Assembly: GCF_009914755.1 (NCBI RefSeq)
Contig: NC_060929.1
From: the human T2T-CHM13v2.0 reference genome, Homo sapiens
DNA length: 64,000 bases
Direction: 5' to 3' (one strand)
Shown here: positions 1 to 64,000 of the stretch, piece by piece
Numbering within the stretch: position 1 is the stretch's first letter
How the letters are laid out: each line of letters starts with the position of its first letter
Made by a program: the position numbers and the translations under genes
Notes under the pieces: generated by a model
The model's input: only the letters and a program-made list of their open reading frames with translations
Databases searched by the model: none
What the model was told of the DNA's origin: nothing

Positions 1-226
1 TGAAGCTTTGTTTATGTGAGACAAAAACTAGCACACACATGGCTGTGAACAGGGAAAGTTACATCAGGTTTGCTGGGTTTGTACAATGGAGGGCCAGGCA
101 GCCGTTTAAAAGAACAAAGTAGAACTGCACACACTGCTGGGGCGGGATCGTCATGACAGCCAATGAGCTACAGAGAAGTCAGGTCCCATCTAAAATATAT
201 TTTTACAAATATATTAATATTAATAA

Positions 227-511
<285 letters not shown>

Positions 512-739
512 TGAATTCTGCACACACTGAATGCTCAGGATGCCAGGGAGCCTGGTGGATGGGATTGGATGGGGCTTGAGGCAGGTGTTTGCTAACTCCA
601 AGGGTTCCAAGGGTGGTCTCCCAAGCAAGTCCCATCAGGCCCTGTGACAAAGGCCCTGTGACAAAGCCTCAGTGGGCAGGAAGGGGCGGCCCCCTCTACT
701 GTGGGGCTGGGGAGTGACCACCTGCTTTTGTAGATGGAA

Positions 740-893
740 TCACCTTGAGAGGTGGCCACACTCATCGTTCACTCATCGTCTGAGGCTGCGTTTGAACAAG
801 AGCAGAGCTGAGCAGTGGAGACAGAGACTGTGTGGTCTGCGAGGTGGAAAGTACTTGCTCTCTGACCGTTTAGGAACAGGCCTGCTCGCCTGC
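740..893. mobile_element. MER58-like hAT-Charlie DNA transposon relic
   Basis: GCAGAGCTGAGCAGTGGAGACAGAGACTGTGTGGTCTGC...TACTTGCTCTCTGACC resembles the MER58A consensus (recalled). Confidence 0.55.
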
Positions 894-2937
894 CCAGGGC
901 ATCTGTGTCCTGTGGAAGCTACAGGTCACCTCCAACTCACGCCTCGGGTGCCGAGAGTCTCAGGGAGGAGCCTCCAGGACCCCAGGAGTGGAAACTTTTG
1001 CAAAGAAAAGTAACTTTATATTTCTATAAAAAGGATTATACAATATGATTTAATTATTCCAAGCCCGTGGTAAAGCCCACATTCTCAACACATTCTCCTG
1101 CTGCTGTCAGCCCATTCCAATGAGAGGGTGTTTATTTTGACAAATGCAGTGTCTTACTGAGAACTGTTAAAAATTAATATTAAGTTTAAATCTGAAAAGT
1201 GATTATTGCACGTGACTAGTAAATTCCACACTATTTGAACTCTTTAAGAGTCTCCTTTCTTTCCAAATACATTTTGCATCCAAAATGTGAACACAGTGTT
1301 AAGTCTTTACAAAATGGTTTAAAAAATATTGTTTTAAAAAGTCCATTCTTGCTTAGAGTTTGGCAGCAGAGCAAAATGAAATCCCATCCAAATGAAATGT
1401 TTTACCATGTTCAGTTCCATAATGAAAAGCTGGCAAAGTCAATGGGATGGGGAGGGGGTGGCAATCACATTTGGTTTAATTTATAACAAGAAATCCAATC
1501 CAACGCATTTTTAAATTCAGGAAATACTAAAATGCAGACTGTGAAGGCCAACTCCATGTGGAGTGCGCAGCCCATAATAGTCGGCTGATTTAAAACCTGA
1601 CCAATATGAACTACCCAACTAACGAGACTTGAAAAACCAGTACAATTAATTAATAAAAGTAAATGTAATAGTTAGAAATGTACTGAAACAAAAAGGGAGC
1701 ACTAAAAGTAAGTATTCTCAACAAGCTGCAAACGCGGTCCTCAGCAGGGCACACCCCGCTGGAGGCCCCTGAGTCCTCAGGGAGAAGGGCTGTGGCCTCC
1801 CGACAGGGACCCTGGCAGCCTCATGGGGGAGGATTTTGTTCATCGGTCCCCTTGCTCTCCCATTGTTTGCAAGCGAGGACTGAAGGAGAAATCCTCGTGA
1901 CTTCTGTGGCCCAGGTTAGAGTTACACAGACTCACTGTGCTGAGACCGGAAAACCTGCTCTTTCCCTATAGGTTTCAACCACGCTCCTCCGACTGGGGTC
2001 TGGGTGAGGAGCGCCGGGCCAGGCCCCGGGGCGGGGAGAGGGGTTTGTGCTGCTGTCTCGGCTCAGGATCCAGCAGTGCCTCTGGGGCAGGTCCTGAGTT
2101 CCCAGATCCCGTCGGGGCTCTCCCAGGCAGCATGGACCCTGTGGTTCTGCACGTCACAGACTCTTTGGGGGCGTCCACAGCCCTTTGCGCTTGAGGCTGG
2201 TCTGATAGGCTTGGCAAGGGCAGGATCACACCGAGTTCACGCGGCAGCCCCAGTCACCTGGTTGCTCCATCTACAGACTTGATAACCGAGGGCCGGGTGG
2301 TCTCCTCCCAGGTTATCTGCTCGAGCCCCAGGCAATATCATGTGGCTCACTGCTCATGGTGTGGTCCCTGGGTGGCCACGTCTCTTCACCTGGAACCCGC
2401 CAAATCAGCCCATGCATTTCAACAAGGTCCACCTTCCACATCTGAAGCTCCCCCTCAGACTCCCCCGCTGGCTTCTTCTGCACCAGCCCTCGGAGGCAGT
2501 CGCTCCCAACCCCCAAAGCCTCCTGTGCACCCTGTGACCCTCAGAGTCAGAAACACCTCTCCACGTGGTGACCACTGCCCGACTCCCACCTGCCCACTGC
2601 ACCTGCCATCCGTTTGTCTCGCCGGCCATGCAGGCGGAGCTCAAAGTCTCCCCCATCGCCTGCTCTCCTGGAGGGGCACCTGGCCACAGCTGTGGTCACT
2701 TGTGTTCTCACAGTCGTCTTAGGTTCCAGAGGCAATGGCTTTTAGTGTCAGAACCCATCAGATTAAGGAATGAGGTGTATTAGATATTTTTAAAAATTAA
2801 CACTGTTTTATTTTTTCTCAGCATAACATTTAAATGATCTAGAAGTTTACCAAGTAAAAGTGAGAGCCAATCCTCACACCCTCCGGCAAATCACCAGGTT
2901 CCCCAGAAGTGGCCTCCGGTAGCTCTTCTGTGTGCAC

Positions 2938-3181
2938 TTTTTTTTTTTTTTGAGATAGAGTCTCCCTGTGTTGCCCAGACTGGAGTGCAGTGGCACGGTC
3001 TTGGCCCACTGCAACCTCCGCCTCCTGGGTTCAAGTGATTTCAGCTAACTTTTGTATTTTTAGTGGAGACAGGGTTTCACCATGTTGGCCAGGCTGGTCT
3101 CGAACTCCTGACCTCAGCTGATCCGCCTATCTCGGCCTCCCACTGTGCTAGGCTGACAGGCATGAGCCCCCGCACTCGGCC
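2938..3181 (-). mobile_element. Alu (S-like) with an internal deletion
   Basis: Poly-T and Alu right arm that jumps at TCAAGTGATT|TCAGCTAAC into the linker and left arm. Confidence 0.9.
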
Positions 3182-6100
3182 CCTGTGTGCATCTCCGTGT
3201 GTATGTGCTTGTGCAGGTGAAAATCTCTTTTTAAGTATGAATGGGATCTGACTGTTCTGTAGCTCACGTGTTTACCCTCTCAACACGCCTCCCACAGCAG
3301 CATGCACAGTTGTTTTGTCCTTTTAAATGGCTGCCTGACCCGCCATCGTATGGACTCAGCAACATTGGTGGAGCTTTCTCTATTCACGGCCAGGGTTCGG
3401 CACAGCAGTCGAGGGGAGCTGGAGCCACTGCGCTGAGTGGAGGAGGCAGAGGCAGAGGCAGGGGTGTTGCTGAAGCCCAGGGGTCCCTGTCGGAGGCTGG
3501 ACACAGGCAGAGCTGGCTCTGCTGGTGACAGTGGCTCCTGTGTAGAGGTCTGTCCCCGCAGAGGGCCGTGAACTAAGGGGAGGAGAGGACTGGCCTCGTG
3601 TGTATTTTCCAAGCAACCTTCTCCCAGTCAGGATGTGTAAAAGCAATGCCCGGTTTCCTTACCCGTTCACCACACCGATCATCTCCGCATGGCAGATGGT
3701 GTGTGCAGCCGACTGTCAGCTCTGCCCAAGCTTTCGTGACTGCCCCCCACTCCTGACAGTCAGCACGTAGCATGGAGGGGCACAGATTTCCAACTGACCA
3801 GCTTCCCTATCAGGGAGATGGGCTCTGATCCGGGATTTGGCTGGGCCCAGGGAAAGGAAATGGGAGTGGTCACAAACCAGGGTCACACCCTGGCCTGGCA
3901 AGGTCGGCAAAGCCAGCCAGTGACCGTGCCCAAAAGATGAGGACAGTTTAAGTCTCAAATATAGACTTGAAGTCAGAGATTTTCAGCCCTAGGTGTGGCT
4001 GCCTCCCTCCTCTCCCTGGAAGCCACACTGAGGACCCCACACTGAGGACCCCACAGGGACCCTCAGGAAGCACCTGCTGGGTTTGGGGTTTCCTCCTGCA
4101 GCAAAACGTCCCCCCAGATTCGGAGAGGGAGCAGCGGTGGCACTGGTGTCTCCAGACCTGGCAGCTCATAGCCTTCTCTTCCTATCCCTGGGTTTAAAAT
4201 TGAGTTTGCAGCCATGCAGGCAGCAGCTGTTTCTCAGGTGCATTTGGTTGTATGACACTGACCTGCGTATCTTGTTCTGGACTCCCAGATCGACCCCTCA
4301 GAAAAGCTGCCTGTCCTCCTCCCGTTTCCTCGTCCTTTCTCTCTGACTGTGGATACCTCTCTAGACACAGAGGGTGGCCGGGACCAGCTCTGCACGGCGT
4401 GTGGTGGCCTTGTGTGTCATGCGTATGGAGAAAAGGCTCTTTCTCCCTGGGGTCTCCAGGCATTCCCCAAATCCTGCTGCTGTTTGAGAGTCTCAACCTG
4501 GAGCCCTGTTGGCCTGAGAATCTCCACTGAAGTCTGAGAGTTACAAGCCACCGAGAGCCGTGGAATGAGGGCCTGACCCTCTGCGTCCTGCTCCAGTGAA
4601 AATGGACGGAGACCACACCCCCGAGCCCTGCTGGGGGTCCTGAGAGACACGAGCAGAACATGCCCCTCTCTGCTGGAGGCTGTGTCATTCAGGAAGCGAC
4701 GTTTATTTCTTCGGGTTCACATGCGGCCTCCTGTCCAGCTGGAGGACAGGGAGCTAGAGAACGGGTCAGCCGCAAGGCCCCGCGTGTCCATAGAGGGCAG
4801 TCTTGGTTTACCGAACGGATACTACACTCCAAATTGCATTTGTTCTCACTTAGTAGAAAAATATGCTATGAATTTGCCATTACAACACAATCAACATGTC
4901 TTTTTTATGAAGAATGTCATACAGCCAATTATTTGTGTTTCTGTTACAGCTGTGTGTTGTTCCTTTAGAACAAACAATACTCCCCTTCTGCTGCAGAAAT
5001 AGCATATGTTGGTTTGAAATGAAACCTAGTAGCGAAAAAGTTGAACGCTGCTGGATGGCGAGAAAACCCTGAGCGCACCGGGTCTTGATAGAAGAAAATG
5101 GGGAGGCAGCCGCTCGTCGCCTCTTCTTCCTTGACAGTAGAGTGAGCGAAGCTGCTGTCCGTGAGAGGAGGAATCCGGGCGGAAAGCCTCCATGTCCACA
5201 GCCCTGTTGTCTTCTCCTGCAATGTCCTCCTCCGTGGGGCCCCAGGAGGACAAAGCTCGTCCCTTGGCACCGCCAAGGCTGAGGACACCAAGGCAGGAGC
5301 CCCAGGCTGAGGACAGGGCCGGAGATGAGCGGCTATAAAGTGAAGTGGAGCCCTGACCACAAACGCGAGGCCCGTGGGAGTCAGCACGTGCTGCCGTTTT
5401 AGCCGGGTAGCCCTTTGATTGTAAAATCATAGAAGGCCCACGAGCAAGCTTCGTAGTTAAAGAAAGCTGGTTGCAAAGAAAAGTGATGAGTCTCGGGAAA
5501 GGACGTGCTCCTTCCTGGGACTCCACGAGACACGGGCTGCCTTGGAGGAGGAGCCGCAGCCGGAGAGCTGGTTGCTTTTCTCTCGAGATGCAGCCCCACT
5601 TGTTTTACATTTGACTTTTATGATTTCTATTTACATTCCTGTACTGCTCTTTACTACTAAAAACAAGCGGGGAGCAAATAACCCCATGGCTCTGGCACCT
5701 CCTCGCTCTCTTCACCCGGTCGCCTGAGTGGGAGTCCTGGGGTCGTCCCCGACTCCTCACGTCCCCGCCTCCAACGCCACAAGCCCGACCGTCCTCCCCT
5801 TGGGTTCTGCTTCTCCAACATCATTGCCAAAACCTCATTCATTACAAATTCCAACTTTGTCCCAGAATAACAAGCACAGCTAGGACTGTTGGCCACTTGC
5901 TGGGCTGTGGTCCCTGCCCTGTGCTGGCTGGTTGGCACAGATGCTCTTTAACCCTCCAAAGAAGCGTCCCCAGGAGCCCCTCCTCCTCCTCCTGGCATGT
6001 CTGGATTCTCTGCAGGTATTTGGGGTGATACACCCACCTGTCTTTCTTCCCCCACAGGTGCTGGGTTCCTGAGGCAGGGGCTCAATGCGCATGGTCTTAG

Positions 6101-6863
6101 CATCTGACCAGTGCCAAAAAGTGGCAGCAATGTGGTGCCTGACTGACTTATGAAAGGATGCATCAGGCATGAGCTGGACCTCAAGCTCTCCGCATTCCTC
6201 CTGGGTGGTCGCCTTAGTCTGCAGCTGTCTCCACCAGGGAGGAAGGTATGCAAAGCTACAGAACCACATAGGGTGGGGCCACAGCACGGGCACCTCTCAG
6301 CTCCCCCTGAGTGAAACTTGCTTCACGGGGCCAGGTGTCAGGTGGAAATGTTCTCTTTGGTGCCACTGATCCCATGGTGGAGGAGGAGGGGGGGGCTGTT
6401 GCAGCAGCCCAGGTGGGAGCTGCACACCCCTCTGGCCAGGTGGCGGGGCCGGCCGGCCTCTGTTCAGCACGGCCCACTGCACAGGTGGGGGATGGCCAGC
6501 CTCTGTTCAGCACAGCCCGCTGCTGGCTGCACATCTCACGGGTCTTGTCCCAGCCTGTTTCTCCCACCACCTCTCAACAGTTAGGGAGGTTATGTTTTTA
6601 AAGATGTTTTTGCTGACTTCAGTGGTATGACGGACTCCCAGAGACCAACCCAGTCGAAGGATTTGAACCTCTAGGGGTCTGTCACCCCTCACACCTCCTA
6701 CAGGGTGGGAGTTGGGCCATTGCCAGGGCTGGGTCTGGTGCTCCATGAGTTAAAGACCACGCTGTCTGTCTCTTGGTCTTCCCGTCATCCTTTGTTCCTC
6801 ATAGTTGCAAAATGGCTGCTGGAGCTCCAGATGTGGGCCACATCTCCCTTTTGTCAGAGCCCT

Positions 6864-7530
<667 letters not shown>

Positions 7531-8867
7531 GTCAGCCCTGCATCCATTCCTGCTCCCACCTAGAGGGCAGGTGGCCCATCCCAGCTGTGGAAAACTCAGG
7601 TGTGTCATCGCACCTGTCCCGCCTCCAAGGTGGAGATGAAAGAAGGGGTTGTGGTGTCCTTTGGTTTCCTCCCCCAGGTCTGCAATCCAGATGTGGTGGA
7701 ACCAAAGAGAACCAGGGCATCCAGAGTGTCCTCACCCCAAGTCCAACAGCATACCCAACGTCATGGTGGGGTGACAGTCCCATGCCTCAGTCATCACCAC
7801 GCTGCGTCACCACGGACAGGGTGGTCTCGGGAAATCAGACATGAAAGCAGGAACCCAGCTTGCAGGCTTGGAAATTTTCCCCGAGCGTTTGGTATTAGAT
7901 TTGTTTGCAAAGTGCTCAGATAACTAGGAAAATAGCAAGATTTTCCAGTATTTCCCAGTCCCTAAAATTCAGTTTCTGCTTCACTGCACATGATCTCACC
8001 AAGAAGGGGATTAATACAGTTTTAAGTTCTTTTCGCTGTTACAGTCATCACTTTCCTTCACGTGTGACTATGTGTGAAAAAACAATAAAACCATTTTAAG
8101 AAAAAAAGAAACATTTTTGATTGAACTGGAAACTAATTCTTATTTGAATCTGTTGTATTTCTAGATATGTAAATAATTTATTCATATCAATGGAATAAAA
8201 TATTCTTATAAATAGAATCCACAAGGCTAATTTAGCATAGTATTGCTCATACACAGAAAATGCTGGTACTCTAAACAAGCAGAAAATATGGTCATTTTCA
8301 AAATAAACTCCATGTTTTACACACAGAATTTTCTGTGTTGATTAAAATTCTGAAAAATGAGATGGTATAAAAGGGTAGCTTTATTTACTTTTTCTTCTGA
8401 AGTAGAGAAACAGACATTTCAGTTTGGCTAAAATATTATTTTGGTTGGGAGTGAGAAAAAGAGATAAAAAAATTTCCTCGTTTTCAGCAAAACCAATAGA
8501 AATTAAATCTTGTAAAAATAAGAGCCACATCTGGAGAGAGAGCTCACAGCCAAGTGGGGGTTTCCCTGGCCGGGGTGCGTGGGGCTCCTTCTAGGTGATG
8601 TGAACTCTCCGGTTCCATGCAGAGGTGAAAGGATAAGCTATGAGCTACTGCAGACAGGTGCCCGGCCGGCTGTCATGGAGGAAGGCTGATCCCTGGGAGG
8701 GCCCTGTGTGTGGGGCGGCCCCCCCACCAGGCCAGAGAAGGACCAGGGGAGAGTTCCTTGGGGAATACTTAAAAGCATCTCTGTATTTTTAACGGTTTAC
8801 ATGGATTTTACAGAGACGAAGAGTGAGCCAGAAGGAGCCCCACTGAGGGTGGGTGGGCTGCTGCAGT

Positions 8868-9009
8868 GGAGGCCGGCCCGATGCCCCCTCCTTAACCCAC
8901 AGGGGAGGTCGGCCCAATATCCCTCCTCAACCCGCAAGGGAGGCCGGCCTGATGCCCCTCCTCACCCCAAAAGGGAGGCCAGCCCGATGCCCCGTCCTCA
9001 ACCTGCAGG
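8868..9009. repeat. Degenerate ~35-bp tandem repeat, 4 copies
   Basis: Units of the form GGAGGCCGGCCCGATGCCCC-TCCTCAACCC-CAGG. Confidence 0.8.
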
Positions 9010-9845
9010 TCCCCTCCTTCACCAGTCTGGGGCCCTGGGCTGAGGGAGCCCTGGGCTGAGGGAGCACGCAGGGCCCAGCCAGGGACCCCCGGGTGCAGCT
9101 GCCCACAGCTGCTTTTGTCCAGGGACTCATGGGGTGCTGGTCCCTGAACTGTGGGTGATGGACAGGTATAGGCAGTTTTAGGAAGGCCATAGTCTGGGTT
9201 CTGGAGGCCCACCCAGGTGGAGCAGGACCCCTGCCATGGGGTCTAGAGAGCCCCATCTAACCCAAGGAAGAAGAGGTATGTGGGTCAGAAGCCAGGTGGG
9301 TGGCACAGGCCAGCCAGACAGGATCAGGAACGAGGGAAGACGAGGGGGGTGCCCGGCTGCAGGGGCGCTGCACTGGCATTGTTGCTTTGGGCATCAAGGC
9401 TGAATCCGAGCCCTGCCCACGGGGCGTTCAGGGTCAACTCAGATGTGTGGAGGGGGCTGCTCTGCAGCTGAAGGTCACACAGGGTCACTTCTGTCCAGGG
9501 AAAGGAATTCAGGAGCAGACAATACCCGCCCACCTGCAGCCAGCGTGGCGTCCAGGCGGAGTGGAGCCCACAGATGCTGGCGGGGGGATGAGCTCACAGA
9601 CACCCTCGTTGTCATGGAGGCTGTGGGGTGTGTGGGTGGGGTTGAGGGGCTCCTGCCATCCCTTTGCTGCTAGCCAGGCCTTGATGAGGGGAGGGGAGCT
9701 GACTTCCTAGAGATCGCACCACGTGCCTTCCACCATTTCTGAACAACCCGCTGATGAGGCCCAGCCCCGGTGGTCATAAGAAATTGGTGCCTGGCGAGAC
9801 GCCAGTGATGTCCCACGCGATCACTTGGCAGAACCCACCACACCA

Positions 9846-10066
9846 CTGGACCTCACCGCTGGGCCGCACCGCTGGACCGCACCGCTGGACCGCACCGCTG
9901 GACCTCACCGCTGGACCGCACCGCAGGACCGCACCGCTGGACCTCACCGCTGGGCCGCACCGCAGGACCGCACGGCAGGACCGTACCGCTGGACCTCACC
10001 ACAGGACCTCACCGCTGGACCTCACCGCTGGGCCGCACCGCAGGACCGCACCGCTGGACCGCACCA
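9846..10066. repeat. CpG-rich 13-bp minisatellite, 17 copies
   Basis: Units CTGGACCGCACCG / CTGGACCTCACCG / CTGGGCCGCACCG / CAGGACCGCACCG counted by hand. Confidence 0.95.
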
Positions 10067-10424
10067 CCGTCCTGGCAGGTGAGCGTGGAGCCTGGCGCTC
10101 CCTGGCGACGACCCTGGTCAGACTTCCAGGAGCGCCCCTGCGGGTAAAGTCACATGTACGCTCTGTTCTGGGCTCAGCAACCGAGCCGTAGGAGAGACGG
10201 AGTGGCCTGGGGCCAGGTCCTGAGTCCGAGGAGCAGCTGTCTGGGCTCTCCCTTGGCCACGAAGCAGCTCACACCGAGGGCAGGAGCAGAGGCCTCCCGG
10301 CCCCGGGCGGAACCCCGCAGGAGGGCCTCCCTGAGGCCAACGTCTCTGGCGCCACCTCCCGCAGTGTTCGCTGGAGCCCGCGGCCATGCAGGGCCACACG
10401 GACCCGGGGGCTGCGCAGAACTGG

Positions 10425-11048
10425 GGCCCTCGTGCACCGTGGGTGGGAATGGAACGTGGCGCCGCTGCTGTGGAAAACCAAAGGGCAACTCCTCAGAAAG
10501 TTAACACAGAATCTCTATAGGGCCCAGCAATCCCACCTCCAGGCCTATCCACAAAAGAATCGAAAACAGGGGCTCCAAGAAGTACGAGTACACACATGCG
10601 CATAGAAACCGCATGCGCAGCAGCCGAGAGGCAGAAGCAGCCCAGACGTCCCCTTGACGGCTGAGTGCATAATGGGGCCTCCATAGAAGGGAATATGTTT
10701 CCGCCACAGCAAGGGACGCCGCACCGACACGGGGAACCGCACGGGTGAACCTCGAGACACCGTGCTCAGTGGGGTTCGCCAGACACAGAAGGCCACAGAG
10801 CGCACAATTCCTTTTACATGTAATATCCAGAACCGGTAATTCCGCAGTGACAGGGGGCTGCCTGGGGCTGGGAGAAAGGAACGGGAATGACTGCTCATGG
10901 GTGCGGGGCTTCCTTTTGGGGTGATGAAGCTGCCCGGAAGTGTCCAGAGGTGGCAGCTGCCCACTGCGAGTGTGATAAATGCCATCGAGTTGCTCACTCT
11001 AAAAGGGTTAATTTTGTGTTGTGTGAATTTCACCTCAGTTTTAAAAAG
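10425..11048 (+). mobile_element. Old L1 (L1MB-like) 3' end
   Basis: GGTGGGAATGG...GCTGTGGAAAAC...CCCAGCAATCCCAC...TTTTGTGTTGTGTGAATTTCACCTCA follows the L1M ORF2-end/3'UTR layout. Confidence 0.75.
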
Positions 11049-11851
11049 AAGAGGACTCTGCCCGGTCTCCCGAGGCCACCATGACCCCTGGAGGTATAAA
11101 ATGTGCGTGCAAAGGGCTCACCCAAGCTCTGCCCTTCTGGGGCGAGCACAGCCCCGGCCAGCAAGCACCATGCGCTTTGGATGCTTCGGAGGCTCCCCAT
11201 GGAGTGTTTTCCAGACACTTTTAATGTATTCAAGTTTTATTTTACAGAAAAGTGTTTGGTGGTTATGTGTGGGCCCAGGGGCTGAGACACTGCTTGCTTG
11301 TTTTATTTTTCCTTGTTTTGAGGCACGTCGTCTGGTTTTTCTAAGGAGCACTGAGAAGGGCTGGAAACCTGAATTCACATAACCCCCACCTCGCCGGGTG
11401 GTGCCTGTGTGGCAGCAGCAGCCGCTGTGACAGCAAGCACTGGTGGCAGAAAACCTGGACGGCTTCCTAGAGAAAGGTGAAAGTCAGGGCATGACACCCT
11501 GGCTGTGTCCTGAGGCACATCCAGCAGCCTCTCCTTTCTCCAGGCTTCTGGGGATGCCTGTTTTGTGAACACAAGTTCCCTTCACTGTCCATAGTGCAGG
11601 TTTCTGAAAAGCTGTGGGAAAAATCTTCTACATGTACATTTAAATATCAGATGGAGGAGACCTCAGTGTGTAATCAAACCTATCCTTTGTGGAAAAGAAA
11701 GAATTCATTTGTGAAACAAATCACCAGTCCCAAAGCATCGGCTCCACGACGCTGGCATTTTCTCTGCCACTCACTATGATTTTGACCTTGGACTTCACCT
11801 CCTCAAGCTTCAGTTTCTTTGTGGCTTGTTCCATAGTTTGTTCTCATGTGT

Positions 11852-12060
11852 AACTGTCTGGGGGAGAGGGGAGCTCCTCGGAAGGGGGAGATGTACTTTA
11901 GATGGTTGATGGTGAAAGAAAAGGAGAAAGTAGCTGATGATGATGCACTACTGACCCAGGGTGTTATCAAAGAGTCGGAAGGAAACAGAGCCCCAAAGTT
12001 GCCATTTATTAAATACATTGAACTTTACTATAGCAAATAAGAGGGTGCTCTTGACCTATA
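11852..12060 (+). repeat. Dispersed direct duplication, copy A (partner 13825-13995)
   Basis: Shared blocks AACTGTCTGGGG, CTACTGACCCAGGGTGTTATC, CCCCAAAGTTG and ATAAGAGGGTGCTCTT. Confidence 0.9.
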
Positions 12061-12580
12061 AAACAGGGATCATAATTTTCATCTCACAGTGTTTAGTGGG
12101 GATGATATGAGATCATGGAGCAATGACGAGTACACTCACATTTTTGTGGACATTCCGGTTGGTGTGGACTAGCTCATCCAAGTCGACAACTGAATTCTAT
12201 GCCTGTTGTTTACAGTGCAGAATAACAATGTGCACCATGTAAATGTAAGGTGACACTGCAGTCATTACAGGATGTGATTGATCAAGATTCATCCAGCTGC
12301 TTAGGAAAGCAGGGGCAGCCCCATAGGAGGTCCCCTTGGCAGGGCTGGGAGCTCTGTCAGCAGCAGGACAGGTTATGGGTCACAAGAGACTGGCCCAGGA
12401 TCAGAAGGACCTCATGGGGCACATCCAGGCCAAGCACCCGGCTCAGATCTCAGCCATGTGAGGGCTCAGCTTTCAGGGAGGGCTCGCGGGGGTGAGGCAG
12501 GAGTGCAGGTGAGTCCTGAGAGCTGCCGCACAGCGCCGAGGTTGTAGTAGGAGGAGCTGCAGGATGCATGCTCTCAGGCT

Positions 12581-13010
12581 TGTCACCGAATCAAACCAGG
12601 TCCGTCTGCCGGCACACAGTGGAAAGCCGAACACCGAAGCACTGGGTTTTGCAGCAAGAAAGATTTTTTGCGAGTCGACTGGCCAGGAGACAGGAGGAAG
12701 TGCCCAGATCTGCCTCCCCGAGCTGGGGTTGGACCAGGTCTTCCAAGCATGCACTAATGAGCTGTGCTGCCATGGGGCTGATGCTGGGGCTCCACTGATT
12801 GGATCCTGGATCCTCATTCGGTCCCCGTTCCCCAGCCCCAGCACTTAGGTTCCCCCATGTTGCACACGTGGGTTGTCTGGGCATGCTCAGGTTATATGAC
12901 CTTCAGCCTGGGGGTCCACGGCAACTGAAGAACAAGTCACAACTCCATTACACGGATGTTGAACCAGATTGGCCAGATGTGGCTATAAGCTGGGCATGGT
13001 GAATCCTGCC
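12581..13010 (-). mobile_element. ERV LTR-like element, family not determined
   Basis: TGTCACCGAATCAAACCAGGTCC...AAAGCCGAACACCGAAGC...CAGATCTGCCTCCCCGAG resembles the reverse of an ERV LTR U5 end. Confidence 0.5.
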
Positions 13011-13824
13011 TCAGCCAGAATTATGTGCAAAGTTGGAAATGAATGTGTTGCCATGGGCTGAGCCCACGTGGCTGCCGGGTTCTGGGGGACGTGGACCCAT
13101 TTTGTGTACGTGGCTCATGCATCTTGCCAAAAGGTTCACTGGTGTGGTTTATCCTCAGCACATGTCCAGGGAGGCCAAGTGCAGTCACTCCACAGTGCTT
13201 TTCTGAGCCTGCAGAGCCATTGCCACACCCGGGAGGCCTGGACACCCGCAGCCCTCATCAAATCAGTTCTCACACCTGGGCCTTCATTATTCTCAGTCTG
13301 TGTCCCATGTGCCACACAGGTGGGTTGCTGGGAGTTCAGCTGCAGACACTCCCGGGTGCAGTGTTCAATATGAGTGAGGGAAACTGAAAAAGGAAATGAA
13401 GAAGGGGAAGGAGTAGCTTCTGGGACCTGTTGGATAATGACTGTCCCTTAGATCCAAATCTGTCCACATATCCTCTATAAAAGCACAAAGAAAGCAAACA
13501 AAACCACCCCCAACCAAACAGAACACAGAGAACAAATAACACAAACTTCAACTGACACATAAAAGATGAAACAAACATTTGAACCCATCAGAGCTGGCGA
13601 GGGGGCCCACAGCAGAGCAGAGTGAGTTGGAGTGTGCTTGGAAGACAGGAGGGTTTGCAGTGCCCACGTGTAGGAGGAAAGCCATGACATTCACCAGAGG
13701 AGACGTCTGCTCCCCGAGAGAGGGAGACAAAGAGGAGGTCTAAGGCAGATCAGAAAGCTGTGCTGGGAGCTGAAAGGACGATGCTTGGAATATGCACAGG
13801 ACCCATGGATGCAATCCTGTGGAC

Positions 13825-13995
13825 AACTGTCTGGGGAGAGGAAAGCTTCTTGGAAGGGGGAGATGCCGCTTTGATAAGGGCGCTACTGACCCAGGGTGTT
13901 ATCGAAGAATCAGAAAGAAACAGGCCCCCAAAGTTGTCATTTATCAAACAAATTGGACTTTACTGTAGCCGATAAGAGGGTGCTCTTAAACTAAA
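13825..13995 (+). repeat. Dispersed direct duplication, copy B (partner 11852-12060)
   Basis: Same blocks as copy A but lacks an internal ~35-40-bp segment. Confidence 0.9.
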
Positions 13996-13999
13996 AAAT

Positions 14000-14600
14000 G
14001 GAGTAAAACACCCAGACTCCCTGCACAAGGCATCAGCTACCACTGGTTCAGGAAAATCTGACACAAATAATCCTGAACAAAATAAGAAATCAGCGTCCAG
14101 CCATAAAAATTGACTATAAGAGAGCCAAAATTGAGAATAAGAATAGAAATTTCAGCAGGAGAAAAACCTGCCTCAAAAAATCCTCAAAGCTAATGAAAAG
14201 TGTACCACAACCCTCCAAGATAAACAAGCAATTGCAGATTTAAAAGGTCATCACAAATCAGAGGCTCAAAAACTCAGAATACAAATAGATAAATACTGGA
14301 AGGTATAAAATTACAGCTAGCAACATTCAAGTAAGAAACTGAAGAAAAAGATAGAAATCATAACAGAAAGTAAGGACAAATTATGGGGTGCCCAAGGGAA
14401 AACATATATAACCAAAAGCACAGTAAGAGACTTAGAGAACAGAAATAAGAAGATACAAATAAGAAATTAAAATGAAAATAAAGGAAATTAAAAATATGAG
14501 AAAATAATAAATATAAAAGCCTGTCAAAGAATATACAACACAGATGCAACTGGAGTAAATGAAGACTAAATTAACACAATGGAACAGAACTGATATTTAA
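14000..14600 (+). mobile_element. Degenerate L1M ORF1-region remnant
   Basis: Strongly A-rich plus strand with an L1 ORF1-like texture; no intact ORF. Confidence 0.5.
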
Positions 14601-14612
14601 AACTATAATTCT

Positions 14613-14915
<303 letters not shown>

Positions 14916-14925
14916 ACTATAATTC

Positions 14926-15186
14926 CATACCTATAATCTCAGCACTTTGGGAGGCTGAGGTGGGAGGATCCCTTGAGTTCAGGAGTCTGAGACCAGCCTG
15001 GGCAACATGGTGAAATCCTGTCTCTAAAAAAAATATAGAAATTAGCCAGGTGTGGTGGTGCACATCTGTGGTCCCAGCTATTTGGGAGGGCTGAGATGGG
15101 AGGATGGCTTGAGCCCAGGAGGCAGAGGTTGCAGTGAGCCAAGATTGCACCACTGCACTGCAGTCTGAATGACAAAGCCAGACCCA
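14926..15186 (+). mobile_element. AluJ-like, 5'-truncated
   Basis: CAGCACTTTGGGAGGCTGAGGTGGGAGGATCCCTTGAG...GGAGGATGGCTTGAGCCCAGG carries J-type diagnostic sequence. Confidence 0.9.
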
Positions 15187-15213
15187 GTAGATATATATAT
15201 ATTTTTTATATAC

Positions 15214-15457
15214 TTTGTTGATGAGATCAGATTCATGGGAACTTGCGGACAGTGATGGGAAAAGGTGTCGGGAGCCTGTGTCACACCTGGGGCCCATCGA
15301 AGTGACCGAACAGCACTCCAAAGGCATGAGCACTTCTCAGTATGGAAATAATTCCTCAGTTTCCAAAAAATCCACATTTGTTTTTCTATGAATGGTGGGA
15401 TTTTATTTAATTATATTTTATTGTTCAACCCTGTCTGTGTTTTGTAAGTTTTCTGAA
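15214..15457 (+). repeat. ~245-bp direct duplication, copy A (partner 17090-17332)
   Basis: GAGATCAGATTCATGGGAAC...GTGATGGGAAAAGGTGTCGGGAGCCTG...TTGTAAGTTTTCTGAA occurs twice. Confidence 0.95.
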
Positions 15458-15469
15458 TTTAATTCTACC

Positions 15470-17068
15470 TATTGAAAGATGCCCATCATATACTCAAGAA
15501 AATCAACTTGGAACATTGAAATCAAATACAAAAATTGTGGGATGGAGCTAAAGCAGTCCTTAAGGAGAAATTGATTAATGCCTATATTAGACATGAAGAA
15601 AAAGTTTAAATCAATTATCTTTGCTTCCACCTTAGGGAGCTAGTTAAAAAAGAAAAAAATTAAGGTCAAGGTAGGCAGGAAAAAAAAGAAATAATAAAAA
15701 CAGAAGGAAATTTAATGAAATATAAAACAACGGAGAAAATTTACAAACCCAAAATTTGTTATTTGTAAAGATTAAGGCCGGGTGCAATGGGTCACACCTG
15801 TAATCCCAGCACTCTGGGAGTCTGAGGTGGGCAGATTGCTTGAGCTCAGGAGTTCAAGACCAACCTTGGCAACATGGCGAAATTTCGTCTCTACAAAAAA
15901 TACAAAAATTAGCTGGGCATGGTGGTTTGAACACCTGTAGAAGGAAGCTACTTGGGAGGCTGAGGTGGGAGAATCACTTGAACCCAGGAGGCGGAGGTTG
16001 CAGTGAGCCAAGATTATGCCACTGCACTTCAGCCTAAGCAACAGAATGAGACTCTTTCTCAAGGAAAAAAACAAAAGATTAATAAAATTGAAAATCCCTT
16101 AACAAGACTGATTATTTAAAAAAAAAAAAGGCAAGACAAATCATCAATGTCAGGAACCAGGAAGGGGCATCACAACAGGTCCTGCAGACACGCAAAGGGT
16201 AATGAGTGATGACACGAACAATTTCATGCTGATGCATTCGACAGCTTAGATAAAATGGACAAATTCCCTGAGAGACACACATTACCAAAATAAACCCAGG
16301 CAAAAATAGAAAATTTAAATCGCCCTATATTTGTTAAAGATATTAATTCATAATTAAACTCCTTATAAAGAAAATTCCAGGCCCAAACAACTTCATTAGT
16401 AAATTCCATCTAGTGTGTAAGAAAGAAGTAACATCTATTCTATATAAACTCATAAACTAGAGGAGGAACTATCATTTCCTAAAGTATTTTATGACGTTAC
16501 TATAACCAGAATTCAAAAACCAGACAAAGGCATTATAAGGTCAGAAATTGACAGACCAATAGCCTTCATAAGCATAGATGCAAAAATCACTAACAAAACA
16601 TAAGCATATCAAATTCAGCAATAAGTAACAAGAATAAGATATCATGATTAAGTTGGACCACTTAATCATGATTCTAGAAAATTCCAGAAATGCAACATCT
16701 GTTTAACATAAGAGAATAAATCAATGTAGTTCACCAAATTAACTAAAGAAGAAAAATTATATTGTCATTTCAATAGATGCAAATCAATTATTTGAGAAAA
16801 TATAACACCGTTTTATAACTTAAAAACTCTTAGCAAATGTTGGTAGAAAATAGTTGGTAAATTTTTCAACCTGATAAAGAGCTCTTACCGCTTCTTCTCA
16901 GTATAGTACAAGAGGTACTAGCCACTGCAGTAAGACATGAATGGGAAATGGAAGTCATATTAATCCAAAATAAAGAAGTAAAAGTGCTGAGGGAAAGAAG
17001 CTGAATGCCAACTAGTTTATACTGAATTATTCCATTTACATGAAAGTCTTGAACAGGTAAGACTAAAC
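15470..17068 (+). mobile_element. Decayed L1M ORF2 and 3' fragment
   Basis: GGGATGGAGCTAAAGCAGT, TAGATAAAATGGACAAATTCC, AAACCAGACAAAG, CATAGATGCAAAAATC and TTTCAATAGATGC are L1 ORF2 hallmarks; many stops and frameshifts. Confidence 0.85.
15776..16073 (+). mobile_element. Alu inserted in the L1, TSD AAAGATTAA
   Basis: Full dimer; the TSD occurs at 15767-15775 and 16074-16082. Confidence 0.95.
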
Positions 17069-17089
17069 TTTGTTGTTGTTGGTTGTTTG

Positions 17090-17332
17090 TTGTTGACGAG
17101 ATCAGATTCATGGGAACATGTGGGCAGTGATGGGAAAAGGTGTCGGGAGCCTGCGTCACACCTGGGGCCTGTTGAAGTGACTGAACAGCACTCCGAAGGC
17201 ATGAGCACGTCCCTGTATGGAAATCATTTCTCAGTTTCCAAGAATATCCACATTGGTTTTTCTACAAATGGTGGGATTTTATTTAATCATATTTTATTGT
17301 TCAATCCTTTTTTTATTTGTAAGTTTTCTGAA
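17090..17332 (+). repeat. ~245-bp direct duplication, copy B (partner 15214-15457)
   Basis: Colinear match to copy A with scattered substitutions. Confidence 0.95.
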
Positions 17333-18334
17333 ATGACTATGTATTACATTGGTAAATCAAAATATTAACTAATCCAATGTAGTCCAAACAGTAAAAATAC
17401 GACCTAAAATTATCTCAAGGTATAAATGCTTAGCAAAGAGTGATGTAGGGCCTAGCTCTCTTCTGAGCTATTTGATGAGCTCTTTCTAGAAGATGTTCTT
17501 ACAATGAACTTGGGTAACAGAAGAAAGGATTCATAATCATAATGAAGGCCTGGGGCTGGGAGGGCATCTGGTCAATAAGAAATTGGCCCCTAAACCTCGA
17601 AGGTCCAGGCCCGAGGTTGGTCAGTTACTCCTCTCAGGTCAGCCTTGGAGGCAGCTGCCTTGTATTGGCTTCTTGACTCTTTGTTCTTCCTCTTCTCCAT
17701 GTGTTTTGGGTCACAGTTCCTTTCTTCCTAAGTTTCACAAAGTCCTCACTGAGGTCTTCCTCCTGCCATGTCCTCAGTTACCTCCTGGGCTCAGCCTCGC
17801 AGGAGGAGCTCCCTCTGTTGCTGCTCCCCTGGGCATCGGGCATCTGGCATCTTCAAACACCACATGGCCTTCCAGTTCTTCTCCCATCCCCACCCACCCA
17901 TGCCTCCGTGGGGAGGGCGGCAACTCTCCCAGGTCTTTGCCTCTGGAGGGCTGAGGCCCCACTCTCTTCCCAGGATTTGTGCCAATTGCTTTGGTGACAC
18001 AGACACATGGGATCCCGTCTGTCCTGTCACTCCCTGTCCCCTCTCGGAGCTTCCTTTTTTTCTGACCCCTTCTGGATGCATTCAGGGCAGGACACAGTGG
18101 GCAGTGGGAGCTGCGAGGAGCCTCTGAGCACATGGAGCTGTCTCCTCCAGGACTGTCCTGAGGGGCAGTGGACACAGCCCACAGCAGACACTGGCCTTGC
18201 TGAGCAGGGAGACTAAGGACAGCAGCCTGGTGAGACCAGGAGCTCGGCTGAGAAAAGCCGCGCCCTCTCCGGGGAAAGCCCTGCGCCTCCCGTGCGGCGT
18301 CTGTTATGGTGGATGCCGCCGGCAGAGAGCGACA

Positions 18335-18692
18335 CTGTGGACTAAGCCGTGTCCTCCAAAGTCATAGGTGAGGCCCCAGCCCCCACGGGACTGTATCTGG
18401 AGCTAGGACATTAGGGAGGGAATTAAGGTTAAATGAGGTTGTGAGGAGGGCCCTGACCCGATAGGACATGTCCTTGTAAGAAGAGAAATCGACACCAGGG
18501 ATGCGCGTGCGCAGAGGAGTGGCCGTGGGAGGACACGGGAGAAGCCACAGTCTGCAGGCCATGAAGAAGCCTCGGGAGAAACCGCCCAGTGGCCCCTTGG
18601 TCTTGAACTCCCGGCCCCCAGACTGGGAGGGAACAGTTTCTGGTGTTGAAGCCCCGGCCCGTGGTACTTTGTTACAACTGCCTGAGCCAACA
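18335..18692 (+). mobile_element. MLT1A-like MaLR LTR
   Basis: AATTAAGGTTAAATGAGG...GTCCTTGTAAGAAGAG...TCTTGAACTCCCGGCC...GTGGTACTTTGTTAC. Confidence 0.75.
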
Positions 18693-21498
18693 AGGCCAGA
18701 TGAAGAGGAAGGACAGCAGTGTGCCAGGTGTGTGTGGGCCTTGCACAGCCGGGGAGGCTCTGGTGTCAGGAGGTCCTGTCTTCAGCCTGGCTGGGTAGTG
18801 CTGGTGAGTCAGCTGACATCCGGGGCTCTGTGTTCATTGTCTACCTTGTGGGCAGCAAAGCAGATGACCCTCCTGCATTGAAGCCCCCTGGGCCTCTGGT
18901 CACCCAGAAGTCAGAGTCGGGAGACACACACCTGCTGTCCATACCTGCTGCCCTGGTGCGACTGCAAAGAAAGGCAGAGACCCAGGGGCATCGGCTATGG
19001 CACCAGGATGCAAAACACCAAGTGCCTCTCCCTCCCTGGGAACACTGGCAAAGGTGAAGCGAGCCACAGCCTGGCGTGAAGATGAGGGTTGGTCCGGGCC
19101 GTGCTTGCCTGAGCAGCCCAGGGTTTCCTGTGCCCTCCAGCTGAAAGCTGGGGGCCTGTGGGGTGACCCAGGCTGCAATGGTCACAACGAGGGCAGCACT
19201 GGCTGTCACTGTCTGTCCCAAGCAAGCCCTTTGTCTCTGAGAGGGCAGGGTGCATGTGTGTGCATGTGTGTTATGGGCACCTTCCCAGCAGGAAAGCGAC
19301 ATGCCAGTTCCCCTCACCCCCCTCGGGGGGCCAGTTTCCACGGTCTCAGCTTGGTTGGGGGTATGGGCGCTCCCTTGCCCTAACCCCTGGGGGAGCCCAT
19401 TTTCCCAGACACAAGGACAAATCAGGCCGGCTCAGCTGGGGACAGCCAATTTCCTGCATTTATTTGTTTCTCCCGAAAGAAGGCTTCTGTTTGGTTCTAA
19501 TGAGTAGCTTTTCCTAAAGAGAAACAATAATAACAGCAGAAACGTAAGTGGATTCTGTAAACTTGTAATCATACGTGTCAAACACAGTGTGGTATTTTCC
19601 CCCGCAAAATAGAAATGGTGGGAAGTCATACAGAGTGGGTGCGGGAAATTGTGTTTTCTCTGACAGAAGTTAATTCTAAACTAAGTATTCCCTGAAAGGA
19701 AAGCAGGGAAACATTTTTACATGTCTATCATTCGCCCTTAGAGGACACAAAACAAATATGTTTTTTAATGCTTGACACCAGCATTATTCCGGGTGGCCTC
19801 GGGCTATATGCTGTTTTCCAGTTTGTAGAATTGGAGGAGAGGAAAACAGCCCTGCATTAAGAGGAACATATTGTACAGGTTAATCATAAGCACGCAGAAA
19901 TCAGAGTGCTGCCAGCCGGCAGGACGGAAGGCCTGGGCGCCAGGAGTTGCGGGAAGGCAAGGAAGGAGGCGGAGGTGGCAGCAACGAGGGGCCAGACCAG
20001 GGTCACTGCCCCGGTGGCAAACGCTTGTGGATATGCCATGGGCTGGAGCTCTTTTGGGTCCCTCTCCATCAGGAAGCCGCCCTTCACAGGTCTCCCAACG
20101 ATGCTTACGTGCAGAAGGAAGCTCCTTGGAAAGCCGAGGGTCATTTAATCAGAGTCCATTCCCCAAGAAGTCCCCGTCGAGGAGCACTTAGGCAGTCAGG
20201 TCCTGAGAGGCAGACGGCACCATCAGGGCCAAGGCACCGGGGCTGTCCCAGATCCTCCTGCGAATGTGGTGGGAATTACGACTGCTCCGCAAAGTGAGCC
20301 CAGACGCACACATTGCATAAAAGCGTAGCGGCCGCAGGGCCGAGGTTCCGGAGGGCACTTGTTGCTTCGGGGTGTGTGTGGCCCCACCTCGGGGTCTCTT
20401 ATCCAGCTTGGCCTTCGGTCACTCCCACCTCAGCCTCTCCCGCTGGGAGGCAGGCCCATGTGCGCCCTTTCGGTGGGGCGTGGAAGTCTTGCTTTGGTGG
20501 GAGGCAGCCCTACCTGGGATTTCCACTTCGAGGTTCCTTCTTTTCCATGGGATTAGGAGTGTTTCATCGCTGACCCTGGGGCCAAGCTTCAGGATTTCTA
20601 AGCCCACAGTCCCCCATGAAAACCCAGCCCACGTGGCTGATGCTGGGGGAGGGCTCTCAGAACAGGGGCTCTTGGGGTCCCTGCCCTGTGAGAGTTCAGC
20701 AAGAGGTCAAAGTGTGCAGCTACTGGCCCTGGTCCCCACTGCCTGTCAGCCTCCCTCCCCCACCCAGCCTGTCCTTCCAGGGGCCGCAGCAGGGCCAGCA
20801 GGGCACACATAGGCCTTCCTGGACCCCCGCAGGGGAACCCCAGCCCATGCACTTGCCCCATCCTGAGGGCGATGTGAGGCTGAGGGGCCCCTGGCCACGG
20901 GTCCCATTCCTTCCCGCCTCCTGCCAGTATGGCCTCCGGAGCACAGGCCCTTTACCATCCTTCTGAAATTCTCAGCAGCATCTGGAAGGGAGCTGGAAAC
21001 ATGGCCCAGGGAGTGAGTTGCCCACAGAACATTCTAGTCCGATGCTGGCCCCAGCTTCCCTTCTTCTTTCCTAGGCTATGTGCCTTTTACTCCCAGAGGC
21101 ATCCGGCCACCCTGGCTCCTGTGGGGATGGTGTCTCTCCCACTCTGTCTCTTCTCTCCATCCCTGTCTCTGTCATACATTCACGCTGCGTGATGGCTGAT
21201 TTGGTCCAGCAAGAAGGTGGCGCTGCGACCCCTCCCCTCCAGAGCATGGCTGCCACCACTGCCCAGGGAGGGTGGGAGGAGGGACGCTCTGTTCTCAGTT
21301 CCAAGAGGATCACACTGAACCCCAAACAGGTCTGCTGTTGGCATCAGAGATGCCCGCGGAGGGACTCGGCTGGCAGCCCCTGGCTCAGGGATCAGCATCC
21401 TGCCAGGGGTGGCTCCCGGGTGTCCTTTGCTGGACTCCGGCCTCGCCACTTCCCTGAGGCCTTCAACATCCAGTCTTGGGGGACAAATCAGTTTCCGT

Positions 21499-21895
21499 TG
21501 ATAAAAGAAAAACTTCAGCCAAATTAAATGTAAAGGAATTTAATTGAGCAATGGATGATTTGTGAATCGGGCAGCCTTCCCAGCCATAGCAGGCTCCAGG
21601 ACTCCAGTGCACCCTCGGGCAGAAGAATAATTTTGGATAGAAAAAGGAAAGTAACGCACAGAAGATGGAAGTGAGGCCCAGACACAGCCGGATTGTTACA
21701 GGTTGGTGTTTGCCTTATTTGAACACAGTTCAAACAGCTGGCTACATGTGATCGGCCAAATCTCAGTGATAGGCACAAGTGTAGGCTCTGGCCTGTTTAC
21801 ACCTCCACTTGTTATAGTTGACAATATGCAGAAAAACCTTTAGGCCGAACTTAAAATATGTAAGGAGGCAGCTTTAGGCTAAAGTTGATTTAGCA
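21499..21895 (-). mobile_element. Solo ERV1 LTR (MER57-like) with 4-bp TSD CCGT
   Basis: TG...CA ends with CCGT on both sides (21495-98 and 21896-99). The reverse strand reads TTTAGCCTAAAGCTGCCTCCTTACATATTTTAAGTTCGGCCTAAAGG near its start. Confidence 0.85.
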
Positions 21896-22228
21896 CCGTG
21901 CATTTTGAAACTCACATTGGCAGGAATCTCTTTTATTCACTTTCCCCAAGATGTCTTCTTGGGTCTTCCGACAGTGCCTCGCTGCACTTCAGGATCTTTC
22001 TCTAGGAACATCAAGCAGGCGACTGAATGGATAATGCATCCTCGTTCTCAGCTCAGCCCTTCCCTCTGTCAGAGGTGGGAAGGGCAGAGACACTGTTTCT
22101 GGAAGGTTCTTCTGTATCTGCTCTCCCACCGCCATCTCACCCTGGCCTACACCCTGGGACCTGGTTTCACAAGGACCTGGCAGAGCAGCCTTGGGACAGA
22201 CCCCAGATGCTGGAGGACGGTGTAGCTG

Positions 22229-22690
22229 CCTCAGCCTCACCCTCAGCCTCAGCCTCAGCCTCACCCTCAGCCTCACCCTTAGCCTCAGCCTCACCCTCAG
22301 CCTCACCCTTAGCCTCAGCCTCAGCCTCACCCTCAGCCTCACCCTCACCCTCAGCCTCACCCTCACCCTCAGCCTCACCCTCAGCCTCAGCCTCACCCTC
22401 AGCCTCACCCTCAGCCTCAGCCTCACCCTCAGCCTCACCCTCAGCCTCAGCCTCAGCCTCACCCTCAGCCTCAGCCTCACCCTCACCCTCAGCCTCACCC
22501 TCAGCCTCACCCTCACCCTCCGCCTCACCCTCACCCTCAGCCTCACCCTCAGCCTCACCCTCACCCTCAGCCTCACCCTCAGCCTCACCCTCACCCTCAG
22601 CCTCACCCTCAGCCTCAGCCTCAGCCTCACCCTCAGCCTCACCCTCACCCTCACCCTCAGCCTCACCCTCAGCCTCAGCCTCAGCCTCAC
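22229..22690. repeat. Hexamer array (CCTCAG/CCTCAC)n, 77 units; TGAGGC/TGAGGG on the minus strand
   Basis: Directly visible, with two CCTTAG variants and one CCTCCG variant. Confidence 0.97.
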
Positions 22691-23549
22691 CCGCTCCCCT
22701 CCGCAACTCCACCAAGCCCCAGGACAGCTCTGAGCTGTGCTCACTCTCTCCTGGGCCAGGCTGCAGACAGCACTGCCAAGCCACCACTTCCCCACGATCT
22801 CAAACAGCAAAGACTGCAAATGCTTGGGTGACTTTTTGGTCCCCAAAACTTTCTGGACTCACACCTGAGAAGGCACCTCTGAGGGAAGCAGGGCTGCAGC
22901 TGCCCAGACCAGGAGGGAAACTCCAGGGCTTGGTTGCTCACCTGGTTCCCCGCCAAGGTGGCCTCTCACTGGGGCCATTTAGCTGAGGGGGCTGCTGAGC
23001 TGGTGTGAGACCCCTGAGGCCAAGTTCCCCAATCTCCTGGGCTGTGTGTGGCGGTTCCTGATCCAGCTGTCCCCTCCTCATGTGTGAAGCACAGGTGGCA
23101 ACTGCAGGCACCGCTCAGGAGCCTGGGGGGGTGGTGGTGTCCATGCAACTGCCGGTTCGTGCATCCTTGGTGCTGTGTCTCAGCAGGAGACAAAAATGTC
23201 ACCCAACGTACCCCTCAGAAGAACCCCCCTGCCTCATCTGGTACTCCCCTAGACAACTCCTAAATAATGTCAGTCTCCTTGGAAGGGGTTAATAAGGCCC
23301 CTCACAGAACTTGGGTGATCACTTCAGAACCTTTCGGCCTTAGAGTAATTCTGCCATTGCACCGTCACCCTTGGGAACTGTGAGCATTCCCCATGGGAGC
23401 ACCCATCTTGTCTCAGGAAACTCACGTTGATCACTGCCCACTGGTTCAGAATAAAATATGGTCTGGACTGTTGAAGTGGAAGCCCCGGAAATGCTTAACG
23501 CCTTTTTCAGTGTTTTCATTTTCCTAAACGGGAGGGATCCTCCAGTGTA

Positions 23550-23812
23550 CATATGTGCGCACACACACACTCATAAACACACCACACATGCAAACATGTA
23601 AATGCACCATGAGAACACACATGAACTACACATGCACTGACATGCCATGTGTGCATGCACACACCACACACATGCACACGTCTGAGCACACATACCACGC
23701 ATGCGTGCACCCTATGCACTCACACACGCACATTCACACGTGCTCACATGTGCACACATGCACAGCATGCAAACATGCCACACACACACACCACACATCT
23801 GTGCACACATAT
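23550..23812. repeat. Degenerate (CA)/(CATG) low-complexity repeat
   Basis: CACACATG-type alternating purine-pyrimidine tract. Confidence 0.85.
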
Positions 23813-24219
23813 GCTCTGCCCTTCCACATGAGATTCAGTTGTTCCCTTGCAAGCTCTTACCCTGGAGTGGGCCCTGTCCCCAGAGATCCCTAAGAAACAG
23901 CCACGCACAGTTTGTCTGAAACTGGGCTCTGGACACAGAGCTCTGGAAGGGGTCCCCTGCCTTTGAAAAGGCCACAGGACTCTCAGCAGCTTGTAAGGAC
24001 TTGCGTGTCACAGTGTGGGTTTAAAACAAAGACGGGTCCCTCTGGTCTGTCAGATGCCATGACCAGCATTGCCCAGGTTGCTCCTCCTCTGGCTGCTAGG
24101 AAGGGTGAGGCTGGTAAGGCTGGATTACTTATCAGTGGGGGAATTTTTGGGCCTTTTGAAGTGGCTTTGTGAGTCTGGAGGCTCTGAGTTTGGCCCGGCG
24201 CCTGCTCTAGGGGTTGACA

Positions 24220-24450
24220 CGCGCACCTATAAATAACAGCGGTGACAGGTCCCCTGTCAGTACCCGCTGATGGACGGCCCCTTCTCCCGCCATTACAGCC
24301 TTGTGACTGTGGGAAAATTAATTTAAGTGGTAGTTAATTTCTAATGAATTCCACTCAAGCGGCTAATATGGTCCCTCGGCGTTATGGTAACCTTCATGGA
24401 TCATTGCATTATGTAAATAAATTCTACTTTATGCTGGTTTATTAAAAAAG
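24220..24450. promoter_or_regulatory. Candidate developmental enhancer (dense motif cluster)
   Basis: MEF2-like CTATAAATAA, inverted TGACAG pair, NKX2-type TTAAGTGG and CCACTCAA, several TAAT cores and FOX-type TGTAAATA in non-repetitive sequence. Function is inferred only. Confidence 0.4.
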
Positions 24451-24653
24451 AGAGTGAAGATTGGGAAGCCTGGTGAAATCTTCTCTCAGACGCACACAAC
24501 TAACAGACAGCAGGGAGATGTTTAAGGAAGGGAAGCCGCCCAGCCCAGAGGTGCTTTCCTGGAAGGCTGCGCTTCTCACCTCTAACTTTCCAGATGGACC
24601 CCACTGCCCACTTTCAGGGCTCCGCATACATATCTCCAAATCTCCAAATTCCA

Positions 24654-24955
24654 TTTTGTTTTGTTTGAGATGGAGTCTCAATTTGTCGCCCAAGTTGGAG
24701 TGCAGTGATGCGATCTTGGCTCACTGCAACCTCTGCCTCCTGGGTTCAAGTGACTCTCCTGCCTCAGCCTCCTGAGTAGCTGGGATTACAGGCAGGCGCC
24801 AACAAGCCTGGCTAATTTTTTTTTTTTTTGTATTTTTAGTAGAGACGGGGTTTCACCGTGTTGGCCAGGATGGTCTCAAACTCCTGACCTCAGGTAATCC
24901 ACCCTCCTCAGCCTCCCAAAGTGCGGGGGTAACAGGCATGAGCCACCACGCCTGG
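24654..24955 (-). mobile_element. AluS with TSD TCTCCAAATTCC
   Basis: Full antisense dimer; the TSD occurs at 24641-24652 and 24956-24967. Confidence 0.95.
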
Positions 24956-25479
24956 TCTCCAAATTCCTTGTGTCATCATTGTATTCCAAATGGAAAGAGG
25001 AGTGTTCTGCCTTAAACCACATGCAGTTCCTCATAACCCTCAGAGACAAACCTTGGGAGTACCCTGATCGGAAGCCCCACTCTGAGGACAAGTGCAGGCT
25101 GGAGGACCTGGGCGTGCTTCGGCTTCCTGGTCCAGCATGGAGAGGGACAGGCGTGCAGACTCCCCATAAATTCTTCCACGCAACCCTCAGCAGCCCACCC
25201 TGTGGAGGCCCCTCCATGGCCCTCCCTTGCCCACTCCTGGTCACTCCAGTCCCCTGGTGGCATTCGCTGAGGCAGAGACGCCCTCCACCCTGCAACTCTT
25301 TCCCGTCTCGGCACCCAAAGCCTTCCGTGCTCCCAGTCTTCCTCCAGTGCCTGGGCACCTGCTTTTCCCCTGCTGTGGCACCATCTTTTTCTATGTGGGA
25401 GTCCACAGGGCTGGAGCCGGGACCCCTTCTCTACCTACACATTCTCCTGGGGGACAGAGTCCAGCCCTTGGCTTTCAAT

Positions 25480-25930
25480 ATGCTTTGTTGGGTTGTCTAA
25501 TGCTGCAGTCAAGCCACCCTAAGGCAGGACTTCAAATTCAAATAGTAATGACCTTGCATGTTGTTCCCAGGTCTGGGGTGACTGGGCTCAGCAGGGCTGC
25601 TCTTGTTCAGCAGTGGTCAGATGGTGGCTGTGGCTGGGGTCGTCTCCTTCATCTCACCTGGTCCTCAGACTGAGGCTCCCATACCTGGACTCCTCTGGCG
25701 CACCTCTGTCTCAACAGCCTCTCCGTGGAGCAGCCTCCGGGTCTGGCCACTGAATGGTCCCGGGGCGAGGGCCCCAGGACAAGCCCACAGAGGCTTCGTT
25801 GGTTTCCTAAGCTCACTTTTCATTGTATTGATGGAGATGGTCGCAGAAGCCCATCCATGCAGGTGGCGTGGGGGCAGAGACCTCACCTCCTCAAGGAAGA
25901 AGGGTCCAAGAATTCTGGGCACATTGCAAA
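25480..25930 (-). mobile_element. Old MLT1 (I/J/K-like) LTR
   Basis: GTGACTGGGCTCAGCAGGGC...GGCTGGGGTCGTCT...AGACCTCACCTC matches the texture of a decayed antisense MLT1. Confidence 0.45.
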
Positions 25931-26082
25931 ACTTCCCACTCTTCCTGTGGCCTAGACACCCTGATCTTCACCTCCAGACTCAGGTCCAGCCTCTGGTCCT
26001 CTGTCTCGGGGGCTCACCCACATGGGCTGTTTGAGGGTGCTTTGCCTTCCTCCCGCTCAGTTTCCTGCTCACTGTGGGTTTA

Positions 26083-26574
<492 letters not shown>

Positions 26575-26812
26575 TCATCACCCAATTCCCACGTGCCATC
26601 TCTTTCCTGCCTGCCCCGACCAACACTGTTTCTCTGAATACCACAATGGGACCCAGCCTGAAGGCACCATTTTTCCTTCCAAACTCACCTCTTCCCAGTT
26701 CCCCACTGAGCAGAAGGAAACACCATGCACTCAGGCGCCCAGTCAAAAATGAAGAGGCCAGGCGCAAATTCTCCTGCTTCATCACCACACAGCCAATGCA
26801 CAGGTGTGTCTG

Positions 26813-26888
26813 GTCTACACCCGGGTCTACCCTGGAGTCTACCCTGGGGTCTACCCTGGGGTCTACGCTGGGGCCTACACTTGGGTCT
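26813..26888. repeat. 12-bp tandem repeat GTCTACCCTGGG, ~6 copies
   Basis: Directly visible. Confidence 0.85.
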
Positions 26889-28824
26889 TGCCTCGGGTCC
26901 AGGGGTTTCCCGTCGTCCCCTGCCAGCCACGGTGCCCTCTGGTTGGGCCACCACAGAAGCTCTACCTGACTTCCTGCCGCAGTCCTGGTTCCTGCCGTCT
27001 GTTCCACACATGGGGCCGGATGACCCCTGGAAGCACCCATAGGGCTTCCCGTCACCTTTGGGACCACGCCCACCCATGCCCAGCCTCCAGGCCCTGCCCC
27101 ATCTGACCCCCCAGCTTGGCTCCCTGCCCTGCTCCAGCCGCCACCTAGCCCCAGAAACATGCCGTCCCAGGTGACCCTCATGGGAAGGGACCCCAAGGGG
27201 GAGTTGGGTGGGGGTGCGTGCTGGGAAGACCTCCCAGGACCAGCACAGAAAGAGGCAAGCTGCACACAGGGCCGGCATTGACGGCATTCCAGAGCAGAAG
27301 AAGGAAAAGTAGAAGGCGAGGCTGGGGACGTGAAACAACTTTGCATCATTTACTATTAATTGAGTCCAAACAAACAGTACAGGAGCAACTCCCCTACATC
27401 TAAAACCAAATCATCATGTCTCGAGGCTCTTCCTCTGCGCCATTGGCGGCCGTCCATTCTACAAATGACCTGCCTGCTTGCCTAAATGCGTCCTGACGGG
27501 GCCGAGGGAAGGCCGCACCCCTCGTGTGAGATGCTGTGGATGTGTTCTGGAGATTTCTGTGGCCGTGTCACGGGCAGGGGCGTCCCGCGTGCACCTGCAG
27601 CTCTTGCCTTTGTCCGATTCTTCTTTCAGCACAGGGGGTGCCGGTTTCAGGTGGAGCCCGTGCTGCGTGGCCCTTCTGTTTTCAGGTCACACCAGTGTCC
27701 ACCCAGCGGGTTTCTGGGTTTGATGGCTCTGCTCAACATTGGGAGTAAAGAAGACCCAATCAGGCCCCCACTGGGGAACGGGACCCGGGCTTGGCCTGAT
27801 TTGATCCATGCTCCTGAGGCCTGTGAGTCCCAAGGCTGTGAGTGGCATGTGCTCCAGGGTCTCTCCAGATGGGGCTTTGTCTGGGGTCACACGAGGCTGT
27901 CAGGGGCCTAAGCAGGGCCCGGATTTCCTAGGGAGGCCCTGGAAGGAGGCCGTCCATGAGGCTGGAGCCTGCAGGAGGTGCCTTCGTGGGTAGCCTGCCC
28001 TGCGGGAAGCTGCTCTTGGCAGACCTGGCAGCCCCGGTCCTTTGCTTGTCCTTAGGTGAGCTTCCAGCAAGGCTGCAGCAAAGATTTACAGGCGCCCAGG
28101 CTGCTGGGCAGGCTGAGGCTGGGGGAAGCAGAGCTCCTGGGCAGGTGAGTGTGAGCTGGGCGGTGCCTCCCGGCCAGGCCTGCTCTGCCTGCATTCCCCA
28201 CGCAGCCCATGGCTTTCCCAGGTGAGGCCGAGGTAAACACAAGGAAACTCGCTGTGCGGCAGTTTCCTTTGCCACGCACTCTTCCATCAGAGATGGCCTC
28301 CAGCCTACCCCCAGCCACCTCCCATCTTCCATATCCCTGTCCTGGAGGGCTGCCTCGCCGCCCACATCTGGCCCCCTCTGTCCCCGCCACCTCCCCACAC
28401 AGAGCAGACCTGCCCTGGGTCGGTCCTCTCTTCCCAGGAACATCTCCTCCCTTGCCCCTGCTGCCCCCGAAGCTGCTGAGCCAGAGTCTGAATCCTGCCT
28501 TGCCTCCACTGGGTCCCCGGGAGGGCAGGGCTGTGTGGGTCCCCCTCCCTAGAGCCCACCCCGCCCATGTTCTGGCCAGGACTGGGGCGCTGGACAGGAG
28601 AGGAGGGGCTGGAAACCAGTCTTCCTTCCCTCCTGGGGGCGGGCTCCTGGATTTTTTTGAGACCCCCAATTGCTGCAGGGCCCAGACCAGGAGGAGTGCC
28701 TTCCGGTGGACCAAATGGCCTTTACCCACGTGCCCAGCACCTGCCTTCAGTGTCTCCCTGACACCCTGTGGCCCGGGAGCTGTGGCAACCTCATCCTGTC
28801 TTCCCTCCTCCCTCCCCTCCTGCT

Positions 28825-28935
28825 CTTTTTCTGTCTCCATTTCTATCTATCTCTGTCTTTGTTTCTCTGTCTCCATCTCATTCTCTGTATCTATATGTCT
28901 CTATGCCTATCTCTGTCTCTGTCTCTTTCTCTGCA
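28825..28935. repeat. CT-rich low-complexity tract
   Basis: TCTCTG/TCTATC degenerate run. Confidence 0.8.
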
Positions 28936-29019
28936 TCTCATCCCCCAGGGGTCCCCATCAGCTTAACGGGGGTGTCCCCCCTCCACCCGCCCTGGGGTGG
29001 TACACTTGGTGGGGAGATG

Positions 29020-29245
29020 GTGTGGTGCAATGCAGTGGATTTGAGATGGGGGGGCAGATCCAATCACTGGCTGACGGGGGCTCCTCCACTTGCAGATGGG
29101 GTGACCTGGGGAAAATCACTTCACTGCTTTCATCTGTAAAGTGGGAGTACGGGTGACATCCGCCTCCTGGAGTCACTTTGAGGATTGAATTGATGAATAC
29201 ACCCTGAGCAATGCCTCGTGAGTGGGCCCCGTGTAAATGCTGGTG
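29020..29245 (+). mobile_element. MIR SINE
   Basis: MIR core GTGACCTGGGGAAAATCACTT...TCATCTGTAAAGTGGG...TGAGGATTGAATTGA. Confidence 0.75.
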
Positions 29246-30109
29246 TGACCATTACCCAGGTCCTGGAGGGCACCCAGCCACGTGTGGCTCCTGTGGGGTT
29301 CCTGTGGCTGAGACTTGGGAAACATCAAACAATATTCATAGCAACACCTCCAGACTGTGAGCCATTAGCACCTGACCATGACAAGGGCTGCCTTCTCTGT
29401 GAGTAGAGACAGAGATTACATTTTGTGGTGGGAGGCGCAACTTCACGGTAGCCTGGGTGATACCTGTGAACTCAGCAGCTACGATAAATACTAAAGCGAA
29501 CAGCAAAATTTGCATTTCAAAATAGTAAAAGTAAAAAATCCAAATTAAATTCTGATGGTATTGAGAGCTGAAAGCCATTTGTTAATAAAAGCCTTCCAAT
29601 GAAAAGCATTAGAAAATCTAACAATAATTATTGGAATCTTACCATGTGCAGTTCTTCGTAAGCAAGTTTTACTGCAAGTCCTATGAGAAGGTTCAAAGGT
29701 TCTGGCCACAGAGCACCAGAACCGACGGATCCAGCTGCCAACAGCTAAGAGCGACCCCCCTCCTTTCCTCAAAGCAGCCTCTGATGAAAGCAATGTCCAG
29801 GTGACGCCGGGAGAGCTGCCTAGAAGGATGAGAGGAGTAGGGGCAGCGGGTGTTTCCTTTGTCCTCCAGCTCTTCGGCGTCTGACTGCCTGCAAGGTTGG
29901 GAGTAACCGCTAGAGCACTGGCCACCCTATCGTGCCAGGAGTTTGTCATAAGGATGGAAAGTAAGCACCAGGGTTGGCTGGTGAGGGAGAAGGGAAGAAA
30001 GAGACCGGGAAGTCCAAACACAGAGATGTCCTAGCCGCCCAGAGAGCCTTTGGACGGCCTTCCTTGAGGTAGGCAGACAATACGCTGCATGTTTGGTTTA
30101 AACCACGGC

Positions 30110-30743
30110 TGAGGCAGGAGAAGAGGGTCTGGAGGCGGGGAACCTAAGGCTGATTCACGCTGACTTCCTAGAACTAAATCAAAAGGAAAACCCCAACTTT
30201 CCATGCCCAAATAACCAAAGGACCAGAGGCTACTCTCTTTGCAACCCCTCTCCCTTTTTTCTGAGTGGCAGATGAAAAATTGAAAATACCTCTGATTAGT
30301 CCCCTCCTGCAACCAATCAGGCTGGTCTAGGGCTAAGTCTTCATTTGCATAGGAGTATAATGCTGTAACTTCACTTCGGCCTCTGATTGGTCACCTTCCA
30401 CAACCAATCAGACGTTTGCATAGGGTATAACTTTGTAACTTTGCAACTTTGCTTCAGCCTCTGATTGGTCCCCTCCCACAACCAGTCAGACAGATCATGG
30501 GCCACTACTTCATTTACATAGGGTGTACACCAAGTAACCAATGGGAAACCACTAGAGGGTATTTAAACCCCAGAAAATTCTGTAACTGGGCTCTCCAGCG
30601 CTTGCTCAGGCCTGTTTCCATCATGTGGGGTGTACTTTCATTTTCAATAAATCTCTGCTTTTGTTGCTTCATTCTTTCCTTGCTTTGTTTGTCCAATTCT
30701 TTGTTCAAGACACCAAGAACCTGGGCACCCTCCACCAGTAACA
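30110..30743 (+). mobile_element. Solo ERV1 LTR (MER51A/B-like)
   Basis: Starts TGAGGCAGGAGAAGAGGGTCTGGAGGC...CCTAGAACTAAATCAAAAGG and ends GTAACA; near-TSD CGGC/CTGC; contains CCAAT boxes, TATTTAA and AATAAA. Confidence 0.85.
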
Positions 30744-31947
30744 CTGCTATTTTCATCCCTTCTCGTTTGAAGTGGACACAATTTATAACCAGCTGTTCAT
30801 CTTTGGATGATCAGGCAGGACTCTCCTAATACGTGAATCTATATACATACCATGCATTTGGCACAGTGCGTGATTCAAGATAACAGCTTAATAAACACTT
30901 GGCTGGATGAGTAAAGACTTAGAGTTTGATTCACTGACCACAGGAAATGCCTTTATCCTATCTCAAACAGCATGCTAGTTACTTAAACTGATAAAAATTA
31001 TACATAAGAAATCGATGACAATTTTGGAATAGGTGACTGCATTCTCAACCACTGAAAGAACCATTATGCTTTCGACAGAAACCTTAGGAGAAAGCGTGCC
31101 TCCAGACTTCCTGAGAGACGGCAGACAGGCCGCCAGGATTTCTGGGTAGCAATTCATCCTGTGTTGACTAACAGCATCACTCTGTAAGGAAAAACATGCA
31201 TCGCTTTCTGAGGAAAAGACAATGAATCTTTAGTGGTGGCCAGCCAGGGGAAGCAATTCTCATTTCCACCCTGGGGAGCTGCTTGGGTGGGTCCTAAGAC
31301 TCCCGGGGCTGGCTTCCTGACAGCATGTTTCTGAACACTGACACAGCCAGAGTCAATTTCTCATGCAATGCAAAACAGCTTTCTTTGTTGTATGCATTCC
31401 TCATTTCTTCCATGCATTTTAAATAGGAAATGACAAGTGGGAACTGGGAGAAAAAAACAATTAACCTCTAATTGGGAATCATGACCACTAATTATAAAAT
31501 AGGGGGAAAATGCTTTAAAAGTCAAAAAGAGGAGTGAGAAAAGATAAAATTGTGCATAAATGCAGAAAAACACCCTCAGTCATAAATAATGCTCACCATA
31601 TCCTAAACCATCTTCAGAAAATGAAGGATGCAGCCACCTGGGGGAAGAATGGGGATGCCCCTGGGTCACCGGCAGGAGCTGCTGTCCAGATGCAGCCTCA
31701 GGTTGCAAGACGGTGCACAAGACAGGAAAGAAACAAGAATTATAGGCATTTGTTTAGAGACTCACAGGATAGAGCCCAGAGGTCCTGCAGGAGCCAATAA
31801 TCCTGCTGGCTTCTAGGGAGAGAAACTGGGTCTCGCATTCGGGAGAGAACTTCAACTCAGGTGTCTTTTGCATTTTGAACCATGTGAACACATTATCTAG
31901 TAATACTAATTTAAATTAAAATTATTTTCAAAAACATTCTATACCAT

Positions 31948-32378
31948 TGTAGTGGGTTGACTAGCAGCCCCCGCAAAATTCCTGTCTACCTGAAACCTCG
32001 AAATGTGATCCTATTTGGAAATAGAGTCTTTGTAGATGTAATTAAGAATTTCCAGATGAAATTATCCTGGATTAGGGTGGGCCCTAAAGCAATGACGGGT
32101 GTCCTTCTAAGAAGAGGAGAAGGCACAGATCCCAGAACAGAGGAGAAGGCCTTACGAAGACAGAGGCAGAGGTTGGAGCCCTGTGGCCAGAGCCCAGAAT
32201 GACCTGGGGCCACAGAAGCTGGAAGAGGCAGGAGGAATCCGCCCCTGGAGTCTTTGGAGGAAGCACTGCCTGGCCCACACCTGGATGTTGGACACCTGGC
32301 CTCCAGAGCTGTGAGAGAATACATTTCTTATGTTACAGTTTGTAGTAATTTTTTATGGCAGTCACAAGCAACTAACAT
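31948..32378 (+). mobile_element. MLT1B/C MaLR LTR
   Basis: TGTAGTGGGTTGA...AATGTGATCCTATTTGGAAATAGAGTCTTTGTAGATGTAATTAAG...CTGGCCTCCAGAGCTGTGAGAGAATAC. Confidence 0.85.
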
Positions 32379-32429
32379 ATCACTTCATTCCTTTTTAAAT
32401 CATCTTATCCTCTAAAGAAGTATACTTGA

Positions 32430-32776
<347 letters not shown>

Positions 32777-33190
32777 TAAATTTGTCTTCATCTGGGATGA
32801 ACAAGAGAGGTGTCTTTCTAAAGCCGACAGGCATGTAATGCACAATAATAAAATATTATACAATTTGTTTCTCACCCAGCCACTTACTCAACAAAAGCCA
32901 AAGAGAATTGCTATATTTGGTATAATTAGAAAAACAATAATAAATAAATAGTATCTGTCACAGTTTTTTCCAAAGTACTTTTATATGAAAACTGATTCCC
33001 TGAGTTCTTAGGGTTTTACACCTTAAATTTAGGGAGAGCACATTCTTTCAAGATTTAAATTTTGCAACAACACAAGTCAAAAATAATTTGAGTAATGAAG
33101 GGAAGGAGAGTGTCATCCTGCCTGGGACTGCGTCCAGGCAGTCCAAGACACATGTGCAGAACACGTGCACATGTGCAAGGTGTGATGTGA

Positions 33191-33582
<392 letters not shown>

Positions 33583-33779
33583 TAGTTAAACTTTTTGACT
33601 TTTAAAAATAAGTAACGGTTGTTCAAAGGTCTTTAGAGCAGAAATGAGAGTCTCAGGGCTCCCCAAATCTCTGCACACACGGCTTTCAGAGTGGAATTAC
33701 CCTTGCTCACACACAGCTGCACACAGCATAGCTCTGATGGCAGAGGGTTCACTTGCTGCGGTGAATGTCCTAGAATAGA

Positions 33780-33998
33780 AGTGGGTTGGTAAATGCTTTC
33801 TGCAAAGAGCCCGAGAGCAAAACCTTTCTGTGCTCTGAGGCAATGACTCAACTCTGCTGTGGCAGCAGGAAACACACACAGACCACAGGATGCATAAATG
33901 AGCGAGGGGGCGTGTGCCAATAAAACTTTATCAACAACAACTGGCAGTGGCCCAGCCATGGACTTGTGGAGGAGACCATCATTTGATGCAGTTGGCCA
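33780..33998. mobile_element. MER58A-like DNA transposon relic
   Basis: ACTCAACTCTGCTGTGGCAGC...GTGTGCCAATAAAACTTTAT motif. Confidence 0.65.
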
Positions 33999-35382
33999 CA
34001 CTGAAGCTCAGACACGCCAACGTGGTAATGAGGCAGAACGTGGATTCCACTCCATCCTTTTAAGATTAAAGACATGCTCAGCAACAGGTGATACTAGTTC
34101 AAGTATTTACCGGGTTATGTGCTGGGTGAGCTGGTGAGCCTGCAGTCCCAAAAGGAAGAAAAAGAGAATGAACGCAGCAGCCAGCTGCGGGAGAAGCAAC
34201 CGTGCAGCCATCTCGGGTTGGGGGGCAGGAGGTTTCCCAGGGGAGCTGCCTCCTGGCAGGAAGCGCTGGAATCCAGCTCAGTAATTCCCATGAACTCTGT
34301 TTAACACCAGCAAGATGGGAAAGGAAGGCAGCTGCAGCCCCAGCTGGAGAGCAGGGCCCTGAGGCTGGGCTCTTCCTGGGCACAAGCCTCTGCCCAGAGC
34401 TTCCTGGCGGGGCCCTCAGCTCCTCTTCTCCAAGGCCTGGAAACGAGCTCCATGGGGCTGAGAATCATCTCTGTGTGTGGGAGACACATGGTCAATCTGA
34501 GTAAGCGGAAAAAATGGTGAGTGGCTGCGATGGGAAGGAAGCCCCAGAGAAGGGGCTGAGCCTGACTGGCAAACGGGAGGGCGTGGAGTGGGTGGGCAGG
34601 GACTTCACTTTTCCTTGACAGTTGTTTCATTGCTCAGATTATTTTGGCAAAGCATATTGTTGACGAATTTTTATGTTTTTCTAGGTATCAATATAAAAGT
34701 AAGATATAAACACAACTCCTCAACAAAATTAAAACCCACAGAAAGGGAACCTCACATTTCACTCCCACCTGTCTGTTCTCCCCTCTCCTTGAGAAGTAAA
34801 AACAACCACTGTCTTGCAGTGTGTTGCCGCAGAACTTTTCTTACAAAGTTACCTAAATACGGTGGCTTCGAAAAACGTGCTTAGATTTATGTTTTTTACT
34901 TAAATGGAAACGTACTTTGCACACGGTTGTACAACTTTTTTTTGCATATTTAATATTCAGAAATATGTCTTGGCGTTGAGTTTCGAGATGGCTTGTGGCG
35001 AGCCACGCCGTTTGCCCTAGGGCTGCTTGGTTACCATTTGTTGCAGGGCTCTGTGGTTACCAGGAGCCTGTGTGACCACTGACTTCACATCTGCCCTTCG
35101 CTGAACGTGTATTTCTAGAAAAATCCAGTGTCAAACTTGTCCCACACTCCAGTGCCAGAGGTGCTGAGGGTTCTCTTGGGCAGGACCGTTCAGCAAAGTC
35201 CACAGAGCAAAATGGGAGCTTGGCCTTAAAAGGGGTGAGCAAGCAGGAGGCGGGCCTCCTCTCATGAGCAGGCACGGAGGTGCTGGTCTGCCTTCGCTGG
35301 CCGAGTGCCCGCTGCAGGCTGGGCTGGTGGGAGACGTACGGACACAAACACGGCTGGGAAGCAGGCTCTGCCTCCACGCAGC

Positions 35383-35716
35383 ATGCTCATCTGTCCGGGC
35401 TGCAATAACAAAATTCCACCAACGGCTTACAGACAAGAAACTGGTTTCTCACAGATCTGGAGGCTGAAGTCCAGCATCAAGGCGCCGGCAGCTTCCGTGT
35501 CTGGTGGGGCTTCCTGGCTCACAGACAGGGCTCCTCCTCACATGGTGGATGGGGCGAGCTGGCTCTCTGGACTCCCTTTTCTCAGGCCCAAACCCCATCA
35601 CAAGGCCCTGGAGCAGGACTGAGTCACCTCCTGAAGGCCCCGTTCCAAAGCACTCCCACGGGGGATTAGGTTTCAACACAGGAATTTTTGGCGACACAAA
35701 CATTGAGACCACAGCA
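35383..35716 (-). mobile_element. MLT1A-like MaLR LTR
   Basis: TTTCTCACAGATCTGGAGGCTGAAGTCCAGCATCAAGG...GATTAGGTTTCAACAC...ACAAACATTGAGACCACAGCA. Confidence 0.8.
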
Positions 35717-36917
35717 CCCAGCTCTCTGGGTTCCCAGAACCCTGTGGGAGGGCTGGGTCGCGCCTGCCCCCTTTTAAACACGAGGCTTCCATGGAAGCTT
35801 CTTGCCGGAGGCTGGACACTGAGGAATGGACAGGATCAACACTCTTCCACCGGCTCTTCCACCTCCCGATCACTTCCACCATCGCTGGGGGAAGAACGAA
35901 TGCACCGCGTGGAGTGCTTCCGCCACAAAGCAGCACATCACCTCTGCTCGGAGACCCTGCTGGTGACCCTCAGCCAGCCTCATAGGCCACAGCAGGTCTC
36001 ACAGCCATGCCCACTCGCAGGGAGGCAGGGAAGCCCCAGCCCCCACCGGTCCGGCACAGGAAGGAGACCTGGACCCTGGGAGTGCCGGTCTCGCCTCCCA
36101 CTCTCCTGGGTGAGTGACAGCGACGCTGCCAGGTGGGTGGTCCGTCAGTTAGACCTGGTCCGTGAGTAGCCTCCTAGGTGGATACAAACATGACAGCGTC
36201 CCACAGAGCACCTCGCCTCCTTCTGGAAATGCATAGACAGCTCCTATGTTCTTCTCTCCATCTGGGCATCATTTACTCTTCCTTCACTTGCACTGCTGTC
36301 CCCAGTTGATCTTACTTTAAAAGTCCCTCAGAGAATAACCTAATAACGTACACCTGAATAGCACTTCTAACTTCTCACAGTATTTTCAATCCGTCTTTCA
36401 GTTCATTGGCACCACACCTTCAGGAGACAGGGAGGACATTGGCAAGACAGGGCTGGCATCTGGCAGGGCCCCAGGCCACCCGTAGGTCTCGCGAGTGCAG
36501 GGACAACTCCTGACAGGATGACCCTGCCGGCCCACGTGCCCACTCCTCCTCTCTCTGCAGTCGCCTTTCTCTGTGCCCATGAGGACCTGCTCAGCCCACC
36601 TTTGGGTGGCTTGGAAGTGCCTGGGATTTAAGTCCCCACACGGTCACCCTCAACCACCAGTGACGAGCATCTGTGGATAAACGCCCCCCCCCCCCAGTCC
36701 TCATCCCCTACAGGACACCAAGGTCCATTCCGCCAGAGCTCAGGGGACACAACAAGGTGGCACCCGGTGTCGCTCTGGTTCTGTGCCCTGGAAGCTCCTC
36801 TCCCTCCCTGACTCACATCCCCACTCCCCATCCTGACTTCCGAGATCACCTCCCAGTGGTGCACCTGCATCCCAGCCCTCGTCATGAGGTGTGCCCAGTT
36901 AGGACAGGCGGCAGCAA

Positions 36918-37124
36918 CCCTGGTTCATTGATGGGGAAACGTGTTGCCCCCCAGGGAGTGCTTGACAGTGTCTGGGGCACTTTTGGTTGGCCCTGCTTGT
37001 GTGTGGGGTGCTCCCGACATCTTGTGGTGGAGCCCAGGGATGCTGAACACCCGGCAGTGCCCAGGATGGGCCCGGAGCACAACCCAGCCCCAGATGTCCA
37101 CAGTGCCGATGCCCAGGATTCCTG
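36918..37124. mobile_element. MER20-like DNA transposon relic
   Basis: TTGCCCCCCAGGGA...GACAGTGTCTGGGGCACTTTTGGTTG...CCAGGGATGCTGAACACCC...CCAGATGTCCACAGTGCCGA. Confidence 0.75.
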
Positions 37125-38570
37125 GCCTGGTTCTGCAGAATTCTTTTATTAATCACTTATTCTGGACTGAAGCCTGGATAGGTAATTATCAGCCTTAGAT
37201 TTCTACTCAAGCAAAATTAGCAGAATCCCACCTTTCCCCGTTGGATCAAGCGTGCCATGAAATCCATGCCTTCTTTATTCCTTCCTGTTGGCTCCTGTGC
37301 CACGCTGCCTTGCTGGGGATTTGTCTGTGCAATTGTCAAGAGGCCACGACTGTGTGCCCACGTTTGCATGGCACGTAAGCACATCACACCCAACTGCAGG
37401 CATGCAGCCGGTGGTCAGGTCTCCCCCCAGAGCACTGCGTACTGCAGAAACACACCCAGTTTTCATCCACGCAGGATGGCTTGGATGCCCCCTGCCCGTG
37501 CCCAGCCTCAGGCCCCTCCTCGGGTTGCCTCCCCTGCAACCAAAGTTTCAGCTTGGCCGTCATCCCCTGCAGGGAGCATCCTTGACCTCTTGCCTCGGAG
37601 GGCCTGGCATGCTTCACACACAGCACTCACCAGCCTGTTTCACACGCTCCTACGCAGTAAGGGTGTGAGGGCAGCAGCACCTCTTCTCCTCCTCACCCCA
37701 GGGCCCAGGCTAAGGGTGCTCGGGAAGCATCAGCAAGCCATGCTGGGGGCTGTCAGGACCCTGTGGTTCTCAAAACCACATCACCCACCCCGTGAGAGAT
37801 CAGAGACATGGACAGCACACGCTGGCTGAAGGTTGCAGTCTGCTGAGGGTCACTACAGCGGTGCCACTGACCCATCACACCCTCCCACACTGCCTGTTCA
37901 GGTAGTGTATGCAGACACACGCGTATATATGTGGACACACTCATGCATGCACGCACACACACACGCTTGAGGAAAGTCCTCTCTCTTGCTGAACTATTCT
38001 CAGCCCCAGTGCATAACAGGTCTCCTAGTGGGGTCTGGCTTCTGACACTTTCAGGGGCCCCCGTGACAGACACTCTAGTGCATCAACTCCTCACTTAAGA
38101 ACGGCTCGAGAGAGGGCTTCCCTTTCACTGCACAACAGAAGCAGGCTCTTCGCAGAGCTGGTTCCCTTTTCTTTCAGGTAATAACGCTCTCCACCTTCTT
38201 CAACTGGCCAGACGCCTGCGGGCTGCAATGCCCATGTCAAGCTGCTTGCAGAGGCCCTTTGTGAGGGTGAATGGGCACAGCACAGAGTTCACAGCAACAC
38301 ACACCGGCGTCTGCTCCCCCTGGAGAAGTGATGTGGGTGCTGGGGAGGAGCTTTGGCCCTCATGTGGCCATGCTGCCCCCTCTGCCGCCCCACCAGGCCT
38401 TTCTGGGTGACCCTGCTGCGCCCCTGCTGCTGATCTGGGCAGGAGGGCGCTCCCCCCGCGCTAGGCTTCTTGCGTGGTCTCCTGTCTCACGAAACTCCTT
38501 TCTGGGAGAAGGGGAGGTGTCCCTGGCCAGGAGGAAAGGAGCCGTGAGAAGGCTGTCGCATCTCAGCATC

Positions 38571-39135
38571 TGCTCTGGGTTGGACTGTGCTCCCCACCCC
38601 CAAATTCATGTTGATGACAGTGCTCCCCCAAGGCATGGGGCTCACTCAACTATGAATCCCGATGACCAGGGAAGGACCAGCCCACTCCATCCCTCCAAGT
38701 CCTTACCAGTTGTAGGTGTGGTCATCCTCTAGCAAGGGGAGCTCCTTGCCTCCCCCTGAATCTGGGCTCACCCTAGGGACTGAAAGAGTGCGGTAGAAAT
38801 GACACGCTGGAATTTCTGAGGCTGGGTCATAGGAAGCCTCGTAGCATCTGCTTGGGTCTCTCGGGACACTCTCGGGAAGCTCACTGTGGGGCAGTGCAAG
38901 CCACGCTGTGGGCCCTGCCTGAGGAGGTGCTACGTACAGCCTGAGGAGCACTGAGACCCCAGACAGGAGAGCCGGTGCCATCTTGGAAGTGGGTCCTGCA
39001 GTTAATGCCACACAGATCAGACAAACTGCTCAGCTGAGCCCATCCCAAATGCCTCACAAAATCGTGAACAATGTAAAATGGCTGATTTAAGCCACCAAGC
39101 CTTGGCTTGTACAGCGACGGGTGACCAAAACACCA
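38571..39135 (+). mobile_element. MLT1 LTR fragments
   Basis: GGACTGTGCTCCCCACCCCCAAATTCATGTTGA start, then TTCTGAGGCTGGGTCATAGGAAG...CAGCTGAGCCCATCCCAAAT...TTTAAGCCACCAAG. Confidence 0.65.
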
Positions 39136-39270
39136 CTTCTTCCAAGAGGCTCTAAGCAGCCTCACGGAGACATAGAGAAGTCCTGCCCAGCCTCACCCAG
39201 CACCATCCAATCCCTACCTGCAGCCTGAGTTCAGAGAGAATGAATGAACTAAGCTATTCGGAAGGTCTAT

Positions 39271-39276
39271 TTTAAT
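39271..39276 (-). terminator. MRPL36: Probable MRPL36 polyadenylation signal ATTAAA
   Basis: TTTAAT on the plus strand, ~220 nt downstream of the stop codon. Confidence 0.65.
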
Positions 39277-39493
39277 AGGAAAATGTTTTTTAGTTGGAAC
39301 GTTTTGGAAATAAGATAACGCAATGTCTTCTATAGTTACTCATTTACACTGAAACGTGATGGGTAACTTTTAGGGCGTTTGCTTCCAGTCACTTTCCCCT
39401 GACTCCTTGATGTGATAATTCCTTCCATAAGATACAACCATTCTCCCAAGTGATGCGATGACGAGTATGTGCGTGACTCTGGAGGGAAAGGGT

Positions 39494-39817
<324 letters not shown>

Positions 39818-40199
39818 CTATGGGAGAGAGAAAAAAAGGAGTTATAGCTTCTCCTGCACTTCCACCTGCTCTTTAAGGCTTCCTTTTCTCTGTTTCACTG
39901 AGGCTTGGGAAGGCAGGGACCTCGGGGACTGAGGGTGTTCCCATACCAGCTGCAGCCTCGACCTGAGCTTGAACACTGCCTTAATCAGCCAAGTGTGCCA
40001 GGAGAATAAGGGGCAGTGGACGGTGGCTTCCTTCCCTTTCCCGCCTGCTGCAAGTGTAGGTGAGTGTGCAAAGCCCCGCGATGTTGAGGAGCCGCTCACT
40101 TGGCTGGGAGGGAGCTTAAACTTAGGCCGCATCCCTTTCCAAACAGACACCAGGTCAAGGACGGTTCAACTGATGAGCTCCTCCCTCCAACTCTTCCCA

Positions 40200-40920
40200 G
40201 ACCCAGGGGCCCTCCCTCGGGCCAGTTTCGGGACAGGCCCCCGCTCCGGAAGAGCACGGAACTCTGGCACCCCGGTCGCCCGCCCCTGCTTCCCCACGCG
40301 CCCCGGCCCTTAGGGTTCAGCGGCCCCGGCTGGGAAGAGCTGGGCCTGCAGGGCCCGGAGGACACTGCGGCACCGGAGCCGGCCCTGCGCGCGGGCTGTG
40401 AGGTCGCGTTCGGGAGCCGCCAGTTCTCCCGCCCCGGGGTCGCTGGACACCCCCTCCTGTCGCCAGGTCGGGCGCCCACGGTCGGACCCGCATCCCCCAC
40501 CCTGGCCCTCTGAGACCGCCAGGCCCCGGCCCACGCTCCTCTGACCGCAGCCCACTCGGGGAGACACGCCCGAGGGTCCCAAGGTGGCCGGCCCCACCCT
40601 CTCGCAGCCCCCACTCTCAGGACACCCGGGACCCCTGACCTGAGAAGACGGCTCCCTTACCCGGCCACACGCCCTTACCCGGCCGCACGCTCTCACCCGG
40701 CGCCGACCCCTGCGTCTGCGCACTGGCACGCGGACGCTGCTGCCAGGAAGGAAGATGGCGGCGGGGGGGGGGGTCACGTGGCGTGCCCACGTCCAGTGCG
40801 GGGCGCAGAGACGCAGCGACGAGTGCGCAGGCGCTGGAGTGCGACGTATCACTCCCCGACTGCGCGCACTCTGCGGGCCACCGGGATCGTCGTGCTGTTT
40901 GGAGCGCTCTCGGGAAAAAA
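40200..40920. promoter_or_regulatory. CpG-island promoter of MRPL36
   Basis: High CpG density; YY1 AAGATGGCGGC at 40752-62; G11 tract; E-box GTCACGTGG at 40773-81; NRF1-like TGCGCAGGCGC at 40824-34. Confidence 0.85.
40640..40750 (-). other. MRPL36: MRPL36 non-coding first exon region (several candidate donors; TSS approximate)
   Basis: CpG island with minus-strand donor motifs whose GT begins at 40696, 40678, 40660 and 40639. Confidence 0.7.
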
Positions 40921-41114
40921 AATGCAAAAACCAGGAACGAAAATGGATATCCGCAACGAAAAAGAAATTACAACCACTTAGGCCTTAGAAAAAACTGGCA
41001 AATACCAATGTCAAAACAAACTGAGAAAGAGGACATGTTTTTAAGTGGACAGGAGAAATGTAAACAGGCTCCGGGAAACGAGTGGAGACGGGCAGTAGTT
41101 TCAACTGGTTACGG

Positions 41115-41290
41115 CTGTTTTCCCCAACATTATGAAAAACTTCGGACATAGAGAAAAAGGGAAAGAACTGTACGGTGAACACCCATATACTTGCCACCTA
41201 GATTCTACACTTAGCTCGCTTATCCCTGCCTTTTCAGGTATCTACCCGTAACTCCATTCGCCTTCCTTTTTGTGTGTGTCCGGGTGAGTT
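41115..41290 (-). mobile_element. L1MC-like 3' fragment between the two promoters
   Basis: ATTATGAAAAACTTC...GTACGGTGAACACCCATATAC...CCACCTAGATTCTAC resembles an antisense L1MC end. Confidence 0.5.
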
Positions 41291-42045
41291 GCAGACGTGG
41301 CTGCGTCCACTCCGCGCTCCCTGCAGGCCCCAACGCTTCATCGCAGCGCCCACTTTTTCCACCTGACCCGGCGAACACCGGGCGGGCCGCTGGAGTTTAT
41401 CAGCTCCAGGACAAATCTGCCTCTGACCACCACGTTTGCTGGGACATCTTTGGGACCGGAGGTTTTCATGTGCATTCTTGTTTCTCATGCCTTTCCTCCT
41501 CTTTATCATCTTCCCCGCCACTCATCCATCTCTAGTGTTTTGTTCTTGGAGTCACGTGGTCCTCAGGCTCTGACCACAGCAAAATAAAAGCTGGATGCTG
41601 GAGCTTAAGCTGGGATTTATACCCAAGTCAGCTCTAAGCAAAACGGGCCTTTTTAGAGGCTGTATTTGCATGCTGTAAAATCAGTCGGTGTACTAGGCTT
41701 TGTTGCAGAAATCCCCAATATACGTTTCCTCTGCGGCTCCCCATAACCACACACAGGAACGCTTGCCTTGAACGAGGAGAATGCACTTCCAGTCTCGTCT
41801 GCTAAGCAGTTGACTCCTTCACCCAATAATTTTGATATTTAAATGTCTCATGATTATCGGTTACCATAAGAATATAAACAATGTATTTTCAGTTTACATC
41901 CTCCCCTGCCTGTCCGCTAAATAAGAACCACTGGGTACTCCTAATCGCTGAAGGTTTCGCACACCATTGCCTGCCTCATCAGGGCCCTAGCTCTAGCCTG
42001 CGGCTGCAACTGCATGAGGCTGCACCTGCCGGCGCAACGGGGCCG

Positions 42046-42164
42046 CTTAACTTTTAGGCCATTGATGAAAAGTCAAACAAGCGCACAGTACTCGGTGTAA
42101 TCAGGGGCATTTTTAGCGAGATACCTGGGATGAAAACGGGTGACCACCTGAATCAGAGAGCAGC
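42046..42164 (+). repeat. Inverted repeat, left arm (119 bp)
   Basis: Reverse complement of 42997-43115 with 5 mismatches (42082, 42143, 42144, 42151, 42158). Confidence 0.97.
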
Positions 42165-42720
42165 TCCGGCGCACCCTCTGCCCCGACCCGCGCTCCCCCC
42201 GCCCCGGGGCGAAATAAATACCGGGTGTTTGGCGCCGCCAGAAGCCGTGCGCATGCGTTAGCGCTAAGCGGGACGTTGCGCCGGGTCAAAGGCCAGCGGC
42301 GCAAAATGGCGGCGGCGATGACCTTCTGCCGGCTGCTGAACCGGTGTGGCGAGGCGGCGCGGAGCCTGCCCCTGGGCGCCAGGTGTTTCGGGGTGCGGGT
42401 CTCGCCGACCGGGGAGAAGGTCACGCACACTGGCCAGGTAACGGCCGCTGGGTACAGGATGCCCCTTCCTCCAGCCGCACCTCGGGCGACTGGTGGCAGT
42501 GGGCTCGCCGGGCATCCGCGGCCCTGGTTCTGCGCCGGCAGCGCAGGTCGTGGTAAGGTTGTGCTGTCGCTCACGCGCCGGGGAGGACGCCCGCGAGTCG
42601 GGACGGTGGTGGCAGCCTGTAGCGGTGGGTCTCGTCCTTCCAGGGCCTGCGGGCTCTGGAACGGGAAGTCTCCCCAGCGGGCAGCACTTGCTGTGGACTG
42701 GCTGCCCATGGGCGATTTGT
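42165..42720 (+). promoter_or_regulatory. CpG-island promoter and first exon region of NDUFS6
   Basis: CpG-rich; NRF1-type TGCGCATGCG at 42248-57; YY1 motif CAAAATGGCGGC overlapping the ATG. Confidence 0.85.
42306..42437 (+). CDS. NDUFS6: NADH:ubiquinone oxidoreductase subunit S6, coding exon 1 (aa 1-44, includes the mitochondrial presequence)
   Basis: MAAAMTFCRLLNRCGEAARSLPLGARCFGVRVSPTGEKVTHTGQ; strong Kozak AAAATGG; donor CAG/GTAACG. Confidence 0.97.
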
Positions 42721-42996
42721 GGCAGCCGATTATTTGGGTCAGAACGTTTAGAATTTGTGTAATATTCAATAATAAATTTTAGTAACCTGAGAAGTCGGTT
42801 GTAGTCCAAGGCACAAAAAAGCCCTAAGCCAAAATGAAGAACAAAGGTACCTGTGTATACTGGAATGTGCCCTAGTAGATTTAATGGGGGGATAGTAAAG
42901 CTCTCAGGCCATATGCCAAAGAAGGTTGGGGGCGGTTCTCCTCGGTCAGGATTTGTCTCTCCTCCTTAGCTCCACCTTCCCGGGCTATGTCTCTGT

Positions 42997-43115
42997 GCTG
43001 CTTTCTGATCCAGGTGACCACCCGTTTTCATCCCAGGTATCTCGCTAAAAATGCCCCTGATTACACCGAGTACTGTGCACTTGTTTGACTTTTCATCAAT
43101 GGCCTAAAAGTTAAG
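42997..43115 (-). repeat. Inverted repeat, right arm (119 bp, in NDUFS6 intron 1)
   Basis: Reverse complement of 42046-42164. Confidence 0.97.
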
Positions 43116-43208
43116 AAAAACACTTTCCTGTAATATTTATGATTGATATGAAGTGACTTTCAGAATTAGGCCGTAAAAGTCACACATGGTCTTTTTGTTT
43201 TTTTCCAG

Positions 43209-43262
43209 GTTTATGATGATAAAGACTACAGGAGAATTCGGTTTGTAGGTCGTCAGAAAGAG
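43209..43262 (+). CDS. NDUFS6: NDUFS6 exon 2 (aa 45-62)
   Basis: TTTTCCAG acceptor; [18 protein letters not shown]; donor GAG/GTGAGT; phase 0. Confidence 0.97.
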
Positions 43263-44752
43263 GTGAGTAAAAAATCTAGTGAAGAGAGGTAAGCTTTCCT
43301 AAAACTTTTATGTAACCAACAAGAAATAAAAATTAATATATAAGATTTAAATAAATTTTCCCCATATTGCAAGCACCCTAACAGTTCTGGATGGGGTTCT
43401 TCCTTTCTTAAAATCTTAATTGTGTCTATTTCTGACTTGTTTCCCCCTGAAATACATAACATTGTAGCCGTAGTTCTGGTTTGCATATAAATGGAAGTGA
43501 TCTTTTTTAAAATTCTTGTCCCTTATTCTCCTGAGACTCTCAGATTTAAGTAAATCATATCAACTTTAAAAAAATTATTCTTTTAACCACCTGGAGGTGT
43601 GTTTTTTATAGTTTTCACCAAATAAATTAGTGTGTGTTTTTTACAGGGACTTACACTGACAAGCTGAAAATGGCACATGAGTTTTTCTTCCCTTAGTGGG
43701 TCTGTTAGCTCTATGCATTGTAAGGGAAGATCAGTTCAGGTGCCTGTGAGTGACCACTGGAGAAAGAATGTTGAAATTAGAATCCTTCTGCCTAAATCAG
43801 CCTATTTTTTTTTTTTTACCTGACTCCTTCTCTATCACTCATGTCAATGAGCTCCTGAATTCGTAATTAGATCAGGCATGCCTCCATGATTCCTGAATTT
43901 GCTTCCTGAAGGATGCTGTGAAGTGTCCTTCACAGCCACCTTATTCATTCTTTTTCCCACTTTGGTTAGCCTGGTGTTCTTCTTGTTAACACCGTAGCTA
44001 TCCCTAAATCATGTATTTTCCCTTCTCCTTCAATCTTGGTTACGTTATCCATTCCCAGTGTGTAGTTTTTGTACGTCTATTCCAGAGCTACAGGGCATTC
44101 TAGAAAAGCTCACATGATCATGAATTGACTATAAATTCACATTCTCAAAATTCAGCTGGTTCACTGTTGTGTGGTTTGATGGGTGGGTGTCAGAAAAGTT
44201 TGTTTTATAGTGGTTGATTATTTGGCAATGCCACTTGAGTGTTGGGTTGAGAAAGATCCTGAGGCCTGATGCACATTCAGTGGAAGAGTGTGCCATGATT
44301 GATTAGTGATGTCTACCAGGATCATGGTGGTGGAGAGGAGCTTGTGTCTGGTGGGTTTGCCTCTCGGAGTAGAAGCTGTGTGGACTTGCAGTCTAAAAAT
44401 TGTGAGGTTGAATCACAGCATGGGTTCAGTTTTCTCATTTGTGAAATGGAACCATGTGAATATTTTTAATTGAATCATAAGTCTCCAGTGATATCACACT
44501 GTCAGTTGTCGAGTAAGTGGTGCATAGGGTAAGTGCTCTTTCTCTCCATCCTCAGAAACCCTTTTCTGTTTGTTGTTTGAATTGTTAGTGTATTCCCAGT
44601 AGAAGCATCTGTTCCATGTGCCACATTCTCCAATGCTGTATCCCAGTGATTCACACAAAGGAGCTCATGGCATTGCGAATGGGACATTTCTTCCGTGTGC
44701 AGGCTGTCCTGGGCATTCTTGTTAGGTATATGAACTTGACATTTGGAAGGTG

Positions 44753-44955
44753 GAAACCGATGGATGTTGAAAGGATTTGCAGGCCCTTTGGTTTCTTTTG
44801 GCAGTGATCGTGGAGAAGGGGAGGTTTCTCCTAGTGTGGATGCGGTATGGTTTCTTTTAGTGGTGACCGTGGAGAAGGGGAGAAACCGATGGATGTGGGG
44901 AGGGTTCGCAGGCCCTTTGGTTTCTTTTGGCAGTGACCGTGGTGACGGAGGTTTT
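44753..44955. repeat. Compound tandem duplication (129-bp period, three copies of a ~33-bp core)
   Basis: GAAACCGATGGATGT at 44753 and 44882; a TGGTTTCTTTT...GTGACCGTGG-type core occurs three times. Confidence 0.85.
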
Positions 44956-45564
44956 CTGGGCATCGATGGGTGGTTGTTACTGAGGTAGTGGCTGGACTCT
45001 ACATCCTTGCTTTGTGGGTGTTATGGCACGGTCGTGGGGGCAAGGTAGGAGCCCCAGATTGAGCAGTTCTGGAGCAGATTGGTCCTGAAGCCCTTGGGCT
45101 CATTCATGCAATCTGGCTTCCAGCCCAGCTCCCTATCTCAGCTCTTGTAGTGACGAAGCAAGTATGTGGGTCCCTGTCACAAACGCCTCTCTGCTGAACA
45201 TTCTTTGTGTAGCTTCTGGTTTCTGGTTGGTGTAGCATAGGGTAGTGGGAAACAACTTAAACCAAACAGAATCAGGATTGGCGAAGCCAGTGAGGGGTGG
45301 GTACAGGATAGTGTGATAGTAGTGTCTGTGACCGGCAGCTCACCCAGGGCGTCCTGGTTGTGACCTCAACGCTCCAGCCGGCCTAGCCTCCAGTGCCTTC
45401 CCCCATTCAGCATCCTGAGTGTCCAGGGCACGTCTTGGCCTCACACCTTGGAGGTTCAAGGCATGTTGATAACATGATGAGTGGGCATCCTGCCCAAGCT
45501 TTCCTTCTTTCAACACAAATTTGGTGTTTAGTACTATTTTTAGTAGTAGTTGTTTGGCTTCTGA

Positions 45565-45910
45565 GAGACTTAATTTTTTGGAACACTTTTAGATTTACAG
45601 AAAAACTGAAGAAAGTAGGGTTTTCACAGCCCCCCAGCTCAGTTTCTGCTGTTTACTGCCATCTCTCATTAGTGTGCTGCCTGTGTCACAGTTGATGAGC
45701 TGATACTCATACATTATTACTAACTCAAGTCCACAGGTTCACTCTTAATGTTGTATGTTCTAGGGTTTGGATAGATGTGTAATGACATGTATTCACTGTG
45801 ACAGTGTTGTACCGAGTTCACTGCCCTAAAAATCCTCTGTGCTCTGCCTGTTCATCCCTCCCTCTGCCCAACCCCTGGCAGCCCCTGATCGTACTGTCCT
45901 CTAGTTTTGT
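45565..45910 (-). mobile_element. L1MC-like 3' end
   Basis: TTTTAGATTTACAGAAAAACTGA...ACATTATTACTAACTCAAGTCCA...TTCACTGCCCTAAAAATCCTCTGTGCTC. Confidence 0.75.
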
Positions 45911-45936
45911 CAAGTAATACTTTAAGAAGTAAACTG

Positions 45937-46238
45937 GGCCAGGCACAGTAGGCTTATGCCTGTCATCCCAACACTTCGGGAGGCCAAGGTGGGCTGATCA
46001 CTTGAGCCCAGGCGTTCAAGACCAGCCTGGGCAATATGGTGAAACCCTGTGTCTACAAAAAATATAAAAATTAGCCTAGCATGGTGGCACATGCCTGTAG
46101 CTCAAGCAACGTGGGAGGCTGAGGTGGGAGGGTCATTGAGTCTGGGAGGTTGAGGCTGCAGGGAGCTGAGATCATGCCATTGTACTCCAGCCTGGGCAAC
46201 AGAGCAAGACTCTATCTCCAGAAAAAAAAGAAAAAAAT
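45937..46238 (+). mobile_element. AluJ-like
   Basis: Full dimer with TAAACTG duplicated on both flanks. Confidence 0.93.
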
Positions 46239-47537
46239 AAACTGAATCTGAACTTCACCTGTAGAACAAGCATAGCAGGAAGCTAGATAATTGAGCTGGT
46301 CTTTGCAGAAAAACAGTGGAAAGTATCTCTGTGTGGCTCCTGCCCAGCTTTGACCGGGGGTACCTTCAAAGGAATCCATGGCCCCTGGGCCTGTGACGGG
46401 CCTGCCTGTGAGGAGACTCCTCACGTGCTAAAGAATGTGCCAGCCACCCCCAGCCAGAAGTCAGGCCTCACATGGTCCTGGAGCAGGTGGCACTCTGGGG
46501 CCACATAAGTCAGATGGGGGACTGGAACAAACTTGGAAGTGACCAGGTATTTCTCTGCTGTTGATGGAAATATTTTCATTGCTTTATAGTCGTACAAGTA
46601 AAATTAAAAGCAGATATGACTTGTCCCCTAATAGAAGGGATGACTGGGGGAGGTCTGCAGTGAGGTGTGGTAATAATAACAGCAATAACAACAGCCTGGT
46701 AGCCAGGTACTTGGCGACATCATTTGCTTTTTTGGTTAGTAGCTGGGGCTGCCCTGCCTGGCCGCATCCGGATTCAGGCTCCTGCGCTGATGGGCTTATG
46801 AGGGCTGTGTGCTTCAGTGACTTAGCTTGTAGGCTCGTGGGCACTGAGTCCGTGTAGATGAGGAAAGGCTTGGAGCAGCGCCTGTCCCAGGGAAGCCTCT
46901 AGTGTGTGTTCGCCTTACTCTGCTGCTGCCTTCGCCACCACCATGAGGGCAGGCTTCACTTTTAGATTTTTTTAAAATACTGAAGTTAAACGTTAGTGTC
47001 TATACACAAGGTCTTTACTTTTAGTTTTTGAAAAGAAGGAATTAGGCAGCAAACCCGGAACATCAGGAGGCTGGGATCCCTTGAGTGCGACTCTGTGCCA
47101 CCCCTCTCCACCTGTGTGTGTCAGGATCACGGAACAGCTGGGGGCTTCAGCTTGTGCCTTCATCTGCCCGCCAGTGGGATGGATTCTCTCCTCAGATGCT
47201 CGGCAGGGCGGAGTCACTCCCTGACCCGCACAGCCCACAGCTGGGCGTTTGGGTCAGCGAGATTCTGCACGTTTTCTGAGACACCTAGGCTGGCAGGGTT
47301 GAGTCCAGTTGTGACCCTGTGGCCTCACCTGCCTGGCCCTCAGTTCTTCAGTAGCAGACTTCAAGGTGCGTGGTGCCACCAGGATTAGGAGCAGTTGCAC
47401 GTGGTGCAAATGTCTACCTGGCGTGCTGTTTTGTTGCGATAATGTGAAGTTTTATCCTTCTGAGAAGAGTGTGTAGATTTCGTTAATGGAAATAATTGAG
47501 TAGTGCTCACGAGAGAGGAAAACTACCAAGACCCTCC

Positions 47538-48370
47538 AAACAGAAAACAAGCGTGGGTGACGGCGTGGAGCAACTGAAACTTTGTGCCTTGCTGCTGGGA
47601 ATGTAAAATGGCACAGCCGTGAAGGAAAACAGCGTGTGGGTTCCTCAAAAAGTTGAAACTAGGACTTCCATCCAATCCAGCGGTTCCACTTCTGAGCGTG
47701 TGCCCAAAAGAACTGAAAGCGGGGTCCGGGGTACACTCGTGTCATAGCAGCATTATTCATTATAACTCAAATCTGGAAGCAGTTTGGGGGTCCATTGTCA
47801 GCTGAACGGATAAGCAAAATGTGATCTGTCCATGGACAGTGGAATATTATTCAGCCTTAAGGAAGAATGCTTGACACGCCCCACAACACGGATAAGCCTG
47901 GAGGACGTTGCGCTCAGTGAAGTGAGCCAGTCACAGAAGCAGACTGCGTGATTCCTCTAACACGAGGGACCAGAACAGTCGCTTCTTAGAAGTACTGTAT
48001 GAGGTACTCAGAGGTACTGCGTGAGGTACTCAGAGGTACTGCGTGAGGTACTCAGAGGTACTGCGTGAGGTACTCAGAGGTACTGCGTGAGGTACTCAGA
48101 GGTACTGTGTGAACACTGTGTGATTCCTCTGATACGGGGGACCAGAACAGTCGCTTCTTAGAGGTAGCAAGTAGTTGGTGGTTGCCGGGGGCGGGGGGTG
48201 AATGTGGAGTTAGTGTTGAATGGAAATGGAGTTTCAGTTTACGAAGGTGGAAGGTTCTGGAGATGGGTGGTAGTGATGGTTGCACAATAATGTGAATATA
48301 CGTGGTGTCCTTAGAAATGGTAAAGATGGCAAGTTTTATGTTATGTGTATTTTACCACAATTAAAAAAAA
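47538..48370 (+). mobile_element. L1MB-like 3' end containing an internal minisatellite
   Basis: TGCTGCTGGGAATGTAAAATGGCACAGCC...GGAATATTATTCAGCCTTAA...TTTTATGTTATGTGTATTTTACCACAATTAAAAAAAAA. Confidence 0.85.
47988..48112. repeat. 22-bp tandem repeat AGAGGTACTGCGTGAGGTACTC, ~5.5 copies
   Basis: Directly visible; flanked by a ~52-bp direct duplication. Confidence 0.93.
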
Positions 48371-50280
48371 ATTAAGAGGGAAGTGGCTTCAGGCCCACGC
48401 AGGAATTGACCAGAGGTTCCTCCCTGAGGCTTCTGTGGCTGGTGTCGCTCATTCTTATTTCTCCCAAGAGGCCGGCAGAGCAGGGCACACTCGGGTGGGG
48501 AAGCAAGTGAGGCTGAGGCTGGGCCCACGCGGCACCTCCAGAGGCTCTGCACACCCGTGGTGGTAACTTGTGTTATCACCCAGGACAAGCGCACTCCTCG
48601 GATCAGCAGTGGAAGAAACTTGTGACATCTTTCGTCTACATTGAGCCATCTCTTGAGGCCAGCGCAGCACCACCCGAACCATGTTGGCTCTCGTGCGTGC
48701 ACACACACGCTGTTGGTCACAGGAGGGATGCCACCAGAGAGCTGAGAGGGAGTGCTGAGGTACCCAGGGGTCAGTAGCTGCAGGAAGCAGCCACTATTCC
48801 TAGGACTTGGGGGGCAGGAGGAAGAGGTGGCGTCACCAGGAGGGAGCTGTGAAAGTGCCCTTGTGGTGCCGCTGGAGCTCCAGGTGGGAGACAGGACTGG
48901 GAGTCGGGGATGGGTGCTAGGGTGAGGCCCCCAGCCAGACAGTGGTGGCTGAGAAGGTCCTCCGTGAGAGGAAGATTGAATTGAGGGGCCTCGGAATTCC
49001 ACCCTCCGCCTTTGCAGGTCATCTGGTTGGTGGCAGAGGTGGAGCTCTGTGCTTGCTTCCAGGTTCATCCTTAGAGGGTTTAAGAGGGGAGGTTTGCCTG
49101 AGTCTCTCTTGTCTTGAAGCAACCTGGGCGTCCTTTAGGGGGTGTTTGAGACGCGGGCGGTGCGATGTGCGCCATGGCTGCTCTCCAGAGCTTTTGTGTG
49201 GCTTCCCGCTTCTGCATGCTCCTCCTCCTGAGCTTCCCTCCCAAATACGCCATCTTTATAGTGGAGTGAAGGCAATCGGATTTTAAAAGAAATCTTCTGG
49301 ATGGATAAGAACCGTGGGTCTTTGCTTCCTTTAGAAAGGCTTGGACTGTCAGAAATAATGGTTATAAAGTGAGGTTTATTTATCCCAGGACCCAGAGGAA
49401 AATAGTTGGAACTGTGAATTCATGAGCCCCAGGTTCACATGCTGGTGGCTTTGTTTGTGAGCTGGCGAGATGGGCTTTATTTCCTCCCTCATGCAGCTCC
49501 CCAGCTTCGTCTTTGCTTCTCTATTGTGTCTTTGTGTCTTGTGGTTCTTTCTCTTCCAAGGCACTGGCAAAATTAGTCACTGGATTCCAACATTCTCAAA
49601 GCAAGTTTGAACATGTTGTACAGACAGCTCAATTGTGGTTTTTAGAGCATTTTCTATGAAGTTACTTAGTTTAAAAATTAATTTGAATGAAAACTTCAGT
49701 TTTGCCTGTGATTTAAGAATTATATACTTATATAGACATGTATACACACGTTTAGCTTAAATAATTATTGGCGTTCATGTTCAGAATGCCTGATGTTCTA
49801 AATAATTGAACTGAGCTTTTACTTTATTTTAAACTTTTATTTTAAATGTCCATGAATGGGGTCGGTATTCTACAGTGTCGATGATCCAGCTGGTGGACTT
49901 TTCCCTTCTGCGTTGGTTTTGATGCTGTGTCACAGAATCACATATTTTATGTTTTATCTTTAATAGATGTAATCTCAGTTTGACACAATAGGACTTTGAC
50001 TCCTAAAGATTTAAACCTACATATTTTTATGCCCAATCATTTGATCATCAAGAGGTCAATGGAAAGAGTGTTTCCTATTTTTTACATTAGTGACGGGCGA
50101 GGGACTCATTTTACAGTGGTTGGACACTTCACTGTGTATGATGTGCCGTGTGCTTAACAAGAGATGGCGTGCGGGCTGCTGTGACGGTTCTCCCTTGATT
50201 CCCTCGTGAAGTGCAGCAGCGCTCTTCAGTTTTTCTCACCTTTCCCCAGGTGAAAGCAGGTGAGAATGGAGCCTTGAGTC

Positions 50281-50387
50281 TGAACCCAGAGCGGGGCTTT
50301 GTGTTGTGGCTGGGTGTGTTCACTGCCGGAGCTTGGCCGTGTGAACCCGGAGCCGGGCTCTGTGTCGTGGCTGGGTGTGTTCACTGC
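50281..50387. repeat. Tandem duplication, 61-bp period
   Basis: TGAACCC.GAGC.GGGCT.TGTGT.GTGGCTGGGTGTGTTCACTGC occurs twice. Confidence 0.85.
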
Positions 50388-51600
50388 TGGTTCTTTGTAT
50401 TCCTGCGGTTGCACTGAGCTCCTGGAGCCAGACGTTTGCTGGTGATGGGCGGTCAGGGTCACCCTTGAGCCGCGCACACTAAATGACGGGAGGGCATCCC
50501 GCGTCAGTCACCAGTGTCGAGGCGTCAGCAGCCCTCCCTGCAGGGAGGTGGCCGGTCTCTTTGACTGCCGTGATCGGGGCCTGGCAGTTTGTTAGTGCGG
50601 CCTTTGTGACACGTTGTCACTTAGGCAGACACCATATTATTTACACCATAAGGCTTAATTTGTATGGTTAGTTGCATCGCCTGCAGCAGGGGTGAGCAGA
50701 ACATCGCTCACTCCAGAGCCCTCTGTAAGGCGCTGCGACAAGGCGAGCCGCCGGGCCGGCAGCAGAGGCTTGTGTTGCTGGAGCGTGTGGAACAACCTGG
50801 GCGGCGCCACACGGCTCAGGCCTCTGCTTTAATGTGGCTTCATTTTCCACTAACTTCCTACTGTGTTTCTGGAAATAGATCTTCAAGGAAAAGCTTTACA
50901 CAATGGTCATCTGTAACTGACAGAACCTCTTGAAAAATAAACCTTTCCGAAACATATCTGTGAGGGAGAGTGGTGCCCTGCCTCCCACTGCGTGTGTGTT
51001 CTCTGTGACTGTGTGGCATTGAATGGGCCTCTAGTCTCCAGAAATGAGTGACTTTGTGATGAGCCCTGTTGCTGCTTCCACTCTGGGGCGGGGACGCTGT
51101 AGAAGGAGCACAAAGTTTCAGGCTGTGCCATTAAGCAGGGGAACCCCAGGAGCAACATCCGAGGCAGAGGGTTGTGTCATGCTTGGCGGGGCTGGCCCTC
51201 CAGGAGGGGACATGCAGGTAGACCCACATCCCTGGGCTTAGAGGCCTGCTGGGGGTGTAGAGTTGAGTTCCTTCCCTCTACATGCACAGATGCCGGCGCT
51301 CTACTTCCCATAGCTTCCCGGTTCTTCGTGCCTTGTCTTCCTGGCACTTAATCGTTGACTGTTCCCAGGGGCAGCTGAAAGGGGCTGGCTCATTACAGAG
51401 TCAGAGGAAATCAAGGCATGTCCCCTTTCCAAGTTCCCAAATTTGCCATCGTGAGCATCATCAAATACATTATTTGCCAAGCCAGGATGTTTTAATTGCT
51501 TTTTAAAAAACATAAATTCTGTGAAACAGAGGGAATAGTCTAATGATTCCCTTTTCCCATGTATCCAGGCAGTCAGTTTCAACAATTACCAACCGAAGTA

Positions 51601-51710
51601 GTTGTCGGAGGGGCCAGTCTGGCTCAGCTCCTCTAATGGTTGTCGGAGTGGCCAGTCCGGCTCAGCTCTGCTAATCGTTGTCGGAGTGGCCAGTCTGGCT
51701 CAGCTCTGCT
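51601..51710. repeat. 38-bp tandem repeat, ~3 copies
   Basis: GTTGTCGGAG.GGCCAGTC.GGCTCAGCTC at 51601, 51639 and 51677. Confidence 0.9.
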
Positions 51711-51797
51711 CTGCCTCTCCCCCGGCCCCCCAGCCCCTGGTAATGTTGATGTGAATCTTTGACATCATGTTACTGAGTCTAAATTTATCTGTATGTA

Positions 51798-52225
51798 AGT
51801 TGACCCTTGAACAACATAGGTGTGAACTGTGAGTCCACTTAAGTGGCTTCTCTTTCGCCTCTGCCACCCCTGAGACAGCAGGACCAACCCTCCCTTCCTC
51901 CTCCTCAGCCTGCTCTACGTGAAGATGATGAGGATGAAGACCTTTATGACGATCCACTTCCACTTAATGAAAAGTCAGTTCATTTTCTCTTCCTTGTGAT
52001 TTCCTTCATTGCATTTTCTTCCTCTAGCTTACTTTATTATAAGAATCCAATATATAATACTTGTAACATGCAAAATATATGTTAATCGACCATTTATGTT
52101 ATTGGCAAACATTCTGGTCAGCATCAGGCTATGAGTAAATTGTGGGGGAGTCAAAAATAATATGCAGATTTTCAATTGTGTTGGGGGTGGTTCCCCCAAC
52201 CCCTGAGTTGTTCAAGGATTAACTG
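51798..52225. mobile_element. Tigger2a/MER28-like TcMar DNA transposon
   Basis: Terminal inverted repeats AGTTGACCCTTGAACAAC ... GTTGTTCAAGGATTAACT, flanked by TA; ~430 bp. Confidence 0.85.
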
Positions 52226-52239
52226 TACCTTCAAAAGAT

Positions 52240-52935
52240 ACTAACATTCAGATCTTACAGGGAAGTAAAAAAAAACCAAAATAACAAAATATATTAACAT
52301 GACAACAATATAATTATCACACCTTAAAAATTATACTTTCTTTAAGTTAAATATCTAAGTGGTGTTAAATATTCTTGATCATGCATGTTTTTAAAAATGT
52401 TACAGTGTGACTCCGAGCCCAGGTAAGTTCCTACATGCAGCTGTTGGTGTCTCTTATGTCTCTTTTAATCTGTAGGTTCCCATCGGTCTCCCACTCTCTT
52501 TCTCATTGGAGAATTTTATTTGTTAAAGAACCTGGGTCATTTCCTCTGTAGAGTCACCCACAGCTGGATTCTACTGACCGCATCACTGTAGTGTTGTTGA
52601 ACATGTCTCTTGTCTCTGCATGTTTTGAAATTAGTTGGATCTCAAGACTTGATCAGATTGAGGGTCAGTGTTTTGTTCCTGGTGAGACTGCTACATAGGT
52701 GATGTATCCGTCCATCAGGAGGCACATAATATAATTGGTTCTGGTTGTAGTAAGAGACTTTGATCATTGTCTCTTACATCTGTGATTTCATAAGGGGTTG
52801 TAAAATGATATTATCCATCTTATTAGGTTGAATACTTATATCAAAAGAAACCTTGGTGCTGAGGTAAAGTTTCTGTAGGAAAATCAGAAGAAATACTTGA
52901 TTCTTTCCCTATATTTACCAGTCTTTAATGGGTTG
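52240..52935 (-). mobile_element. Old L1M fragment
   Basis: TCTCTTTTAATCTGTAGGTTCC...TCCATCAGGAGGCACATAAT...AAATACTTGATTCTTTCCCT resembles antisense L1MC. Confidence 0.55.
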
Positions 52936-52941
52936 ATTCTC

Positions 52942-53290
52942 TAGTTTCTGTTTGTTTTGTGTTGCTATAACAGAGTACCTGAGACTGGATAATTTATAAG
53001 GAACAGAGATTTATTTCTTACAGTCTGGAGGCTGGGAAATCCAAGGTTGAGGGCTGTGTCTGGTGAGGGTGGAAGGTGGAAGGACTGGAGAGTGTGCATG
53101 AAGGGGACTGAACTCCTTCTTCTACCAGAAGCCCGCTCACCACCTGTGAGGGCAGCCAGAATCCTTCATGAGGCAGAACCCTCATGACCTCAGTACCTCT
53201 GAAGGCCCCGCCCTGTCTCTCAACACTGTTGCATTGACTATTCAGTTTCCAACAGAGGAACTTTGGGGGAGCACATTCAAACCATAGTAC
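52942..53290 (-). mobile_element. MST-like MaLR LTR
   Basis: TTGCTATAACAGAGTACCTGAGACTGGATAATTTATAAGGAACAGAGATTTATTTC...CACATTCAAACCATAG. Confidence 0.85.
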
Positions 53291-53375
53291 CTGGTAAGGT
53301 AATTAATGAGTTTTTAAAATATGTTTATGAAATCATGAGTGTAAAAATTTGTGTTTCCACATTTTGCAGTTATAA

Positions 53376-53750
<375 letters not shown>

Positions 53751-53951
53751 GACTCCTCTTTTAACACAACCTTAGTTGCCTTAAAAACTTCCCTGACTTG
53801 TGCCACAGTAGAGTGTCTGAAGTTCATTCTATAACATTTCCTGTCCTGGACCCAGAATCAGTCATTTTTGAAAGAATCCAGTCCCTTCCCTTCGGTGTGA
53901 AATGGTGTTTAGAGACCACCATGTGGGCAGCAGGGGTCCTCATTGCCCTGA

Positions 53952-54286
<335 letters not shown>

Positions 54287-55510
54287 AGAAAGGGTGTGTG
54301 TGAACATCAGACATGGGATGAGTCACACTGATCCTTCCAAACTTAGTTCAGGGTTACAAGACTTCTGCTGAACCAGTGAGCTGACCTCTCTATTTCCTTC
54401 CCCACACTGAAAATCCTGATTTTTCAATAATAATTTCATTTGCTTTGGAAGCGGTTTTATTCTTAAGGTGTGTCCTGTTAGAAATGTTCCTGTTACTCTC
54501 TTAAAGTGTTGGGAATTCCTTAGGTCCATTTGTCTCTTTTAAAAGTTTAGTTTTCTAACTTTGAAAAATATAAAATATAGTCTCAGTCAGATTTATAAAA
54601 CTTGGAAGAAAGTCTAACGATCGTGCTCGCGTCCTCCTTCCTTTCCACCTCACAGTAGTAACTGTTCAGTGCTTTCTTCTTTGGATTTCATGTAAATCAG
54701 TGAATATGTAGGCGGACCCCTGGTATTCCCCACATGGATGAGTGGAAGCTTCCTGTCCACTTACCCACTGCCTGGCATCTCCACGTAGTCCTGTGTCCTC
54801 CTTCACCCCATCGCGGTATTATGGAGACACTTTTTTCATTCCGTTTTGATAGTAACTGAAAGCATCAGCACACAAGCAGGACGTGAAGTTACCAGAGTCT
54901 TTCCCGCACATGCCTATGAGTCATAAATGACCAGGTGGAAGACACAGTGGATGAGGAGACCCAGTGTACGGTAGCAGCAAACAAGAGAAAACACTTAGGA
55001 ACAACCTAACCGGCATTCAGGACCTCTGTGGCCCAAGGGGAAAGCCGGAAGGACATTGTTGGTCTAACGGATTGCAGAGCTACTGGCATTTTTGGCATTT
55101 TAGATAAATCTATTCCATCGGTATCATGTTTACTGAGGTGGATAACTGCATGGAGGTTCTGTGAGAGAATGTTCTTATGAAACGCACATGGGAGCCTGTG
55201 ACAGACAGGCCCGAGCAATACAAATGTCCTCAGGTGGGACAGAACGATGTGGTGGAGAGAAGAGGGCGTGGCAGAGCCCACGGGGCACGTGTCAGCATTT
55301 GCTGGGTCCACGGGGACAGAAGGGAAAGGCTCTGTGCTGCTGGGATTCTTGCAGTGCCTCTCCGCGTTTGGAACTTTATTCCAGTGAAAAGTAGATGTGT
55401 GTGTAGGCCCTGAATTTAATAAGGTCTACAATGATAATAGTTAAATGAAGCATGCACCATAGATTCGTGCTGATGGTACATGAATTTGTGTGTGGTGGGT
55501 TAAATTGTAG

Positions 55511-56313
<803 letters not shown>

Positions 56314-57025
56314 AATCCCTATGTAATCTTTTATGCCTGTTGATGAGTGTCATATACAGGACCATTGAGAAAAAAAAGAACACAGGACCGGAGAAAGAGA
56401 CCGTGGGCTGAAGCTGGGATGTGGAACTGGGGTGCAGGGTGGGAGGGAGGCTGCCACAGATCACTCAGGGACTCGGGCGGCTGCTGACCTGGGGTGCAGG
56501 GAGAGGGGGAGGCCACCGACCGTGGAGCACTCAGGGACTCAGGCGGCTGCTGGGGTTGGTGTTCTCCCCAAAGCAGAGTCCTGGTTAAGGGACTTTAACT
56601 TCGTTAGAGCTGACATTTATTAAAAGCTGTCATTATCTTGTTGCCTGTCCTGAAAAGGGGACAGTGTAACAGGCATAAATGGTTAAGCAGCCTAGAGTGG
56701 GACTGGGCACCCGGCATGTCCCCTCCTGGGCTCCAGCCCTGAAGGCCAAGCCTGGTTGTGCCTCACTGTCGTGTGCAGCACCCACCGCCTGCTCCAGGCC
56801 GCTGAGGTGTGGGGAGTGAATGGAGCTGCAGGCTGACAGTGATGTCCCTGGGGGTCCTAGGGGATGGCTGCGTAGCCCGGGGTGGGAGCCTGAGGCCAGG
56901 GGCTTCGGTCAGCCTGGAACCGAGATCGACAGTCTGCATTCTTACTTCAGTAGTAACTGCGTATTTTTGTTTCTGACAGTCTAAGTTTTATACATACATT
57001 TTCAATGCTTAATATCTAGATTTGA

Positions 57026-57136
<111 letters not shown>

Positions 57137-57241
57137 AGCGTGTGGCACGCCGGGGGTCCCGCAGCATCCTGTGAGCATTTCCGCGGGGAAGCTGAGCACG
57201 TGAAGCTCGCTGGTTCTGTGCGAAGGGTATTCCTGGTGCTG

Positions 57242-57247
57242 AATAAA
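57242..57247 (+). terminator. NDUFS6: NDUFS6 polyadenylation signal AATAAA
   Basis: Canonical hexamer ~105 nt after the stop, with a GT/T-rich downstream element (TTTGTAAGTTTGTTTCTTT). Confidence 0.9.
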
Positions 57248-57885
57248 GGGTGTTGCTGTCAAGGCTGACAATTTGTAAGTTTGTTTCTTTCATAGTCTGG
57301 GCTTTGGAAGTGAACATCCACGTGGACATGGGTAGACATGCGAGTGGAAGCAGTGCCCGCTCCAGTGAGCCTGAGCTGCCTCCTGCCGGCCGCTGCCTGC
57401 CTTACCGGCTGCTTCTGTGTGTCTCCTCTTATCCTTGGGGCCACGTGGGCTGCAGGAATGGGCGGGGGGCAGGGAAGGAGAAGGAGAAGTGCCTCTTGTT
57501 TTGCAGATGCAACTGTGCTTCAGAGAGCCAAGGTGGGTCTTGAGGTGCATAGTGAAGGAGGGTGCCCAGGCCTCAACTGGTCCTATGGGAAGGTCAGCCT
57601 CTCTCCTGTTGCTGGCTTGCAGAGCTGGTCTATCCGTCCGTCCTAGTCCCTATGTTGAAATGTCAGATCTTAAAACCCAAGAATTTAAGCACTGGTTTGA
57701 AGGCATCGAAAGTCACATACTGGCCACATTAAGGACAGTCTATGTTTTTAAAAGAGTAAGGATTATAATGTAGTGTAACATAAAAATAAAAGTAGATTTT
57801 GAGGGAAGAGAAAGGAGTCTTGCTAGAATGATCCAGGAGTCTGGCCTGTGAGTAACGGGAATTCCAGAGGAGGAAATACCAGAGC

Positions 57886-58114
57886 AGAGGGAAGGTAAGA
57901 GGGAAGGTGAGACGGAAGGTGAGAGGGAAGGCGAGAGGGAAGGCGAGTGGGAAGGCGAGAGGGAAGGCGAGTGGGAAGGCGAGAGGGAAGGCGAGAGGGA
58001 AGGCGAGAGGGAAGGCGAGTGGGAAGGCGAGAGGGAAGGCGAGTGGGAAGGCGAGAGGGAAGGCGAGAGGGAAGGTGAGAGGGAAGGTGAGAGGGATGGT
58101 GAGAGGGAAGGTGA
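57886..58114. repeat. Purine-rich 12-bp minisatellite GAGAGGGAAGG(C/T), ~19 copies
   Basis: Directly visible. Confidence 0.95.
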
Positions 58115-59599
58115 GGCAGAAACAGCAGAAACACATTTCCCAAGCCAAAGAAAAACCCACAGATCACAGGGCTCACCAAGTTCCTAGCAGTATTGGTGAG
58201 AAAAGACAACTAGGCATATTCTGGTTTAAGAAAAGAACTAAGCTGTAAACTTTAGAGTCTAGAAAAAAGAAAACCTTTTAAGCGCATGGATGAAAACAAA
58301 TTGTAGTGGAAAAGTGATCAGCGATCAGGTATCCACCTCTTTGTCTTTGATGCTGGAGGCTGGAAGAGTGAAACATTGTCCACAATCTTCATGTATAACC
58401 AAAGTTAAATTCCTTATCCTGAGAGGAAGACATTCTTGGATGTGGGAGAGTTCAGAGGTCATCATCCTGGACCCCACTGGGGAAGATACCTTGAGGAGAA
58501 GGCCTTACCCAGCAGACATGATCACAGCCCTCGGTGTGGGGAGGGAGGCTGAGGCAGGAGCGGCTGCTAGTGGGAACCAGTTCATTCCAGTGGCACGCTA
58601 CCCAGACATGCGTGTGAGGCCATGCTCCCGGGCTGCAGGGACAGTCCAATCATGTTGCCCTTGGTGCTGAGTTGGGAGGTCTGGGAGGGGGAGAGGGAAG
58701 AAGGGGATGCAGGCATCCAGGAGGTCTCTGGGTTGGGTGGGTGGAGGTGGAAGGAGGCTGAAGCTCCCTCTTGGAGTGGCGTGAAAACAAAATGGAGACA
58801 GATGTGATGGAGTACATTGATGCCACCTGGATTCGAAATAACTGTGGCGACATCTGTGAGCTGTCCCCGTGAGGGCCCAGAGAGGGAAGAGCAGCAGGCC
58901 AGGAAACTGAAAATGTGGATGCAGAATAACCAGGGATGGGGAGAGGTGAAGGGGTGGGGCCAGGGGAAGGGGGAGAGAAGGGAGGAGCGAGGACTCAGAG
59001 CCAGGAGCCAGGCCAGCCCCTGGGGGAGCCACTGGTGGAGATGAGGCCCCAAAGCTCCACCCTGGGCTACGGATGCACCCCCGCCGTCTCTAATATACCA
59101 CATGCTTGTCCTTCATCTGTTGGGCTACCATGCTGCTTTTCTTTACACGTGTTGACATGGTGAGTGACGTTAGTCAGTCCTGCATGTTCCAAGGTGGACC
59201 TGAGTGTAGGGGCAAGTCTTGCTTTTAATTCCCCTTTAAACACTGTCCTCCTTGGGTCTTCGTGTCAGGGCCGTGCTCACTTTGAGTTGGGAAACTGCCC
59301 ACATTTTCTGTTCTCTGGAAGAGAAGGTGTAGGATTGGGATTCCTGTTTCTTGCCTGGTGGAACTCGCAGGAAAGTCTTCTGGGCCTGGGTTTGTTGTGG
59401 GAAAGTGGGTATCTAAGATCAAGTCTCCTTGAGTAGTTACAGGACGTTCAGCCTTCTTGAGCCAGTGTTGTAGATTGTGTTTTTTCTAAAACTTGGACTC
59501 TCTTGCCGAGACTTTCAGAGTTTTACTGGCATGGAGATGAAGCTCAAGTATTTTCAAGATTTTTCAGTGTCTCGGGTTCACAGTGACACCCTCTTTTCT

Positions 59600-61400
59600 A
59601 ATGTTCGTCTGTGCCTTTGTTTTTTCCTAAGTCTCACCAGAGGTTGTCAGTAACATTTGTATTTCTAAGCGACCTTCAGCTTGGTGATCCACTCTGTTGT
59701 ATTTTTGGTTTCTACTTAATGTCTGCTCGTTATTTTCAGTTTCTACATTCTTGCTGTTTATTTTACTGTTCTGTTTATAACTTTCTGAGGTGGGTTAATT
59801 ATTTTGTTCCCAGCTTTTCTTCTTTTCATGTGTATTTCATGCTCTAAATTTCTTTCTAATCTCTGTTTCAGCTGCATTTCCCCTAATTTTGTAGGTTATT
59901 TTTTCATTACCATTCAGTTTTAAATATCTTACAAAAACGTGTTTATTAAAACAAAGTGTATGGGGTTTACACTTTTATGCTGATTTGTATTGTGGTCTGA
60001 GAACATCCTCAGATGAGTTCATTTGTGGGAAGTCTGTGGAGACTTGTTCCATGGTCCACCACATGCGTTTCTAGAAACGTCTTGCGCCTGCTCAGAATGT
60101 GAGTTCTTCGGGTTTCAGTGCAGGCTGACCCTTGTCCAGACCTCCCACTGCGGGCTCCCAGGGCCCCTCCCAGAGTTCTTGCTCTCTTCTTTTGTGCCTC
60201 TTTAAAGAACTACCTTTGAGGCTCTGCTGATAGTGTCTTTCATTTTAAAATGGCTTTATCTTTTCACTGAATGGAATCTTTTAACAACTTGCTTTCAAGT
60301 CTGTTCTGCCAGCATTTAACTGGGCTCTGCTGGCTTGGTCTGGTTACCTTTGCTTACTATGTTTGTTGAGTCCTTTCACCTGCATCTTAATGTAGACTTT
60401 GCTTCTGTTGCATCTCCTATGAAAATATAGCTGAATATGTGCTACCAGTTTAAAATTCTTTGTCTCTTACCTTGAGATTTTAGTCCATTTCTGTCTAGTG
60501 TAATTGCTGGCCTGCTTCAGTTTCAAGCCGCCATCTGTCCCAGCTGTTCCATGCTCCTGTGTCTCCTTTGTTTGGCAGAATTATTTTATCATTCTCTTTC
60601 CCTCCTAATACTTTAGAAGTTATTTTTTCTTCAAAACAGAAAAGCCACATACAAACTGGAGAAATTGTTGACAATGAAAATAATAAAAAAATTTCTCATA
60701 TAGCAAAATATAGGTCATAACCTATATTAATCAACATTAAAAAGACAGCTGCCTTTGAGGGAAATGGGAAAAAGCATAAAGATAGTTTATGAAAGAGGAA
60801 GCACAAAGGCCAGTGGTCATGTGTAAAGGCAGGTGTTGCATTTCCATGATGAGCTGATGTGAGGCCCCGTGGGCAAAGCAGTATAAGGAGCGGCTCTGGA
60901 TGTCTGGGCTGGGGGTCAGTTGTGCATCCAGAAGTGGAGGGAGCATCTTAGTATCTTAGTATTGGAAATTTATCCTAAGGAGTTGGTTGTCAAGTGTGAA
61001 AATTATACACAAAGCTGTCATAAAAGGACTGCTTATGGTAGGCAAATGATACAGAAATACAGGCCTGATTAAATAGGTTTCTTTTTCTTCTGCTTAATTC
61101 AATGAGATAGTATGAATCCATTGGAAATAATAATATGGACCAATATTCATTGATGTGGAATGAGTATGTTACATACGGTTGCATTAAGAAAGCAAGTAAC
61201 AGAATAGTTCTATAGAATGCCCACTGGTTGCGGCTGTAGTTGTAACTTGTTTGAGCATTCATGTATAAAGAGGTTCACCAAAACATTGACTGTGATTCTG
61301 GGAATGAGATTTGGGTGATTTTTACTACCCTTTCTGTACTTTTTGAGATTATTATAATAAATGTGTCACGGTAAATATGTTTTCCATACAAAATTTTACA
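59600..61400. mobile_element. Highly decayed L1M fragments (T-rich antisense, then A-rich sense)
   Basis: Strand asymmetry plus weak L1M motifs; boundaries are uncertain. Confidence 0.45.
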
Positions 61401-62607
61401 TGGGGAAATAATATTCTTATCAATGTAATGGATTGAGAATTTCAGAGAAGAAAAGATCTAATATTACTCATGAAGCAGACCAGTTTCAGCTTCTGTTATT
61501 TACAAAACCTACAGCAGCTATGTTCACATTACAGCATCCAAAATTTGTCATTCTAATCTGTGTCCTTAGACCTGTTCACAGAAACGATATGTCCCAGCTG
61601 CAATCTCTAAGGTGGATGCACAGGGCAGCTGGCCACTCTCAGAGCCAATTACCCTGATTGGATTTCTGCAGCACCCTGAGGAACAGCTGAGTCAGCAGCC
61701 CAGCCTTCCCCTGCAGAGCGTCTGCACTCGCCCTGGGTCCTGGAGGTAGAGAGCGGGCAAGCTCTGGTTTTTCAACCATGGTGCTTCTTGCTCCGCCAGG
61801 AAATAGGGCGCTGGCTGCGCCAGGGGAGGCGGCTGCTCCTGTGCCAGCTTGAGGGTCCCGTCTCTTCCCCACTCAGCCTGCCTTTACCTACACATGCCAG
61901 TTCCACCACCACACATTCCCTCTGCGTGGCTCACTTAGATATTACGGAATCTTGTCCCAGACAGTCCTCCTACAAATACTACCAACTGAGTTAGTGTTAG
62001 GAAGTTAAAACAAGTTTCCCATGGAAACCACATTCCAGCTCTTGCTTTTACCTTCCTGCTGGGACCGGGGTGACCAGGAAGCTGGAGTGAGACTCTGGGG
62101 CCCTGAGGGAGAGCCCTCACCACAGCTGCTCACCCTCCATCCTTTTGGGGCTGTAAATAAATGTTTGGCTGACTGCTCAACTCCCACATAGACCCGTGTT
62201 GCTGTTGCTCCGAGCTGACTTGAAGTGTGGGGGCTCATAACTCTGTTCTCAATCCTGCAGGTGGAGTTTAGCCACAGGTGGCCCATGCATTCTGAGGAAG
62301 TCTCTGTGTTTCAACTTAGGACAGACCCCCATGGCTGGCCTGGCGGGGACCCTGCAATGGAACATGAAGCTCCCTGAGCTCTCCCTGCTTCTTCATCTAC
62401 CTGGCCCTGAGGGTGGGGGGCGGTCGCCACTAGTCCTAGAGACATGGGGGGAGGAGTGCCTATTGTTTTGGTTTTTTACTTGCTTTGTATGTGCATACCA
62501 AACACCTAGTTTTATGGAAAATCAGATACATTTCTCCAATCCTGTAGTAAGGCTGAAGTGTGGGTATTACACATCTGGTAGTCTAGGCATAAAATGAATT
62601 TGGAAGG

Positions 62608-63558
62608 TGTGTGCTGATCTCCTAGGGCTGCCTAACAAACTAGTGCAAACTGGGTGGCTTCAAACAATAAATCCACTCCCTCACAGATGCCTAAAATCTG
62701 AGACCAAGGTGCTGACAGTGCCCTGCTCCCACTGAAGGCTCCAGGAAGGTCATTCCAGCCTCTCTTCCAGCTTCTGGTGGATGCTGGTGTGCTTCATAGT
62801 CTTTGGCCTTCCTTGACTGTCCTCAACATTCCTTGGCTTTCCTTGGCCATTCTTTGCTTTTCTTGGTGTTCCTTGGCCGTCCTTGGCCTTCTTTGGCGTT
62901 CTTTGGTCTTATTTTGCCTTCCTTTTATTTCCTTGGCGATCCTTCATCATCCTTGGCTGTCCTTGACATTCCTTGGCCTTCCTTTGCTGTCCTTTGCTTT
63001 TCTTGGTGCTCCTGGGCTGTCCTTGGCCATTCTTTGACCATCCTTGGCATTCCTGGGCTGTCCTTGGCCGTCCTCGGCTGTCCTTGGCCATCTTTGGCTG
63101 TCCTTGACATTCCTTGGCCATTCTTTGACCATCCTTGGCATTCCTGGGCTGTCCTTGGCTGTCCTCGGCTGTCCTTGGCCATCTTTGGCTGTCCTTGACC
63201 TTCCTTGGCCATTCTTTGGCCCTCCTTGGCGTTCCTCGGCCTTCATTGGCCATCCTTGGTGTCCTTGGCCTTTGTTGGCCTCCCTCGTCCTTCCTCAGTC
63301 ATCCTTGGACTTCCTTGGCATTCTTTGCTTTGTGTCTTCATCGCTTTATTCTCTGTGTTCGTCTTTATGTGGCCTTCTTCTTGTGTGTGTCTGTCTTCAT
63401 ATGGCTTTATAATAGACACCATTCATTGGATTTAGGGCCCTCCCTAACCCAGTATGACCTCGTCTTAACTAAATCTACAAAGACCTGATTTCCAAACAAC
63501 ATCACATTCTGAGGTTCTGAGCAGGCATGAATTTTGGTGGGCCGTACTTATCCCAGTG
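62608..63558 (-). mobile_element. MLT1C-like LTR with an internally expanded minisatellite
   Basis: CCTAGGGCTGCC...AAACTGGGTGGCTT...CTCTTCCAGCTTCTGGTGG on the left and CATTGGATTTAGGGCCC...TTTCCAAAC...CACATTCTGAGG on the right. Confidence 0.8.
62800..63330. repeat. Degenerate ~10-bp minisatellite (TCCTTGGCNN) with a 91-bp higher-order unit
   Basis: CCTTGGCCATTCTTTG recurs at 63021, 63112 and 63203. Confidence 0.92.
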
Positions 63559-64000
63559 TGGGAGACCAGGGTGTATGTCTCAACCCTTCTCACTAGAATG
63601 CAAACAAGACCCCCAGTTTGCAGGTATCAGACGTTCACAGACTTGGAGCCTGCTGAGGAAGGGGGACTGGAAGTCTGGAGCCACCAACCTGTTTAAGGTA
63701 CTTTTAACTGTTTTCCAGAGTAATGGTGACCTGGAAAGGAGAATAATTAGACTCTTCTATGACGGCTGAATGTTAGTTCTGAGCTGGCACTGATGCCAGG
63801 GGACCCAAAACACCACGGTGGCCTCCCCTTCCGTCCCTGGTCATGTTCTTTGCTCCAAAGCCTTCACTATCTGATTCGAGGATAGTAGCTCTTGCTTTCT
63901 TTGGTTAATGCTTGCCTGATGTGTTATTTTCCACCATTTTCCTCTCAGCCTGTATACATCCTCATATTTGAAGTGAGTTTCTTGTACACAGCACATAGTT

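What the first reader, a model, noticed from the sequence alone, without database searches (positions are those of the whole stretch)
42046..43115. Near-perfect 119-bp inverted repeat enclosing the NDUFS6 promoter and exon 1: a potentially invertible cassette
Seen in sequence: 42046-42164 is the reverse complement of 42997-43115 at 114/119 positions, and the outer 97 bp differ only by one CpG-type transition. The 832-bp spacer holds the NRF1 and YY1 motifs, the ATG, all of coding exon 1 and its donor. The arms are not an Alu, L1 or LTR that I recognise. Inference: such identity implies a recent origin or ongoing arm-to-arm gene conversion. Recombination between the arms would flip exon 1 and give a copy-neutral NDUFS6 null allele that exon-targeted and CNV tests would tend to miss. 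Established: biallelic NDUFS6 loss causes complex I deficiency. Caveat: 119 bp is short for efficient homologous recombination, so inversion may be rare.
Basis: partly seen in the sequence, partly recalled or inferred. Interest (0 to 1): 0.8.

Follow-up and report, generated by a model that had tools for sequence, protein, structure and literature searches.

The report
Small inverted duplication flanking NDUFS6 exon 1
A real 119-base sequence occurs twice, in opposite orientations, on either side of the promoter and first exon of the mitochondrial disease gene NDUFS6, but nothing yet shows that the piece between the copies ever flips.

Summary
Window 42046-42164 is the reverse complement of 42997-43115 at 114 of 119 positions, with an 832-nt spacer. 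All five differences are transitions. The outer 97 bp differ only at one CpG. The similarity stops sharply at the arm ends. These are the only two copies found in the 3.1-Gb assembly, and the flanks are single copy. So this is a local two-copy inverted duplication, not a pair of interspersed repeats.

The spacer holds NDUFS6 exon 1, the ATG, the splice donor and the NRF1- and YY1-like strings.

- Five differences fit a single copy event roughly 7-98 Myr ago, without any gene conversion.
- The clustering of differences is weak (P=0.026, or 0.14 if the adjacent pair counts as one event).
- The longest perfect tracts are 60 and 36 bp, below published recombination thresholds. The arms are shorter than the smallest breakpoint repeat (140 bp) among validated human inversions.
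- No searched paper links NDUFS6 to such an inversion.

Primate orthologues, Dfam and pangenome haplotypes could not be examined. Most likely this is a passive scar of a replication or repair copy error. Inversion remains an untested, probably rare, possibility.

The parts
42046..42164 (.). Left arm of the inverted repeat. It lies at the upstream edge of the NDUFS6 CpG island. Its inner 40 bp are part of an alternative MRPL36 exon.
   Evidence: 114/119 to the reverse complement of the right arm; only two copies in the genome; hub gene table for the exon 42125-42251 (-).
42997..43115 (.). Right arm of the inverted repeat, inside NDUFS6 intron 1. It ends 93 bp before exon 2 (43209).
   Evidence: (96% match on the minus strand); hub gene table for the exon positions.
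42165..42996 (+). The 832-nt spacer: core NDUFS6 promoter, exon 1, splice donor and the first 559 nt of intron 1. About 62% G+C. It also holds MRPL36 alternative first exons on the minus strand.
   Evidence: composition, CpG profile; 42700-43000 is single copy; no further inverted similarity inside the spacer.
42295..42437 (+). NDUFS6 exon 1 (coding 42306-42437), with GT at 42438-42439.
   Evidence: Hub gene table; ATG and donor read.
42125..42251 (-). Alternative MRPL36 exon whose 3' end and donor (CCCAG|GTATC on the minus strand, GT at 42124-42123) lie inside the left arm.
   Evidence: Hub gene table; sequence read.
42249..42257 (+). NRF1-like string GCGCATGCG.
   Evidence: 2 matches in the window, 0.10 expected. 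The name of the consensus is recalled.
42303..42313 (+). YY1-like string AAAATGGCGGC overlapping the start codon.
   Evidence: 2 matches in the window, 0.10 expected. The name of the consensus is recalled.

Best explanation
This is a genuine two-copy local inverted duplication. A 119-bp piece of unique sequence exists once at the upstream edge of the NDUFS6 CpG-island promoter and once, reverse-complemented, in NDUFS6 intron 1, 951 bp away (start to start). I think the most likely history is a single copy-and-paste error of replication or break repair: a template switch to the opposite strand, or templated repair synthesis. That event placed a discrete block with sharp ends. It probably happened in the primate lineage millions to tens of millions of years ago. 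The copies have since drifted apart by five transitions. Today the repeat is most likely a passive structural scar. The gene works in the present orientation. The arms are too short and too interrupted to recombine at any appreciable rate. Shown here: the repeat, its uniqueness, its sharp boundaries and what it encloses. Inferred: the mechanism of origin, the age and the passivity.
For: Arms match at 114/119 with an 832-nt spacer. Only these two places match in the 3.1-Gb assembly. The neighbouring stretches 41700-42045 and 42700-43000 each match only themselves. There is no inverted similarity beyond the arms: 600-bp outer flanks score 13 against a shuffle mean of 11.6 and maximum of 16, and the inner parts score no better than shuffles. 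Five differences give K2P 0.044. That is a point age of 22-44 Myr with a Poisson range of 7-98 Myr, using rates of 0.5-1.0e-9 per site per year recalled from memory. No Rfam family matches the arms meaningfully (5 matches, all E>=0.33 and far below gathering scores). Template-switch mutations that create inverted copies are documented in human genomes, with copied fragments up to 318 bp (PMC9435742 passages; PMC5453318 passages). The longest perfect tracts are 60 and 36 bp, against minimal processing segments of 134-232 bp and 300-500 bp (PMC2583991 passages).
Against: No outgroup sequence was available, so the age, the direction of copying and even fixation in humans are inferred, not shown. 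The template-switch scans I read discarded events with the source more than 250 bp away, so the roughly 950-bp distance here lies outside their documented range. Four of the five differences sit in the inner 16 bp (P=0.026). That could mean the outer 97 bp have been homogenised, so the repeat may not be wholly passive. The genome search is BLAST-like after a word-based first look and skips common words, so family members below roughly 80-85% identity could have been missed (caveat printed). Dfam was not available.
Confidence: 0.65

Rival explanations
1. The repeat is an active recombination substrate. The arms still exchange sequence, by gene conversion or by replication template switching between the arms. 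Occasionally the exchange resolves as an inversion of the 832-bp spacer, giving a copy-neutral NDUFS6 null allele in the germline or in somatic cells.
For: The outer 97 bp carry 1 difference and the inner 22 bp carry 4 (Fisher P=0.004; scan permutation P=0.026). The arms are close together, which lowers the homology needed: events with under 50 bp of identity occur between alpha-globin repeats 5 kb apart (PMC2583991). Validated human inversions have breakpoint repeats as short as 140 bp (PMC13629690). Template switching can both homogenise inverted-repeat arms and invert the spacer (PMC5453318; PMC8755829). The arm duplex is very stable (-140.6 kcal/mol with DNA parameters).
Against: The clustering drops to P=0.14 if the adjacent AC/GT change is one event. 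The longest perfect tract, 60 bp, is well below the 134-232 bp and 300-500 bp thresholds. NAHR inversions in the 45-inversion study had repeats of 654 bp to 24.2 kb (PMC6748972). No searched paper reports an NDUFS6 exon 1 inversion. NDUFS6 has 0 mentions in the main text of the 612-candidate inversion catalogue (its supplement could not be read).
Confidence: 0.15
2. Both copies are kept similar by purifying selection because the 119-bp block is functional. It could be, for example, a protein-binding or splice-signal module placed on both sides of the divergent promoter. Both divergent transcripts would then carry the same sequence, including a CAG|GT donor-like site.
For: The left arm supplies the 3' end and donor of an annotated alternative MRPL36 exon (hub table). 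The right arm presents the identical CCCAG|GTATC in the sense orientation of NDUFS6 intron 1 (43036|43037). Ninety-six of the outer 97 bp are identical.
Against: There are no conservation data. No Rfam match was found. No annotated NDUFS6 isoform uses the right arm (the hub table lists one transcript). Five differences in 119 bp are also what neutral drift gives.
Confidence: 0.08
3. The arms are the terminal inverted repeats of an old cut-and-paste transposon. A piggyBac-like element is suggested because TTAA sits at both outer ends.
For: The outer ends read C-TTAA-CTTTT... and ...AAAAG-TTAA-G.
Against: TTAA is its own reverse complement, so it is simply part of the repeat. There are no other copies of the arms or of the interior anywhere in the genome. 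The interior is the promoter and first exon of an essential host gene. The arm ends do not begin with the CCC...GGG termini that I recall for piggyBac elements (recalled, not tested).
Confidence: 0.03
4. One arm is an assembly artefact, or an insertion private to the sequenced genome.
For: Only one assembly could be examined.
Against: An artefactual or very recent copy should be identical to its source, whereas these differ at 5 of 119 positions. Part of the left arm is covered by a RefSeq exon mapped from transcripts (hub table). The boundaries are clean and the flanks are unique.
Confidence: 0.04

Closest known systems
Inverted repeats that mediate polymorphic or pathogenic human inversions by non-allelic homologous recombination (catalogues of Giner-Delgado 2019 and the 2026 ultralong-read study; the F8 intron-1 and intron-22 repeats in haemophilia A, which I recall from memory)
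   Same: A pair of highly identical inverted copies flanks a segment whose inversion would break a gene without changing copy number.
   Different: The arms here are 119 bp with perfect tracts of at most 60 bp. The catalogued breakpoint repeats run from 140 bp to 190 kb or 654 bp to 24.2 kb. No inverted allele is known for this locus.
Inverted copies created by short-range replication template switching (four-point model, Loytynoja and Goldman 2017; Loytynoja 2022)
   Same: A discrete block of nearby sequence is copied in reverse complement, creating a new inverted repeat with sharp ends. The copied length (119 bp) lies within the reported range of up to 318 bp.
   Different: Source and copy are about 950 bp apart, whereas the published scans kept only events within 250 bp. 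The ancestral state could not be checked here.
Microinversions flanked by short inverted repeats between human and chimpanzee (PMC8755829)
   Same: Inverted repeats flank a segment that can be flipped by replication- or repair-based copying rather than by classical recombination.
   Different: Those inversions are 17-33 nt with flanking repeats of 3-75 nt. Here the spacer is 832 nt, and no inversion has been observed.
Closely spaced inverted Alu pairs
   Same: Two inverted copies lie within about 1 kb inside a gene. One such pair sits in NDUFS6 intron 2 of this same window.
   Different: Alu pairs are independent insertions of a high-copy family and match at 74-93% in this window. The arms here are unique sequence at 96%.

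Membership tests
NAHR-type inversion-mediating inverted repeats | Two copies in inverted orientation with high identity (>90%) | tested here: met
   114/119 = 96%.
NAHR-type inversion-mediating inverted repeats | Uninterrupted homology at or above the minimal efficient processing segment | tested here: not met
   The longest perfect tracts are 60 and 36 bp. Published values are 134-232 bp (mitotic) and 300-500 bp (human meiosis) (PMC2583991). The smallest validated breakpoint repeat is 140 bp.
NAHR-type inversion-mediating inverted repeats | Both orientations of the enclosed segment observed among individuals or species | not testable with these tools
   Only one human assembly was available. 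There were no primate or pangenome sequences, and no such report.
Template-switch-derived inverted copy | Reverse-complement copy of nearby unique sequence with discrete ends | tested here: met
   Two copies genome-wide. No similarity beyond the arms.
Template-switch-derived inverted copy | Length and distance within the documented range | tested here: inconclusive
   The length of 119 bp is within the range of up to 318 bp. The distance of about 950 bp exceeds the 250-bp cut-off used in the scan (PMC9435742).
Template-switch-derived inverted copy | An outgroup lacks the copy at the destination site | not testable with these tools
   No primate genomes are held.
Interspersed repeat pair (Alu, L1, LTR, DNA transposon) | Many related copies elsewhere in the genome | tested here: not met
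   2 matches from 2 candidates in 3.1 Gb. The arms are not in the hub's masked list. Caveat: old copies below about 80-85% identity could be missed, and Dfam was not available.
Cut-and-paste transposon with terminal inverted repeats | Target-site duplication, plus an element interior unrelated to host genes | tested here: not met
   The only flank feature is the palindromic TTAA inside the arms. The interior is the NDUFS6 promoter and exon 1 and is single copy.
Structured RNA gene (snoRNA or other Rfam family) | Match to a covariance model at its gathering score | tested here: not met
   the best matches score 13-20 bits against gathering scores of 50-86. The C-box-like TGATGA and D-box-like CTGA in the arm have no terminal stem, by my reading.

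The most novel reading that the evidence does not exclude
The arms still interact. They are kept alike by exchange between them. At a low but recurrent rate the 832-bp spacer flips, in the germline or somatically, producing NDUFS6 alleles that have a normal exon sequence and normal copy number but no function. Such alleles could account for some unsolved complex I cases that carry a single NDUFS6 variant. The flipped MRPL36 alternative exon and its donor would be rebuilt beside NDUFS6 exon 2.
Probability: 0.05. Interest if true: 0.6.

Novelty: new member of a known kind. Interest (0 to 1): 0.3.

Why it matters
NDUFS6 is a recessive complex I disease gene. Biallelic variants cause lethal neonatal encephalopathy or Leigh syndrome, as well as milder neuropathies (abstracts of PMC12898639 and PMC11180951, seen). 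A repeat architecture that could silently flip its promoter and first exon deserves one inexpensive look in long-read population data and in patients with a single detected variant. If all haplotypes share the reference orientation, the feature is a harmless evolutionary scar. It would then be of interest only as a fairly long and long-range example of a local inverted duplication.

Tried and rejected
- Rfam scan of 41800-43400 at E<=10: only five weak chance-level matches.
- snoRNA reading: a C-box-like and a D-box-like string occur about 89 nt apart in the arm. I rejected it because there is no terminal stem, the box orientation is antisense to the host intron, and there is no Rfam hit.
More diverged copies therefore remain unsearched.
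- Tandem Repeats Finder on 41500-43600: nothing.
- A larger, older palindrome: rejected, because there is no inverted similarity in the 600-bp outer flanks or inside the spacer beyond shuffle level.
- A retrocopy of the upstream antisense transcript into intron 1: considered because the right arm has the sense of minus-strand transcripts over the left arm and is followed by AAAAA. Rejected because I read no poly(A) signal before the arm end, only five A's, and no convincing target-site duplication.
- A scar of a past inversion made by staggered breaks: rejected on logic, since exon 1 must have been collinear with the gene both before and after.
- Base-rate control: a self-comparison for inverted repeats of at least 80 bp, at least 90% identity and a spacer of at most 3 kb found 1 in the window (this one) and 0 in 20 of 20 random 10-kb stretches of the same genome (264,000 bases in all). 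I had planned 60 stretches but only 20 could be fetched, so the upper bound on frequency is loose, about 15 per Mb.
- Literature: NDUFS6 + 'inverted repeat' gave 3 papers. NDUFS6 + inversion + 'structural variant' gave 6. NDUFS6 + MRPL36 + promoter gave 15. NDUFS6 + inversion gave 40. Judged by titles and abstract starts, none is about this repeat. In PMC11180951 the word 'inversion' refers to an MRI sequence.

Full report
THE OBSERVATION

The repeat finder gives arms 42046-42164 and 42997-43115, 119 nt, 96% complementary, with 832 nt between them. Aligning the left arm with the reverse complement of the right arm gives 114 identities in 119 columns and no gaps.

The five differences are at arm positions 37 (C in the left arm, T in the right, in a CG context), 98-99 (AC against GT), 106 (A/G) and 113 (G/A). 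All five are transitions.

Chance does not produce this. The longest exact inverted word in 41000-44500 is 60 nt, against a mean of 12 and a maximum of 18 in 50 shuffles.

WHAT THE REPEAT ENCLOSES

The spacer 42165-42996 contains:
- the string GCGCATGCG at 42249-42257 (2 matches in the window, 0.10 expected);
- AAAATGGCGGC at 42303-42313, overlapping the start codon (2 matches, 0.10 expected);
- the ATG at 42306;
- the rest of coding exon 1 to 42437, and GT at 42438 (with the hub's gene table).

I recall that these two strings are NRF1- and YY1-type sites; no call tested it. The spacer is 62% G+C, and its first 550 nt or so form the CpG island.

The left arm sits at the island's upstream edge. 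The right arm lies in intron 1 and ends 93 bp before exon 2.

WHAT THE ARMS ARE

A search of the whole 3.1-Gb assembly with the left arm returns just two places: itself at 100% and the right arm at 96% on the other strand. These came from two first-look candidates. The 346 bp left of the left arm and the 301 bp left of the right arm each match only themselves. The arms are not among the stretches the hub lists as masked.

Within the window, the repeat finder reports 27 inverted pairs of at least 50 nt within 10 kb. Of the 25 shown, all others are 74-93% complementary, and the ones I checked coincide with masked stretches. This is the only pair at 96%.

As a rough base-rate control I drew random 10-kb stretches of the same genome. 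Only 20 of the 60 planned could be fetched. A self-comparison for inverted repeats of at least 80 bp, at least 90% identity and a spacer of at most 3 kb found none in those 20 stretches. In the window it found only this one (264,000 bases in all).

The similarity ends abruptly. The 20-bp flanks are unrelated. Local alignment of the 600-bp outer flanks, and of the inner parts of the spacer, scores no better than shuffles.

No Rfam family matches (five matches, all weak). A C/D-box-like pair of strings in the arm has no terminal stem and faces the wrong way for the host intron.

So the feature is a discrete 119-bp block of otherwise unique sequence, present twice in opposite orientation 951 bp apart. 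It is a local inverted duplication, not two members of a repeat family.

The limit of this statement is sensitivity. The genome search is word-based, so copies below roughly 80-85% identity could be missed. Dfam was not available.

ORIGIN AND AGE

Five differences in 119 bp give a Kimura distance of 0.044. With substitution rates of 0.5-1.0e-9 per site per year (recalled from memory), the point estimate is 22-44 Myr. The Poisson range for five events spans 7-98 Myr. That is 'recent' only on a mammalian scale.

It also argues against an assembly artefact or an insertion private to this genome, either of which should be identical to its source.

With that partition fixed in advance, Fisher's test gives P=0.004. 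But the partition was chosen after seeing the data. A scan permutation (the smallest span holding 4 of 5 differences) gives P=0.026. If the adjacent AC/GT change is one mutational event, P=0.14. Homogenisation of the outer part is therefore possible but not demonstrated.

For the mechanism of origin I favour a replication or repair copying error. Template-switch mutations that paste a reverse-complement copy of nearby sequence, creating new inverted repeats, are documented in human genomes (PMC5453318, passages read). Copied fragments reach 318 bp in haplotype assemblies (PMC9435742, passages read). However, that scan discarded events whose source lay more than 250 bp away. The distance of about 950 bp here is outside what has been surveyed.

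I considered and rejected three other origins:
- A retrocopy: no poly(A) signal, only five A's, and no target-site duplication.
- A transposon with terminal inverted repeats: the TTAA at both outer ends is simply a palindrome inside the repeat, there are no other copies, and the interior is a host promoter and exon.
- A breakpoint scar of a past inversion: exon 1 must always have been collinear with the gene.

COULD IT INVERT?

In principle, yes. Intrachromatid recombination, or a double template switch between the arms, would flip the spacer.

By inference from the annotation, NDUFS6 exon 1 and its promoter would then point towards MRPL36. The alternative MRPL36 exon 42125-42251 has its donor inside the left arm (minus strand CCCAG|GTATC). 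That exon would be rebuilt next to NDUFS6 exon 2, giving transcripts without the NDUFS6 start codon and presequence. The canonical MRPL36 first exon (40679-40724) lies outside the repeat and would be untouched.

The substrate is poor, though. The longest uninterrupted identities are 60 and 36 bp. The review by Gu, Zhang and Lupski (PMC2583991, passages read) reports:
- a 20-fold drop in intrachromosomal recombination when uninterrupted homology falls from 232 to 134 bp;
- 300-500 bp as the processing segment in human meiosis;
- on the other side, events with under 50 bp of identity between alpha-globin repeats only 5 kb apart, which shows that proximity relaxes the requirement.

In the 45-inversion study, the recombination-mediated inversions had repeats of 654 bp to 24.2 kb (PMC6748972, passages read). 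In the 2026 catalogue of 612 candidates, breakpoint repeats range from 140 bp to 190 kb and inverted segments start at 197 bp (PMC13629690, passages read). This repeat therefore falls just under the smallest validated case.

That paper's main text does not mention NDUFS6, and its supplementary table could not be read.

Human-chimpanzee microinversions flanked by repeats of 3-75 nt exist, but they are 17-33 nt long (PMC8755829, passages read).

None of my literature searches found a report of this repeat or of an NDUFS6 exon 1 inversion. The searches were NDUFS6 with 'inverted repeat' (3 papers), with inversion and 'structural variant' (6), with MRPL36 and promoter (15), and with inversion (40). 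I judged them by titles and abstract starts. In PMC11180951 the word refers to an MRI sequence.

ON DETECTION

It is plausible that exon capture and copy-number assays would miss a flipped spacer. By my inference, read pairs or long reads that span a 119-bp arm would reveal it. Whole-genome data should therefore not be blind to it.

VERDICT

The structure is real, unique and placed around a disease gene's first exon. The data do not require ongoing conversion, and there is no evidence of inversion.

I rate it as a new member of a known kind: a small local inverted duplication, most likely a passive scar (confidence 0.65). An actively exchanging, occasionally inverting repeat is the main rival (0.15). 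The odds that inverted alleles of medical relevance exist are about 0.05.

The decisive tests are quick: Dfam on the arms, primate orthologues, and spacer orientation in pangenome haplotypes.

Noticed in passing
window 53436-53756 and 53991-54297 (NDUFS6 intron 2): Two masked, Alu-like stretches lie in inverted orientation only about 240 nt apart. They match in pieces at 86-93% (pairs I11 and I17-I19). This is a longer and closer inverted repeat than the one in the finding. It lies inside one pre-mRNA, so it could form double-stranded RNA.
   Followed up: no
window 43036|43037, with 42957-42969 upstream: The right arm carries, in the sense orientation of NDUFS6 intron 1, the same CCCAG|GTATC that serves as the donor of the alternative MRPL36 exon in the left arm. 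A pyrimidine-rich ...ctctcctccttag ends at 42969. On paper, then, a 67-nt cryptic exon (42970-43036) is possible. No annotated isoform uses it.
   Followed up: no
window 42475-42499, 42591-42615, 42701-42725: Three loosely similar 25-nt direct repeats ending in TGGTGGCAG or TGTGGCAG are spaced 116 and 110 nt apart in the intron 1 part of the CpG island (68-72% to the reference copy). Tandem Repeats Finder reports no array there. This may be chance or a decayed repeat of about 113 bp.
   Followed up: partly
window 40752-40762 and 10610-10618: A second YY1-like string, AAGATGGCGGC, lies just beyond the canonical MRPL36 first exon. A second GCGCATGCG lies inside a RefSeq-annotated enhancer, 10154-10860.
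   Followed up: no
window 42222-42322 (-) and 42295-42437 (+): According to the hub's table, an alternative MRPL36 first exon overlaps the first 28 bases of NDUFS6 exon 1 on the opposite strand. The two genes therefore share a head-to-head overlapping start region that lies wholly inside the spacer.
   Followed up: no
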